The position numbers were made by a program, and so were the translations under genes. DNA of 59,876 bases, filler included, from Porpidia crustulata (Eukaryota): the NCBI GenBank assembly GCA_964255105.1. It is 4 parts of 4 records of this genome, joined end to end, with 100 filler letters (N's around TTAATTAATTAA, not from the genome) between each part and the next. Parts side by side here need not be neighbours in the genome. Positions count along the whole stretch, not along the records: positions 1 to 14,923 come from CAXUWE010000351.1; 3 more parts are not named here. The stretch is one strand, 5' to 3'. Below, in pieces: positions 1 to 59,876 of the stretch; positions within the stretch are counted from its first letter, which is position 1; every line of letters begins with the position of its first letter. Under the pieces are notes generated by a model, which saw nothing but the letters and a program-made list of their open reading frames with translations, was not told where the DNA came from and searched no databases.

Positions 1-662
1 GGATAGCTGGGGAGCGGGAGCCGGGGTTTGGATTGGAATGGGCGGGCTCTTGTTTGTATCTTTTGATTTTGGTTGCGTGAGAAGGTGATGAGATTGGAGG
101 TGTTGGTGGACTTAGTATGGCGTATATGGTTGTGCTCACAGGACCTAACGAGATAAAAGCACGAAGAGGACGTTATGGGGAAGCGCGGAATAACCATTGG
201 AGCAAAAGACAGAGCATGGAGGGGACGCAACTGTCATGGAAGTTTGAATGGGGGCGAAAGGTTGGGAAACTAAACCTAGCGGTGACGACAGATTCATGTG
301 GGATTTGATGGTGATTTCGGTCAAGGAGGTGGTGCATTGAGAATGCGTGGCCTTCATAATTTTCGGAGATTCGTGGTCGGCAGTGCAAGAGTAATCGGTA
401 TGCTCTGTTTAAGCATTGTCGATAATGTAGAGAAAGCCAGTCACAACAATGTTTGCGGGCTAGGAATTTGAATGATTTGAATTATGCACTTCATGACGCC
501 GAATCGCGCATTTATGAAATGTCTCATTATCAAATATCTGGATATTGTCGTCTTGTGTTGACCAGACCTTCAGAGCGACTTTTGTGTTCTGCCACGATCT
601 ATAATTCGGTCAGCAACCCATTGACATAGGTGCAATTGTCCAAGCAGAGTATGAGGGTGTTC

Positions 663-749
663 GGTATCAGTTCTCCAAGGCGAAATATGTGTTTCTTCAA
701 GGACTATGTCTCGGAAAGAACACAGCAAATATTTGGGTTCATCAGGTAA
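663..749 (-). ncRNA. Box C/D snoRNA, U55/SNORD55-like (LSU Cm in GGUCU-C-CAAGG) with a second guide to 5.8S (Am in GAAG-A-ACGCAGC)
   Basis: Box C TGATGA 744-739, D' CCGA 714-711, box D CTGA 670-667. D guide TTCGCCTTGGAGA (684-672) pairs with LSU UCUCCAAGGUGAA (one G-U). D' guide TTTGCTGTGTTCTT (729-716) pairs with 5.8S AAGAACGCAGCGAA (two G-U). Lies in intron 787-599. Confidence 0.85.
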
Positions 750-987
750 GGGCCAGAGAGAGAAGAGAAAAGGACAGTCTGACTCACCATGTTCGGTCTA
801 ATATTAATATGTGGTATATAAGTGCTTAACCTACTTTTTGGTCAAAGGATATTAGCTTGTATCCGAATCACAACTTCGTGTCCTGTGAGCAAAGAGAAAA
901 TAGCTAGCGCATCTAATAATCAGGCTTGGGGCCTCTCCGTCAGCGTAATGTATGTACATGAAAGGCGAAGAGAAGAGCATACCTCAT

Positions 988-1088
988 TAAATCAGAATTT
1001 TCAGTGTTTGTACGTTCACAACCAGACGATGCCCTCGTTACAAGGCGGTGTCCAGTTCAAACAGTGTGAATAGTGTTCATCATCTCAA
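988..1088 (-). ncRNA. Box C/D snoRNA guiding two neighbouring LSU uridines (yeast Um2724 and Um2729 equivalents)
   Basis: Box C ATGATGA 1083-1077, D' TTGA 1060-1057, box D CTGA 995-992. D' guide TATTCACACTG pairs with LSU CAGUGUGAAUA; D guide ACACTGAAAAT pairs with AUUUUCAGUGU. The D+5 rule gives the two known methylated U residues. Confidence 0.88.
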
Positions 1089-1535
1089 GACGGCTTGCAT
1101 GGTGGGTATTTGAAGGGGGACAGGTGGATGTAATACCTATCAGTGGTGTTGCCCAGGGTATGAATATCTGGGGGACTGTCAAAAGCGAATATTATCTAAA
1201 AAAGCATCTTTCAACCCAGTCAGCCAGTTTACCACTAGCTGTGTAATGCAGAATCAAATGCATATTCCAAAGCGTAGAGGATCAGCTGACGAGTTCTCAA
1301 CAAGCACTTCCATCCACATGGCATCGGCCGAGGTTTGTACGCCTGGCCTTGGTTGATGCCAGCGAAGGAGTGCGCAGTCTGTCCGCCCGTTCGTTCAAGA
1401 TTCTTCATGTAGGAATGGGCATTGAAAGAGGATCAGGGAAGGCTGGCAAGATTGAAGTTGTACCTAACAATGCAGTATCATATTAGCCATAGGTACTCTC
1501 GAAAGAGGGACGAACAGAGAACGTGGTGGGGGTTG

Positions 1536-1628
1536 TGTGTCAGACAAGGCTGAAACTGATAGAGACAGAATCGACATTAAATATTCGGATTGAGGAATGC
1601 CTTTCCGTGTCGTGTGGTCATCATGTAA
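1536..1628 (-). ncRNA. Box C/D snoRNA, snR41-like (18S Gm1126 equivalent)
   Basis: Box C ATGATGA 1624-1618, box D CTGA 1543-1540. A 13-nt D guide AGTTTCAGCCTTG is the exact complement of 18S CAAGGCUGAAACU. A second 11-nt complement, AGGCATTCCTC (1602-1592), to 18S GAGGAAUGCCU precedes a CCGA D' box. Confidence 0.88.
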
Positions 1629-1793
1629 AAGCGCACTTGCAATATGAAGAAGTTCTCCCGGCTCGTACCTTTTTAACCTCTCCGTTGCAACTGCCTCAGG
1701 TGAATCTAGACGGGAAACGTCAATTGTCTATAGCACAGATTTAGCTTGTGCCATCATAGCTTCATATCAATGACGCAAGAATAGCACAATCAA

Positions 1794-1878
1794 GAGATCA
1801 GAGTAATTCTAGAGTATGTTGTATCTCCTGCATGGTGCTATAGGAATTGGATTGTTCGTGAAAGAGCTCATCATCTCG
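1794..1878 (-). ncRNA. Box C/D snoRNA, U45-like (18S A equivalent to human Am159) with a second guide to LSU UUGGAUUGUUC
   Basis: Box C ATGATGA 1874-1868, box D CTGA 1801-1798, terminal stem GAGA/TCTC. D guide CTCTAGAATTAC pairs with 18S GUAAUUCUAGAG. Upstream GAACAATCCAA (1857-1847) pairs with the LSU A-loop region; its D' box is degenerate. Confidence 0.85.
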
Positions 1879-2308
1879 TAGACTACCGATCTATGCGTCA
1901 AATGCGACTTACCAGTGATATGTACTACTTGTCATGGAGTACTAATACCAGAATGCAAGTAATGAGAAGCAATTACAAAAGTGAGATTTGCGTTTCAGAT
2001 TTTGGACCTTTAGTATTGATTTAGTGTGATGCGCTAGTGATCGCCCGATAAGGCTGGAAGAACTGCGCAAGTTTGTGCAATAGACCGCGTAGCACACTGG
2101 CAGGACGACCACTTTGTCGAGAAAAATAAATTGACCTCATCCAACCTCTGAATCATTCAAGAGTGACGACGCAAATTATCTTTTGTCCGAGTAATGGGTT
2201 ATAGGACCCCCAGGCATTTGGACCCGTGCCCAACATTCAAACGCCAGGTATCGATTCCCTGCCCATTCGTCTAATCATATCCTATCTGGAGAGGCTGGCA
2301 CAGAGCTG

Positions 2309-4373
2309 CTACTCCACAAAGCCATCTCCCTCTTCTCCATCGTCCTCATCCATCTCCTCTCCCGCGCTATCCACCCCATCCTCCTTGAACACCTTGTCTA
2401 TCCCAACCTCTTTCAATCGTTCCTGCATATCTTCCCTCTTCCTCGACTGCCATCGCTCTAAGGCTGCCGCTGCGTGTACTTTGAACCCAAAAATTCTTGG
2501 CTCATATCTTCTGATGCTTTTCTCCGCTATCAATGCCGGGTAGACTTGAAATAAGATATTTTGGAAGGAGGTACCAAAGTAGGCACCGTCAATGGTAGAA
2601 TGTCGCGAAGATTTGGGATTATAGAGATCTTCGCATTTTCCGCAATAGAGTTTAACGGATTGCACATGGGGGAGGTCGGCCATGCCGGTCGGCAGGAGGG
2701 GGTGATTCTGACACATGACACGAGGGCATTTGCCAAAATCACACTTTTTGTATTTTTCGAGCTGGATAGCGTTAGTCCATCTGCCAATGGCTGAATACAA
2801 AGGCCCACCATTTTCGCTAAGCCTCTAGTGGTGGTGATGTAGCGGGCATGAACTAAGCCATAGAGATGTCGTGCAGACTTCTCAATCTGTTCGCGCATGT
2901 CATCGTCGCAGTCAAGGTCGAAGACGTCGGTAACCAGGTCAAGGGCATATTGATAGTATTGTACGTCGGTATTGAGGCCTGTTAGGTTGAAACGATCTGT
3001 GAGGTAGTCTTCATCGATTTCACAAAAGTACTCGTTGCCGCGGGATGATATGAACTATAGTAGCCATATATTAGTAATGTAAATTTTAGAATTTCCTTGA
3101 TTGGCCCAAAAGAATCTCTGCAGCAAGCTCCAAGGGAATCATGACTGAAAACGAAATGGAGTAAAATGAACTCCCAGCCAAGGGCATAAATCAAGCAGCT
3201 GTCTGGAACTCGACGACCGACTGCAGAGGTTTCCTTGGAGCTCTTACGATATCTGAATGCGGATCAATTATAGCCATGTCCTTCTTGTTTAATAGACCGC
3301 CGCGTAAGCCAGTGGACTGTTGAGTATTTGCGTTCTGTCTTGGAGATACTTCTGAAGGGTCGTCGTCCTCAAGTGTCTTAGGCGACCAGCTTGCACTCTC
3401 TCTCTCGCTTGTAGGGGCCGATGAATGGGGTGGGGGTCTTCCGAGCATTCTACTAGGTCCAGCATTTGCAAGATCCCACGCGACTTTGCTGGAGTTTGGG
3501 AAAAGGGCTGTCGGCGCTTCTGGTAGCTCGTCTTTTGACTCATGGTAGCTTCTGTGCACATTCTCTCCTTCGTCCGAGATATCTTCTCCTGGCCAACCAT
3601 TTTCGCTATTCTCATCTGCAGCTTCTTCGCCTGAATCTAGTCCGCCACCACTTGGTCTTTGGAATCCTTCAAACGCCTGGCCTGGTTCGCTAGCTTCCAC
3701 CGAAGGCGTTGAAGCTGCTCGGGGTCCATAATCCTTGGAATTGTACGGTACCGGGCTATACCCAGATCTGAGATGGAATGCATATGGAGATATATCTCTT
3801 CCAGGTCCCGGATACGGGACTTTAGCGATGAACCCATCCTCATCCCTTGGGAAGTTTACATTTAATATATCCTGACTGATCGGTCGACACCTGTCCGCAT
3901 GGCGTTCAGTGGGCGATGACAATGGAGAAGAGTCGCTACTTGGTTCTATAGACGAAAAGGGCACATCCGCACGAGAGTGACTCGGACTGAGATTCTGGCG
4001 AGGTGTGTGGGCCTGATGAATTGAGCTTGCTTCAAGCTCTCTATCCTGAACAAGCTGCGTTGTGAGATCTGGCCTACTCTCCATAGTGTCTGCTTTTCTT
4101 TTCCCAGGCATTACACTAAAATATGCGGAGGTACCAATAGAGAGAGGAAACTGAGTCCGAGCGCTCCTCAAATGGCTTGGATCAGGTACAATAAAAAGCA
4201 CAAAAACGATAGATAATGCTAACGCTGTGCCAAGAATTATGAAAAGAAGAAGATATCAAGCAGTAAACACGCAAACACAGATCTGTCTGAGAACGAAGAT
4301 GGAAGGTATGACCCACCCAGTCTCTCCAGTAACTTGTGTAGTCACTGTCTGTCTCACTGTTGAAGTCCTCCAT
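2309..4373 (-). CDS. ckb2: Casein kinase II regulatory subunit beta (CKB2 type); exons 4373-4317, 3054-2809, 2761-2309
   Basis: MEDFNSETDSDYTSYWRDW|FISSRGNEYFCEIDEDYLTDRFNLTGL...HLYGLVHARYI...|LEKY...CPRVMC...KLYCGKC zinc ribbon, IDGAYFGTSF, YEPRIFGFK. GT-AG introns of 1262 and 47 nt with branch sites. Confidence 0.96.
3191..4111 (-). CDS. 306-aa S/P/E/D-rich ORF nested in ckb2 intron 1 (nested gene or alternative coding exon)
   Basis: Stop-free frame 4201-3191 with first ATG at 4111 (MPGKRKAD...). Composition resembles a disordered protein. An in-frame GTAAGA donor at 3247 is phase-compatible with ckb2 exon 2. Confidence 0.55.
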   Translation of the reverse strand: MPGKRKADTMESRPDLTTQLVQDRELEASSIHQAHTPRQNLSPSHSRADVPFSSIEPSSDSSPLSSPTERHADRCRPISQDILNVNFPRDEDGFIAKVPYPGPGRDISPYAFHLRSGYSPVPYNSKDYGPRAASTPSVEASEPGQAFEGFQRPSGGGLDSGEEAADENSENGWPGEDISDEGENVHRSYHESKDELPEAPTALFPNSSKVAWDLANAGPSRMLGRPPPHSSAPTSERESASWSPKTLEDDDPSEVSPRQNANTQQSTGLRGGLLNKKDMAIIDPHSDIVRAPRKPLQSVVEFQTAA

Positions 4374-6342
4374 CCTTGTCTTCCACTCATCGGAGACACC
4401 GACTGCTGTCCTCCGTGCCTGAAGGCAATACTAGGGTGTTTGACTGTTTATTGTTTAGGATATCGTACTGTGGTACGTCTAGGATCCATGTTTGCCTCGG
4501 AAATATGTCGTGGCTGCGGTTTGTTGATGAGTTGCAGTTGTCTAAACCGAAGAATCTTGGTCTAGGCCGAATGAAGATAATTAAGCGAAACTGCTCTGCG
4601 AAGAGCACCCGAGCTTGCCGAGCAGTCGAGCTTTCATAACCTTCGACCAAATGGAAGATTGTTCGTCAGATCGCTACAGATCTGTTACTGCGTAGACTCA
4701 GGATCTCAGCTTCCATGTAGTATGTCTATCCCATTCCGGTATCCCACCATTCTCATCCTTGGCTCAACAGCTTGCCTCCTATCTCCCTGCTATACACTTT
4801 GATATCAATAAGATTATCCTTCGCGTTGTTCATGCATCTAGATTAAGCCCTTGACTGTATCTGAAATTTCAACATACTCGTACGCATATGTGGTCAGTAC
4901 CCTAGGAACGGACCAGAAATGATCCAACAAGTTGAATTGGAGATTTACAAGGATGATCTGAGACTAGCTAGAAGGACTTCATGCGGAAAGATAGACTTAG
5001 ACTCTTCTCTTCCGATATGGATTCTCCTCCAATTGGAAAAACCTTCGACTTTTTATTTTGGGATCTACCAGTCCAGACTTTCCTTCTAACACCAGCAATG
5101 TTGGTGCACGTATCGTTCATGCCAGGCCCCCTGCTTTCCTTGTCAGGCCTCTCTGCCCATCCTCATCCGCAACTCTACCCCTACCTTCCCATATCCTCTT
5201 CTCATCTCCTCTTCCCAACCTGCTCTCAGTCTAAGGAACCTACAAAACAATCCTTCTTCCACATTTAAGTCTTTCATAAATGGAGATTGGTAATTCGTAG
5301 CAGACTCTCAAACGGGCATGACAAACTTGGAACACGGTGAAGTCTCTATCCCTCGAGATTCTAGTTGTGAGCGGGCAGAATGGAAATGGCGCTTACGAAG
5401 GCGACACGGGGGAGATTCGCATTCTTCGAAATTCTTCGAAGCCAATTAACGGCCAAATCAAAAGGGTAGGTTTAGTTGCAGAAGGTGAATCGGGAGCAGG
5501 GGACCAAGTACTCGTGTTGATAGTGTAACATCATGGGTGACACATGAGTCAATTCAGCGAAAAGAAAACCACGAAAGATGTGGTGAAAAGAGGGAAGTAA
5601 TAATTCGACTCGCAACCTTATGAAGCTTTCGTGTCTTTTCCGTAGAAATGGCTCAAGCAATTTGTGAAGAGTACTGTAATGAAACGCAAGGTGTTCGTTG
5701 TCGTGTGAGGAGAAGGAACGGAGGCCCAGAGGGATTGAAAGGTTTTAATCATTTTGCATGAGGAGAATTTGGATGGTTGAGAGATGGAAAGGCGTTGTGT
5801 ATTTTCAATGAGCTGTAGAAATCATCGTGGACCTGTAGTGCTGAGAGCTATGACTCGTCATGATATGTGCTGCCGTGACTATAGCACTCGAATCATCCAA
5901 GTAGGGTCATTGATTCAATTCAAATATTGCTTCCCCAAATGCTCATCACAATCGGAAATTGATGTCTTTGAGAAGGAGTATGTTCAATCCATTCGATACT
6001 GATATCCAAAATTCCCTCAGGTCCAATCGGTGTACCAATAAGGAATTCCGTAAAAAGACGACTCCGGCGTCGGTGTATGCCAATAGAACCATCATAAGAC
6101 CCCCCGCCAAGCCCCACCACCATGCAGTTTTCCATCACCCTATGCATGTACACATTGGCAAAGCCCTAACGCCCCCCAAAAAATTGCAAGGCAACTATAT
6201 AAGATCTCCCAGAGCCCTTCCAAAAGATGTAAGCAGAGCACGGGTATAAACTTATCTCCTCGCCCCCAGAAAGCATTTTCATGAAATTCCAACGGTCCAG
6301 GATACCATTCGGGAGTCCCAATCTACAGCCCACTCATCGGCC

Positions 6343-7461
6343 TTATGAATCGACCATCTCGGTCGCTGCGGTTGCCAACGCGTCTAGCCCTGGGCTTTCC
6401 CCTTCGCCGTCTTCTTCGCTTCGCCCACTTGTGCTACCCATCGGCACATCTGCGAAATCGGAGCGGGACATCGAGTGTATACCATCGAGATGTCTCCCAG
6501 CTTGATAGTCAAGATCCATGGCTGTTTGATCATCTGGGGCTGCAAACGCCACCCGGGAGTCGCTGGGGAGTGTTTGGCGCCGGGAGCGAGTGCCTGTCGA
6601 AGCCGACGATGACGATTTTGACCCAACGGTGGAGGGCGCAACTTCTTCTACGCGGCCGTTCTTGTGTGTACGCTCATGCTGTTTCATGTTATCCTTGCGG
6701 GTGAAGGCTTTGTTGCAGGTGGGGCAGCGGATATTCTTCTCGCCAGTATGTTTTTTGCCATGGCGAGCGGCATGGCCGGAGGTCGTGAAAGTGTCTGGGC
6801 AGGAGAATCGCGAGGCATGAGGACACGGATACTTCTTCTTGAGGGTTTTGGCCGTCGAAGTAGTGGAGTTGGCCGGGGCCGAGGTCGAAGGGGTGACGGC
6901 TGGGGTTGTGTGAGACGAAGGCGACGAGTTGACTGCTAGAGCAGCGTTGTTATATGGAAATTGCGTCTGTAGAGGTTGGAGAGAGGAGCGGCTGAGTTCA
7001 GAGTATTCATCGTCCATCTCGTATTCGTTGGCTCGGTGGGGTGGCGCATGGTAATAGGGCTGCGCGGCGGGGTCCTGGGCTTGCGGCATCGTAGGATAAT
7101 TATGAATACCATTAGGCCGCGGGTATGTAAAGTAAGGAGTCGAAGTTTTGGAATGTTCCAAAGACTCGAAAGGATAATTTGGCGGCGTCATTGGGGATTG
7201 AGATGATTGAGCGCCCACGGAATCCGAAGATAGCGAGTTTAAGCGCACGAGCTGCGGTGTTGCGGGCGAGATTCCTGGGGATGCGGAATTCCTGGTCGAA
7301 GAGGTAGCGCAATCGTCTCTTGACATCGACGACGACTTGGAGGATGTTGGTTTCCGTGCACGATTGTCAATACGTTGGTCGGGGTTTTTGGAGGGGGACC
7401 GCTCGTCGTTGAGGAGCGACACTTTCCGCCCGGAGGAGTTTTGAGATTTTTCGCCGTACAT
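6343..7461 (-). CDS. Two-finger C2H2 zinc-finger transcription factor (Nrg1-like repressor type)
   Basis: YPCPHASRFSCPDTFTTSGHAARHGKKH-TGEKN-IRCPTCNKAFTRKDNMKQHERTH; S/P-rich N-terminus; C-terminal GLDALATAA. First ATG is 7461 (the ORF-track start at 7521 is GTG). Confidence 0.9.
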   Translation of the reverse strand: MYGEKSQNSSGRKVSLLNDERSPSKNPDQRIDNRARKPTSSKSSSMSRDDCATSSTRNSASPGISPATPQLVRLNSLSSDSVGAQSSQSPMTPPNYPFESLEHSKTSTPYFTYPRPNGIHNYPTMPQAQDPAAQPYYHAPPHRANEYEMDDEYSELSRSSLQPLQTQFPYNNAALAVNSSPSSHTTPAVTPSTSAPANSTTSTAKTLKKKYPCPHASRFSCPDTFTTSGHAARHGKKHTGEKNIRCPTCNKAFTRKDNMKQHERTHKNGRVEEVAPSTVGSKSSSSASTGTRSRRQTLPSDSRVAFAAPDDQTAMDLDYQAGRHLDGIHSMSRSDFADVPMGSTSGRSEEDGEGESPGLDALATAATEMVDS

Positions 7462-10406
7462 TTTGGAAGTGTGAAGCAGAACAGCAACAACACCTTTCTC
7501 CGGCCCGGAATCGGATCCCACCGATTGTGGACCACTTTGTAAACCACTTTTGATGGCTCAAGACGGTTCGACGTTGTCAAAACCTGACGATGCGTCTGAC
7601 GCAGTTCTGTGGACCATATGAGGGCCTGGCGAGGAATGAGAAGACTGAACAGCTTCAGTCGGGATGCCACTGACTGCAGGGTTTGGGTGAAGCCAAGTAA
7701 GACTGTAAAAGCAACAACGCTTTAATTCAGCAGACGTTGATCTGTGGTCTGCGGCTATGAGCAGCCAAAGCGCGTGGGATTGGAGGTTTTCTATCTTCAA
7801 ACCACTTTGGGGGGGTGAGGGTGGAGGATGGGGATGCGTTTATAGATAGTAATAGAGTACCTTGGGGAAGGGGGACTTTTCAAGGACTTGTGTAGAAAGA
7901 ATAGATATCTTGTTCAAGGGTCTATTCAGTCCCTGCGTAGGAAAAGGCGCATGTTATTCCTTTTCAAGGTTATTTCATTATTTACTAGTCAAGATTGTTA
8001 TTAGGTATATTTCTTATTTGCCCAGCAGTCCAAGTGCCTTAAGCCCAAAGACCCACCACCCCCCTCAAGATCTGAACAAGAGGAGCCTTTTAGGAATAGA
8101 TCCAGGGTCTGTCTGACAGGGCAACAGGATGCCTGCCAGCTGTAGCAAGTAACAAGTACAAAGCCGGGGGGGGGAATACCACTGGGGGTGGTGTTTGGGA
8201 TGTCACGATGTCTGATTGTGAACGGGTGGGCCTCCGGTGATCGACACGGTTTAGCTGAGCTGGTTGGTTGTCATATCGTTGAACTGCCTCCGTTACGTTA
8301 GCTCCGTCATTTAAGATGCAATTCTTCAATTCAAAAGATCGCATTCCTCATCCAGGGTCTTAAGGCCCTTACTAGTGGCCATATAGGCTGCTGGCGATCA
8401 AGCCCCCTCTCGGCCGCAAGAGTGTCTGGACGGTCGTTGACAAAGTCTGGACGTTATGCAGCAGTACCTAGTATCAAGGGTCCAGTACTGTACCTACCTA
8501 GTTGATTCTACTCTAGGTACTTTGTTATTCGGATCCATTATACCTACTTAATCAGATCCCTAGACAGAAGACGTTGCTTTTTCTTTTGCCCCGTTCAGTA
8601 CGTATGGACTCATGTTAAGTGACCAGTCTTACAAAGCCTTAGACTGCTATGTATGGCCACGGCGGATATCTCAGCCGTTAGAATCTGGCATCGTCATTGC
8701 CGTCATAAGGAGTGATACATCATAAACGGCTCATCCACAGATCAACGAGGGATTTGCCACCCACATAATGGTATCTTCGCACCTTCCATAGATTGGACCC
8801 TGATTGTTGCGTAGTTGTATCATAACTGATCATCGAGCCACTCAGATTTCAGGCTCACACACGGAGCTAACCCCGCGGATTACACTCAAATCCGATCTGC
8901 CACCATCTTGCTTCTAGTGTTTATGTCATAGGCGTTGGCGGGTACACCTCCGGGATTGATTGACGGACTTTCAAACCGGTCCAATGAGCATGAGCGGGAT
9001 GTAGGACGTAGTGGCGGTAGGGCCGCAGAGACTTCAAACTCCTGTTCTCGGTAGAGTATGCAGGGTCCAGTCGAACGAGATGTACCACGTGATCATAGCA
9101 GTTGAATATCATGTCACTCAGTAGAGATCTAACAGAAGCCTGGTTACTGTTACTTGAACTCCACTTCTTGTTCTTTGTTTGGATGGAGTAATCTGACATA
9201 CACTCTAAACTCACTGTAGCACAATTCGCCATGACACAACTTATCAATGGGAAGCATGTCCTCATTCGCTGATCTGCAACTCGAAGCATGTGTCTCGTTA
9301 AGGGTTGTGTACTCCCATTTTTTACGTCAAGAAAAACAGGGTGGCATACGGTAAAAGGCCCTGCATGAGAGCCCTCGACGATGTGGCAGAGGCTAGCTAA
9401 GACATCGGTCTGCTCAAGGTGGAGGTGTGTGATCGTGAAAATTGCAAAGCTTTCTACACGAAGCCCAATCGCAGCCTCTGACCATCTAAGCGATTTTTGT
9501 CAAGGGAATAGCGCAATCATGACCAGTTGAACCTTATTCTCGGTTTCCATGTTCCATGTTCATAGACCTTAAGAGGACAGCCTTCCAGGTTATGGGCCTC
9601 AAGTACTCCAATATTCCTGGGCATGAGCTCACGTACCGTATCCTTCCCCAACTACCTGTCGACGTAAGACGTTGTGGCATGTCAAGCAAAATGCTTTCTA
9701 CGAAAGCTGGATATCAGCTTTTAAAATCACATGGGAGCAGCGACTGGCGACTGACAAGAACTGTAACTGATCCGTGTTTCATGAACAGTCTGACGGATCA
9801 TTGTCAGAGGGCCGTGACTCTTGCGCTCCACCTTCACCCTGTGTGCCTTTTTAACTACCTATACAAACAAATAAGAAGCTACAGATCACGTTCATCTCTA
9901 CAACATTGACCTTTTAAAAAGAACGAAGACTGAAGACAATATCAGGCTCCGAGATATGGAGAAGCGCTTGACTCTTGATCAATTAGTCCTGAAATCATGA
10001 TTGGAGCATACGAATACTTTCGTGTCGGGCAATGGCTTGGATGGGTCTAAATTGTACCGACTTGCTGGAAGTCTCGCTTTCGTCAGATACGTCGAAAAAA
10101 TCTGAACTCAGCTTATTGATGAGACCTAAACCCAGATATGCTTCCAATGCCCGTCACTAGGTAAAAATGAACATGCGGATTGGATAACTTCCACGAAAGC
10201 TGTCTGTACTTTACTAATTGGGCAGTGTCCATTTGTTTACGTGAAGAAGATTTTTGAGATCTGATTAGATTAGGGTATGCAGCACAGGTCCCTGCGTTAA
10301 TGCTGATGCGTGCAGGAGTGGGGCAAGCTCTCTTGCAAGTAGGTGAATAAATATCAATATAGAAATTAGAAGTCAGGCAGATATCACTATTACCTACCAT
10401 TGAAAA

Positions 10407-11058
10407 ATGTTCAAAAAAGAGTCAGTAAGCATTATGATTCACCGTCTACCCGTCTAATGAGTTTGGGGGAGTAGGATCTCTCCGGGAGCAAAGTCCAAGG
10501 TCAAGTCCTCAGTCCAACGAGCCATACGGACCAAAATCGTCGAGACTTATCCTCTATTCGCTCCATATATTGATGAAATTATGCCCAAAAAGTCACAACT
10601 AGATTTGTTGAAGCTGTAGGTGTCCACCCAGTAATGTTACTATGCCATAGCAAATTGACACTTCAAGACCCGACCGAGTTTCTCTCTACGCTCTCGAGAA
10701 CAACCCTCTCTTTTGGCAACATATGGATGACCCGATCATCCCCCATCTTCGTGTCGTACACCAGTTCCCTCAATGCTTCTCAAGAATAGGAATAGATCGA
10801 GGTGCCATACGCTTCGTCCTTTCGGGCGCAACGCTTATGGCACCTGGGTTGACATCGAAGGGGGGTCGACTACCGGAGGCGGACGATGAGCTTAAGGAAG
10901 GAACCGTGGCTGTTATTGAGGCTGAGGGAAAAGAAGAAGCTTGTTTGGTAGGTCAGTTGAGGATGGGTACGGAGGAAGTCAAGGAAAAGAAAAAAGGGGT
11001 CGTGATGGACACGGGACACTACTTAGGAGACGGATTGTGGAATATAATAATTGATTGA
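10407..11058 (+). CDS. TMA20: Translation machinery-associated protein 20 (MCT-1; pre-PUA + PUA); 2 introns
   Basis: MFKKE|ISPGAKSKVKSSVQRAIR...MPKK...KL|PDRVSLY...IIPHLRVVHQFP...IDRGAIRFVLSGATLMAPGLTSKGG...HYLGDGLW. Confidence 0.93.
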
Positions 11059-11325
11059 GATACCCATGTTCATTCTTTATCGATGCTTTGATACCTAGAG
11101 AATACAAAAGCTAAGCTGGGACATCATTTGCATGCAACCTTGCCCGAAATCTTGTTGTGTAAATCTAAATATTATGCTATCTACCTATCTATATTTAATC
11201 ATCGACTAGAAGACGGCTCTATGAAACCCTCTGGGGAAAGTTCGATTGGGAGCCCGGCAGGTAGCGCGACAGGGATATCATAATTCAAGTCAAAATCGAT
11301 GCCTTTCTACATTCCCGCGTGAGCT

Positions 11326-14300
11326 ATGTACTGGCCGTTGGGCGCTCCGCGAGTTTATGCTGCTACACGACCTCGGCCAAATGCGTCTCAGACTGATAAA
11401 TCGAGCAACAGTGAAGAAGAGGCGGAAGAGAAAGCTGACAAGGTCCTCTTGGGTCTTCGAGTTTCGCGCAGCGGTCACCTATGCGCAACCGTTACTGCAA
11501 AAACGCTGAGCATCTGGCAAACATCTGTAAGTCTTAGATAGTACAGCATTGACTGGCTCTGACTGATTCGTAGCCTATAGTTGTCCTTGCGTATGTCACA
11601 CGCTCATCACAATCCTTGATCAAATATGGCGGCAATGTCTCCGTCCTATTACGTCCAGATGCCACCATTGCAGCTGTACAGACCTCACTAGGCTTTTTAG
11701 TCACGTACTCTGTTACGCCGGAACCTAATGCTCGAGTCTATCAGCAAGTTCATCCACCTGGGCATGCTCGCAGGCAAAGCAATACCGATCGTCTGGCCAG
11801 TAAAGTTGATCCATCAGGGCTTCAGGAAGTCAACCTTCGATTTCGCATGGTCATCAAGGTTGATGCAGGAATTGGAAAAGTGCTGGCTCTCGATGACGAG
11901 TTGGTGGTAGCCACTCTTAAGCCTGCAGCCGTGCAGTGCATTCGATGGACACCAGATAGTACGGGGAGTCAGACAAGCACAGAATTACTGAGTCGGATGG
12001 CATGGATTCAGAGAAAGGCAAACGTCGTTGACATGGTGTATGATAGAGCCATGAGTCTCACCATCTGGACTACCAACGATGGCAGGGCGTACGCTGTACA
12101 ACGCGTGTCCGGGCTGCCGAAAGAACCTAGCACGCCGAGGAGGTTGTTTCGTGGTTACGGCTTCCACATACCGGAGCGCCAGGAAGACTGGGCCACGCGA
12201 GCCGCAATAAATGCCAGATTCTCATTACTGGCTATAGCATGTACAAGTAGCGAAATTTGGGTCTATACCGCGCGAGACTATGTGGGGAGCATACCGCTTT
12301 CACATAAACTTCAATCACCAGCCTCACAAACCGCAACTGGTCTGATCACTTCACTGAGCTACTCACCTGATGGCTACTGTCTCTTCGCTGGATATGAGAG
12401 GGGCTGGGCTCTGTGGAGTGTCTACGGAAAGCCGGGGGCAAGTAGCTTTGCGGCAGACCGTCAAGTCTCTGCAAGCAACGAGGAGATCTGGTTGAGCAAT
12501 GTCTATGAAGGAGTTTGGCTCAATGCTGGATTGAACATACTCTTACTAGGTCAGAACGATGATCGTTTATGGCTGTTGGACATGGCGAAATCTGCAGTCA
12601 CCGGATGTTTCTCGGCTGCGAATGTATCTCGTACGATGTTGCTAACCAATACAAGTATCATGGTCTATCGCGGTTATGATCTGCCCGTGCTCGAGACGAT
12701 TTCGGCAGACGCATCTCTCTGGCATCACGTACCAATTTCACCTGCATATTTAGAAAACCAACGTCCTATCCGGAGTGCTGTGATCTCCCCAGATGGAAGG
12801 TATGTGGCAGTCGCTGGACGGCGAGGGCTGGCCCACCATAGCGTTACTAGTGGGCGCTGGAAAACATTCCGCGACGCAGAGGCCGAAAATGCCTTCGTTG
12901 TTCGAGGCGGCATGTGCTGGTATCAGCATATTCTAATTGCCGCAGTAGAAACAGATGGTTCTCACGAGGTAGGTCGTCTCCTGTCATGAGCCTATATATT
13001 GGCTGATGAAAGTAGCTTCGACTCTACTCACGTGAGCTTGGTTTGGATGATTCCTCTCTCGTCTACACTGAGCTGCTGCCTGCACCTGTTGTAGTGATTT
13101 CACTCACAGGGCAAGATTCGCTCCTGGTTTATACATATGAGAATATTCTCTACCACTACGTGATCAATGCGGCGAGCGCTGCTGTGACGCTTGTTCAGGT
13201 TGGCCAGATCGCACTCCATGGTATTGTGCGAGCACCTGCTCGGGTCAGAGCTGTGGGTTGGATCTTGCCTGACCATCAATCACGTAAGTTGAGCAAATCG
13301 TGCATGTATACTTTAGCTGACCAATAAAGGTGATGGCGATCCTTCACAGGATGTCAAGTACGCGTCAGTAATCTTCCTCGTAGACGCGAAGCTTGTACTT
13401 TTACAGTCTTCCACCAACGTAGACGGGGGCTTAAAGTATGACATGCGGGTGATTGCGAATAACGTTGAATATTTTGATCTCATGCGAGATCAGATACCTA
13501 CGGCAGGCACTCCAGATGGCAGACAATCAGAATCGCCTGGCCTTGAGGCCCCCGAGGAAGGATTTCACAATGACCGAGGATTAAGAGATTCGCTATGGTT
13601 TTTTGATGGTATCAACGTTCAGTGTTGGATGGACGTTGAGGAACTTGTACAATCAGCTTCAACGGAGAATGACCGTGACCTACCACAGCCTGTGTCCATA
13701 CATACCGATTTCTATCCATCGTCTATAATACTTGCCAAAGGGATTCTATTGGGTATAGATGCAGATCTTGTGCAACGAAGAGATATCCAGTTTGCATTTT
13801 TTAAATCCGCCGTTAGGGTACGAATAAATACCGTGCATTGCCTGAGAAAATGCTAATTTATAAAAGACCCAGCTTTTTCTACCCCAATTCATTCGTCGCC
13901 AGCTCTCTCTCTTCGATTCCGCAGCGGCATCGAATCTTGCGCATCGATACCAGCAACTCCCTTATTTCTCCCACGCCCTCGAAATTCTTCTACACACAGT
14001 CCTTGATGATGAAGTCGACACGTCACCCTCGCCCGAAGACGCGCTATTACCCTCGGTCCTCTCCTTCTTGTCTTCTTTCCCAGATTACCTCGACATTCTC
14101 GTCCAGTGCACTCGAAAGACCGAAGTCCGCTCATGGCGCACTTTATTCGCATATCTCCCTCCACCTCAAGAGCTATTTGAAGCATCTCTACAGCAAGGCC
14201 GACTCAAAACCGCAGGCGGGTACTTGCTCGTCCTCCACACCTTCGAGGAACTCGAAACCAGCTCAGAGCAATGCGTTCGCCTACTACGCAGGGCCAAGGA

Positions 14301-14622
14301 AGCCGCAGACTGGGACCTCTGCAAGGAACTGGCTCGCTTCCTGATGGCGCTGGACGAGTCCGGAGATACGTTACGGCAGGCGTTACAGAGAATCGACATT
14401 GGGACCTCGTCCGGCGAAAGCAACACAAGTGAACACGCTGGCGATCACGTCCGCCTGAAGACCCCGCGCCCGCACGAGAGAGCCAGGCAACGAGGTATCA
14501 ACGGGCGAACCGCGCATTCGCGCAGTCCCGCCAGCAGCGGCAGGGCGAGTCCGACGAGCGCGACGACGATTTCCGAAGAGCCTCCGGGGTCGGATGATTA
14601 TTTCTCGCCGCGTAGCGAATGA
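11326..14622 (+). CDS. RIC1: RIC1, Ypt6/Rab6 GEF complex subunit (WD40-like + RIC1 domain); 4 introns
   Basis: N-terminal MYWPLGAP; ISPDGRYVAVAGRRGLAHHS..SGRWK; C-terminal DILVQCTRKTEVRSWRTLF...WDLCKELARFL. Exons are joined by GT-AG introns. Confidence 0.93.
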
Positions 14623-14923
14623 GAGTTTGTATCGGTTGAGTATCCAAATATCGATCAAGCTTCACCCGACGGACCCAAAAAAAATCCTTGTTTTGTGTAA
14701 TATTCCTAGAACCTTTTTTCCTAGCTTGGCGTTTAGATTCTCGTTTGTGCGGGAGGCATTGAGGCATTTGATATGCATCTTTTAGGGGGCTAGAAGAATA
14801 CAGTATACCTCCTTTCCATCCCGCTCTTGACTCCCCAGCAAAAACCGAGTTCGATGCCGCCGTATCCATTTTCCCTCACCCGGATATTTGTCATCGAGTC
14901 CCACACACCGCACGCCTTTCCCC

Positions 14924-15023
14924 NNNNNNNNNNNNNNNNNNNNNNNNNNNNNNNNNNNNNNNNNNNNTTAATTAATTAANNNNNNNNNNNNNNNNNNNNN
15001 NNNNNNNNNNNNNNNNNNNNNNN
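14924..15023. other. Artificial contig linker N44-TTAATTAATTAA-N44
   Basis: 100-nt spacer with a six-frame stop palindrome; identical at three sites. Confidence 0.99.
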
Positions 15024-16466
15024 GTGGGAGGGTATGTGGATGTTCCTTCAAGCCTCCTCCTATGTTGCTTGCGCTGTTGCTCAGAGGCGTGAGAGGCGCC
15101 ATAGTGTTTCCCAACTCAACTAACGCCCCAATCTCATTCTCCAGGAACCTCAAAGCCTCAGGACGGTCGGATTGATATCACACAATCAGTCACACCAGTG
15201 GCTCCGGCTTGAGAAACTTTTTTAGAGTGTCATCCGTACTAAGGGCATAGAGCATAGCTGACTGGGCGGACAATCTGGACATGTGATACCATCGGCGTTG
15301 TCATTGTTCGAGGTACATGCTGTCATCTTTGTCAAGCCTTTTGGAAGACTGAAGGTTAGTAGGTACCTACTGGAGACTTCTATGGCCGCCTCGAGGTCTT
15401 GTTTCCGGAAGACGTCAACACACCAGGAAGTACGTTGACCTGATCCACCTATTGGGCAGTCGGAAATACGTCCGGCGTCGCGTACCCGTAAGGTACTGAT
15501 TTGTCACCAGTTAAGCTGTTCCAACTCGCTTCCATGCTCATAGCCAAGATACCGGCTTACCAACTTACCTGGAATAATATAACACTGTCTCGTGATGAGG
15601 CTCAGTAACATACCCTGTTCGCTCCATACCGAAGACAAGGTAGGGAAGGTACCTGGCACGCCTGGCTGCCTAGCTGAATCTTCCAGTACGAGCCTGAGAA
15701 AGCTGCTCGACGCTTTGGGACCATGCATGACTTCCGATGTCGATGGAAATCGTCCTTCGTCCTTTTCGGAGAATTACCAATGCAAGATGCTGTCTCATTT
15801 CATGCCAGGAAATGCATGTCGCGTATGTCTCCATGTGATTGGGACGCCATCTGTACCTTGTCACCTAAGGTCTTACACGAACCCGGAGGCAGCTACCGGT
15901 GAATTGAAAACGGTAATCTCTGTGTTGCCTCCACTTTCTCCAAAGCTGAGACGACTTCGAGGCCCCCAAAGGAAAACTCATGTCCCGTAGTGCACCTGGA
16001 CGACTAGATCGTGCCAACATCGATACAATCACCGAATGTCTCTGGAAAGCTTCGTTCAATGGTCAGTGCTTCACCGTCAGCAACTCCTTCGGGTCGGTGG
16101 ATCGGTTGCTCATGCATAATGGATCACAAATGACGAGAAACCTGTCTGGTATGTCGGGTTGGGCTGAGAATAGGGGATCCATGGTAGCCTGCAAATTTCG
16201 TCTGGCCAAGACAAGATTTGGTGATGTCTGGTTCGGGACATTACCGAAGCGGTCATCAACCTTGGACTACCGCACAAGGTAGCCGCCTCGTATCAGTGAA
16301 GTCACGGTGTTCACTTGTCGTTTAGGCTTTTGCAATTCGTGGGCGGGTTGGTCGGCAATGCTGTGTTTCACTGGTGAATAGATATACCACTCGAGGTCCG
16401 AAGCAGCTTGGAGTCGAATTTATATCGTTAATATCTGAACAAATTCTCTACCACACGGCCGCAGAT

Positions 16467-19400
16467 ATGGTTGGCGAGATGAGGATACTCCTCTTCGGGG
16501 ATCAAGCTCTCAACCCTCATGCCTACTTCCGGGGCCAACTGTTATCCGGCAGGACCAATCCTCTCGTCTGCCTTTTTCTCCAGAGGGTCTCTGTCGCCCT
16601 AAACCGCGAGATAGCTCAGCTATCGTCGTTGGAGCGAAGACACATACCAAGCTTCTCGACCATTGAGGTGCTCATTGACCGCACTCATTCATCCCAAATT
16701 TACCATGCTGGAATCGAGAGTGCTTTGCTGTGTATATCCCAGATAGCTCATTATATTGAGTAAGTCAATGGCCCAACATTCTTGCCAAGCGCATCTAACA
16801 TTTTAAGGCATGCTGGCGAGCTTTACGGTCAGCCTGGACAGTCTGCAGATACGTACGCCGTAGGGTTATGTACAGGTCTTCTAGCTGCTGCTGCCGTCGC
16901 CTCATCCCCAGCGCTCCCTGCGCTTATACCATTAGGGGTCGAGGTCGCTTTAATTGCCTTCCGTGTTGGACTCCATGTCGGATCCACGGCCACAAACCTG
17001 GATTTTGCACGCACTGGCTCGGCAAGTTGGTCCACCATCGTCGCCGGAATGACTGAGTCAGCGGCACATGATACCATTTCAGCATTACACGCAGAAAAAG
17101 TATATCTTGAAAGCACATATTCTATCCAGATTGATGGTTGACCTATCACGCAGGAAATACCGAGATCCCAATATGCCTACGTCAGTACAATAAGTAACTC
17201 ATCTGTCACTATCAGTGGCCCGCCTTCAACATTGAAGCAGCTTTTTGGCTCGCATTCATCTTTGGGTTCAAGTAGGTTGGAGGTTCCCATACACGGTCCC
17301 TACCATGCGTCGCATCTACACAGTGGCCTCGATGTGCAACAGATCCTGCGGTATTCGGACCAGCGGATTTCGCAAGTCCTAGACCAGTACCAGTCAAGGC
17401 TTGCAGTCATGTCAACAAGCACAGGCACCTGGTTCGACAAGAACACGAATACGAAGAAACTACTGGAAACTGTTGTCAGCGAGATTCTGAAAGAGCCTTT
17501 GCGTCTCAATGAAGTGCTTCACGGCTGCGCCAAGACAGTGACAGCCTCTGAAGTCTCCCGCTGTGAGATAATTTCGTGCGGTCCCAGCAGCGTAGCGAGT
17601 GGTTTTCTTACTGCACTGAAATCTGAGACTGCTGCGGAAGTGGTGCTGCAGCAAGAGCCACTAGACGCACCTTCGACCCTTCGATTGAACCAGATCCCAA
17701 GGACTTCGCGCAAACCAAAACTTGCCATTGTTGGCATGGCTGGAAGATTTCCTGACGCAGCTGACGCAGAAAAATTTTGGGATCTGCTCAATGCCGGGTT
17801 GGATGTCCACCGAGAAGTGCGTATTCCTCGAATGCTTAGTTCGACCAAGAAGCTAATGAAAGTGTAGATTCCTCCGGATCGATTTGATGTTAAGAAACAT
17901 TACGATCCAAGTGGTAAAATCCGAAACACGAGTCATACGCCATATGGCTGTTTCATTAAGGAGCCAGGGCTATTTGATCCTCGCTTCTTCAATATGTCCC
18001 CTCGAGAGGCGACTCAAACCGACCCGATGCACAGACTTGGCCTCACAAGTGCATATGAGGCACTTGAGATGGCCGGTTATGTACCGAACAGAACGCCATC
18101 CACCAAACTAGATCGAGTCGGTACTTTCTACGGCCAAACCAGCGATGATTGGCGAGAGATCAATGCAGCCCAGGATGTTGACACCTACTTTATTACAGGG
18201 GGTGTGAGAGCCTTCGCACCAGTAAGTCATCATTCCGAGTTGAAGATCAAGACTAAATTAACGGTAATACACAGGGCAGGATAAATTACCACTTCAAGTT
18301 CAGTGGGCCAAGTTTCAGCGTCGATACCGCTTGCTCTTCAAGTATGGCTGCAATCCAACTTGCATGCACGTCATTGTGGGCTGGAGACTGCGACACGGCC
18401 GTTGCGGGAGGTCTTAACGTGATGACCAATTCGGACATTTTCTCAGGACTAAGTCGTGGCCAATTCTTATCCAAAACGGCAAATTGCCAAACTTTTGACA
18501 ACGATGCCGATGGGTACTGCCGAGGCGATGGAATCGGGACTCTCGTCATCAAACGACTCGAAGATGCAGAGGCCGACAATGATCGTATTTTGGGGGTGAT
18601 TCTCGAGACTGCAACCAATCATTCTGCAAATGCAGTATCCATTACACACCCACATGCACCCACGCAAGAGATCCTCTTCAAGAAAGTTATGGATGATGCC
18701 GGCATCGATCCTCATGATGTGAGCTATGTCGAGATGCATGGTACTGGAACTCAAGCTGGAGATGGCACGGAGATGACATCCGTCACCAATGTTTTTGCAC
18801 CATCTTCTCGTAAAGGCTCAAGGGTCAAGCCACTTCATCTTGGATCAGTCAAATCGAACGTTGGCCACGGAGAAGCGGTTTCCGGAGTGACCGCCATGAT
18901 AAAGTGTCTTCTAATGATGCAGAAGAACCTCATTCCTCCTCATTGCGGCATCAAAAAGACAATCAACCAGAGCTTTCCATCTGACCTGAACGCACGCAAC
19001 GTTCACATTGCCTTTAAGTCTACTCCATTGAAGACCCCCGACAATTCCCCACGCAAGATATTCGTAAATAATTTCAGTGCCGCTGGCGGTAATACAGCAA
19101 TGCTACTGGAAGATGCACCTGCAAAACCATACGCAAGAGATGACCCTCGGTCAGATTTTGTGGTCTCGGTTTCGGCAAAGTCGAAGACAGCCCTCCGGGC
19201 TAACACGAGGAATTTGATCCAATTTATCGACCAAAATAGCGACATATCGCTGGCCGATCTCTCATACACTACCACCGCCCGTCGTATTCAACACAATTAT
19301 CGTATCGCGTTTGGTTGTAATAGCGTTGCCAAGGCGAAGGAAGTACTTGCCTCGAAGCTCGACGATGCCATAGACCCGGTGCCAAATGTACAGCCGAGCG

Positions 19401-22400
19401 TAGCGTTCACCTTCACAGGCCAAGGTTCCCACTACGCGGCATTAGGCAAGCAATTCTTTGAGAATTCGAGTCAGTACCGCTCAGATCTACTCAACTTCAA
19501 TGGCATTGGCCTCAGTCAGGGTTTTCCATCATTTCTTTCCTTGGTGGAAGGTGATATCGAAGTTAAAAGCCTGCCGCCAATTGTAGTGCAAATTGGCTTG
19601 TGCTGCATACAAATGGCCTTGGTTCGACTATGGGCCTCGTGGGGGGTGAAGCCTGACGTTGTACTAGGCCACAGCCTTGGAGAATACGCGGCGCTCAATG
19701 CTGCTGGTGTCATCTCTCCATCTGACGCAATTTATCTCGTTGGCGAGCGGGCCAGACTGCTACAAGATAGGTGTAGCGCCAGTTCTCACGCCATGCTCGC
19801 AACCAACACCTCTGCCCAGAACGCCAGAGAGCTTGTATCTTGTATTGAAGGTGTCGAAGTCGCCTGTATGAACGCACGACAGGAAACTGTTCTTAGCGGC
19901 TCATTTTCCGACATCGACAAAGCTGCCGAACTGTTAACTGTGGAAGGAATCAAGTCCACAAAGCTCAACGTACAATACGCTTTCCATTCGTCTCAAGTCG
20001 AACCAATCCTCGACCAATTCACGAAATTAGCATCTTCCATTGTTTTCCATAAGCCAACGATTCCCATTATATCCCCTCTCTTATCCACGGTCTTGAGCGA
20101 GGTCGACAGCATTAACGGAGAGTACTTGGCTAGACACGCAAGAGAAGCCGTCAACTTTGTTGGCGGTATTGCTTCGGCTCAGCAGCTTGGACTCATTAAT
20201 GATATGACTGCCTGGGTCGAAATCGGTCCCCATCCAGTCTGCCTTGGCTTTGTCAAATCTGAGCTTGGTCAAAGCACGGTAACTGCTCCTTCGCTTCGGA
20301 GGAACGAGGCGCCTTACAAGATTCTATCAAACAGTTTGTCCCTGCTCCACTCTACTGGCATCTCAATCGACTGGAACGAGTACCACCGCGACTTCCTAGA
20401 TTGCGTGCAGATGTTAGATCTCCCTGCTTATGCGTTCGACAACAAGAACTATTGGATCCAATATACTGGCGACTGGAACTTGAGTAAGGGTCAGCCGGGT
20501 AAACTCTCAATCATGCCTGAGGTTCCCAAGTCGAATCTCTCAACAACGACCGTTCAAAAAGTTGTTTCAGAAGAGGTTGAGAAAGATACAGCGACGATGG
20601 TAGTCGAGTCGGACATTGGTCGTCCAGATCTTTTCACCGCAGTCAGCGGCCATGTTGTCAACGGGACTGCTTTGTGCCCCTCATCGATATATGGAGACAT
20701 GGCGCTTACGGTTTGCGACCATCTTTACAAGCTTATGAGGCCACAGGCCACCTCCGTTGGCATGAATGTCTGTCACATGGAAGTGTTTAAGCCCTTGATT
20801 GGAAAGGGCAGCGGCGATGAACAAATTGTGCGATTGTCGGCTAAGGCAGATCTTTCCAATGGCAGGGCGGACCTGGTATTTAGCAGTGGTGCTGGGAAGT
20901 CCGAGGTTGAACATGCCAGATGTCATGTCGAATATGGCTCAAATTCGACTTGGCTTGCAGAGTGGCAGCGCACGGCGTATTTGATCAAAGGGCGTGTCGA
21001 CAGCCTACAGAAAGCTGCGTCAACTGGAGCTGCTCACCGAATGCTCCGAGGAATGGCTTACAAGCTTTTCGGTGCTTTGGTTGATTACGACTCGAGATAC
21101 AGAGGCATGGAAGAGGTTATTCTTGACAGTCCACAGCTGGAGGCGACTTCCCACGTTGTCTTTCAGACCTCTGAGATTGACGGCTCGTTCTTCTGTAGTC
21201 CTTATTGGATTGACAGCGTGGCACATTTGGCTGGCTTCACTGTCAACGCCAACGACGCTCTTGACTCTACCAAGCAGGTTTACATCTCACATGGTTGGGA
21301 GTCCATGCGCTTCGCAGAGCCACTCTCTGCAAAGAAGACCTATCGTTCATATGTGAAGATGCAGCCCGTCGAAGGCAGTAATGTTGTCTCTGGTGACGTT
21401 TTCATATTCGATGGAGACAAAATCATTGGCATGGTGGGGGCGCTGAAGTTTCAATGTATTCCGCGTCAACTTTTGAATACCTTCCTTCCGCCCAAGGGAC
21501 TGGCGGTCCAGAAAGCCCCAGTGAATACTGCGCCTCGTCCAGCCCTGAAAACGGCGGCACCCAAAGTCGTGAAACCAGTCGCGACAAAGATGAATGCAGC
21601 TCCACGAGCAGGACCTTCGATCACCGCTAAGGCTATTAAAGTCATCGCGGACGAGCTTGGGGTACCTACAACGGAATTGGCCGACGCTATCGAATTCGCT
21701 ACGATAGGTGTCGACTCCCTCATGTCGCTCTCGATAACTGGCAGGATAAGAGAAGAACTAGATGTCCAAGTGAATTCCTCGTTGTTCAACGACTATCCTA
21801 CAGTAGGCAGTATGCGGGGCTTCTTAAGTCAATGTGGCTCTTCCAAGGTCATTGATGCCGACTCGGAAGATAGCGAGAATAGCAGTGCGCCATTCGGGGA
21901 CTCTGATTCGGGGTCATCTCAAAGCGATGCATTCTCGACGCCGACATCACCAGGGTCTCCAGCGTCTCCATCAGAGGCCGATCCGTTGTCTCAAATTATC
22001 AGAGAGACCATATCGGCAGAAATGGGGGTTGAAATTGAGGAACTCCTCGCGGCACACGATCTGAGCGAACTTGGCATGGATTCACTCATGGCTCTTTCAA
22101 TCCTTGGAGTACTACGTGAGACTACCGGTATGTCTTTGCCCGCAACCTTCTTGGTTGATAATTCGTCCATCAAAGCCATCGAAAAGACCCTCAACATTGA
22201 TCAAGTACAAGAAGTCAAGAAAACTCAGCCCCTTCCTAAAGTTGTTGAATTCAAGTCACCGCCAAAAAAAGTGGCGCGAACATTAGGGAAGGTCGTACAC
22301 CCCCCCAAGATAATAGTGGCACCAGAACGCTTTGCTACCTCGGTCCTCCTCCAAGGAAGCCCTCGAGCTGCAGAGAAGACGTTCTGGCTAATACCCGATG

Positions 22401-23110
22401 GAAGTGGCTCCGCTACTTCATACATATTCATGCCCGACATTTCCCGCAAGGTCGCTGTCTGGGGTCTCAATTCCCCTTTTATGAAAAATCCCGAGGAATA
22501 TCACTGTGGCGTAAAGGGGATGGCGACCAAATTCATTCAAGAAATCAAGCGCCGTCAACCGCTAGGCCCGTACAATATTGGAGGTTGGTCGGCTGGCGGA
22601 GTCATCTCATTTGAGACAGTCCGCCAACTCACCGACGGTGGTGATACCGTAGATGTCCTAGCCCTTATTGATACGCCTTGTCCCCTGATCATTGAACCCC
22701 TTCCCAGTTCGCTGCATCGCTTCTTCGGCTCGATAGGCCTTCTTGGTGAGGGTGACGGTGCGATTGATAAACTTCCACCGTGGCTACTTCCGCACTTCGC
22801 TGCTTCGGTTACAGCACTCTCGACATACGATGCCAAGAAGATTGATCCAGTGAAATGCCCAAAGGTGTACGCAATCTGGTGTGAAGATGGTGTGTGCAAA
22901 TTCCCTGAAGATCCACGCCCGGAGCCTTACCCGTATGGGCATGCACAATGGCTACTCGAGAATAGGACAGACTTTGGTCCGAACCTCTGGGATGAGTATC
23001 TGGACAAGGAAAAGATCATTTGCAGACAAATGGAAGGGAACCACTTCAACATGATGAGGGACCCTTACGTGACAAAACTAACAGATTTTCTCAGGGAGGC
23101 ACTGTTGTAA
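16467..23110 (+). CDS. pks1: Non-reducing iterative type I PKS (SAT-KS-AT-PT-ACP-ACP-TE), DHN-melanin/tetrahydroxynaphthalene synthase type; 4 introns
   Basis: SAT LLFGDQ and GLCTG; KS DTACSSS, HGTGT, NVGHGE; AT GHSLG, AFHS; PT GHVVNG; ACPs GVDSLMS and [24 protein letters not shown]. The TE stretch [43 protein letters not shown] matches recalled melanin PKS1 proteins. Confidence 0.93.
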
Positions 23111-23609
23111 AGACGCGAAGCTTGAACATGAATAGGGAAGACATAAATTGTAGCTTGAACTGCCGGCGCTGTGTCTTTTGGGAGATCATTTTGCCATTTG
23201 CGCTCAATTTTGTTTCTGCGTGTGTGCCTCAGTTCATGTCTGCTTAATTTTCATGTTCTCAACCAGTCAGCGTTGGATTCCCGTTCGACAAATAATTTTA
23301 TAGATAATACTTGTATAAAGGTTTGCATGCACAATACAAATATCGTCCAAATACGGGTTCCAAGTACCTAGAAACGCTCCTATCTTGACGATTCTCTTTC
23401 ATCTATTGCAATGATACGTTATAACAGTGAAATGGTAGGAATGGAAAAGTAGTCGCGTGACATCACATGGTGATACCTTAACTACCTACTACGCTATACC
23501 TGGGTAGGCTTAGCATAAACTCTTAGCCGAGTTGCAAGGTGTCGCTGATCCGCCTGTTCTTTTACAATATGATAGTCGAGTTGCTGATCTTTCCTCCAAA
23601 TGTGTCATA

Positions 23610-25654
23610 ATGCTCCTGAAATATCTCAAGAGGCTTTACTCCCTAGATACCCTCGACACAAGGTTCAATCGCTCCTCGACGAAACCCCTTGCTCCTAACG
23701 CAGCAAACAAGCCAACTTACCGAGATCCCGCGAGACCTCCTCTGAATAAATTAGATTACCAGAGCTCTGAAGCCAATGGCGTCAGACAGAGCGAAATCTG
23801 CCCTGGCTCTCCGATTGCGAGATGGTGGAGCCTCGAATTCATGGTGTATGGGATTTCCATATCGGCAGCGGTCTTCATGATGATTAAGAAGGCGTACGAA
23901 GTTTCCATGCGTAAGCGCTCAATCCAGCCTGTAGCCCACACTATCAGAAATCAGTACTAATAGCTGTCGTAGCGTCGCATCCAAGCTATCCCAAGTATGC
24001 CCATCTCCTTTCCCCTGGCTGGATCCCAGGGCGTCAGGTAGATAACTCTGACGACCAGTACTCGGGGTTCCGAGACAACTTGATATACCTGTCGCTGCTC
24101 CTTATACTCCACCCTCTCTCGAGAAGACTGTTTGAATATGCGTACAATGTGTCGGGCCACTTCCAAGACTCTCTGTCTAAGGACAATAATGAGGCAGATG
24201 CCCGATTGAAGCAGAGAGTAACATTTGATACACTGTTCTCCCTTGTATTCATTTTAGCATTGCATGGTATCTCATTGCTTAAAATACTTCTGATTCTTTA
24301 CATTAATTTTTCTATTGCCACAAGATTACCGAAGAATTATGTGCCTGCCGCCACATGGTCCTTCAATGTGTGCATTCTATTTGCCAACGAGATTTTCCAG
24401 GGATATCCTTTAGCGAGCATTTCATCCTTGTCGTTGCCGTGGTCCACTGCAGAAGGAGCTTCGATAGGGGCTTCCTCTAACAAGAATTGGGGAGCTGTTT
24501 TAGATAGCTATGGGGGTTTGCTTCCACGATGGGGAATATTATTTAAGATAACCGTACTACGCCTAATAAGCTTCAATCTTGACTATTGCTGGAGCTTGAA
24601 TAGATCGCAAGGCAATCCCACCGAGGTCTGTCCCTATGAATGCTTAAGCGTCATGCCGTTCCCTAATAATCCCAAGAAGAAACAGCTTGATCCGGCCGCC
24701 CTCTCCGAAAACGATCGCGTCTCCAACCCAGCTAAACCCAGCGACTACTGCTTTCTTAACTATGTTGCCTATGCGCTTTACGCCCCCTTATATATTGCCG
24801 GCCCAATACTTACCTTCAACGATTATATCTCTCAGCAACGCCATCCACTCGCTAGTATCAACACAAACCGCACTCTGCTCTACGGAGTCCGACTCTTCAT
24901 TGCTCTCTTCACCATGGAATTAATGATCCATTTCTCCTATGTAGTCGCCATCTCAAAAGCCCAGCCCACTTGGGACCTATACACCCCATTTCAGCTCAGC
25001 ATGATTGGTTATTTTAGCCTCCACCATATCTGGTTAAAACTCCTTCTCCTCTGGCGCTTTTTTCGTCTTTGGGCACTGATTGACGGTATTGACGCGCCCG
25101 AGAATATGGTCCGCTGTATGTCCGACAACTATTCCACACTCGCCTTCTGGCGCGGCTGGCACCGTAGCTTCAACCGCTGGATCGTACGCTACGTCTACAT
25201 CCCTTTGGGAGGTAGCGGACAAGGTGACAAAGGATACTACTGGGCCACAGCACGAACGGTGGCAAATATGCTCGTCGTTTTTACGTTCGTAGCGCTTTGG
25301 CATGACATTCAGCTCCGTCTTCTTGTATGGGGCTGGCTTATCACGCTATTTATCCTCCCAGAAGTGGTAGCTAGCTACCTCTTCCCCGCCAAAATATGGA
25401 AGGGGTCTCCAAACAGCTATCGCATACTCTGTGGTGTAGGTGCTGTAGCCAACCTACTGATGATGATGGCGGCCAACTTGGTAGGTTTTGCTATCGGGTT
25501 GGGCGGACTGGAGGGACTCCTCAGAGGCATTTTGGGCTCATGGTCCGGTCTGCTTTTCCTAGCCACGGCGTGCGTAGCGCTTTTCATGGCGGTGCAGGTG
25601 ATGTTCGAAGTTAGAGAAGGGGAGGCTAGGAAGGGCATAAAATTAAAATACTAA
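23610..25654 (+). CDS. GUP1: GUP1-like membrane-bound O-acyltransferase (MBOAT); introns ~23910-23972 and 24626-24676
   Basis: LYSLDTLDTRF; GWIPGRQVDNSDDQYSGFRDN; LRLISFNLDY; YAPLYIAGPILTFNDY; PENMVRCMSDNYS..FWRGWHRSFNRW; catalytic His in FVALWHD. Confidence 0.92.
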
Positions 25655-27607
25655 GGGTATATGGTGAAGCAAAAGCTTTGTATCTGGGACAAACAGTGTA
25701 ATTACTAATGTACTCCATATTTTGAGGGGGTTGGCTTGAATGGTGAGTAAGTATCTCTTCGTCAAAAATGATCTGGCCAAAGCAGGTGTAAGGAGATGAC
25801 GATGCTAACCAGACTAGTCCGAATTTAATATAGAACTTCTGATGCACCCATCAAGTTGACCGGCAGTTGTTGATAAGACCTGAGCACAGAATCTGCCCCC
25901 AATTCTTTGATCTTACCAACCGAAAATGTCAAGCAAAGCCGACACGGTTGATTGGACTGTTTCATGTGCCACCCTACGACATCTCTCGAGACAAGGCAAC
26001 GCGTGGGACCTGCCACATTCGGGACCGGGTGGAATTCCGTCCCCAGCAAAGATTCATACTCGGGGAGCAATGCGATGGAGTACTAGAAATGCTGTGGTAG
26101 CGGCTTGAAACGCCGTCCCAAGACGTGAACTTCCTTGTCAGGACAATTGAAACGAGAAGGAGAGCCGCAGCCTACATACGTAAGATTCGACTTCAATGAA
26201 ACATTCACCGGGAAAAGCGTGCAACCAAGCATGGAGATTATCATGTTTGATTTGTACTCCTACTGCGTACCTTCCTGGATATGTAGCAAGACTGACGGGA
26301 CTGGGTATCCTCTGGACATCCTGCCCTCTTCGCAAACGACCCGCTGCCTTATTCAGACGCAAGCGCAGCCGCAATCAAGCTGACCATGATAAATATAGTA
26401 CATTATTTCTTTAGGTGCCCGTCCGCTCGATTAAACCATACCTAGAGGATTTCCCGGATTTTCCCGGATGTTTACTATTTCTGAGAAACTCAATACCTGT
26501 CAACTACTCAATCTCAACCTGGTGTTACAGGACTCATGCGTGGTTGATCCTCATTGGCATTTACACTACTCATCATGGTGGCTGGTGCTGATAGAGCCTG
26601 GCATCCATTAAGGAAGGATTCCGCCATAGCGAGCTGTTTGATGTGCCTGACACAGCCTCTATTCCCCACTAGAAATTTCAGCGGGTCTTTTCAGGATCAC
26701 TACAGATATCTTACAGAACACGTATTGGGCGCACTTTGTCTCGAGATTTCGATGATGCCATATGGAGGTACAGATGACAGATTAGGTATTTCTAATTTCG
26801 AGTATGACGTCTATCTACATTTTCCTAATGCTGGAGCCGCACAAAGAACGGCCTTAAACGTCAGAAGCATCAGTCCTACATCTTGTGGAACTCTACGAGG
26901 CATTGTGTATCCTTAAAATTCTGAACGAGCCTCTCCAGTAGTAAGATTGTCTTAATTCTCTAGAGGATCATAGTCTATCAACTTCCGAAATACAAGGCTC
27001 AGTGATACAAGTTATCTCGAACTAGATGTTGGTTCCAGAAATCTACGAAGATCAGTCGGTCGTACATATCCTGTAGTCCTCCAATTTTCAGCTAATCAGA
27101 TCTTGAATCTCGAAACGTCATCTCAAGTATGGCTTCCGTGTGGGTCAATGCTGCCTTGTTCATCTCGAACAATGAGATATGACCAGATACGTTACACCAA
27201 TCCTTCGGGTTCGAGTATCGAGGACTGGAACCCGGCAGGGAGATGATCTTTTCGGTAAGACAACTACCAACAACGTTCTCTTCCTGGCGTTTGGTATCGA
27301 GCTCAAACGTCGAAGGACTGAGCACTATCAGTGCCACATACCTGCCACAGTCGTCTCCTTTGTACAAGATCTTATCGGCTATTCTTGGAACCCAATTGGG
27401 TATCATTTCTATTATGTCTCTGCCCGCAGAGCCAGTCTCCAATTTATATAAAGATGCGCTCCTACGACTTTGCGCAAATACTTGTCCCATTGTTCACGTT
27501 CATAGACTTGCTATACTCACGACGCTTGGCTCTTCCTTGTTTATGATTTCCTTTTGCACTCAGTTTGCATCGATCTCTTCCTTATCCGTCTAGCAAGGCT
27601 TACGTGC

Positions 27608-29928
27608 ATGATGCATTTATTGACTTTATACTTGTTTGGCGCCTCAACGGCAAGTGCTTTCCACAATTTGATACTTCCCAGAGATACAGAAGGAGTCTTT
27701 GCTTCTCAGCCTAGTGGCACCGGGACGGGTGTTTCTCAGCAAGCCTACGATGTTTCCCCAACGGCGGCCAGCACAGGCAACCTTGGGCCCACCTCGACAT
27801 TTTCTGGAGGCGGAGCTTCAATCTCATCTGGCATACTACCGTTGCAGAACAGCATTAACGGGACCTACTACTATACGGTTGGGCTTTCAAGGACGGCTTC
27901 AGATATTGCCCAACAACCTGAACCAACGTTAGCTGGGTCAATTATTTCGGTGACCCAAGATACCCAACCGATATCGATCAAGCCAACTTCGCCAACCAGC
28001 GAACGAGCCGGATCGGATCAGGCTACCACATACTCTCCAATAGCTTCACCGAGTACACCACCTCCGGTATCAATGCAACCGTCAGTGGCTCTGCATCGGG
28101 ATACTTCCGACCCTAAGAACGTCGTTCCAGCTTCCACGATAGGCTTGGATTATGGCGAGATTGGAAAGACTGGTATGCAGTCTTCCAAGACTTTTCCACC
28201 CTATACATGCTGAAAGTTCTTGCAGATCCTGATAAGGCAGGTCGAGCAGCAAGTGTGGATGTGGTATTTAACATGCCTACCGTTGCCTTGGAGCACATCG
28301 ATACAGTCATTAGCGTGACATGCCCTTCGAGCGATAAGCTTGTGGTAGTGTATAGTGACATCAATTTCTTTCACAAGGCTGCCGATCACTGGCCCAGCAG
28401 CGACCTCAATCTCGTCAACTACGCTGACGGATGCGGCGACGATCCCAAGCAGCGAAGCGTATTCCAGGCGTCTTCATTTACATGGACCGAGGGAAACCTT
28501 TCTATCGAAGTGACTGGTCGGATACTGACTCTAAACGATCCAAGCCTCATTGACAGCTTTACCGCAAGCTTTGGCCATTACGCTTCTGCCCAGGCAACTG
28601 CCAGTCCGGTAACGGTACAGGCAAAGCGACAAGATCTTGGGGCTAGAAATTTTCTCGATAGCGTCGGCGGTGGCATCACCAGCAAAGTCGATTCCGCAAG
28701 AAGCCGAGTTACTAGTGCAGTATCGTCTGTAGATTCCAAGGCCAAGAGCGAAACGTCCAAAGTCGCCTCGAAAGTATCCTCTGCGGCGACCGAGGCACAT
28801 CAAGTTGCTTCCGATATCATGTCCGAAGCCAAGAATGGGTTCTCAAAGGGCGCAACGTCGACGCTTACGCTGGACGTCGGACCAAAACCTACTGACGAGA
28901 GTCCATCACCGTTTGGTCCAGCTAGGAAGCTCGGCACCGTGGATGGTATAGCGATCTGGTGCGTCAAGTGTGGAGCCAACGGTAATATTGATGTATCCGG
29001 CGAAATCAGTGCCGGCACCAGTGGGATCTCCGCGGGCTCTCTCAATTTTCAGGCTCTCGAATTCCATATCCCGCTTACGTTCGGATTCGAAGCCAAAGAT
29101 ACTGTGATCAGCAAGAGAGTCTCGACTACCTTGTTCGAGATCCCGTTGACTCCATTTGAAGTAGAACCATTCTTCTCCATCGGCCCAAAGTTTACCTTTG
29201 GAGTTGCATTCACGGTATCCGTAGGCGGTACTGGGAACCTTAAAGCCGGAGCCAATATGCACTGGGGGAACGCCTCTGCCTCGATGGATCTTGTCAAAAA
29301 TGATTCGAATAGCCTTCAGATGGCTGGGTGGAACCCCAATGTGGAAAAAGTGTTTGAGTTTTCTGGAGGACAGGTGGCTGTCAATGCTACCCTGGCCGTG
29401 CCGATATCTTTCGACGTTGGGCTTGGCCTCCTTCAGCACCAGGTATCTAAGAATGTCAGTATCACGGATACGCCCTCCATAAAATTGGATAGCATCGTCA
29501 ACGTACCCGGCAAGACGCCCAGAGATCATCCTCGGGACTTGGCCATCCGCGATGACACATGCCCTAACGGCGTGAACGAGATCATCGGTTTCCAGAATCT
29601 TGTAGATGTCAATATCCTCAACCTATGGAAGACTCAACCTGCATCTTTCTCCACATCCCTCTGGGCCAGCTGTATCACGACTTCAACGCCCTCGTCATCA
29701 GGCTCCGTCCTGACCACCACCACCACGAACTCTAACGATTCTTCCCATCCGACCGCCTCCTCCGAAACAAGCAGTAAACCAACCTCTTATCTAACTAACG
29801 GCTTGACGGGGCCTTCAAACGGTCTCAGCGCAACCAACGTCGTGCTACCAACAGGCGGATCTCAGATCCAACCTTCAGCAGGAATCTTCTGGCCCCCCGC
29901 GTCCGGACAAAGCCCGGCCTTTACGTTA
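27608..29928 (+). CDS. Secreted S/T-rich, beta-strand-rich protein of unknown function; 3' end cut by contig end; intron 28173-28216
   Basis: Signal-peptide-like MMHLLTLYLFGASTASA. A GTATGC..AAG intron joins the 219-aa and 589-aa ORFs in frame. Cys motifs GCGDD and WCVKCGANG; KR site; S/T-rich tail. Confidence 0.8.
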
Positions 29929-30028
29929 NNNNNNNNNNNNNNNNNNNNNNNNNNNNNNNNNNNNNNNNNNNNTTAATTAATTAANNNNNNNNNNNNNNNN
30001 NNNNNNNNNNNNNNNNNNNNNNNNNNNN
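29929..30028. other. Artificial contig linker
   Basis: N44-TTAATTAATTAA-N44. Confidence 0.99.
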
Positions 30029-32870
30029 TAGCGCTAGAACCCTATAGGCTTAGAGCCTCCGGGCGGAATGAAATCTACTACTATTACTACTTATATTGTA
30101 TCATAACGACTGGAAGCACCTCTTATGCCCGATAGACAGCGATGTCTTAATCTACGGGGATAATCAGAATAGCACCGTCTTCACGATCAAGTTGGAAACG
30201 AGGATCCGAGCTCGGCATTGGCAGAAGCAGAAATTGATGCGTTCACATTCAACCTCATTGGCAATTGACCAAAGTCATCTCAACCCAGGATAAGTCCAAC
30301 ACACCTTGTACTTGATTGGACCCCCATTACAGAAGAGTTCACATGCGCTCCTTAACTAAGACTGGAAACTACTCAATCTAGTTCGAGATTGGGCTTTGAC
30401 AAGCAAGTCTCAGCCGGCAGATCACCTAAAATAAGGCCCGGTCATCCAGGATAATTTCTCTTTGTTTCTCGTTCCCACGGGGTGATGCGTTTATTTACGA
30501 AGAGAGCAGGTATTCGATGTATGACGAGGTTTGGCAGATTCCTGCGATCTGGAATGAGCCACGGTTTTGTCTGGACGAGTAATAACCATGATCTGCAGTT
30601 AGATAGGCCTCATAATTTTTATGTCCACTCGTATTCTTTGTGGGATTGTTTTCATACCCAATCTGGAGTCTATTGATACAGATTTCCAAGTCGTGAAGAC
30701 GCATACTGAAGCCTAAGTTTTGAGTCTTTTTAACCATGTGCGGTTTAATTGCGAATGCCCATGCATGATTGAGCTGCCCAAATCGAGCGAGCGAGCAGTC
30801 CGACTGCCAGTTCATAAGCAAGGTGCTAAACCCGGTTGTGGCAGAGTACTGTAACAGCTTATGGATGATAGCTTGAAATTCACAACAAATTATAAAACAT
30901 GAAAAGAGATAGCCATTTGCACGCGCTTAAGTTTCTTGTCCGCACATGTTACTTCCTCAATGGGAGAACGGTACGAGTCCACTGCACCATCAGGATCTTA
31001 GCGAGAAACAATACTACATGGCATCTTCAGGTATTGCAAAAGCCTTTGGACTTCATTATCCGCTTGAGGACATTCTCTAGAGATGTGCAGATGGCTTGAC
31101 AATCTGGCGCTAGAGTTTCGTCCATCAGTACGATAGAAACACCAGGGTCCTTTCGGTCCAATAGTATTTAGTTTACTATGTTGGTATTGTGGATAAAAAG
31201 ACGGGCCCGCATTGGTGTTAAAGTCAGTACCGCACGTAATAGGAGTGGATCCTGGTCTGTCAACGGCGGTAAGATTTTGCAAACCCACGATAAAAGTCCT
31301 TACGGAGCAGGTGAGCGCGACGGTAGCGCTCTAGCTCGTTTATACTTCTCTGATCGTACTGATAGTGACTGTGATCCTTGCTTCGAAGTCGCTGAGTGAT
31401 TGCAAGTCTTGCGTACGTATATCGAATAATGCATCGTCAATGAGAGGTGTCGACAGCTGCGGTGGAAATAGATTAGCCAAGATGCTAGAACTTTTATACT
31501 TGAGGGAATTCGGTAATTTCTGGAGAACCTGGACTGTCGAGTCCTCACTCGATTGGTGTATGAAGTATCTAAAATCGGAATTGTAAACCTACCAAAATCT
31601 GTGCGTCTGTGGCTTCTCGGTTCTCATCATTGTATAGCAGGCGTGGTCTATTGAATTTGTATCTTCAAGAGCCCGAAGGAGAAGGGCCTGGCCACTTTGA
31701 ACGCAGCGAAGCTTGCGGCGAAAGACCACTTCCTAGCCGCGACTTGCTATGCTCTATGATTCTGCAGGTAGCATCTTGCTTACATGAAGGCGAGTAGTCG
31801 GGGACGGATCTGTCTCGAGGTAACGCAGCAGGGGTTTATTGTTGTATCTACTACCCAAGTATTCAGGATACTGCTTCGTTTTTTAGGGTTTTCTGGGTCG
31901 AAACGCCAAAATCAGCTTTTTACGATACTCGCATCATTCAATATTGCCGAGACTTTTTCAGAACACTGCAAGTGTCGTACGACCTCAACGTCCGACCCAT
32001 GCTTGAATTCAAAGAGCGATTTATCTACTAGCATGCCTGCAGCGTTGATACTCATTCCTTGATACTTGGACTTGTTTGAAGGCGTGCTCCTCGTCCGAAC
32101 ACACAGTCTTACGGATAGGTCGAGGAGACATAAATTGCAAATCTGCAGAACAAGAGCAGGACTCCTGTGTTATGAGCTCGCTAAGGTGGTGATTACCTTC
32201 AGGTCGCTGATGTGAACAGTTTATGTAGCTGGCTTTGACTTGATAGCACGAGTACGGAGGTACAACTGTTTAAACATTGAGAAGCGCGTCCTAGTTGAAC
32301 CGGATTAGAGCTGTCAAGGAAAGAGAAGAGCAATCGATCTAGAAGCACAGAATTTGAACGGACACGGAGGAGAGGGGTACATGCGCATCGGATACGATCT
32401 GATCAAGTTGCAACTATGGTAGGGAGGCTACTTGAACTGCTTGGTGCAAATAACGCTGCTGTAGCGGTACAGGAGGCGACCATCGACGGTTCAATCTGAT
32501 GACAACAGCGTTCGGAGGTGGAAGCAAGAGCCAAGGAATGTGTAGCAGGCCAATAGGACAATGGGCAGTGAGGACGAATAACGTCAATAATACAAATAAA
32601 GTGAGGATGAAATCGTTTGGAAGCTACCTAGATATAAGCGCGGCCGTGTAACACCGACCGGCTTGCGTGATTTTGAGCGTGAGGACCTGCCTCAGTCAAC
32701 GAAAGCGAAGTGTTGCCATCTAACGTTGATAGCGACAAGTCCGTCCTGATGAAGCTTGACGAAAGTGATCAGTTTAAACGACATTAAAAGCCTCTCACTT
32801 CCGTATGTAGTTCAGTTTTCTACCGTATTATGAACTCCGCGCTTAAGAGCAAACCATATTAGCAGAGGAT

Positions 32871-34593
32871 CTAGTCTGATTGAGAGATTTCCTCGGCCTC
32901 TACTCTCAATTCATAGGACAAATCGAAACACTCGGCAAGTAGCGAATTGACACTTGCTTGACCTTCAGGGATATCTGATCCGACCATGAACTTGCCATCA
33001 ATTCGCATATTGTCGATCGAGTTCAACTATAGAGAGTCAAATTTTAGACAGTTGCGTCCAATTGGAATCAGCCCGGCGTATACCTGCCTTCATGCTGTAC
33101 GGATATAATTCCCTGGGCGATGAAACACCACCTGATCGTTTGACCTCAAGAAGACACCGACGAAGTGTTTGCAACTGGTTGAAGACTGGTAAAAGAGCCT
33201 CGGATACCGGCTCCGAAGATATAATTAAACTGTAAATGTATGCATAGCTGCGTCGCAGAAGATATAGAAGGGTCTACAATCATTTTCAGCTGACTGTTTC
33301 AGTTGGAACACGGATAGATATACCCTTTGTGCATGGAGATCTGCCTTGGTTCCAAATTGGTCTTCAAAATTACCGTTAATACGGGACTCATCAATCCTGT
33401 CAAGCTGTCTTTGATAATCGTATAGGTCTGTCTCGCGTAGTGACCAGGCCTGCGTCAAGGATAATTTCTCAAGCTGATTGCGAATATCGCATAATTTGTC
33501 ATACGTTTTCTTGAACTGTTCATCGATTTTTCCTTGCCTAGATATTGTCAGAGTGAGAAGGATAGCTGAAAGAAACCATGGTAGAGGGTGTACCTATTTA
33601 GGACGATTTCGGACCATTTGAGACAGCGGTTCAACAGTCCTAGAACAATATCCTGGCCTGCAGGGAGCTTACCATCCTCAGCCAGGAATTTGCCATTCAC
33701 CGTTGAACTCTGGATCTCCTTGAGTTGATCACGAAACCCTTGGACTTCTGCCACCGGGAACTGAAGGATCAATAAGCTAAAAAATAACAATCACGAGAAA
33801 GACCTACCTTATTCCGACTATTCGCCGCGGAAATTGAGCGGAGGATTGATATTAGTCTTTCATGAATTGGTGTTAATTTCGGAGACAGGTCTGCTAATGA
33901 GGCTTTCAGATCAACCAGAATGATTCTACAAGTGTCCAGTCGATTCTCCAACAATGTCAACAGGTGCGGTGAATAAGTCTCTTTTCCTCTGTCTAATGTC
34001 TCCCTCATAGTATCCAAAGTATGACTAACCGAGTCTAGGTCTTTCGCGGAGTAGAAAGCAGCTTCTTTTAGATGGTCAAGGAGACGCTATGCAAAGTGAG
34101 TATTTTGAGCGGCAATATTTCCTGTTGAGGAGTTACGCACTCTAACTGTTGATGACATTGAGTATCTGCGACGAAATGGAGGTATTTTTAGTTGAGTGAC
34201 TGGTGCGCTCGAATTTCCATGCTTACACTGCGGGTGCCTCATTGTTTCGTCCAATTGTCAAGAAGAACAGTGAAATTAGCTGAAAACAGTCCTCCAAAAC
34301 ACTGTCCACTGCACATGTGAAGGATTAGAGATGATAGGCGATTGACACGGTCTTATACGACATTACCAACCTCTATTCTGTTCAAGTGGCTTCTTATGTT
34401 CCTGACGTATAACATTGAGTAGATGCACCTGTTCGATGACCTCTTTATACAGATCGAGAACATCATGGGATTTTATATAAGTTGATTTGTCCTGCTTCAA
34501 TAGTGACAATTTATCACGGATATTGAGGACGTGATCAAGGATAGGCTTCTCATTCGGGTCAAGAGGAATCTGCACCGCTGGGGAATCCGTCAT
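32871..34593 (-). CDS. UPF0662/DUF2408 family protein (yeast YPL260W/CUB1-like); 7 introns, the last GC-AG (33087-33027)
   Basis: IRDKLSLLKQDKSTYIKS; DCFQLISLFFLTIGRNNEAPA; LTQAWSLRETDLYDYQRQL; SSEPVSEALLPVFNQLQTLRRCLLEVK; ELYPYSMK|LNSIDNMRIDGKF; stop TAG at 32873-32871. Confidence 0.9.
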
Positions 34594-34886
34594 GTTGAAG
34601 TTTGCCAAAAGCAAAGATGTCTTAACGTTCAATACTGTGGAGCACTATTTGCTAAAAATATGAGGAGCTAGCACAGGAGCGTTAAGAAAAAGTGTGTTAG
34701 GCATTACACGACCCTTAAGTTAAGGCAATGTGACATAGGATAAGGTAAATTACAAGCGTGTACCAAAAGCGAGCCCCACCATGCTACTGCAAGCGAAAAT
34801 CGCACATGGTATTATAATTCTCAAAAAGTCCGGAATTGAAGTCGCGCAATCGACAATATTTCCACAGTATTTTTCCGATCGACGCG

Positions 34887-35406
34887 ATGTCTCAGTCCGA
34901 GCTTGCTACTTCCTACGCTGCCCTTATTCTTGCGGATGACGACGTCGAGATAACCGTGAGCGTTCCTTCAATACCTTTATGGCTTCATCCCCCGTCCGCT
35001 AATAAATCACATAGCCCGACAAACTCCAAACCCTCATTAAGACCGCAAAGGTTGAAGATGTCGAATCAATATGGACAACCCTTTTTGCAAAGGTAGCGGC
35101 TCCCGCCTGGCTGACTATTACTTCGAAGACACACGACTAACTAGACGTTTTAGGCGTTAGAAGGGAAGAACGTCAAGGACATGTTGCTGAATGTGGGATC
35201 GGGTGGTGGAGCGGCCGCGGCACCTACTGGAGGAGCAGGTGGATCAGCTCCAGCGGATACACCGGCTGAAGCTGCTAAGGAGGATCAGAAAGAAGAAGGC
35301 AAGCCTTTTGTATGGGTGCACCCGTGAATACTTGATGTGCTAACGAGCATGTCGTACAGAGAAGGAGGAGTCGGACGAAGACATGGGTTTCGGTCTCTTT
35401 GACTAG
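34887..35406 (+). CDS. RPP1: 60S acidic ribosomal protein P1; 3 introns, the last GC-AG (35299-35359)
   Basis: [61 protein letters not shown]...[17 protein letters not shown]. Confidence 0.97.
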
Positions 35407-36749
35407 ATTCTGCTTTTGATTCCTCTCACCACCAGGCATGTCCTCTACACCAATCCAAACACGAGCATAATTGGCCTCACCCCCAATACTTCATGAAAGT
35501 TACAATCCAACTTCCAAACTCACAAAATTTGGCCATGCAGAGTATGAGCTGCCGAACTTTCTTTCGATGTTTCCTCTGTGGGACTTGTAGTTGGCGTAAG
35601 GAAGTGCAATCAACTTAAGATCTTGATAGTACTCCTTAAGAATTCGGTGACCATGAACACTCTGATGCTGAGCAACTTCTTGGGATCATTCAAGATATTA
35701 CCAAGGCCCCGAGCCTTGGGCTTATCCCGATGCACCCCGAAAAGCCTCAAAAATATCAAGCATGCACTTCGTATGGAGAGCGTCAAGATAATATATTTAG
35801 TCTTCAATAGATTCACTTTCCATGTCTTGTGTGTTTATAGTTTGGCTCATACGCAAGACGCTGAAGACGAAACAAAAATCCTCTCTTTAAATTCTCTTCT
35901 TGGCATTCTTGTCCTGGCTCATCACATCAAACGCTCAGCACCCTTCTTACTCAGCGTCCTACCTACTCGATATCCTACTCACCATTCTACCTGCTCTTCA
36001 TCTTGCTTGCTCAATACCCTACTGAACATCTTTTCTACCCATCAAAATATCTACTCAACGTACCACGGAGCCATGAGATTGCTTCGTCTTCATTCGACTG
36101 ATACTTGTACTAGGCTTGAAAAACATGCTTCAAGTCCACCTCTCAAATACCCATCGATCTATCTTCCAAACACCAAGCAACCTATCTTTCAACAACCTAG
36201 CTAGTCTCTTAGATAGTTATCCAGGGAGTAAATATATTAACTCCATTGGCTGATTTTTCAATTATTGAAGTAGGTGCTGGATTATTCTTTTGGTCGTAAT
36301 TGTGAACTGGCCAATTGACGATTCAGATATGTCGTAGCACATGGGCTGGCAAGCAATGGTAATGTAGTCAATTTGGCCAAGTGCTGGCTATGCCGTCTGG
36401 CTGTTTGGCATTAGGGCCTCGAAGTCCCCGAGCCGGACCGTCACTAACAATGAATTAACATGAAAGACTCGCACAAAGGGACACAAACAACATTGATTGA
36501 GAACGTTGCTCAGGAAATGCCTATGTATTCAAAATAGAGTCTATGCTATTGTGAGTTGTGGAGCTCCACCGGGACCAGTCGACAGCCTTGCAATAGTGTC
36601 CTCAATATCCTAATTGAAACCCACCAAAAGCTTCTAGCATCTGAATGCTTGTTCTTTCTTCTCCTCGAGATTGAAACATCCGTGCGCTAAGCATGAGAGA
36701 ACATCTCCCAGCAGAGATATTTCAAGACATCATCTAGGTAGCGGAGCTT

Positions 36750-37928
36750 TCACTGATCATGGCAAAGGGACTCAGCGTACATGTGAAACTGCATAAAAAT
36801 CAGAGCATCTTCAGCCATGGTTCCTTGAGAAAATTAGCCCAAACAGGTATGGAAGTCACGTTAAGGAGAGAAATCACCAAGTGAACCAATGAGCCACGGA
36901 AGATTTATAAGTATGTATTGCTTTTGCGTCGAGTGGAGCAGGATCTAGTGTATGGATATCAGTATATTGTTCGCAATGATTGGGGTACGGTTCCTTACAC
37001 TGCCGCCATATGTTGCGTTGCCGAGAAGTGAGAGGATGAAAAAAAGGAGCGATAATCCTGGCGGCTCATTAGAAATTCTCTTAAAGACCTCGCAGATTCC
37101 CCTGAATGACAAACCCTCACAGGAACGCTCTCGATGATTTTTGATTATTTGAGGGATTCGAGCCCTGCAAATACATGTTGTCAAAAATGTTTCGGCATCT
37201 ACGGCACAGTTCGGTGGACCTACCCCAAATAGGCGATGGCAGATAGGTAACCCAACAATTCTGCGCCGAGTGCAACATCATTGGCATTACCATCAGATTC
37301 TGGCCTCCAGACGCCAGCTCTCCATGCCGCAGCCCAGCCAGCAGTGCCTGCCACGCATACAAGAAAAATCGAGGCACAATTCTTCACCCAGGACTTACTA
37401 AATCGGGGTTCTTCTTGGATCGTAGGTAGTAAAGGGTTTCCAAGACTAGAGCCACGGCGCCCTTGAGACGCAGAAGATCGTCGCCTTGACCCCGGGAGAC
37501 CGATGCCGCTGGCGATTGGGTGGAGTAAGGGTTGATTTGGATCTTCCGGATCCGACAAATCCTGAAATTGTGCGCTCTTTCTGCGAGCATTGAGATTATT
37601 GTAGTAAAGGCATTGAGCGATGAGTATGGCATCCGCTAAGCAAAAGTACAGAGCTAGAGCAATGACTGTAGGAACTAACCCTGCCCAAACAGCGCCGCAC
37701 AAATTCGAGATGTCTCCTGCGAACCATACTGCGAGAAACGCAAGTGAAATGCCCTCTGAACTGTGTGATTGGTAATTTTCGATCAATTGGGGCACCTAGC
37801 ACAGATTGTTTTAGTTGCTGAGCACGACAAGGAATTGGACTTCACGGTACCAGTAAAAATATCCAAGACGCCAAAGAAATAGATCCGAGAACACCAGAGA
37901 TGGCCTCCTGGACCGGCAAAGCGAGCAT
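36750..37928 (-). CDS. PQ-loop vacuolar amino-acid transporter (Ypq1/Rtc2-like); 5 introns
   Basis: SGVLGSISLASWIFLL|VPQLIENY...EGISLAFL..W..GD; second repeat ARIPQIIKN..RSCEGLS..FF...GN; PWLIGSLGT. Confidence 0.9.
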
Positions 37929-39032
37929 CTCCGAGCCTAATACTGAATCTGTAAACCTGCTCGAGCCTGTTTACGAGGTTAGCTGTAAATCACATATTTT
38001 CATTGGCTGATAAAGCAATCAATGCGCGTAAGATTTCGTGCATAATGGATTAATGGTTGGGTGGGTATGAAGCGCTGCAAGTACGCACGGTAGTAGATTA
38101 AGGTAGTACGGATTATTAATTAGGTAGCCGGGTGGCCGGTAAGGTGAGGTGGCTATAATTACTACCTTTGGCACGCTAGGCAGACTATCTCTGAAAACAC
38201 CAGGGACCACTATGACAGGACGGTTTCCACAGGGTTAGGGTTCACTAAATGTTCAAGGGCGTGTAGAACCGGTTAGCTGTCCCTCGGTCCTATTGATGAA
38301 GTCCAAAATTGCCGCCAGGCTTGAAAATGTTGATCCAGCTTGTATTCAATTTCTTGCTGCTACTCGATGATTTTCTGGCTGTTCACAGATCGTGAACAGT
38401 ACGACACTGCTTACCCATTCACCTACGTTAGTTAACTGGAAATTTCAAGTCGTGTAGAGCTATTCATAAGATTTCTGGACCTTTCGAGTCTCAGACTATT
38501 GGCCTTACCCAAAGCCAGCGCCCGTCATTCATGCTCAACTGTGCGGCTCCGTAAGCTCATCTGTCTCTTTGCGAGGAACAGAACGACATGTGAATATGCA
38601 ACCCTTACTCGCCCACATAAAGTAGTAGATAGTTGTTATTCGTCAGGCATACGAAGATGAGGTTGGCATTGATGACTAGCGTTGGCTTTTGTCATGGCAT
38701 TAAAACTGTTACTCGACGGTAGGTAGGGTGGTAGGTACTCGTATCGGCTACATTTATAATTAATGTTGTGGCATAGGCGCGACTTTAAGCGATACAGTAA
38801 CCGTCCCCTTTCAACCCAGGTGACTCATCGTCGCTCCTGTTCACTCTCAAGATTCAATAACTGTTTCTTCACTACGTTCTTCATCACTCTGTCGCTTCTG
38901 AGGCAACTTTTCATGACCTAGATTTGCCGCTGCTTTCGTTTTATCACGGCACTTCGCTTTTCGCAGTATCTAACCATAAATACAAAGTTGCGCACCATAG
39001 CAGACGTTGCGTTTGTTCTCGGACTATAGAAG

Positions 39033-39899
39033 ATGTACACATCTGGACCTGCCCAAGCCTTGATCTACTCGCTTTTTATACTGCTTTCAATAATTACTGC
39101 GTTGAATGTCGATGATGCTCTTCAACGGCGACAAGGAATTGGCGCTCTAAGCACTGGAGTGGCGACTCCTTCCACGCCAGCCTCGTCTGGGAGCACTACT
39201 GGTGCCTCAGGCTCGTCATCGACTTCGCCGGCTCTAACAACGACTTTGAGCTCGTCGGTGCCTGAGACGTCGATTGCAAGTAGCAACCCAGGCAGTACTA
39301 CGACCGCTTTGACCTCCGCCTTGTCTTCAAACCTCGAGTCCTTTTCGACGACAGCCTCGACTTCAGTATCTTCGACATCTGCACCATCAGTATTAGGATC
39401 CACATCCACAGAATCCAAAGTCACAGCCACAAGCAAACCAACTAGCCCAGTCTCGGTATCAATCAGCAGTAGAACAGAGCAGCTGGTCACAACGATTATT
39501 ACAGTGAGCGGGAGCAATACTCTTACTCTGGTTTCTACCACGAGTGGACTCGTGGCAGTGTCGACTTCTTCTATAACGTCTACAAGCGCGCCTACACTCG
39601 ATGGAAGTAATGGCTCAACTAGTAGCTCTGGTCTCCAGCCGTCACAGAAGCGGACCATCATCGGCGTTGTTGTCGGTGTCGGAGGTACGATTCTCTTGGG
39701 TGGCGTCGCGGTAGTGGCTTGGAGGATATGGGGCAGGAGAAGACACATCGTTGATGAAGACAGCGACCTTATGGGTTCTCAACCGGGGTCTTCCGGCCTG
39801 GAGAAAAGAAGCAGTGTCAGTGGTAACAGCCCATTCCGGTCGAATTTGGAACAGTATCATAACCCGGCTGGACCGGTGAACACCGCGTCGAATTTTTGA
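39033..39899 (+). CDS. Mid2-like single-pass cell-surface protein (signal, S/T-rich ectodomain, TM helix, short tail)
   Basis: Hydrophobic N-terminus, long S/T tract, TM segment IIGVVVGVGGTILLGGVAVVAWRIW followed by GRRRH, tail PFRSNLEQYHNP..VNTASNF. Confidence 0.88.
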   Translation: MYTSGPAQALIYSLFILLSIITALNVDDALQRRQGIGALSTGVATPSTPASSGSTTGASGSSSTSPALTTTLSSSVPETSIASSNPGSTTTALTSALSSNLESFSTTASTSVSSTSAPSVLGSTSTESKVTATSKPTSPVSVSISSRTEQLVTTIITVSGSNTLTLVSTTSGLVAVSTSSITSTSAPTLDGSNGSTSSSGLQPSQKRTIIGVVVGVGGTILLGGVAVVAWRIWGRRRHIVDEDSDLMGSQPGSSGLEKRSSVSGNSPFRSNLEQYHNPAGPVNTASNF

Positions 39900-40218
39900 C
39901 ACCGGTCTACATTGGTCATAGAACATTAGGAAGTTCCCCACATATCGTTGACGAGTAATGGAAGGCGGCGCTCTGGGGTAGACCGGTGTCTCAAAAAGGA
40001 ACGAATCTCATGTACTCGTGCAGAAGTTTAAGTTCATTTTAAATTCATTGTTTACAACATCAATGATAAGTTTCCTGCATGCCTGCCGAAGGGCCAGTTG
40101 TGTAACAGAGCTTCCGTTCACTCATCTTCGATAATGTATAAAATGTAGATTTCTTTGGCTTCTAGGCAGTCTGCAGGGAGGCCTGAGATCTTCAGCGGAC
40201 ACTTTAACAGGAGAACTA

Positions 40219-40328
40219 CTCGTTTCCACCCCTCATCGGACCACCTCGATCAGAACTAGTAGGTAAAACCCTAATCCCAGGTGCAATGGTCCGACGAGGG
40301 GTGTGGTCTGATGAGGGGTGGAAACGAG
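40219..40328. mobile_element. 110-bp MITE with Fot1/pogo-like TIRs and TA target-site duplication
   Basis: TA|CTCGTTTCCACCCCTCATCGGACCAC...GTGGTCTGATGAGGGGTGGAAACGAG|TA: 26-bp TIR with one mismatch. The right arm carries an internal direct repeat (TGGTCCGACGAGGGGT / TGGTCTGATGAGGGGT). Confidence 0.8.
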
Positions 40329-40696
40329 TAGGCCGAAGAGCGCTTGAGGTGACCACTCATTAGAAGCCGAAGCAAAATACAAGGCAAGGTCTTACCAAAA
40401 CCACACCCAAAATTTTTTTCAATCTTCGGACAAGGAAGCGATAATACTGGCCTAAAATCAATCTCTGTCCGAAGATTAAAAACTAGCCTGACACCCTGAG
40501 TAGGGTGGTAGGCACGTGGCACGGTAGGCTACCAACACAAAACAGCCCTAGGTAGATGCACGCCTCCGCTGATCGACAAGGGGTTGTAAAATTTGTAATC
40601 TGCACAGTTACGTGACAAGGCCAAACGCGAACGCGCCAGACTTCTTCCAGCGACCGCATCTACCCCAACTTCCTCTCATCAGCGGCCCTCAACGCG

Positions 40697-41489
40697 ATGT
40701 TTTCGAACAACCCACACCGATGTTCCCTGGACTATGCATCCATGCTGCCAACTCCACTGCCCCCGCGCAATCCTAGCGCTTGTCCTCGATTTACGCCTCA
40801 GGTATCCACGTATACCGCGGCGAACCATAGAGTCACTCGTTCTAAGCAAGGCGACAACCTCCATCCTATGCTACGGCGAAGACATGGCGAGCAGAATAGC
40901 AGACGACAGGCGTTCCTAACCAAAGTGAAACAAAATAGGGATCATCGAAGATGGGACTTACGTGCAGATCAAGTACCATATATAGATCTTGTGTAGGGTA
41001 CCTTATGACTAATGGTAAGGGAACAGATACTTAGAAACGATTTCATATCACAGCAGAAAGAGTGGGAAATAGAGCAGGCTCGCCTTGCCTCAAAACTTCC
41101 TGAGGCTTCGGAGGACGACGAGATGGATATTGGCTTCGGTTCCCTTTCTAGATCAGGTGGGATTTTCTTGGAATCCCTATATTTCGACTCCTGGCTGACA
41201 GCCTACAGCAGAGGATGAAATAAGAGAGGAAATTTTACTGCAAGAGAAAGAACTCGAGTCATGGATCTTGCTAGTTGAAGAGAAAAATTCAGCAACGAAC
41301 GATCAAGCAGTCGTAACGGGTGGGTATGGACGCGAAGACGAGGGCTCTGACGGCTTGCTCATGCAATTTATCTCGGAAGTAGAGAGGGAAGGCAAGAATA
41401 CTCGTGGTCGTGTAGTACCGGCGACAGACTCAGAACATCTGACGTTACCAATGGCTTCAGATAAAGAGATGGATACGTCGGTGGACTAG
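40697..41489 (+). CDS. Hypothetical protein with a charged helical core; 2 introns
   Basis: Three ORF pieces joined in frame by GT-AG introns: RRQAFLTKVKQNRDHRRWDLRADQ|ILRNDFISQQKEWE...|...EILLQEKELES...EMDTSVD. Confidence 0.7.
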
Positions 41490-41643
41490 AAATTGCTGTG
41501 CTTGAATGACTAGGTCCTGAGCGAGGTTTCTTCAAAAGGCTACTTTAGGTGATGTTGGTATCGTGCCGCAATTAGGCAAATTCGTTCGTATACCCATAAT
41601 ATGTAAGTTTCAATGTATGAATTACAATCGTTTATCAAGCGTT

Positions 41644-42704
41644 TTACTGCTGAGTACAACTGGGGTCTATATCTCCCAAAACCTCCTGTGCCGCATGCAT
41701 ATCACCCGCAAGATCTGCTGGGGGACTGCCAGCTGCCTGCATCTAGTATTCATGTTAACAATACGTCATACACATCCTGAAACGATTAAACCTACCTCTT
41801 GCATTCGTTCGACTATATACTCCCTATCTGCAGGATACGAATCTGAGTATCCTTTCGTTTCGAACTTCCCAACAATCTCTGCTACCAATCTCTGCTGCTT
41901 TTTGTATCTGTGTAACTCATCTTCCTCAGTGCTACCCTTATTCTTAATCATCCAAGCCGGGAATTTATCATGCAGTTCCTTCATCGGTTCGTACAGTATT
42001 TCTTTGGTCGTCAGTTGCTCCATCATGCCCATCAGCATGTGGGAGAAGTCTTCCTTATTCCCGGTGCTTTCAAGGCCATCGCCTTGCATCTGTTTAAGCA
42101 TCTGAGTAAGAATGTCTTCGGGATCCTCCGAGGACGCCGCTGCAGAGGCCTGCTTCCCAGAGGCTTGCATTCGGTGCATGGTTTTACGTATTGTTTCTTG
42201 AAATGACTCATCTACAGCGTTGGCCTCGGAGATGGTATTCTTGCTCTGTGGTCGCCCCTCCGACTTACTTGAAGACCCTGGGTCCGCTGTCGCTCCGAGC
42301 TCTTTCATCATAATTTCGATTTCTCGCTTCATCTCAGGCGATTCGTCTACCTCGCCCATGAGTGCTGCCATCTGCGCTTGGAGCTGTTTGCTAAAATCCG
42401 CAGCGATCTTATCATTATCTTCTAGCGAAGGTTGTCCGAGATCTGGTCGCGTCGGCTTAGGTGGCTGTTTCCCATGTCTGGTCGTGTCGACCTTGGTAGC
42501 CTCAAAGTCATCAAGTAAGTCTGCCGCATCGTTAGTGGCAATTTACCCGAGAAGAACGAGAAATGATTCTGCACCATCTAGATCATCTAGATCGTCGTCG
42601 TCGGGATCTGACGGATCAGGCACAGTGGGCAGTGACCTCCTTCTTATCTTTGCTGCCTCGGTATCTGCATTTTGTGTGCCCTCCAAGCTTTCCTTCCTTT
42701 CCAT
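41644..42704 (-). CDS. PEX19: Peroxin 19, peroxisomal membrane protein receptor; 2 introns
   Basis: DDDDLDDLD|DLLDDF; FQETIRKTM.RM; MMEQLTTKEILYEPMKEL; MQE|MQAAGSPPADL; C-terminal CaaX box CTQQ-stop. Confidence 0.96.
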
Positions 42705-43105
42705 GTTCTGAAGGTGTGTCCGCTCATGAGCGACTTCATGTCATCTTGAAAGGTCAATAATTTAGCGGCGTGATGGTAGACCTTATGTTGCCCATGTATA
42801 TGCCGAGCAAATTTTCTGTATCCGGCCGAGGCTTCTAACTAAGGTTGATCGACAGCAGGGGCATGGGTCTCGCTTATCGCTTATGCGGCTTGCTCTTTAG
42901 TCTTCAGGCAAAATAGAGTAATCCCGCCGGGGCAGGGGACTTAGATAACGAAGCTAAATTTACGTACCTAACTCGAGAAGTTGAGCCAAGCAAGTACCAC
43001 GACCAAACCCAAGCTACGCCCCCGCAATTGGAAAGCTGACGTTGTTGTGATCACTCAATCCAACCTAATAGCTAAGCCACACAGCCTACTGCCTCGCTGC
43101 CTACA

Positions 43106-43738
43106 ATGTCCCTTTGTCAAAATCGACTTCAGGAGGAGCGGTATATCATGAATCTCTACCTGTAAACTGGTCGAAGCTGAGCTATTGTCGCTTATAGGAA
43201 GCAGTGGCGCCGAGATCACCCATTTGGGTTTTTTGCGAAACCTGCCCGTACGCCTCAAGGGATCTTGGACCTCAAAAAGTGGGAATGTGGAGTGCCTGGA
43301 AAGGACAAAACCCTTTGGGAAGGTGGACTGTTCAAATTAGATGTGCTGTTCCCCGACGGTGAGATATAGTCTAACCGTCGGAATTGGAAATAAGCTAATA
43401 ATTGTTGTAGAATATCCAACTAAACCACCAAAGTGTAGGCATGAAATCCTGGTATATACGTTCGACCACCTAATGCAGCTATAGGCAAATTCGTACCCCC
43501 ACTATTCCATCCCAATGTCTATCCTTCGGGAACCGTCTGTCTGTCTATCTTGAACGAAGAGGAGGGCTGGAAGCCGGCCATTACGATCAAACAAATTCTC
43601 ATTGGTATCCAAGACTTGCTGAACGATCCCAATCCTGATTCACCCGCTCAAGCTGAAGCTTATAATCTCTACAAGAAAGACAAGGATGCCTACGCAAAGA
43701 AGGTAAAGCATATCGTCAAAGAGAACCCAGCGCCATGA
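43106..43738 (+). CDS. UBC9: SUMO-conjugating enzyme E2; 3 introns, 24-nt micro-exon
   Basis: [72 protein letters not shown]. Confidence 0.97.
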
Positions 43739-44125
43739 AGTCATGGGTACGCGATCACTACAAGTATGCGAGGATTTACACTACCTTCATATGACAGATT
43801 TTTAGGCCTCCTACGGAACACTGACATATGGGGTTTAAGGCGCGGCGTTCTGGAGTGGAGGTTCGAATCTGAAGGTGAAGCGGCTGATAGGCGTTTGCGC
43901 ATTCCAGACATTCACCTTAATCATTCTCCAATTGATTCAGCCTACCAATTTCTCCAGTTAATGTGCTCAAATTTTCGGCCATCAAAGTGATAAATGCACA
44001 TTGCGTCAGCAGAGGATTATCAAAAACGAATCCCCAGAGAGCCGTAAGTGACGGACGTGAAAATCATACGTGTCCATATTTTGATTCACTTCTGTCGTTA
44101 TCAGCATTACTTCTGAGAAATTAAA

Positions 44126-44925
44126 TGTGAGGTTAAGGATGAACTAGGCGCAAAAGATATTGAAAGCTAGAAGCCTTTGGTCCTTTCTCGAATTCACCCC
44201 TCAACAGAACACACCCCTCACCGGAACAACTAGAATTAAATTAATGGAAATAGCCCTAACCCTCCGTTGAGGAGTGCGAACGAGTATCTTATCGTATCTT
44301 ATCGTGTCTTGTCAACCGACTCTTCCGCACAACTTGACAGTCCTCGCGTAATCAATCTCGTTCGCTTAAACTTGTCGAATCTTACGCGAACTTGAACATC
44401 AATATTTTTTCATGATCACGCTGCTGCGACCACCCCCAGGGGTATTGGTTTACCCGGGTGAGGAAGCTAGGTGGAGTGGGCGCAATCCACATGAGGGGCG
44501 CAACACCCAACTGCACCACCTAAAAGGCGAAATACCAAATTGGAAGACTTGGTCCAATACTACTAGATATGGTGGGTATGGCCGTAACACACGCGTGCGT
44601 TTATAACGACATGTACGTAAATATTTTAATACGCAATATCTGAAGAGTGTAAGTTAAAAATTTAATATAACAAGTTACGATTCCGTTTTTTTAACTTTTT
44701 AAAGAAATTTAACGTTAATCTTAACGATCTGTTACGATCAGACCTTCCCCAACATCCCCAGCAGCCCACCGGATCAAGGTGGTGCCGAGCCTAAAGAGGC
44801 CTAGCGTCGCTCTAGCATTGCAAATTTCCCACCGCCCTAAATATCGCCCTCCACCCGGATTTTCCTTCCTCCTGTAACGGTTGTCCCTTTAACAACACAA
44901 GATATAAACAGAGAGAGTAATAGAC
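44126..44925. repeat. Degenerate transposon-relic tract at contig end, including a Fot1/pogo-like TIR at 44187-44229
   Basis: CTCGAATTCACCCCTCAACAGAACACACCCCTCACCGGAACA resembles the MITE TIR at 40219/40328. LTR-end-like CGTAACA (44583) and TGTTACG (44730); AT-rich patches; no credible ORF. Confidence 0.5.
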
Positions 44926-45025
44926 NNNNNNNNNNNNNNNNNNNNNNNNNNNNNNNNNNNNNNNNNNNNTTAATTAATTAANNNNNNNNNNNNNNNNNNN
45001 NNNNNNNNNNNNNNNNNNNNNNNNN
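44926..45025. other. Artificial contig linker
   Basis: N44-TTAATTAATTAA-N44. Confidence 0.99.
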
Positions 45026-47138
45026 GGGGGTTTTCTTTTTGGGCCTGCCCCTTTGCTTCTTGGATGGTGGAGGATTTGCCGCTGGTCGGAGTTCGTCGAG
45101 ATCATGATCTTGTTGAGCGTGTTCTGGCTCTTCCTCGTTTTGGTCGATGAAGATATGCTCCATGGGTTCTTCTGGAATCTCAGTGACTTTCCTGTGGGGT
45201 CGACCTTTCTGCTTCTTTGGTGCGGGTAATATGGAAGGCTCTGGGAGCTCTTTTACAACGGTGTCTTCGGCTATCTCCAAGCCTGGTTCTTCATTTTCTA
45301 TTCCGACTTGAGGCTGCTTTTCAGACAGCTCTACCAATGGGTCTGCGGCTTTCTTTTGTGGACGACCTCTTTGCTTCTTGGGTGGTGCAAATGATTCAAC
45401 TCCTAAAAGGGCTTCGTAGGTACCTGCTACTTCGTCATATATCTCAGAATCTCGGCTATTCGCAGGTTTGCCGTCCCCGGGTCCTAACCCTGAATCCACG
45501 CCGACAAGTCTTGGTGGTATATGAACGCTAAACAACGGCATAGCCTCTTCTTCTTCCTCCTCCTCTTCATACTTTGGGGCGGCTTTAGCTAGGGCGGTCG
45601 TTTTCCGACGCTTGGACTTCTTGGGCTTCGTCAAGGCTTCAGGCCGCTTCGAAAAATCTACTGGTACGATGAGATCCTCGTTATCTACTTGTCCAGAGCG
45701 CGAGCGGCTTGGTCGAGGTTGATATTGCTCTTTGGGAAGCCCAATTTCGACATCATCGGAACCGAGCTCATCATCATGTCGTCTATGTGTTGGATGCTGC
45801 TTCTTGGTTGATATCGAGGATCGAGTTTTTGCACTACCGGAGACAGAGAGCGAAAGCTCGTCAATATGAGTCCCTTGCTCTTCAGCATCGAGAAGTCTTG
45901 ATGCCGCGAGGTCCATATTGCCTCCACATTCTTCTAGAGTCATTTGTATGACTGCCCTATCGGCTGTGTATGGTAGCGATTGTACCAAAGCTTCGATATT
46001 CGAGGAGAGAACACCAGACTCATCCTTCTTGATCGTCTTCTCTTCAGAATTGGGACATGCTGTCATAAAATACGATACAGCTGGATCCTTGTCAGTACGA
46101 GCGCGTTTTTGAGGGCAATCGTTTCTGCTTTCTTCAGCTTCTTCACTGTCGTCGAGGCTTGGTTTCGATACGCCGACTTCTGCTTTCGAGTTCTCTTTAG
46201 ATCTGGTGTTGCTTTGAATAGAATCAAGTAGTTTCTCGGCGTCACCGCGGGATCTGAAGGATGCTGTGGGAGTAGGCATACGGTCTCCCGAGGCAGGAGA
46301 TCCAAGAGAGGTCGGACTTTTCGCTGATCTCGGATCTGTGGGTGGACTGAATTCGATTGTAGTAATCGTGCTGGACTCGGATAATTGTGTATGCGTTCCT
46401 ACAGCTGGCTTCACGATCGGGGGCAGCATTAAACTACCTGATGATGCAGTTGGACTAGTCTCATTTTCGTAGAATTGAATACTTTGGTGTGTTTTTATGT
46501 TGTCCGCATCACCGTGTAGCTCTGCCTCGCAGTGCCCTAGCTCCTCATGTGCAGCGATCCGCAGACTGTCCTTCCCGCTCGCCATACTTCTTGCGACATT
46601 CGTGGTGTCCCTAGGTCTTGCAATTAACACGGAGTGTTTACTGGAAAGAACATCCTGTTCTCCATCGCTGGAGCCGCGAAACTCAAAAATGTCTTGAGAA
46701 CTCTTCGACCCATGGGTTTTCAACGCTTTCTTACCACTTCGCTCGGCTCCAGTCATGGTAGCTCTCCGAGATCTAGCATTGGGGATACAAGGCGTCGCTG
46801 ACGGCTGTTGGGTCAAGCGTCTATTGGATTTTTTCGTTGTCGACGCATCAGCTGGTGTTGGCGCAAGGAGGCTGTTGTGCGCATCTTGGATCTCGCGATT
46901 CAGCAGCTCTGCATCACGTTAGCTTCAGATCTAGGAACACCATCCTTGAACGTCAAGCCATGCCTGTGGAGCCGGTGCTGGGTTGCTCAGATTGCAGTAG
47001 CCTCGACGAAGGGGAACTAGGTAGGTCAACAAAGGTGCTCAACCCCCAGGTTTCCGTCATTGAGTGCTGAGATGGCCGTGGGCTGCCCTCCACATGATCC
47101 TCGTCATCCGAATCTTGTATTACGTTTCTCCCCGCCAT
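45026..47138 (-). CDS. Disordered protein with a CUE-like domain and at least three AT-hook motifs; 3' end cut by contig end; GC-AG intron 46963-46909
   Basis: MAGRNVIQDSDDED...STGST|ELLNREIQDAHNSLL; CUE-like IEALVQSLPYTADRAVIQMTLEECGGNMDLAASRLL; hooks KKQRGRPQKK, KKQKGRPHRK, KKQRGRPKKK. Confidence 0.82.
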
Positions 47139-47323
47139 CGTTCATCATTGTCCTGCCCACACGTCGTGGGGGGGGTATACGATGCGGCGGGCGACGCGAA
47201 AGGCACTCTACGCGAGTTTGGTCTAGCGCAATTAGAGTCAAGATGTGTCACGCATCAGTCTTATTCTGCATTCTACGAGCATAGTCTCTAGAGAATCAAG
47301 TAAGACATGCAGAAATTTCGGTT

Positions 47324-50300
47324 TCATTCACTAGTCTGGACCGACATCACCCCCCTACCAAAGAACTCGCTGATGGTACCAAACTTATCTCGACTCCGTT
47401 GTAGAGCATCTTGGAACATATCATGCCGATCCGCAGAATCTTCCTGAGCCTTTCTGAAAGCTCGTATATTATGGTTGGCCCCCGAGCATTTGGGACACTC
47501 AGCATCTTCACTGTCGACCTGGTTGAGGCAACGTTGATGAAAGGAATGTTTACACAGGAAGTGCACAGTCGGCAGGTCAAGACTACCGCCGCAAGCTGAA
47601 CAACGCCTTGTTTGGAAGACGGCAGGTTTAGACCCTAAGTCTTCCATCTCTTTCCGTTTGGCCTCGGTTTCGACACGATAACTTTCGATCAGTCGACGAT
47701 TCTAGAAAGAGTGAGTAGCTTGATCATATGGCATCGACTACTACGCACGTTTGAAATCTCTTTTCGTTCTCTCTCGATTGTATCGCTGAGGTATTTCTTG
47801 ACCATACCCATAGTAGCCACTGCGTTTGTGCTCAGAGTCTGAACCACCTGTAGTGGCGCCATCAAGCCATCTTCGTCTATTCGCTTCAAGACCGCGTCAA
47901 GTTCATCCCCGGCCTCGCCTAGAATCTTCGGGCTTGAGGTGAAGTATGCTAGTGCAGCTGGGTATAGCTGTGGTTCTTCCGGGCCATACTTCCTCAGGGC
48001 TTTTATGGCACCGACGGTGTCATTGGCAGATGTGTAGGACCGAAATATGTCAAAGCGAAGCCCTTGCTGCTCTCGAACCAATATGGTTCCATCGCGAAAG
48101 TTTGATAAATGTGACAGTAGTAATACGTTGGAAGTGTCGATCGGGATCTGCGAAATGTGAGTCATACTTAAAGGTGACAGTTGATCAGATATTACTCACA
48201 TCTTTATCATCTATTAACCTTTTGGCTTTAGCTTCCCAATCCTCTTTCTCCACTCCTATCTTACTATTAGCGGTCTCCAGATAAATTTCGAATAAAGTCG
48301 TGTAGAGATCAATTTTGTCTGCTTCTGCAATGTTTGCTTGCTCCAGGCAGGCTTCAAGAAATACTATAAATTCATTAGGATGGTCGACGAAAGATGAGAA
48401 TGCCGTTCGTGGTCTCGGTGGGTCGTAAGCTATTGGAGGTTGCCCTGTTTCAACAGCAGCGGGATCTGGTTCCGTCAAACCTGTCTGTTGACTCCCTGGG
48501 ACAACAGAAGGCGGCGCTATTGTAGCTTGTCGGTAAGGTAGAGGGATGAATGAGGCTAGGTTCTGTACGGCATTGACCGCACCACCCTGTACGGCAGGTG
48601 GAGCCAGATTAATAATATCCTTCTTGGGACGATACTGGCCGGTATAATAGTCGATAAATATTCGGGTGGCGTCTACAGAGCAGTGTTCCAGGAGGACTCG
48701 CGCGTACTTCATCAGGTTCGGATATGCCCTGTCAGGCTCAAGACGCCAGATATAGTCCATGGCGTCCTCGTAATTTTTCAAGTCCTCGATCAAAATATCA
48801 ATGACTAGCTCATGCTCTCCATGTTTCTTGGCCAAAAACACGGCCTGATCGTAATAGCTACCCTGTCGACACATACTTATAGCCGTGTCCAAATCGAAGT
48901 TGGTCCCAGATTTGATGAAAGTCTCAAGCTTATCAGTGTTCTTCAGCTTGGCATAGCAATTCAGTAGTAGTGTAGTATGGTCGATAGTAGCCTTATCGTG
49001 TTCATGCAATTCTTCAAGATACTCGATAAGGTTATTGATACGCTGGGAATCGAGGAACTGTTGCAGTCAGCAGTGAATTCAAGAAACCGTGCAGAACCTG
49101 CCTTGCGTATCACTTGTGACGGCTCCGTATTGTCAATTGCCTTGAGATATTGCTGCATGGCTGTGTCGTAGTCGCCCTTCTTGTACAGGTAGTCGCCGTA
49201 TTTGCGTAGAATAACATTTCGCTGAGCAGCGTCAACGCCAGCTTTTTGAGCAAAATTGATGGCCATGACGTAAAGATCGCGCTGATACAAGATCTCGAGC
49301 TTCTGTTGCAAGGATTTCTCCCTATAGCGAAACAGCTACAGAATAAGCATTGATAATTTGTGGCGGGTTCGGAAAAACTCACCTTGCCGCTCAAGGTGAG
49401 TAGGAATAGATCGCCCCATTCAATAAACAAAGCCTTGACTGGGGTGATCAGTGTCTCTGTATGAGCAACGAACTTGAGATCCGTGTCTAAGAGCGCGAAA
49501 GTAGTTGTGTTGAACATTTCGTCTGCTCTTGTCCCACCAAACCTTCGTGTCGTGGAAAATTTCGTTGAAGATGTTGCTTTTGGAGGAGACACAAGAGCAA
49601 TGTAATCACCGAAAACGCTGACAAGCTGCTTTGGACCTTCATATGCATAGGTAGGGCCCCGTCCATTGAGGCCATAAAAGTATATTGCATCGTCCCGCAC
49701 GACGACGATATCGCCTGTAGTTTTATCAACAGTCATACATCCAATACCGCAGCCCGTATCCTCCAAGGATTTTGCTGGTTGGCCCTGACCCCTCCCAGTG
49801 ATAGTCAATGTCAGGATCCGACCGGTCGTGGCTAGGAAAAGCGTAGTGTAAGCGCCTCCTCGAAAAACGACACCTGTGATGGGTTCTTCGGACTCGAAGA
49901 CTGTCCGTTGTTTAGCGCCTCGGTCGTTGATCAAATCTCCTCTAATGACCGTGACTGATCCATTGGCAAAACCAACAGCGAGCTGCGACAAATTCTCCAA
50001 GGCTGCAAATGCAGAGATCTGGAAGAAGTCCCTTGTCAACTCCTAAACCATATCGAATTTGCTCAAAATCTGCCTACAGGGAACTGCTTCCGGCCATTAT
50101 TGATAGCCAAGGCTGACAAGCACTTGGGCGACTCAGTCTTCTTCTCCGTCTTATCAAGAGCCCACACCTTGAGCACCGGCTCATTCAGTAGGTCTTCGGA
50201 TATTGTGACCAGTAATGACGTTCCATCGACCTGTTTCATATGCGCAATCGAGCCGGTCTCGTGTGCCTTGAAGTATCTGATGACCTTGAATGCTTGGGAG

Positions 50301-50571
50301 AGAATCCAGACGTGTCCATCATTGCTACCAAGAAACAAATTGTCTGATCCGGTACAGATGGAACTGAAATCATTGCTCTTGCGATGTTAGCGAATGAAGG
50401 AGCCTTGCGAGACAGGGTATTTGACCGACATCGAATAATGAGGAGTTTTCGCTGCCGTCTGGCGGTTTCACTTCAGAGACGTCAAAGAAGTTGAACGTCT
50501 TCCACTAATGCCATGGTTCAGTCAAAGGGTCAATCGCTGAACCGATAAGCACTCACCGTTGTCAGTGCCAT
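47324..50571 (-). CDS. VPS11: Vacuolar protein sorting 11 (HOPS/CORVET subunit); 7 introns, one GC-AG (49101-49058)
   Basis: MALTT|WKTFNFFD; WD40 region; KYGDYLYKKGDYDTAMQQY..SQVIRK|FLDSQRI; HTTLLLNCYAKLK; C-terminal RING CSAC..LDLPTVHFLCKHSFHQRC..CPKC; ISEFFGRGVM. Confidence 0.97.
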
Positions 50572-53500
50572 GGAGTCGATCGAATAACTCAGGCATCAAT
50601 ATCTAATTGCGTACTTCGATCGCATGAGGTCCATGACATAGGTATGAACAGCTGTAGCTAAGCGAAGAGCTTTCGTGATGAGCTTAGATATCACCTTATC
50701 AGTCACGTGCAGAATCCAGATACTTCAACATCCGTCGAACGCAGTGTTCATATAGAAATTAAAATCTCGCTCACTGCTCCAAGACGCTCTAGTACCTTAC
50801 GCTTCATCATTTATGTTTTGAAGGACATTGAAATGTGTGTATCTATTTCATACTTGGGGTAGAATTGGACAAGATTGCTCGAGTTCAAATGTATTTTTCT
50901 GTCGTCGAATTCCTCTCCATCACTAGATGTACAATGGTTGAGTATTGCTAGCAATAGGAGCACCGCTTGTTAAATATTTATTATACATAAAGCCAACGCG
51001 TCTTGGATCGGGTTCCCTTTCTACCAACCGGTGCTCTCAATATTGCAGACTGCACGCAATGCCTGGAAGTCCAATGCTCCGCGTATCTGCTTGAGGTCGA
51101 CGTAATTAGTAGCTGCTATTAGTCGCCAGACAATAGGATGCTGTTGCAATTATCTCGGCTGCTTAGAATTCTTTTGGTTCGATCTCTTCGGAAAATGTCA
51201 ATTCTGCAAATGCGCCTCTCAGATACAATTATGTTTCAGGGATGTCGTATTTGGTGATGAACGCAGGTAGTTGGTACGTGGTGTCAAGACCATAACAGGA
51301 ATTCGAGACTTAGAAGATCATGGAAGGCCGAGACTAAGCCAGCTATCGTAAAATTAAGCGTCATGAATGCTCAAGGATCTCATGCAAATACGTCAAGGTT
51401 TGAAGCAAAATTTTCAGAACCTAGACTTGGGGTTCTTGTACCTGCTAGCGCTCAGTAGGATAAGCGTTCAGTCTCTTTCCAGACTCCAAACTTGTCCTTC
51501 GACTTTCCTAAATAGGAGTCCGTCCCCTGATACTTTCCCCTCAACCGAGACTGGGTATAGCAGTTACATCGGCACAGTAATTATACAGTTTATCAGCTCA
51601 GTGACACCCACCCAGCTCACGCGGAGGCGCTTCAATGGCTGGAGACTTGACACATGAAATGGCTTTTGTGGCACACTTGTGGCAATTTTATAGGGCTCAC
51701 CATGCGTACTATGCCATTCACGTCACAACGGCGCATATCCGTACCATTTCGAATTAGATACCCCTAACCTGCAGGCTGCGATTCTGGACTTCCATGCGCC
51801 TGCCATGTGGGCGTCTTGGTGTCCAGCCTCGTCGATTCAACGTCTGTGCTGTGTGCCTAGGTAAGTTTTCACTCTTTAGCTGGCATCTGGTATCTACACA
51901 GCTGAAAGTGAACAAAGCAAGTCCAGCCACGCTCGTACGGGGGTATGCGCTTCTGCATTTCCGGTCAAGCCACAAGAAACGGCAAAGCGTGCATCCCTAT
52001 CGTTACGGCTGCAATAATGCCCGAACACTGCGATACACTCAAGCCATAGATGGAAGATTACTCGACCCTATAGGGCCCCTACACTTTGTAAGAGCGCCTT
52101 ACACGTGAGAAAGTGACAGGTACATAACAAAGTTGACATCAACTCAATTTGCTGCATACCGTAGACAGGAATCGCCTCCAGAGGCACGATTGGACATTGG
52201 AATCTGGAATTGACAATTTAGGAACGATTTTCCCAAGATACTTCCGCACGGATGAAGTATTTGCGGGAATCGGATACATTATGAATTATGGACCCTGCTG
52301 ATCGCGAGCGCGAGTGCAGCATAAGATTGACGCGCAGATCCTAATAGTGATCCTAATAGTGTTCTCCACACTCGTAATTGTTATAATAGTGTCGTACACG
52401 TAACATCATAGTTTCCTGCATTGCATTGGGATCGATGACAAGCCGAAATTGGTGATCATGATACGGCGATACCAGACTTCAATCAACAAGATTGACTTGG
52501 CGAATGGAAGACCTGGAGAGAAAAGTAGATAACAACAGGAGTCATAACTGAGCACCACTAGGCATAATTAACCAAGTAGGTAAGCACGTAAGGTTTCCGC
52601 GAGTCTATCTCAACAGTACGATAGTCTAGGTGCAGTCATAGCGCCAGGGCGTCCAATCAAGGCAGGTCACTTGGGGAAGGAAATTACTCGTGTGAGCACA
52701 CGTGAATCTAGCCACTGAGTAGTAGGGTGAGTAGTGGTGTCTAGTGAAATGATTGTTCAATGGGAACGGAGGCACCGTTAGTGAGGGATCCTCAGACCTG
52801 CTCTCTGACTCCACTAGCACCAAGAGGAGCCTAGGTAGTCATTTAGGGGGCTGCAGCCGCGAGAGGCCAGCCTACAATCCGTCGCACAACTGACAGTGTA
52901 TGTAGTACAAGTCCACGCGGACTTCACGCCGCTCAGGGGTACCTTACGTTCAACACCCACTAGTATGCTCTCGAAAGTGATGGCTGACAGAAAAACGAAA
53001 AACGATACAAGATGTGGTACCCCTCCCAGTACCGTAGGAGAAGCAGATATCCGAGGGGTTCAACCAGCGGACGGTTGATTTAAACAATCTTAAGCTTCTT
53101 CCCCACACGGTGCTTCACATGAGGAGGCAGAACTTAGAAAGTTAGAGAAAAGCTACGAGTGGCCGAAAGTCAATAAACTGGATTCGGACGACCTCGGTCC
53201 AGATCGGGGTGAAGGCTGACTGGTCCGACCGAGATCGATCCCCTGCAACCTTTTTGAGTTCTGACATGGTCGATGTTGATTGGATTGATTATTCATCATT
53301 CAACGGGACGGCATTGCGCTAGCGGGCAAGTGCCGTTGCCGATTATAACAAATCACTCGCGCAATCATTATGATCCTCCTCGCTAAAGTGCCTACTATAC
53401 ATAGTACTCGTCTGTGATCTCGGTATTGGTAGCAGCGTGGAGGGGGACGTGGGAAGCCCGACTGTTACACCGTACCGCCACCACCATCAGACAGCTATAT

Positions 53501-54316
53501 CGTACCAGAAGAGAGAAGAGACACCCACCGACATGGACATGGGTGGGCGGGATATGCGATTGGGTCTGCCAGCCCTGAAAAGGCTGAAATCGTCGACGGA
53601 AATAGCCTGCCTGTTAGCCGACGGATAGGCTTGATCTCGACAAGTGAGGAGTAAGGTACCTTAGTATCAGTATGACCCGAGCCTCCCTGCAATGTTGCGA
53701 ATCGTGACAGGGCGACAGGTCTCGAGGTCTTGTACCGTGGTACTGACTCTGACTGCAAAGATGACCACAAATTTCTTGTATCTCGAATCTCGATCGACAT
53801 CGTCTACATCAGCCAGCTCCTAAGACTCACGTAATTTATCACCCTTTCTGGGCTGGCCCTTGCGTCTTCGACCTCCTTAGCCTTGACCGGCCGGTGGCAT
53901 GCTTGCCTAGCCGCCATCGTAGCGGAAGTAGACTCCCTCATACTAAGCTCCACGGATGCCTCGTACGAGTCTCGACTCCGGCCATGTCCCAAGTTAGCTT
54001 CCTGTCTTGAAATGAATGTCCCAATGTGGCTCGAAACTTTTCTTAGACTCAGCTGTTCAGCCCAAATTGGTCTACCCTTTCACTTTCCTTCCTCCTGGAG
54101 CCGGCTAAGCTGGCCCAGCCATGATACTCGCTGGTCTGCATGGACCATGTGTCTGGGTGCTCGATGCTTTCCTCGACGAATATGAATAGGACCTCATTGC
54201 CAACCTTTCATATTCAGTGTCGGCCATTCACTTCGTTCACCCCGCTAGTGTTGTCGTTGTGGAGAGCGTAACATCCTAAACTTGCTAACAAGCAGCGACG
54301 GCGGGATTATTCCACC

Positions 54317-57300
54317 ATGTTTTACCCTCTCTACAAACTCGCCGCTGTTGCGATGGCACTTGGATCGCAAGTGGCTGCCCTAGCATCCACAGACACCTAT
54401 GTCGATGCAGACCCAGGACAGTCGGGCTATCTACCAAACCATAATATGGACCCTGCGGTTGTGGACAGCTCAGCCTTTGGGCAACTTTGGACGGTATCGT
54501 TCAATGCTAAGGAACAGGTGAGCAGCACTGGTGCTGGACTTAGAGCACAGAGCCAACGCTCGAAGTCCGTTGACGGAGACTGACCGGTGGCCTACGTTGT
54601 AGTTCTACGCAAAACCCCTAGTATACACGCCGGCTGGAGGCACTCAAGTTATTTTTCTGGCCTCGTCGCAGAATTGGATCCGTACCTTGAATGCTAAAAC
54701 CGGTGCACCGATCAATGCTCGCCAGGTTCACACACCATTTCTACAATCTGATATCGGATGTACTGACATTCCAAACACAATCGGGATAATTGGGACGCCA
54801 GTCATCGACCCAGCCACTGATACTGCATACTTCTTCTCTAAAACCTATATTCCTAATTACAGAACAGCAGGAAACACCGGAACATACAACGGGGTTTATT
54901 ACTTTCACGGTGTCAATGTCAACACTCTTCAGGACTCGTTTCCGCCGGTCCTCATCGATGGCTCCCAAAGTGACAATGCGCCCGCAAAGTACTTTATCGG
55001 AGGTGTGATTTTGCAACGACCGGTAAGCTCAAAATTCCAAATGGTAAAGACAACCGGACTGACCATCATCAAGTCTCTCATACAGATTGGTTCCGTTGTC
55101 TACGGGGCGTTCGGCGGCCACTGCGATTTGTTCAATTACACCGGAGTCGTCGTTGGGGTCGATGTCAACGCGCAGAAGGTGGTGACTAATTTTGCGGTCG
55201 AATCTGGACCACTGGTGGCCTCAATTAATCCATGGAATGTTAACGGTGGTGGTGGCGAAGGTGGCATCTGGCAGTCAGGCTTCGGTTTATCAACAGACGG
55301 ACAACGTTTGTTCTTCGCTTCAGGGAATGGTCAGGGCCACCAGAACGGTGGAACACCGGCTTCTGGCAGTAGTTTGCTGCAAACGCTCGGCGAGGCTGCA
55401 GTAAGTTGCACTTTCCATGATGGGTTTGTGAGTGACAGCTAATGATAGGGAAAGGTGAGTCTCGGTGTCAGTTCAGGCGGCGTACTGTCGCTCACGGACT
55501 GGTTCCAACCATACGACTACCAGAACCTGGATGGTGGCGATCAAGACTTTGGGTCTGGCGGTGTTGCACTACTCGATCCTACTACTTTCAAGGGGACTGG
55601 CGTGTCCAAGATAGCTGTCACAGCAGGAAAGAACGGTAAAATGTATATCATGAATGCCAACAATCTGGGTGGTTATAAGCTTGGACCAGGCCAAACAGAC
55701 GGCGTTGTTCAAACCATAGTCTTAAACAAAGCCGTCTTCGGGGGTATTGGTTCGTATCCTCTCGAAGGAGGTTTTGTCTACGTTACTCCGGTCGGCTACC
55801 CTACTTACGCCTACAAGCTTGGTTTTGATGGTAACGGGGCACCCATTTTCTCCCTCAATGGCCAGACCGTCGAAACGTCCGCAGGACGTGTTGGTGTTGG
55901 CATTCCCACCGTCACCTCTTTCCAGAACAGGATCGGCACAGGTATCATGTGGATGTGTGATCCTGATGCGGGACTAAGGGCTTGGTACGCTGTGCCTGGA
56001 ACTGACGGCAAGCTGAAAACCATCAACCTACCTCAGGTCAATGGGTTGAACAAATTCCAGCGCCCCGTTTTCGGAGACTCGAGACTGTACGTCACTGACT
56101 CCCAGGGAACGTTATACTGCCTTGGTTCTCCCGTAAATCTACCGCTCAATTGCACATCGCCAGTCAATTTTGGGAGCGTCGCACTGGGATCATCGGCCAC
56201 TCAGACCGTTTCTTGCAAAGCCAATATTGCAATCACTACGATCAACAGTGTGACCGTTGGCGATGCTCACTTTCAAGTCAAGTCTGCTGATCTACCGCAA
56301 GGCGCGATTGCGCAAGGCAGTACGTTCACGTTCCCAGTAACATGGAATTTGAACGGGACTACTGCCTCAAACACAGCAAACGCCTCGTACGGAAATGTCT
56401 CACCCGGAGTCAAATCGACTGCATTGACGCTGACCACGACGAATTCGGTGGCTGGTTATTCGACCAAGTTTCCTATCAGCCTGACGGGAACAGAAGTATC
56501 CAACACAGCGTTTCTGGTCATAGCCCCCACCGCCGTGGATTATGGCGGAGTCGTACTCATCGATAACCAAACGGTGCCTAGTATCTCTCAACCGTATGTC
56601 ATGTCCAACGCTGGACAAAGTCCGCTTACGATTACTGGTTATGCCTACACGACGGACGATCTGACTGGTTCTACTATCAACTACACAAACGTCACATTTC
56701 CTAGCAGTGGCAGTGAAGCTCTCGGCAACGGTTTTAGCTCCAACAACCTTCCTGTAGTTGGTACGCAAATCTCGGCTGGTGGTCAGGTATCAGTGGATTC
56801 GACGTTCCTACCATCGAACGGTGTAGGTGCTTACTCGTCCTACCTTACTACGTGGACAACGGGTGGAACGGTTTCCATCATACTTGAGGGCTCTGCGTCT
56901 ACTACCCCGGTCGCAAATTTCTCGATCAGTACTTCCGAGGGTGGCTGGTTGCCTGACGCCAATCTTATCATGGATTTTGGTAATGTCGCACCGGGATCTA
57001 CGTCGTCACGAAAGATTCGTATTTGCAACAGTGGAGGCTCCGTACTCCAGATATCGAAGAGCAAGCCGCCAAACGGCGTCTTCCGTCCCGAAGATCCTAC
57101 CGCATTACACGAATCCCAGGCCATCGCTGTCAACGATTGCGCCTACGCTACAGTGTTGTTTATCGCAAGTTCGGAAGAACCCAACATTCCTGACATTTTA
57201 TATACCAACACTTGGACTTTGAACACGAACGATCTCTCTTTTGGTGTCCACGACGTTCAGATCAAAGGCACTGTGGTGTCCCAAAAGGTCGGCCCGACAA

Positions 57301-59636
57301 ATTCTACTGGTCAACCAGTATACACATATCTTGGATGCTATCACGAGATCAAACCTGGAGGCCGCCTCCTTCCTGCTCAGCAGTATGCCGACGCCAATAA
57401 CAACAACGGAAGATGTCAGACCAGCTGTTTGGGTGGGAAATATATCTTTTCAGGAACAGAGTACGCCCGTGAGTGTTATTGTGGTAACGCGCCGCCGTCA
57501 TCTATGTACCTGGATACGACTGACTTACAATGCAATTACGCCTGTACCGGTGATGCTTCGCAGGCTTGTGGTGGATCTAACGTTGGTGGCGGGGGCTACA
57601 TCAGCATATACTACGACGCAACTCAATTCACTCCTGGCTCCAACTCTAGTACCACCACTCCCAATCCCGGTGCTCCTGTCACTGTTCAGACAGCTGGGAA
57701 TTACAATTATATTGGTTGTTATTCCGAAGCCACAACCGGTCGAGCACTTGCGGGCAAAAGTCCCGCCACTCCTGCTGCTGGAGGTACCATCGAAAACTGT
57801 CAGACAGCTTGCCAAGGCTACACCTACTTCGGCATGGAATACTCTAATGAATGCTATTGTGGAAACACAATCAATGCTGGGTCAGTTGCTCAAGCGAGCA
57901 GTGACCCTGCTACAAATGGCTGCTCGATGCTCTGTGGAGGTAATAACACGGAATACTGTGGAGGTCCAAATAGGCTGAACATGTATGCATTGAATGCAAC
58001 TCTCCCGGTTTCCACTTCAACGACAACATCGCCCACAGCAGGCCCTACTATGCCAGGTGGAAATCTTTCGATGACATCCACCACATCTTCCACTGCAGTG
58101 CCAACACCCACAGGTCCGGTAACGGTCCAGAACTTCCCAGGCTGGGTTTACCTTGGCTGCTATAGCGAAGCCACGACCGGCAGGGCACTGAGTGGGCTTG
58201 GTAACCCTGCTTCCGCTGTTCCGGTGACAGTGGAGTCATGCTCGGCGGCCTGTTCCAAGTACACCTACTTTGGTGTGGAATACTCTGGAGAGTGTTTCTG
58301 CGGAAACACCATCAACGCAGGCTCAAATCTCGTTGGTGGTACTACTCCAGGTGTGACAGGGTGCAGCATGCTTTGTAAGGGCAACGCCACGGAGTACTGT
58401 GGTGGGTCACTTCGCCTGAATATGTACGAAGCGGCAGCGTTTGTGTCCAGTAGTACCGCTTCATCGAGTACCTCTGCTACAGTGACCTCGACCACGATTG
58501 CTTCGACTACTAGTACTTCTGCTAGCAACTCCACCATCTCGACTACGGGTACGTTGACCGCCAGTAATTCTACCGTCGCAACCTCCGCATCGTCGACTGT
58601 ACTATCGACTCCGACATCACTTACCACCACCACCTCCACCTCGGCTTCAGCAGTCCCAACAACATCCGCGTCCGCCAATTCCACAAGTGCATCCAGCACA
58701 ATCCCCATCACTTCCACCACCTCGACCACCTCCACCTCTACCTCAGCGTCATCAGCCCCAACGACATCTGCGTCCGCCAACTCTACAACCTCATCCAGCA
58801 CGATCCCTACTACCTCCACTACTTCAACAACCTCATCCACGACCTTTATGCCCACCCCTGGCCAGACAACCAATGCCTGGGCTTACCTCGGCTGCGCCAA
58901 TGAAACAAACCCTCGAGCCCTCGCTGGTGCCTCCTTCACAAGTACAACCGGCATGACCATTGAAGCCTGCCAATCCTTCTGCTCTTCCTCAAAGAACAAC
59001 TACGGCCTGGCCGGCCTCGAGTACGCCCAAGAATGCTTCTGCGGCAACGGCCTACAGAATTATGCCGCTGTTGGGCAGACTGGTTGCAATATGCCGTGCA
59101 AGGGTAATTCCTCGGAGATCTGCGGTGGTAACTCTAGGCTCTCGGTTTACAATCTTACGACCTACGTCCCACCGACCATTGTCAAGCAAGCCGGCACCTA
59201 CGTCTTCCAAGGCTGCTACAAGGAAGCCACGACAGGTCGCGCGCTATCAGGTACTTCCTACACCAACGCAACTGACATGACCGTCGAGTCCTGCGTCAAC
59301 TACTGCAAATCCGCCGGCGCTAATTACGCCGGCCTCGAGTACTCCAAGGAATGTTTCTGCGGCTCCAGCCTCGCGTCCACCAGCGTCCCCGCGGCCAGCA
59401 ACAGCAGCTGCAACATGCTCTGCTCCGGCAATAACAAAGAGTTTTGCGGCGCCGCGTCGCTCCTGAGCATCTACCTCAACACGCCCGGCAGCGTCAGCCC
59501 GGCCGGCACGCCGGCGAGTATGAATGTGGCGAACCCGGCCACGGTGAGTGCGAACGCAACGAAGCCTGCCGCGAGGCGGATGAGGCGCTCGAAGCAGGTG
59601 AAGCGGCGGTCTTCTTGGTTTGGGTTCGGTCGGTAG
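54317..59636 (+). CDS. Large secreted protein: PQQ-type beta-propeller-like N-terminus, Ig-like/ASH-like modules, five WSC domains, S/T linker; 3 introns
   Basis: Signal peptide MFYPLYKLAAVAMALGSQVAALA; GIIGTPVIDP, GGIWQSG, DQDFGSGG; repeats VNFGSV, VDYGGV, MDFGNV; five GC...G.EY..EC[YF]CG..C...C.G....CGG modules. Introns 54518-54602, 55023-55073, 55401-~55448. Confidence 0.92.
58632..58836 (+). repeat. 102-bp (34-aa) tandem duplication in the S/T linker of the WSC protein
   Basis: CCCAACAACATCCGCGTCCGCCAA at 58655 recurs as CCCAACGACATCTGCGTCCGCCAA at 58757 (PTTSASANST..SSTIP.TSTTSTTS twice). Confidence 0.8.
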
Positions 59637-59876
59637 ATTAGAGTTGAGGTTGATGGCTTGATGAATGTTTATTTAATTGTTAATCCAAACTTTTTTTATA
59701 TCCAGAGTGCGAGGGCGGGGGAATTGGATAGCGAAACGCGTCTTGCCAGCATTAGCATATACATCTAAAACGAACGAACCATAGAATTATCATGTCTGAT
59801 AGTCTAATTTAATGTTAAAGAAAATGTCAATATCCAACTTTCCTCCCTCGCAAACCGCGTCTTCGCCCTTGTCCAT

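Follow-up and report, generated by a model that had tools for sequence, protein, structure and literature searches.

A probable non-coding host gene for five box C/D snoRNAs in Porpidia crustulata, with the layout of Euascomycete cluster III

Results

Five box C/D snoRNAs in a seemingly intergenic interval

The window analysed here is the whole stretch of 59,876 nucleotides of Porpidia crustulata DNA, in which four parts are joined with filler letters between them. We found that positions 599-1912, on the minus strand, very probably form one non-coding snoRNA host gene, the form that the yeast snR41-snR70-snR51 cluster takes in filamentous ascomycetes ('Euascomycetes'). Observed in this locus are the boxes, the guides and how they pair with fungal rRNA, the membership of two units in known families and the layout of splice signals. 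On the minus strand the members follow one another as U45-like, snR41-like, snR70-like, snR51-like and U55-like, with one predicted intron each. This is the order of cluster III (U45, snR41, snR70, snR51 and U55, intronic and on a single strand); in the present locus the introns are predicted from splice signals. The cluster is real, functional-looking and already known, earlier publications having described its arrangement in moulds that include Aspergillus, Neurospora and their relatives. What is corrected is a gap in annotation, with no new biology: 1.3 kb that seem intergenic to ORF finders encode five rRNA-methylation guides, and 599-1912 are properly annotated as a conserved cluster III snoRNA host gene.

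Box C ATGATGA and box D CTGA occur exactly in the U45-like, snR41-like and snR51-like units (units A, B and C, respectively), CTGATGA and CTGA in the U55-like unit (unit D), and a variant ATGAAGA together with CTGA in the snR70-like unit, which gives all five the box C/D signature. An earlier note on this DNA had described four minus-strand box C/D units within 599-1912, and we located all of them, with the boxes, sizes, guides and flanking splice signals it gave. Its view of these units as box C/D methylation guides agrees with the boxes, with the anchored rRNA pairing and, for two units, with matches to Rfam. Its names U45-like, snR41-like and U55-like accord with those used by Luo et al. 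(2013) and with the target tables of N. crassa and A. fumigatus, as far as the available portions of those sources extend. The non-coding host gene that it inferred agrees with the literature, in which the host gene of this cluster in filamentous ascomycetes is intron-rich and without coding function. The four snoRNAs it counted are present, but a fifth, the snR70-like unit at 1408-1282, was overlooked. The flanking splice signals give predicted introns of 185, 205 and 189 nt, and one of 212 nt (1136-925) in the way the note drew it; the unit inside this third one continues past its first CTGA.

Between positions 389 and 2309 we found no minus-strand ORF of at least 60 amino acids, and a Pfam search with two plus-strand ORFs (822-1073 and 1523-1744) gave no match. 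A non-coding exon is predicted on the minus strand at 788-882, between introns III and C. On the splice-signal layout, the other predicted exons on this strand are 1669-1727, possibly 1137-1195, the sequence upstream of 1913 and the sequence downstream of 598. A minus-strand ORF at 2312-2800 matches Pfam CK_II_beta (E = 2.9e-36). The last exon with coding sequence has its end at 2312, and from the stop to the first 5' splice site, downstream at 1912, it is only about 400 nt; no promoter was identified between the two. The snoRNA introns might lie within the 3' untranslated part of this upstream same-strand casein kinase II beta gene, with no separate non-coding gene. We consider this unlikely. 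An mRNA with six introns in its 3' UTR, one of them nested, would be open to nonsense-mediated decay. Moreover, two studies (PMC3596301, PMC2780460), in their accessible text, treat such clusters as host genes in their own right, non-coding and of low coding potential, and Jochl et al. classed the A. fumigatus snoRNAs as intergenic (PMC2377427, in the part available).

Pairing of the guides with rRNA

We tested pairing on rDNA loci of other fungi, one of which (L034) contains every target site. The sites near the LSU 3' end are covered by only five loci, two or three of them fully paired for the LSU guides of the snR51-like unit, and none of the loci covering this region is Pezizomycotina-like. 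One rDNA piece (L014, from the same genome as L016) belongs to a divergent eukaryote, and its pairing is poor at U2729 and U2724; it was retained in the counts of fully paired loci. Viral contigs, scanned twice with rDNA primers, gave no match.

For each of nine box-anchored guides, the observed pairing was reached by 0 to 7 of 1000 shuffled guides when G-U pairs were limited. A laxer control with unlimited G-U pairs gave a much weaker result: on L034, as many as 28 of 300 shuffles did as well as the real guide. This control was judged too permissive and replaced by the limited version, with 1000 shuffles per guide. In a search of the whole window, Rfam matches had E values of 9.9e-10 for unit B and 9.1e-13 for unit D. 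Both the shuffles and the Rfam E values, on the order of 1e-9 to 1e-12, argue against the idea that the boxes and guides are chance motif matches in intergenic DNA that yields no stable RNA, as does a member order identical to that of snoRNAs cloned from A. fumigatus (in the part of that report available); we regard chance as a negligible prospect. The Rfam check proposed earlier succeeded in part: Afu_455 (unit B) and Afu_294 (unit D) score above the gathering threshold, but unit C falls below it and unit A has no family match beyond box C.

The observation that each box-D guide ends one base before CTGA holds in the sense that the Watson-Crick part stops there in all four units; next to CTGA, units A, B and C have a T that faces a G, and unit D has an A without a partner. 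The expectation that the fifth-base (D+5) rule points to modified sites likewise holds, both on the rDNA of other fungi and when compared with the published site tables of A. fumigatus and N. crassa.

The U45-like, snR41-like and U55-like units

The U45-like unit is contained in a predicted intron of 185 nt (intron A, 1728-1912, minus strand), with GTAAGT at 1912-1907, a branch-like GCTAAAT at 1745-1739 and CTATAG at 1733-1728; a 'U45-associated intron A' of Euascomycete cluster III is described in the available text of PMC3596301. The snoRNA itself spans 77 nt (1798-1874, minus strand), with box C ATGATGA at 1874-1868, a degenerate D' box CCTA at 1844-1841 and box D CTGA at 1801-1798. Its D guide (1814-1802) is directed at an A at about position 156 of 18S rRNA through 13 pairs, all of which form in 25 of the 26 rDNA loci covering the site. 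The D' guide (1857-1846) points to an LSU G that precedes UUGUU by four bases in GTTGGATTGTTC, with 12 pairs and full pairing in 5 of 5 loci; matching shuffles numbered 1 of 1000 for D and 4 of 1000 for D'. In Rfam, this unit matched no family beyond box C. Its counterpart in N. crassa is CD17, which has the same targets and duplex lengths (18S-Am154, 13/0, D; 26S-Gm2875, 12/0, D'). The distance between the two LSU targets in L034 is 188 nt, equal to 2875 minus 2687 in N. crassa numbering.

Intron I (205 nt, 1464-1668, minus strand) has GTACGA at 1668-1663, a branch-like GCTAATA at 1487-1481 and TGTTAG at 1469-1464. The GTACAA at 1463-1458 follows its end immediately (TGTTAG/GTACAA), so that introns I and II are juxtaposed and there is no exon between them. 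The snR41-like unit (1538-1628, minus strand) has box C ATGATGA at 1624-1618, D' CCGA at 1588-1585, a C'-like ATGTCGA at 1577-1571 and box D CTGA at 1543-1540, with 85 nt from box C to box D. It belongs to Rfam family RF01860, Afu_455 (71.7 bits against a gathering threshold of 48; model positions 1-92 of 92 aligned to 1628-1538). Its D guide (1557-1544) targets the 18S G of the fungal Gm1122 site with 14 pairs, fully paired in 36 of 38 loci, and none of 1000 shuffles did as well. The unit also has a conserved internal element at 1602-1592, whose spacing from the D' box is not canonical. Both Afu-455 (PMC2377427) and N. crassa CD9 (PMC2780460; 14/0, D) are assigned to 18S-Gm1122 in the available parts of these papers.

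At the other end of the cluster, a predicted intron of 189 nt (intron C, 599-787, minus strand; GTGAGT at 787-782, branch GCTGACC at 614-608, TTATAG at 604-599) contains the U55-like unit, and a 'U55-associated intron C' is named in the accessible text of PMC3596301. The unit (664-749, minus strand) has box C CTGATGA at 745-739, D' CCGA at 714-711, a C'-like TTGAAGA at 700-694 and box D CTGA at 670-667, the two outer boxes spanning 79 nt. It is a member of RF01506, Afu_294 (75.6 bits against 43; model positions 1-83 of 83, aligned to 749-664). Its D guide (684-672), one base from box D, targets the LSU C that corresponds to A. fumigatus Cm1851; the 13 pairs are complete in 9 of 10 loci and were matched by 0 of 1000 shuffles. 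The D' guide (729-715), directly before D', is directed at an A at about position 42-43 of 5.8S rRNA through 15 pairs, three of them G-U, all of which form in 74 of 75 loci (shuffles, 1/1000). The targets given for Afu-294 in the available part of PMC2377427 are 26S Cm1851 and 5.8S Am43.

A snR70-like unit between introns I and III

The earlier reader had assumed that 1465-1137 is a plain exon. We rejected this because a snR70-like unit is located there, between the snR41-like and snR51-like units and in the position it has in cluster III. The unit (1282-1408, minus strand) has the variant box C ATGAAGA at 1408-1402, D' CAGA at 1381-1378 and box D at 1285-1282. A short D' guide, ACGGGCGG (1390-1383), is followed by one base and then D' CAGA. 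Downstream there is an internal stem (GGCATC, 1360-1355; GATGCC, 1325-1320), whose loop contains the element GTACAAA (1340-1334), and the predicted fold of the unit leaves the loop unpaired.

The guide pairs 8 of 8 with 18S CCGCCCGT in 96 of 98 loci, although by itself it is not above chance, 158 of 1000 shuffles reaching the same pairing. Three bases upstream on the rRNA is TTTGTAC, with which the loop pairs at 7 of 7 positions in 91 of 92 loci. The unit gave no Rfam match at E values up to 10. Yeast snR70 has a short guide, a divergent D' box and a stem-loop with extra pairing that adjoins the target (PMC3116282, in the part available). All of these features are present in this candidate counterpart of snR70: a short D' guide for an 18S decoding-centre C, a divergent D', and a D'-C' stem with loop pairing adjacent to the target.

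The unit is contained in intron II (1196-1463, minus strand; putative 3' end), which is predicted from the weak GTACAA at 1463-1458 and from TTTTAG at 1201-1196 with the branch GCTGACT at 1224-1218. An alternative acceptor, GATAG at 1141-1137, would abut intron III, and only with this acceptor are introns II and III juxtaposed; judged by the signals, TTTTAG looks better and leaves a 59-nt exon at 1195-1137.

A snR51-like unit with a predicted nested intron

Intron III (883-1136, minus strand; putative 3' end) is predicted to run from the weak GTATTA at 1136-1131 to CTCACAG at 889-883, with a candidate branch GCTAGCT at 908-902 and an alternative acceptor TTATTAG at 919-913. It contains both the snR51-like unit and a nested intron. 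The unit (920-1083, minus strand) has box C ATGATGA at 1083-1077, D' TTGA at 1060-1057, a first CTGA at 995-992 (92 nt, counted from box C) and a distal box D at 923-920. Its D' guide (1072-1062) targets the LSU U of the yeast U2729 site with 11 pairs, fully paired, G-U included, in 2 of 5 loci and reached by none of 1000 shuffles. A second guide (1007-996), directly before the first CTGA, is directed at the LSU U five bases upstream (yeast U2724 site) with 12 pairs (3 of 5 loci, G-U included; shuffles, 7/1000).

A third guide, CTGATTTAATGAG (995-983), overlaps the first CTGA and is directed at the yeast A100 site of 18S rRNA, with 13 pairs that are complete, G-U included, in 21 of 26 loci. 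In genomic DNA no box D directly follows this guide, because a nested intron intervenes (intron B, 58 nt, 925-982, minus strand; GTATGC at 982-977, branch GCTGACG at 944-938, CCAAG at 929-925, with its AG at 926-925). Intron B separates the 18S guide from the distal box D at 923-920, and after the intron come a single C and then CTGA. When 982-925 were removed in silico, 14 anchored pairs to 18S were obtained, which none of 1000 shuffles reached, and only the exact excision of 982-925 sets the A equivalent to yeast A100 at the fifth pair from box D. A non-snoRNA intron B within snR51, between guide and box D, is described in the available text of PMC3596301.

The earlier description of this unit as a dual guide captured the two LSU guides but overlooked a third guide, for 18S-A100, as well as the nested intron and a second box D. 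More generally, snoRNA calling from genomic DNA alone can misread a unit in which a nested intron stands between guide and box D. Unit C does not reach the Rfam gathering thresholds (29.1 bits against 44 for RF01214, snR51; 24.1 against 55 for RF01177, snR67). Its Rfam alignments cover the 5' and 18S guides of snR51 and the 3' guide of snR67, in segments near-identical to the consensus. Judged from its sequence, the unit appears to be the functional and positional counterpart of snR51, though not a member by Rfam score. Its counterparts elsewhere are A. fumigatus Afu-277 and N. crassa CD6; the predicted targets of Afu-277 are a 26S U and 18S A97 (PMC2377427, in the part available).

It is possible, if doubtful on balance, that this gene gives two snoRNA forms from one locus, with three guides and two alternative box D elements, the choice being made by splicing of the nested 58-nt intron. 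Were the intron retained, the sole box D in reach would be the CTGA at 995-992, and an RNA of about 95-100 nt would guide methylation of two LSU uridines five bases apart; were it spliced, the distal box D at 923-920 would be joined and the 18S-A100 guide would become usable. Luo et al. (2013; PMC3596301) saw the nested intron and Canzler et al. (2018; PMC5824354) an extra D-box target in the snR51 family; the link between the two is drawn in neither paper, in the portions available.

Discussion

Proposed working of the cluster

The layout suggests five box C/D snoRNAs, each in its own spliceosomal intron, with the three central introns nearly or fully back to back. Excised introns would be debranched and then trimmed by exonucleases to box C/D cores protected as snoRNPs. 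In the snR51-like member an extra step is envisaged, in which removal of the nested 58-nt intron brings the 18S guide next to the distal box D. The snoRNAs would pair with pre-rRNA, and fibrillarin (Nop1) would methylate the ribose of the nucleotide opposite the fifth base of the guide, counted upstream from box D or D'. The predicted 18S sites are A at about 156, the G of the fungal Gm1122 site, the C of the yeast C1639 site and the A of the yeast A100 site. For the LSU, they are two U five bases apart (yeast U2724 and U2729), the C corresponding to A. fumigatus Cm1851 and a G near the A loop (N. crassa Gm2875); for 5.8S, an A at about 42-43. Splicing, expression and methylation are known from papers on related species, and we infer that they take place in P. 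crustulata as well. Box C/D methylation guides are stable RNAs of about 70-130 nt that associate with Nop1, Nop56, Nop58 and Snu13, and homologues of the present units have been cloned or detected in A. fumigatus and N. crassa.

In S. cerevisiae fashion, the snoRNAs could instead be freed from a polycistronic precursor by RNase III and exonuclease cuts without splicing, and the weakness of two of the predicted 5' splice sites (GTACAA of intron II and GTATTA of intron III) would fit such a route. Every unit, however, is framed by GT, branch and AG at typical spacing, the 18S guide of the snR51-like unit fits the fifth-base rule only after the exact removal of 982-925, and spliced ESTs are known for the cluster in related fungi (PMC3596301, in the part available). 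Release without splicing thus seems very unlikely, and we prefer release from introns.

Comparison with known clusters

The earlier note held that the combination of units does not match the yeast snR41-snR70-snR51 cluster. On the contrary, the locus is that cluster with U45 and U55 introns added, an arrangement published in 2013, and the A. fumigatus cluster Afu-455/Afu-277/Afu-294 had appeared in 2008 (PMC2377427), insofar as the available portions of these papers describe them.

According to the available text of Luo et al. (2013, PLoS One, PMC3596301), the cluster III snoRNAs of Euascomycetes are all intronic, introns associated with U45 and U55 have been inserted into the cluster, and its structure is backed by 42 spliced ESTs; the host transcript is characterised as spliced, non-coding and poorly conserved. 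The paper describes an 'intron-intron-intron' arrangement in which two interior exons have been lost in all Euascomycetes. Compared through that paper's text and legends, the members and their order are as in P. crustulata, and so are the single snoRNA in each predicted intron, the nesting of a further intron in snR51 and the lack of coding in the exons. The juxtaposition of the central introns is seen here as TAG/GTA at 1464/1463 and possibly at 1137/1136. Both interior exons are described as missing in Euascomycete cluster III, whereas here the better splice signals suggest a 59-nt exon at 1195-1137.

The A. fumigatus cluster on chromosome 1 comprises Afu-455 and Afu-277 as well as Afu-294, which were cloned as cDNAs and are conserved in A. 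nidulans and A. oryzae (PMC2377427, in the part available). The order of its snR41-like, snR51-like and Afu_294 members and their predicted targets equal those found here, and two of our units are members of the corresponding families (RF01860 and RF01506). It differs, as far as that source goes, in having three snoRNAs, called intergenic, with no U45-like or snR70-like member among those listed. The interval also contains Afu-336, an unclassified RNA of 130 nt; our guess is that it might be the snR70-like unit.

In N. crassa, cluster III contains CD17, CD9 and CD6 (Liu et al. 2009, PMC2780460), whose targets and duplex lengths are as in units A, B and C, and its host gene is UHG-like and non-coding. 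Guide lengths of 13, 12, 14, 11 and 12 pairs are those tabulated there for CD17, CD9, CD6 and CD49. CD6 (26S-Um2687, 11/0, D') is described as exon-encoded in the same paper. The guide for Um2682, the U five bases upstream, lies in CD49, on a snR54-type backbone, whereas here it lies in the snR51-like unit. According to Canzler et al. (2018, PMC5824354, in the part available), the snR51 family of Onygenales and some Dothideomycetes engages the snR67 D target through its D-box guide.

The S. cerevisiae snR41-snR70-snR51 polycistron and snR67 carry guides homologous to those of P. crustulata in Rfam alignments to snR41, snR51 and snR67. We take the yeast site numbers for these guides to be 18S G1126, 18S A100, 25S U2729 and 25S U2724. 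Unlike the present locus, the yeast cluster is without introns, nested or otherwise, and without U45 and U55 members, and the guide for U2724 is carried by snR67, a separate snoRNA.

The minus-strand locus at 1912-599 is an already known, conserved snoRNA cluster, whose boxes, rRNA pairing and, for two units, family membership are established here; its splicing and expression in P. crustulata would follow by analogy with published data from relatives.

Box C/D units and family assignment

Read on the minus strand, all four box C/D units that the earlier note placed within 599-1912 are present, with canonical motifs: a U45-like unit (A; box C 1874-1868, box D 1801-1798), an snR41-like unit (B; box C 1624-1618, box D 1543-1540), an snR51-like unit (C; box C 1083-1077, first CTGA 995-992) and a U55-like unit (D; box C CTGATGA 745-739, box D 670-667). 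Boxes, guide pairing and two Rfam families bear out their identification as methylation-guide snoRNAs; as an inventory, however, the four units were incomplete, omitting an snR70-like unit and the continuation of unit C. Inspection of splice signals found a 5' GT site, a CTRAC-like branch and an AG around each unit of the four, giving introns of 185, 205, 212 and 189 nt that agree with the claimed sizes (212 being the third intron as drawn in that note).

The suggested Rfam check placed two units above gathering scores, B in Afu_455 (71.7 bits vs 48) and D in Afu_294 (75.6 bits vs 43), the only above-threshold matches across the 59.9-kb window. In a permissive scan unit B also matched snR41, and unit C both snR51 (29.1 bits) and snR67 (24.1 bits), all below threshold; for A the scan gave nothing past box C. 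On the minus strand at 450-336, 3' of the cluster in the presumed last exon or host-gene 3' region, a sub-threshold match to plant snoZ103 (18.9 bits vs a gathering score of 44; E 0.84), without a canonical box C, is probably due to chance.

Guide pairing with rRNA

Pairing was assessed on rDNA of other, mostly fungal, organisms: 13 contigs with the ITS1-F site from prokaryote assemblies, four further pieces of the same assemblies and 106 metagenome loci, mapped via Rfam (n = 123 orientable loci in total). The D guide of unit A (1814-1802) forms 13 pairs with 18S at about 152-164, complete in 25 of 26 covering loci, and its D' guide (1857-1846) forms 12 with LSU GTTGGATTGTTC (5/5). Unit B pairs with 18S over 14 positions (D guide 1557-1544; 36/38). 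In unit C the D' guide (1072-1062) forms 11 pairs with LSU (2/5) and a second guide (1007-996) forms 12, five bases upstream of the D' target (3/5); for the LSU 3' sites of units A and C coverage is thin, at five loci, one of them from a divergent eukaryote. Unit D pairs with LSU through 13 positions (D guide 684-672; 9/10) and with 5.8S through 15, three of them G-U (D' guide 729-715; 74/75). With G-U pairs capped at the observed number, 0-7 of 1000 shuffles matched the observed box-anchored pairing of the A-D guides; with unlimited G-U the control was much weaker, as many as 28 of 300 shuffles reaching that level on L034, where all target sites are covered. On L034 the LSU targets of the A and C D' guides lie 188 nt apart, which equals the N. 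crassa interval (2875 minus 2687).

Eukaryotic, mostly fungal, rDNA contigs with the ITS1-F primer site occur in thirteen assemblies or MAGs that are classified as bacterial, an apparent contamination (L001-L017); one of these loci, L014, has a group I intron within LSU (Rfam, 51.8 bits).

Unit B also contains an internal element, AGGCATTCCTC (1602-1592, minus strand), which the Rfam consensus for Afu_455 shows in upper case, its mark of conservation. All 11 nucleotides are complementary to 18S GAGGAATGCCT in 17 of 84 fungal loci, and all but one in 63 more. The element stops three bases before a D'-like CCGA, which puts the fifth-base rule one base off, and, counting from the 3' end, covers the yeast Gm1572 site, which we take to be guided by snR57. 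According to a figure legend (PMC3596301), A. fumigatus, N. fischeri and A. flavus have lost the snR57 intron of cluster II, so this element may have taken over the site.

A fifth, snR70-like unit

The interval 1463-1137, previously taken as an exon, contains a fifth box C/D unit on the minus strand, with a variant box C (ATGAAGA, 1408-1402), a guide ACGGGCGG (1390-1383) followed after one base by CAGA (1381-1378), a predicted stem GGCATC/GATGCC (1360-1355/1325-1320) and a box D (1285-1282). In 96 of 98 loci all eight guide bases are complementary to 18S CCGCCCGT. If CAGA serves as D', the fifth-base rule points to the first C following the G of this target, which corresponds to C1639 of yeast, the snR70-guided site. 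The predicted fold places GTACAAA (1340-1334) in the loop; in 91 of 92 loci this heptamer is complementary to TTTGTAC, an rRNA segment three bases upstream. For yeast snR70, PMC3116282 describes a guide that ranks among the shortest, a D' that diverges, and extra pairing beside the target by the loop of a stem located between D' and C'. Two results speak against the assignment: Rfam returned no match to this unit, even in the permissive scan, and 158 of 1000 shuffles equal the pairing of the guide alone. We nevertheless consider 1408-1282 a likely snR70 counterpart, with good confidence. Afu-336 of A. fumigatus, a 28-nt cDNA with a 130-nt northern band that Table 2 of PMC2377427 lists as a novel ncRNA of no given kind, maps to the cluster's intergenic interval there, and its size fits the unit's ~127 nt.

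The snR51-like unit and its predicted nested intron

Unit C had been ended at 995-992, but the CTGA there opens CTGATTTAATGAG (995-983), which pairs 13/13 with 18S CTCATTAAATCAG, perfectly in 19 of 26 loci and with one G-U in two more. This is the snR51 guide of the Rfam alignment, where the yeast box D lies directly behind it. Here a predicted intron follows on the minus strand (GTATGC 982-977, branch GCTGACG 944-938, AG 926-925), then a C and a distal box D (CTGA, 923-920). Removing 982-925 in silico gives 14 anchored pairs with 18S, matched by 0 of 1000 shuffles, and the fifth pair then falls on the A that is equivalent to A100. The guide before CTGA 995-992 agrees over 19 bases with the 3' end of the snR67 consensus in Rfam and pairs 12/12 from the first position, which argues that this CTGA may also function as a box D and suggests two possible forms of the snoRNA, depending on splicing of the nested intron. 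The Um2724/Um2729 dual guide proposed for this unit holds as pairing at two LSU sites; as a novelty it was anticipated by Canzler et al. (PMC5824354).

Probable host gene and predicted intron layout

On the minus strand, predicted 3' splice sites abut weak predicted 5' splice sites at 1464/1463 (TGTTAG/GTACAA) and 1137/1136 (GATAG/GTATTA), TAG/GTA junctions that, judged by their signals, are the signature of back-to-back introns whose exons were lost. Candidate 3' ends are 1196 (better branch) or 1137 (published back-to-back layout) for intron II, and 883 or 913 for intron III. On the same strand, 2312-2800 holds the final coding exon of a gene for the regulatory (beta) subunit of casein kinase II (Pfam PF01214, E 2.9e-36); it ends at 2312, leaving about 400 nt before the first snoRNA intron. 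A single RNA polymerase II transcript, probably separate from that gene, would start between 2300 and 1913 and end beyond 599; its introns would be spliced, the snoRNP-protected cores would outlast debranching and exonuclease trimming, and the snoRNPs would methylate nine predicted rRNA positions. The exons are probably discarded, since there is no minus-strand ORF of at least 60 aa between 389 and 2309.

Comparison with published clusters

The predicted target nucleotides are consistent with the tables for A. fumigatus (PMC2377427: Afu-455, 18S Gm1122; Afu-277, 26S Um2706 and 18S Am97; Afu-294, 26S Cm1851 and 5.8S Am43) and N. crassa (PMC2780460: CD17, 18S-Am154 [13/0, D; human U45A/C] and 26S-Gm2875 [12/0, D'; HBII-210]; CD9, 18S-Gm1122 [14/0]; CD6, 26S-Um2687 [11/0, D']; CD49, 26S-Um2682 [12/0, D]). 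For N. crassa clusters, Liu et al. 2009 report verified co-transcription and splicing and call the hosts UHG-like (PMC2780460).

The claimed novelty of the cluster does not stand, as it was published as conserved cluster III (snR41-snR70-snR51), surveyed across fungi by Luo et al. 2013 (PMC3596301). By that account, every snoRNA of the Euascomycete form is intronic, U45- and U55-associated introns (A and C) were gained, the two interior exons are absent, leaving an intron-intron-intron arrangement, and a non-snoRNA intron B separates the antisense element of snR51 from its box D; 42 ESTs document stepwise 5'-to-3' intron removal, and the spliced RNAs are without long ORFs. Counterparts of these snoRNAs, of introns A, B and C and of one lost interior exon occur in the same order at 1912-599, and the second interior exon would be absent too if intron II ends at 1137, so the view that this combination is unlike the snR41-70-51 cluster was mistaken: to the extent of the published text and legends, the locus and Euascomycete cluster III are alike in members and order, with splicing at the P. 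crustulata locus predicted from its signals.

Follow-up and report, generated by a model that had tools for sequence, protein, structure and literature searches.

A probable lineage-restricted coding unit within intron 1 of the CK2 beta gene of Porpidia crustulata, and its possible use as an alternative first exon

Introduction

CK2 beta ranks among the most conserved regulatory subunits of eukaryotes, and CK2 itself is usually regarded as constitutive. Lineage-specific N-terminal extensions of CK2 beta are tolerated in plants and budding yeast, where normal first exons encode them ahead of the conserved N-terminal helix. The locus described here lies in a 59,876-nt stretch of DNA from Porpidia crustulata (four joined parts, filler included), referred to below as the window. 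It would depart from the plant and yeast cases in that the module that its first intron may contribute would replace the conserved first 19 residues of the protein.

The arrangement proposed for CK2 beta resembles that of Aspergillus nidulans brlA, in which one fungal locus yields two transcripts from two start regions, and the alpha and beta proteins differ only at the N-terminus, the downstream exon being common to both. The alpha start of brlA sits in the beta intron, and the additional N-terminal stretch measures about 23 aa. The inner transcript of brlA needs no separate splice, whereas the putative inner unit of CK2 beta would need a 5' splice site of its own and would add 288 aa while replacing 19.

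The locus can also be set beside genes nested in the introns of other genes. Kilobase introns are rare in fungal genes, as are same-strand genes nested in fungal introns, and the nested genes of animals are mostly opposite-strand or young duplicates. Unlike animal nested genes, the open reading frame (ORF) of the window lies on the same strand as its host and takes up 84% of the intron, and no relative of it was found elsewhere. The accessible parts of reports on host/nested pairs in Drosophila and mammals describe a complete ORF contained entirely in an intron that belongs to a different gene (PMC3814207, PMC5174743, PMC11694760), in host introns of many kilobases, whereas CK2 beta, the host here, is a compact gene of a fungus, with a second intron of 47 nt. 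As far as the accessible parts of the nested-gene literature that we found extend, it consists of animal and protist work, with none of it fungal. Likewise, nothing on a nested gene or an alternative first exon in fungal CK2 beta was found in the accessible parts of the printed literature, a scope outside which most subscription journals fall.

Results

The host gene

The host gene comprises three exons (Table 1), and its canonical product is a CK2 beta protein of 251 aa in total. Exon 2 matched the Pfam family CK_II_beta (PF01214) at profile positions 6-88 (E 8e-25, 88 bits) and exon 3 at positions 90-182 (E 4e-36, 125 bits), with a family cut-off of 27 bits. Exon 1 is below scorable length; its two tryptophans, W16 and W19, are equivalent to Pfam positions 1-5. 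Additionally, the first residue of exon 2 aligned to residue 13 in chain 1qf8_A, which is human CK2 beta, and the exon 3 translation contains a four-cysteine motif, readable as CPRVMC and LYCGKCEDLY, the cysteines of which are invariant in the CK2 beta alignment. This motif (CPRV.C ... C.KC) presumably binds zinc. Judged by its translation, the host gene is a CK2 regulatory subunit, with the family profile matched over its full length.

The canonical join of exons 1 and 2 (...WRDW|FISS) was present in 48 of the 119 placed proteins of relatives, drawn from the best 120 of 588 exon 2 matches. Amongst these is P0039, a transcript-derived protein of 261 aa from contigs of at most 1246 nt. Exon 1 was identical at 19/19 residues in loci L001-L011 with 52-53 of its 57 nucleotides identical, so that all of its differences are synonymous. 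The exon 2 query was identical at 83/83 positions in the metagenome loci (82 exon residues plus one intron codon), and the proteins encoded by exons 1 and 2 were 100% identical across all loci compared. A Logan contig of run X1 (DNA), which is probably the window's own source, was identical to the window over positions 1800-5200, without joints. Amongst the sequencing runs listed for positions 2300-4700, X1 was the only one to contain this DNA, and none was an RNA run. The sequence-only reading had set intron 1 against other introns of 45-80 nt; this holds for intron 2 of CK2 beta, the sole intron compared.

Table 1. Parts of the CK2 beta gene and features within its first intron, in positions of the window
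Feature	Positions	Strand	Details
CK2 beta exon 1	4317..4373	-	19 codons; encodes MEDFNSETDSDYTSYWRDW
CK2 beta intron 1	3055..4316	-	1262 nt, GTGGGT...TATAG; donor GTGGGT at 4316
5' intron segment, exon 1 donor to ATG; candidate internal promoter / 5' UTR	4112..4316	-	better conserved than other non-coding DNA
Proposed cassette acceptor CAG	4151..4153	-	in-frame codon; rejected, not conserved
ORF, product P0001, starts MPGKRK	3191..4111	-	306 codons + stop; first in-frame ATG at 4111
Most constrained block of the ORF, residues 44-137	3701..3982	-	dN/dS 0.18-0.21; bootstrap 95% limits 0.07-0.38
Candidate phase-0 5' splice site GTAAGA	3242..3247	-	after codon 288; join to 3054 would remove 193 nt
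Branch-site-like TACTAAT	3070..3076	-	16 nt before acceptor TATAG (3055-3059)
CK2 beta exon 2	2809..3054	-	82 codons; begins FISSRGNEYF at 3054
CK2 beta intron 2	2762..2808	-	47 nt, GTGGGC...CCAG; internal CTAAC
CK2 beta exon 3	2309..2761	-	150 codons + stop

A long open frame in intron 1

A stop-free frame on the strand of the host gene extends over positions 4255-3191, which amounts to 354 codons and 84% of intron 1. In 2000 mononucleotide shuffles of the intron, the longest open frame had a mean of 100 codons and a maximum of 211. A same-strand ORF of about 300 codons in the 1262-nt intron, with one frame filling about 80% of it, had been described from the sequence at the outset; its coordinates hold, with 306 aa counted from the ATG. 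The G+C content was 0.49-0.54 within the ORF as against 0.40-0.41 at the intron ends. Neither direct nor inverted repeats were found in 2900-4600, and thus there was no sign of a mobile element; no paralogues were found within the window.

Conservation and selection among relatives

The ORF is carried by eleven protein clusters defined at 90% identity, and the order exon 1 - ORF - exon 2 was observed in all ten of the metagenome loci that reach exon 2. Intron 1 of these relatives measures 1370-1394 nt versus 1262 nt here, and the gene downstream of CK2 beta is syntenic in relatives. The ORF of the window itself was only about 41% identical to that of the metagenome loci, and the methionine encoded by the first ATG was kept in 10 of the 11 aligned rows. 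Each pair of ORFs differed by 5-9 gap runs, all of them whole codons; the intron segments flanking the ORF showed length differences that were not multiples of three. In a neutral simulation with 29% substitution, the frame stayed open in 0 of 5000 replicates, and the ORF lineages, compared at dS values from 0.6 to >1, have maintained the frame, the ATG and whole-codon indels.

Across relatives, the comparison that the sequence-only reading had proposed, dN/dS of the whole ORF ranged from 0.26 to 0.52, with values for the three pairs of 0.52 (0.39-0.66), 0.39 and 0.26. For residues 44-137, the most constrained block, it was about 0.2. The motifs of this block are SH..PD, SSSP.ERH, ISQDL, FPRDEDGFIA, PGRDISPY and SPVPYNS.DYGPRAASTPS. 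The frame was also kept in close relatives, where its breakage or absence had been envisaged as counting against the proposal. The one exception is a haplotype found in two assemblies (L010 and L011), in which a common 16-nt deletion breaks the frame after about codon 135, and in which the N-terminal constrained block survives.

Searches of protein, structure and metagenome collections found no relatives of the ORF outside the window's clade. A scan of prokaryote genomes returned two bacterial stretches (29% over 59 aa and 49% over 37 aa), which were taken as chance, as was a match to locus L012.

Altogether, these comparisons support the view that the intronic frame is a selected coding sequence, one that appears to be fast-evolving yet conserved, and intron 1 of the Lecanoromycete-type CK2 beta gene very probably holds a real, lineage-restricted protein-coding unit that is translated from ATG 4111. 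The selected unit, of about 300 codons, was found in one fungal clade only, and it would represent, in a compact fungal genome, a same-strand nested gene of a rare kind, or else a CK2 beta isoform, so far undescribed, whose N-terminal arm is large and disordered.

The product of the ORF

The product is predicted to be intrinsically disordered and rich in Ser, Pro and acidic residues. It runs from a basic MP(R/G)KRK start, which we take to resemble a nuclear localisation signal, through block 44-137 and a loosely constrained acidic middle to small conserved islands (W-D..GPRRMLGRRPPP and LRGGLL). The AlphaFold2 model had a mean pLDDT of 45.8 and a pTM of 0.14; the only predicted helix, residues 67-83, lies inside block 44-137, as do four of the five S/T-P sites conserved in the product. 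Searches with the product gave no matches in Pfam or NCBIfam and no usable match in the ESM Atlas. A PDB profile search returned only Spc24 (E 0.17-0.38), which was taken as chance.

Four acidic S/T-x-x-D/E motifs (SGEE, SKDE, SERE and TLED) had been read as marks of a CK2 substrate. The motifs are present, but the substrate reading was not borne out: the product has 10 such sites versus 8.3 +/- 2.4 in 2000 shuffles, 29% of which reach 10, and, taken in turn, the motifs cited above are retained by 6, 1, 0 and 0 of 10 relatives. Amongst all sites of this type, only S66 (9/10), which is followed by Pro, and S160 (6/10) are kept in relatives. An uncontrolled test for binding between ORF residues 40-140 and CK2 beta scored 0.00 and 0.00, which carries no weight either way.

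Discussion

A possible alternative first exon or nested gene

The unit may be an alternative first exon of CK2 beta, and we lean, tentatively, to this reading over that of a separate gene nested in the intron. We infer that transcription would start within the conserved 205-nt segment 4316-4112, or at an upstream promoter with the segment retained, and that splicing to the usual acceptor of exon 2 at 3055 would use a weak phase-0 donor close to where the ORF ends, namely GTAAGA at 3247 in this genome or, in most relatives, ACG|GTTGGT. The outcome would be a 520-aa isoform in which a 288-aa disordered module stands in place of the 19 N-terminal residues, tethered to the CK2 beta core (from Pfam position 6), and the module might serve the CK2 holoenzyme as an arm for targeting or regulation. 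A nested gene, which we consider possible but somewhat doubtful, would instead have its own promoter in intron 1, would extend from ATG 4111 to the stop at 3191 (306 aa) and would never be joined to CK2 beta, remaining in the intron only because moving out is difficult. The 5' intron segment, kept at a length of 204-214 nt and pyrimidine-rich on the gene strand, was about 60% identical to that of relatives along its whole extent; identity was 29-38% in the 3' segment and, over the 300 nt preceding exon 1, 0-3%. This stronger conservation than in other non-coding DNA is the one indirect hint of a promoter belonging to a nested gene.

At the other end of the ORF, the stops are scattered as in random sequence, which argues for the alternative first exon and against the nested gene. 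Counted by hand in 11 lineages, the first stop past the last conserved Thr lies at a distance of 2, 2, 11, 15, 19, 22, 26, 31, 51, 51 or 83 codons, with a mean of 28, where random sequence would give about 21; three lineages therefore continue into T-rich, Phe/Leu/Cys-rich sequence that is intron-like. In P0012, the ORF passes the acceptor and enters exon 2 in the wrong frame. In the other 10 of the 11 lineages the ORF is complete, starting and stopping within the host intron, as a nested gene would, and in two of them (the window as well as P0009) a conserved ...L/F-x-T motif is followed by the stop 2 codons later, a further point for a nested gene. The distance from the stop to the exon 2 acceptor is only 118-140 nt, which makes a separate 3' end a tight fit, as the 3' UTR and poly(A) site of a nested gene would have to fit before the host acceptor. 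A run-on transcript would bear exon 2, intron 2 and exon 3 as an intron-containing 3' UTR, and the rarity of same-strand nesting in fungal introns also weighs against a nested gene.

The GTAAGA at 3247 had been claimed to be in phase 0, and it does open codon 289, in agreement with the phase of the exon 2 acceptor. Its residues VRA are common only to P0003, and its position is not conserved in the other lineages, which are without GT there and have ACG|GTTGGT about 15 codons further on (the candidate donor of L001 and L003 is GTTGGT). T|VG occurs in 9 of the 11 lineages; the exceptions are the window and P0003 (TVD), both with V-R-A further upstream. A phase-0 GT with G at +5 is found near where conservation ends in every lineage, in keeping with an alternative first exon, but it lies at two different positions, deviates from the consensus and does not go beyond chance: we estimate that a 40-codon tail would contain about 0.5 such phase-0 sites by chance alone. 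The usual fungal 5' splice consensus is GTRNGT, from which both candidate donors deviate, and the donor position differs between the window and most relatives. Moreover, a donor active at a distance of 193 nt from the acceptor would be expected to compete, in canonical pre-mRNA, with the donor of exon 1 at 1262 nt. At the position of the branch-site-like sequence (Table 1), relatives have CGCTAAC or CGCTGAT.

A fusion would also lose the two exon 1 tryptophans, the invariance of which favors a nested gene. In the protein searches with P0001 (lengths 168-2000 aa) and amongst the best 120 of the 588 exon 2 matches, no fusion of the ORF family with CK2 beta was seen; the collection does include the transcript-derived canonical CK2 beta P0039. 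P0004 is recorded at NCBI as a stand-alone protein, a point for a nested gene. The nested gene is additionally favored by the conserved ATG and by the location of constraint in the N-terminal block, which outlasts the frameshift of L010/L011; the 16-nt deletion of these assemblies would abolish any fusion. The tail after LRGGLL, where dN is about equal to dS between L001 and L003, likewise counts against the alternative first exon, since its conservation may be plain relatedness. The alternative first exon has a precedent in an unrelated 121-aa ORF that is in frame with the same exon 2 elsewhere, described below.

Readings without an exon or gene starting at ATG 4111

We regard it as improbable that the frame is open for a reason other than protein, whether as a conserved DNA or RNA element (enhancer, splicing control) or as a recently dead gene. 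In favor of such a reading are the close sequences L003-L011, whose 30 variable ORF sites (hand count) are divided 11/10/9 amongst codon positions 1/2/3 and thus have no third-position excess, as well as the dN/dS of 0.92 beyond residue 137 for L001-L003, the presence of the frameshift haplotype, and a product that is predicted to be disordered and is without a known family. Opposed to it are the frame, ATG and whole-codon indels kept at the dS values given above, the low dN/dS of the N-terminal block and the absence of repeats. The single Rfam match to the locus (E 0.58, 13 bits versus a gathering score of 70) was taken as chance.

A cassette exon (4150-3248, 903 nt), or full or partial retention of the intron from the exon 1 ATG, is very improbable. 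The phase-0 CAG and the 903-nt length proposed earlier stand for the window, the exon 1 frame is open into the ORF in L003/L004, and one gene model from Coniosporium, P0086, reads through exon 1, an insert of 265 aa and exon 2 in a single frame. Against this, the acceptor site is AAG in L001 and L003-L011, an in-frame TGA lies 8 codons ahead of the ATG in L005-L011 and a stop 17 codons ahead in L001, the exon 1 frame of the window meets a stop at 4182, conservation begins at a Met that is itself conserved, and the P0086 insert is without similarity to the window's ORF family.

Other N-terminal segments at the same gene

The precedent for an alternative first exon comes from 14 other protein clusters, in which exon 2 is 99-100% identical and which share an unrelated, conserved ORF of 121 aa ("family 2"). 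This ORF aligns gap-free at 39-100% identity; since it adjoins exon 2 in the same frame and no stop comes between, it needs no splice. A tblastn search for it found nothing in the window or the metagenome loci. It is like the window's ORF in being a lineage-restricted coding stretch just upstream of an identical exon 2, and unlike it in its size (about 121 versus about 300 aa), in having a hydrophobic stretch and in running on into exon 2 unspliced. That other lichen lineages have an unrelated ORF in frame ahead of this exon suggests that evolution has repeated the pattern. A broader reading, which we consider rather unlikely, is that intron 1 of CK2 beta serves lichen-forming Lecanoromycetes as a nursery of lineage-specific alternative N-terminal exons, the window's disordered module of about 300 aa, with its start resembling a nuclear localisation signal and its S/T-P sites, being spliced to exon 2 and the unrelated 121-aa module of other clades running into it unspliced. 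If this were so, CK2 would gain clade-specific targeting or regulatory arms with rapid evolutionary turnover.

On this broader reading, the long segments in gene models from Umbilicaria, Circinaria and Coniosporium, again unrelated, would be further exons of the kind. The long gene models P0058, P0066 and P0086, in which CK_II_beta is the only domain carried, were rejected as members of the ORF family (hhalign probability at most 0.7%). Near-identical genes are modelled at 241, 251, 283, 396 and 652 aa; since gene predictors handle the locus inconsistently, lichen annotations of the CK2 beta gene need care.

CK2 beta gene and the reading frame in its first intron

A gene for the CK2 regulatory subunit (CK2 beta) lies on the minus strand of the window. 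Exon 2 matched Pfam CK_II_beta positions 6-88 and exon 3 matched positions 90-182; exon 2 begins at a residue that aligns to human CK2 beta residue 13. The canonical protein has 251 aa, equal in length to the named Xanthocarpia protein P0028. Amongst the best 120 of 588 exon 2 matches, the canonical ...WRDW|FISS join was observed in 48 of the 119 placed proteins, some of them on transcript-sized contigs (e.g., P0039). The closest named relatives among the exon 2 matches listed were lichen-forming Lecanoromycetes, including Xanthocarpia, Hypocenomyce, Pseudevernia, Umbilicaria, Lasallia and Teloschistes, among others. As a gene-prediction trap, intron 2 lacks an in-frame stop in the lineages of P0032 (L005-type) and P0024 (L003-type), and stop-to-stop calls read through it (...AKMVGSIEVPATTQHRMANAVQ|LEKYKK...).

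Features of the CK2 beta locus in the window
Feature	Position	Strand	Remarks
Exon 1	4373-4317	-	encodes MEDFNSETDSDYTSYWRDW
Intron 1	4316-3055	-	1262 nt, GTGGGT...TACTAAT...TATAG
ORF P0001	first in-frame ATG 4111	-	306 aa
Exon 2	3054-2809	-	
Intron 2	2808-2762	-	47 nt
Exon 3	2761-2309	-	

The long same-strand ORF that the sequence-only reading had placed in intron 1 was confirmed. The frame is stop-free from 4255 to 3191 (354 codons), well above chance expectation, since the longest open frame in 2000 shuffles of the intron had a mean of 100 and a maximum of 211 codons. The G+C content was 0.49-0.54 in the ORF versus 0.40-0.41 at the intron ends. The start proposed at ATG 4111, which gives the protein P0001, agrees with the alignment, where the Met of MP.KRK is kept in 10 of 11 rows and conservation begins at this residue. 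Also borne out were the position and phase 0 of the GTAAGA donor at 3247 and the presence of an in-phase CAG at 4151. A Logan contig from the sole run containing the window DNA was identical over 1800-5200, but probably represents the same data and so excludes only a local assembly slip.

Searches of Pfam and NCBIfam with P0001 returned no family, and no Rfam match, repeat or paralogue was found in the window. Relatives of P0001 consisted of nine other protein clusters at 36-55% identity and one further, longer cluster, and when 1.84 billion cluster representatives were searched with a profile, only its own family was recovered (five clusters and a 43-aa fragment). Entries of this family are stop-to-stop style calls, and the window's own entry, P0002, begins at GTG. 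The ORF product is a member of no known family, and the ORF is restricted to one lichen-fungus clade.

Orthologous loci

A scan of JGI and NCBI metagenome contigs identified 11 loci with the P0001 family (L001-L011). The order exon 1, ORF, exon 2 was found in 10 of the 10 loci extending to exon 2, which comprise seven distinct sequences; L010 stops short of exon 2. In these 10 loci exon 1 was identical at 19/19 aa and the exon 2 query (the 82 residues of the exon and the opening codon of the intron) at 83/83 aa, with only ~41% aa identity between the ORFs of the window and the loci. Intron 1 measures 1370-1394 nt in the loci. The downstream neighbour gene (window ~650-1900) is common to them at ~72% nt identity over ~1250 nt, and the loci are therefore orthologous.

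Upstream of exon 1, about 1.9 kb of the window (4431-6345) contains open frames of at most 111 codons and was unalignable with relatives. Beyond it lies a long frame (6346-7557, minus strand, 404 codons) that was not matched within the 3.7-kb upstream flanks of any locus. L003 (3788-5059) and L004, which have the same sequence, differ by 1 nt within the 5' intron segment, so that exon 1 and the ORF share one frame with 424 open codons from the first intron base, a feature not shared by the close relatives L005-L011. In the latter, a short upstream ATG in another frame (ATGGACCTCGCC...) lies ~20 nt ahead of the ORF ATG; it overlaps the ORF start and is lacking in L003 (GTGGAC), L001 and the window.

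Selection on the frame and properties of the predicted protein

The ORF is very likely real and under selection. Pairs of ORFs differ by 5-9 gap runs each, whole codons throughout, whereas the non-coding intron segments vary by non-multiples of three (204, 205, 213 and 214 nt). In neutral simulations of the L003 ORF at the observed 29% site divergence, none of 5000 replicates remained open. Synonymous divergence of exon 2 was 0.53-0.65. Whole-ORF dN/dS (NG86) was 0.52 for L001-L003 (bootstrap 0.39-0.66), 0.39 for window-L003 and 0.26 for window-L001. It fell to 0.18-0.21 (0.07-0.38) over residues 44-137; past residue 137, L001-L003 gave 0.92 (0.61-1.54) and the comparisons with the window 0.33-0.42. 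The kept Met, whole-codon gaps, open frame and dN/dS together argue for a coding sequence in which a single block is well constrained and the long remainder only loosely so, apart from small conserved islands.

Modelled by AlphaFold2 from the 11-row alignment, P0001 had a mean pLDDT of 45.8 and a single helix (residues 67-83), and is predicted to be essentially disordered. Ser makes up 14% of its residues, Pro 11%, and Asp and Glu together 15%. The suggestion of CK2-substrate motifs did not hold, as S/T-x-x-D/E occurred 10 times against 8.3 +/- 2.4 in shuffles, and the cited SGEE, SKDE, SERE and TLED were kept in 6, 1, 0 and 0 of 10 relatives. Five S/T-P sites (S66, S108, S119, T135 and S243) were kept in 9-10 of 10 relatives, which may point to proline-directed kinases. 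Also conserved is the basic MP(R/G/C/N)KRK at the start of the protein, which presumably resembles a nuclear localisation signal.

Relation of the ORF to CK2 beta

We tentatively place first the reading that the ORF is an alternative first exon, which would be spliced at GTAAGA 3247 to the exon 2 acceptor, with 193 nt removed in the window, and would yield a 520-aa CK2 beta isoform. Counted by hand from the Thr of L-x-T, where conservation ends, the first stop lies 2, 2, 11, 15, 19, 22, 26, 31, 51, 51 and 83 codons on, a seemingly random scatter that hints at such an exon. P0004, P0011 and P0012 continue into T-rich, Phe/Leu/Cys-rich sequence, and the P0012 frame passes the acceptor and enters exon 2 out of frame. 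At the conserved Thr, ACG|GTTGGT occurs in both L001 and L003, and T-V-G is read in 9 of 11 lineages; the exceptions, the window (T-A-A-stop) and P0003 (T-V-D), both have V-R-A ~15 codons before that point, corresponding in the window to the GTAAGA site. These candidate donors may be a further hint, as may the sizes of the putative intron (187 nt in L003, 188 in L001 and 179 in P0012, by hand counts) and the little space, only 118-140 nt, from stop to acceptor. The 205 nt ahead of the ATG keep their length and ~60% identity, against 29-38% for the 3' segment; in relatives, the 300-nt stretch preceding exon 1 was wholly unalignable with the window. Such a conserved 5' segment would fit a promoter or leader and could also hint at an alternative first exon.

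That the ORF is instead an independent nested gene is possible, though we hold it with less confidence. The candidate donors are off-consensus and not conserved in position, and chance alone is estimated to supply about one such site per two tails. Fusion to exon 2 would lose the invariant W16 and W19, and a donor so near the acceptor (193 nt) would be expected to compete with that of exon 1. Additionally, no fused ORF-CK2 beta protein was found among the matches of the P0001 searches or the best 120 of 588 exon 2 matches, in which the canonical join does occur.

It is improbable that the ORF represents something other than a protein, although some results cut against coding. Within the close L003-L011 set, 30 variable ORF sites split 11/10/9 over codon positions 1/2/3 (hand count). 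Variable sites numbered 30/1062 in the ORF, 9/214 in the 5' intron segment, 7/118 in the 3' segment and 0/117 in the exon parts, only a ~two-fold difference between ORF and intron segments. L010 (4001-4596) and L011 (4001-4902), from two different assemblies, have in common a 16-nt deletion that takes out the ...ASTPSE.. codons and breaks the frame after ~codon 135, directly behind the constrained block; this is a natural truncation allele keeping that block only. Apart from this deletion, the comparison of ckb2 intron 1 across relatives showed the frame retained in the loci, with dN/dS of 0.26-0.52 among the window, L001 and L003. The proposed 903-nt cassette exon (4150-3248) is hardly tenable, since its acceptor CAG reads AAG in all relatives, a TGA lies 8 codons ahead of the ATG in L005-L011 and a stop 17 codons ahead in L001, and the exon 1 frame of the window ends in a stop at 4182.

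Other segments preceding exon 2

In at least 14 clusters of other lineages (P0014, P0015, P0020, P0022, P0023, P0025, P0026, P0027, P0029, P0030, P0036, P0037, P0038 and P0044), a 99-100% identical exon 2 is directly preceded, in frame, by a conserved, stop-free stretch of ~121 aa (family 2; MDY...EAEYLADMTRKVDWSDH...hydrophobic run...HCSQFCMQ|FISSRGNEYF). Their alignment needs no gap, and identity is 39-100% (median 55%). They bear no relation to the ORF of the window and were not found in the window or the loci; the exon 2 search detects in-frame cases only. Even so, family 2, being diverged, gapless and stop-free before exon 2 in all 14, has the appearance of an alternative CK2 beta N-terminus that needs no splicing.

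Long unrelated segments also precede exon 2 in gene models of Umbilicaria vellea (P0058, 652 aa) and Circinaria calcarea (P0066, 396 aa); a Coniosporium model (P0086, 515 aa) reads exon 1, 265 aa, exon 2, and one of Bacidia (P0112, 391 aa) has a long extra segment before exon 1. These models are predictions rather than evidence of expression, and their extra segments neither resembled the ORF family of the window nor contained a Pfam domain. Together with family 2, they raise the prior for intron 1 hosting alternative first exons. The nearest known arrangement is the Aspergillus brlA alpha/beta locus (PMC7555563). A literature search covering few subscription journals found nothing in print on a comparable CK2 beta locus. 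Predictors are inconsistent at this locus, with CK2 beta models ranging from 241 to 652 aa for near-identical genes.
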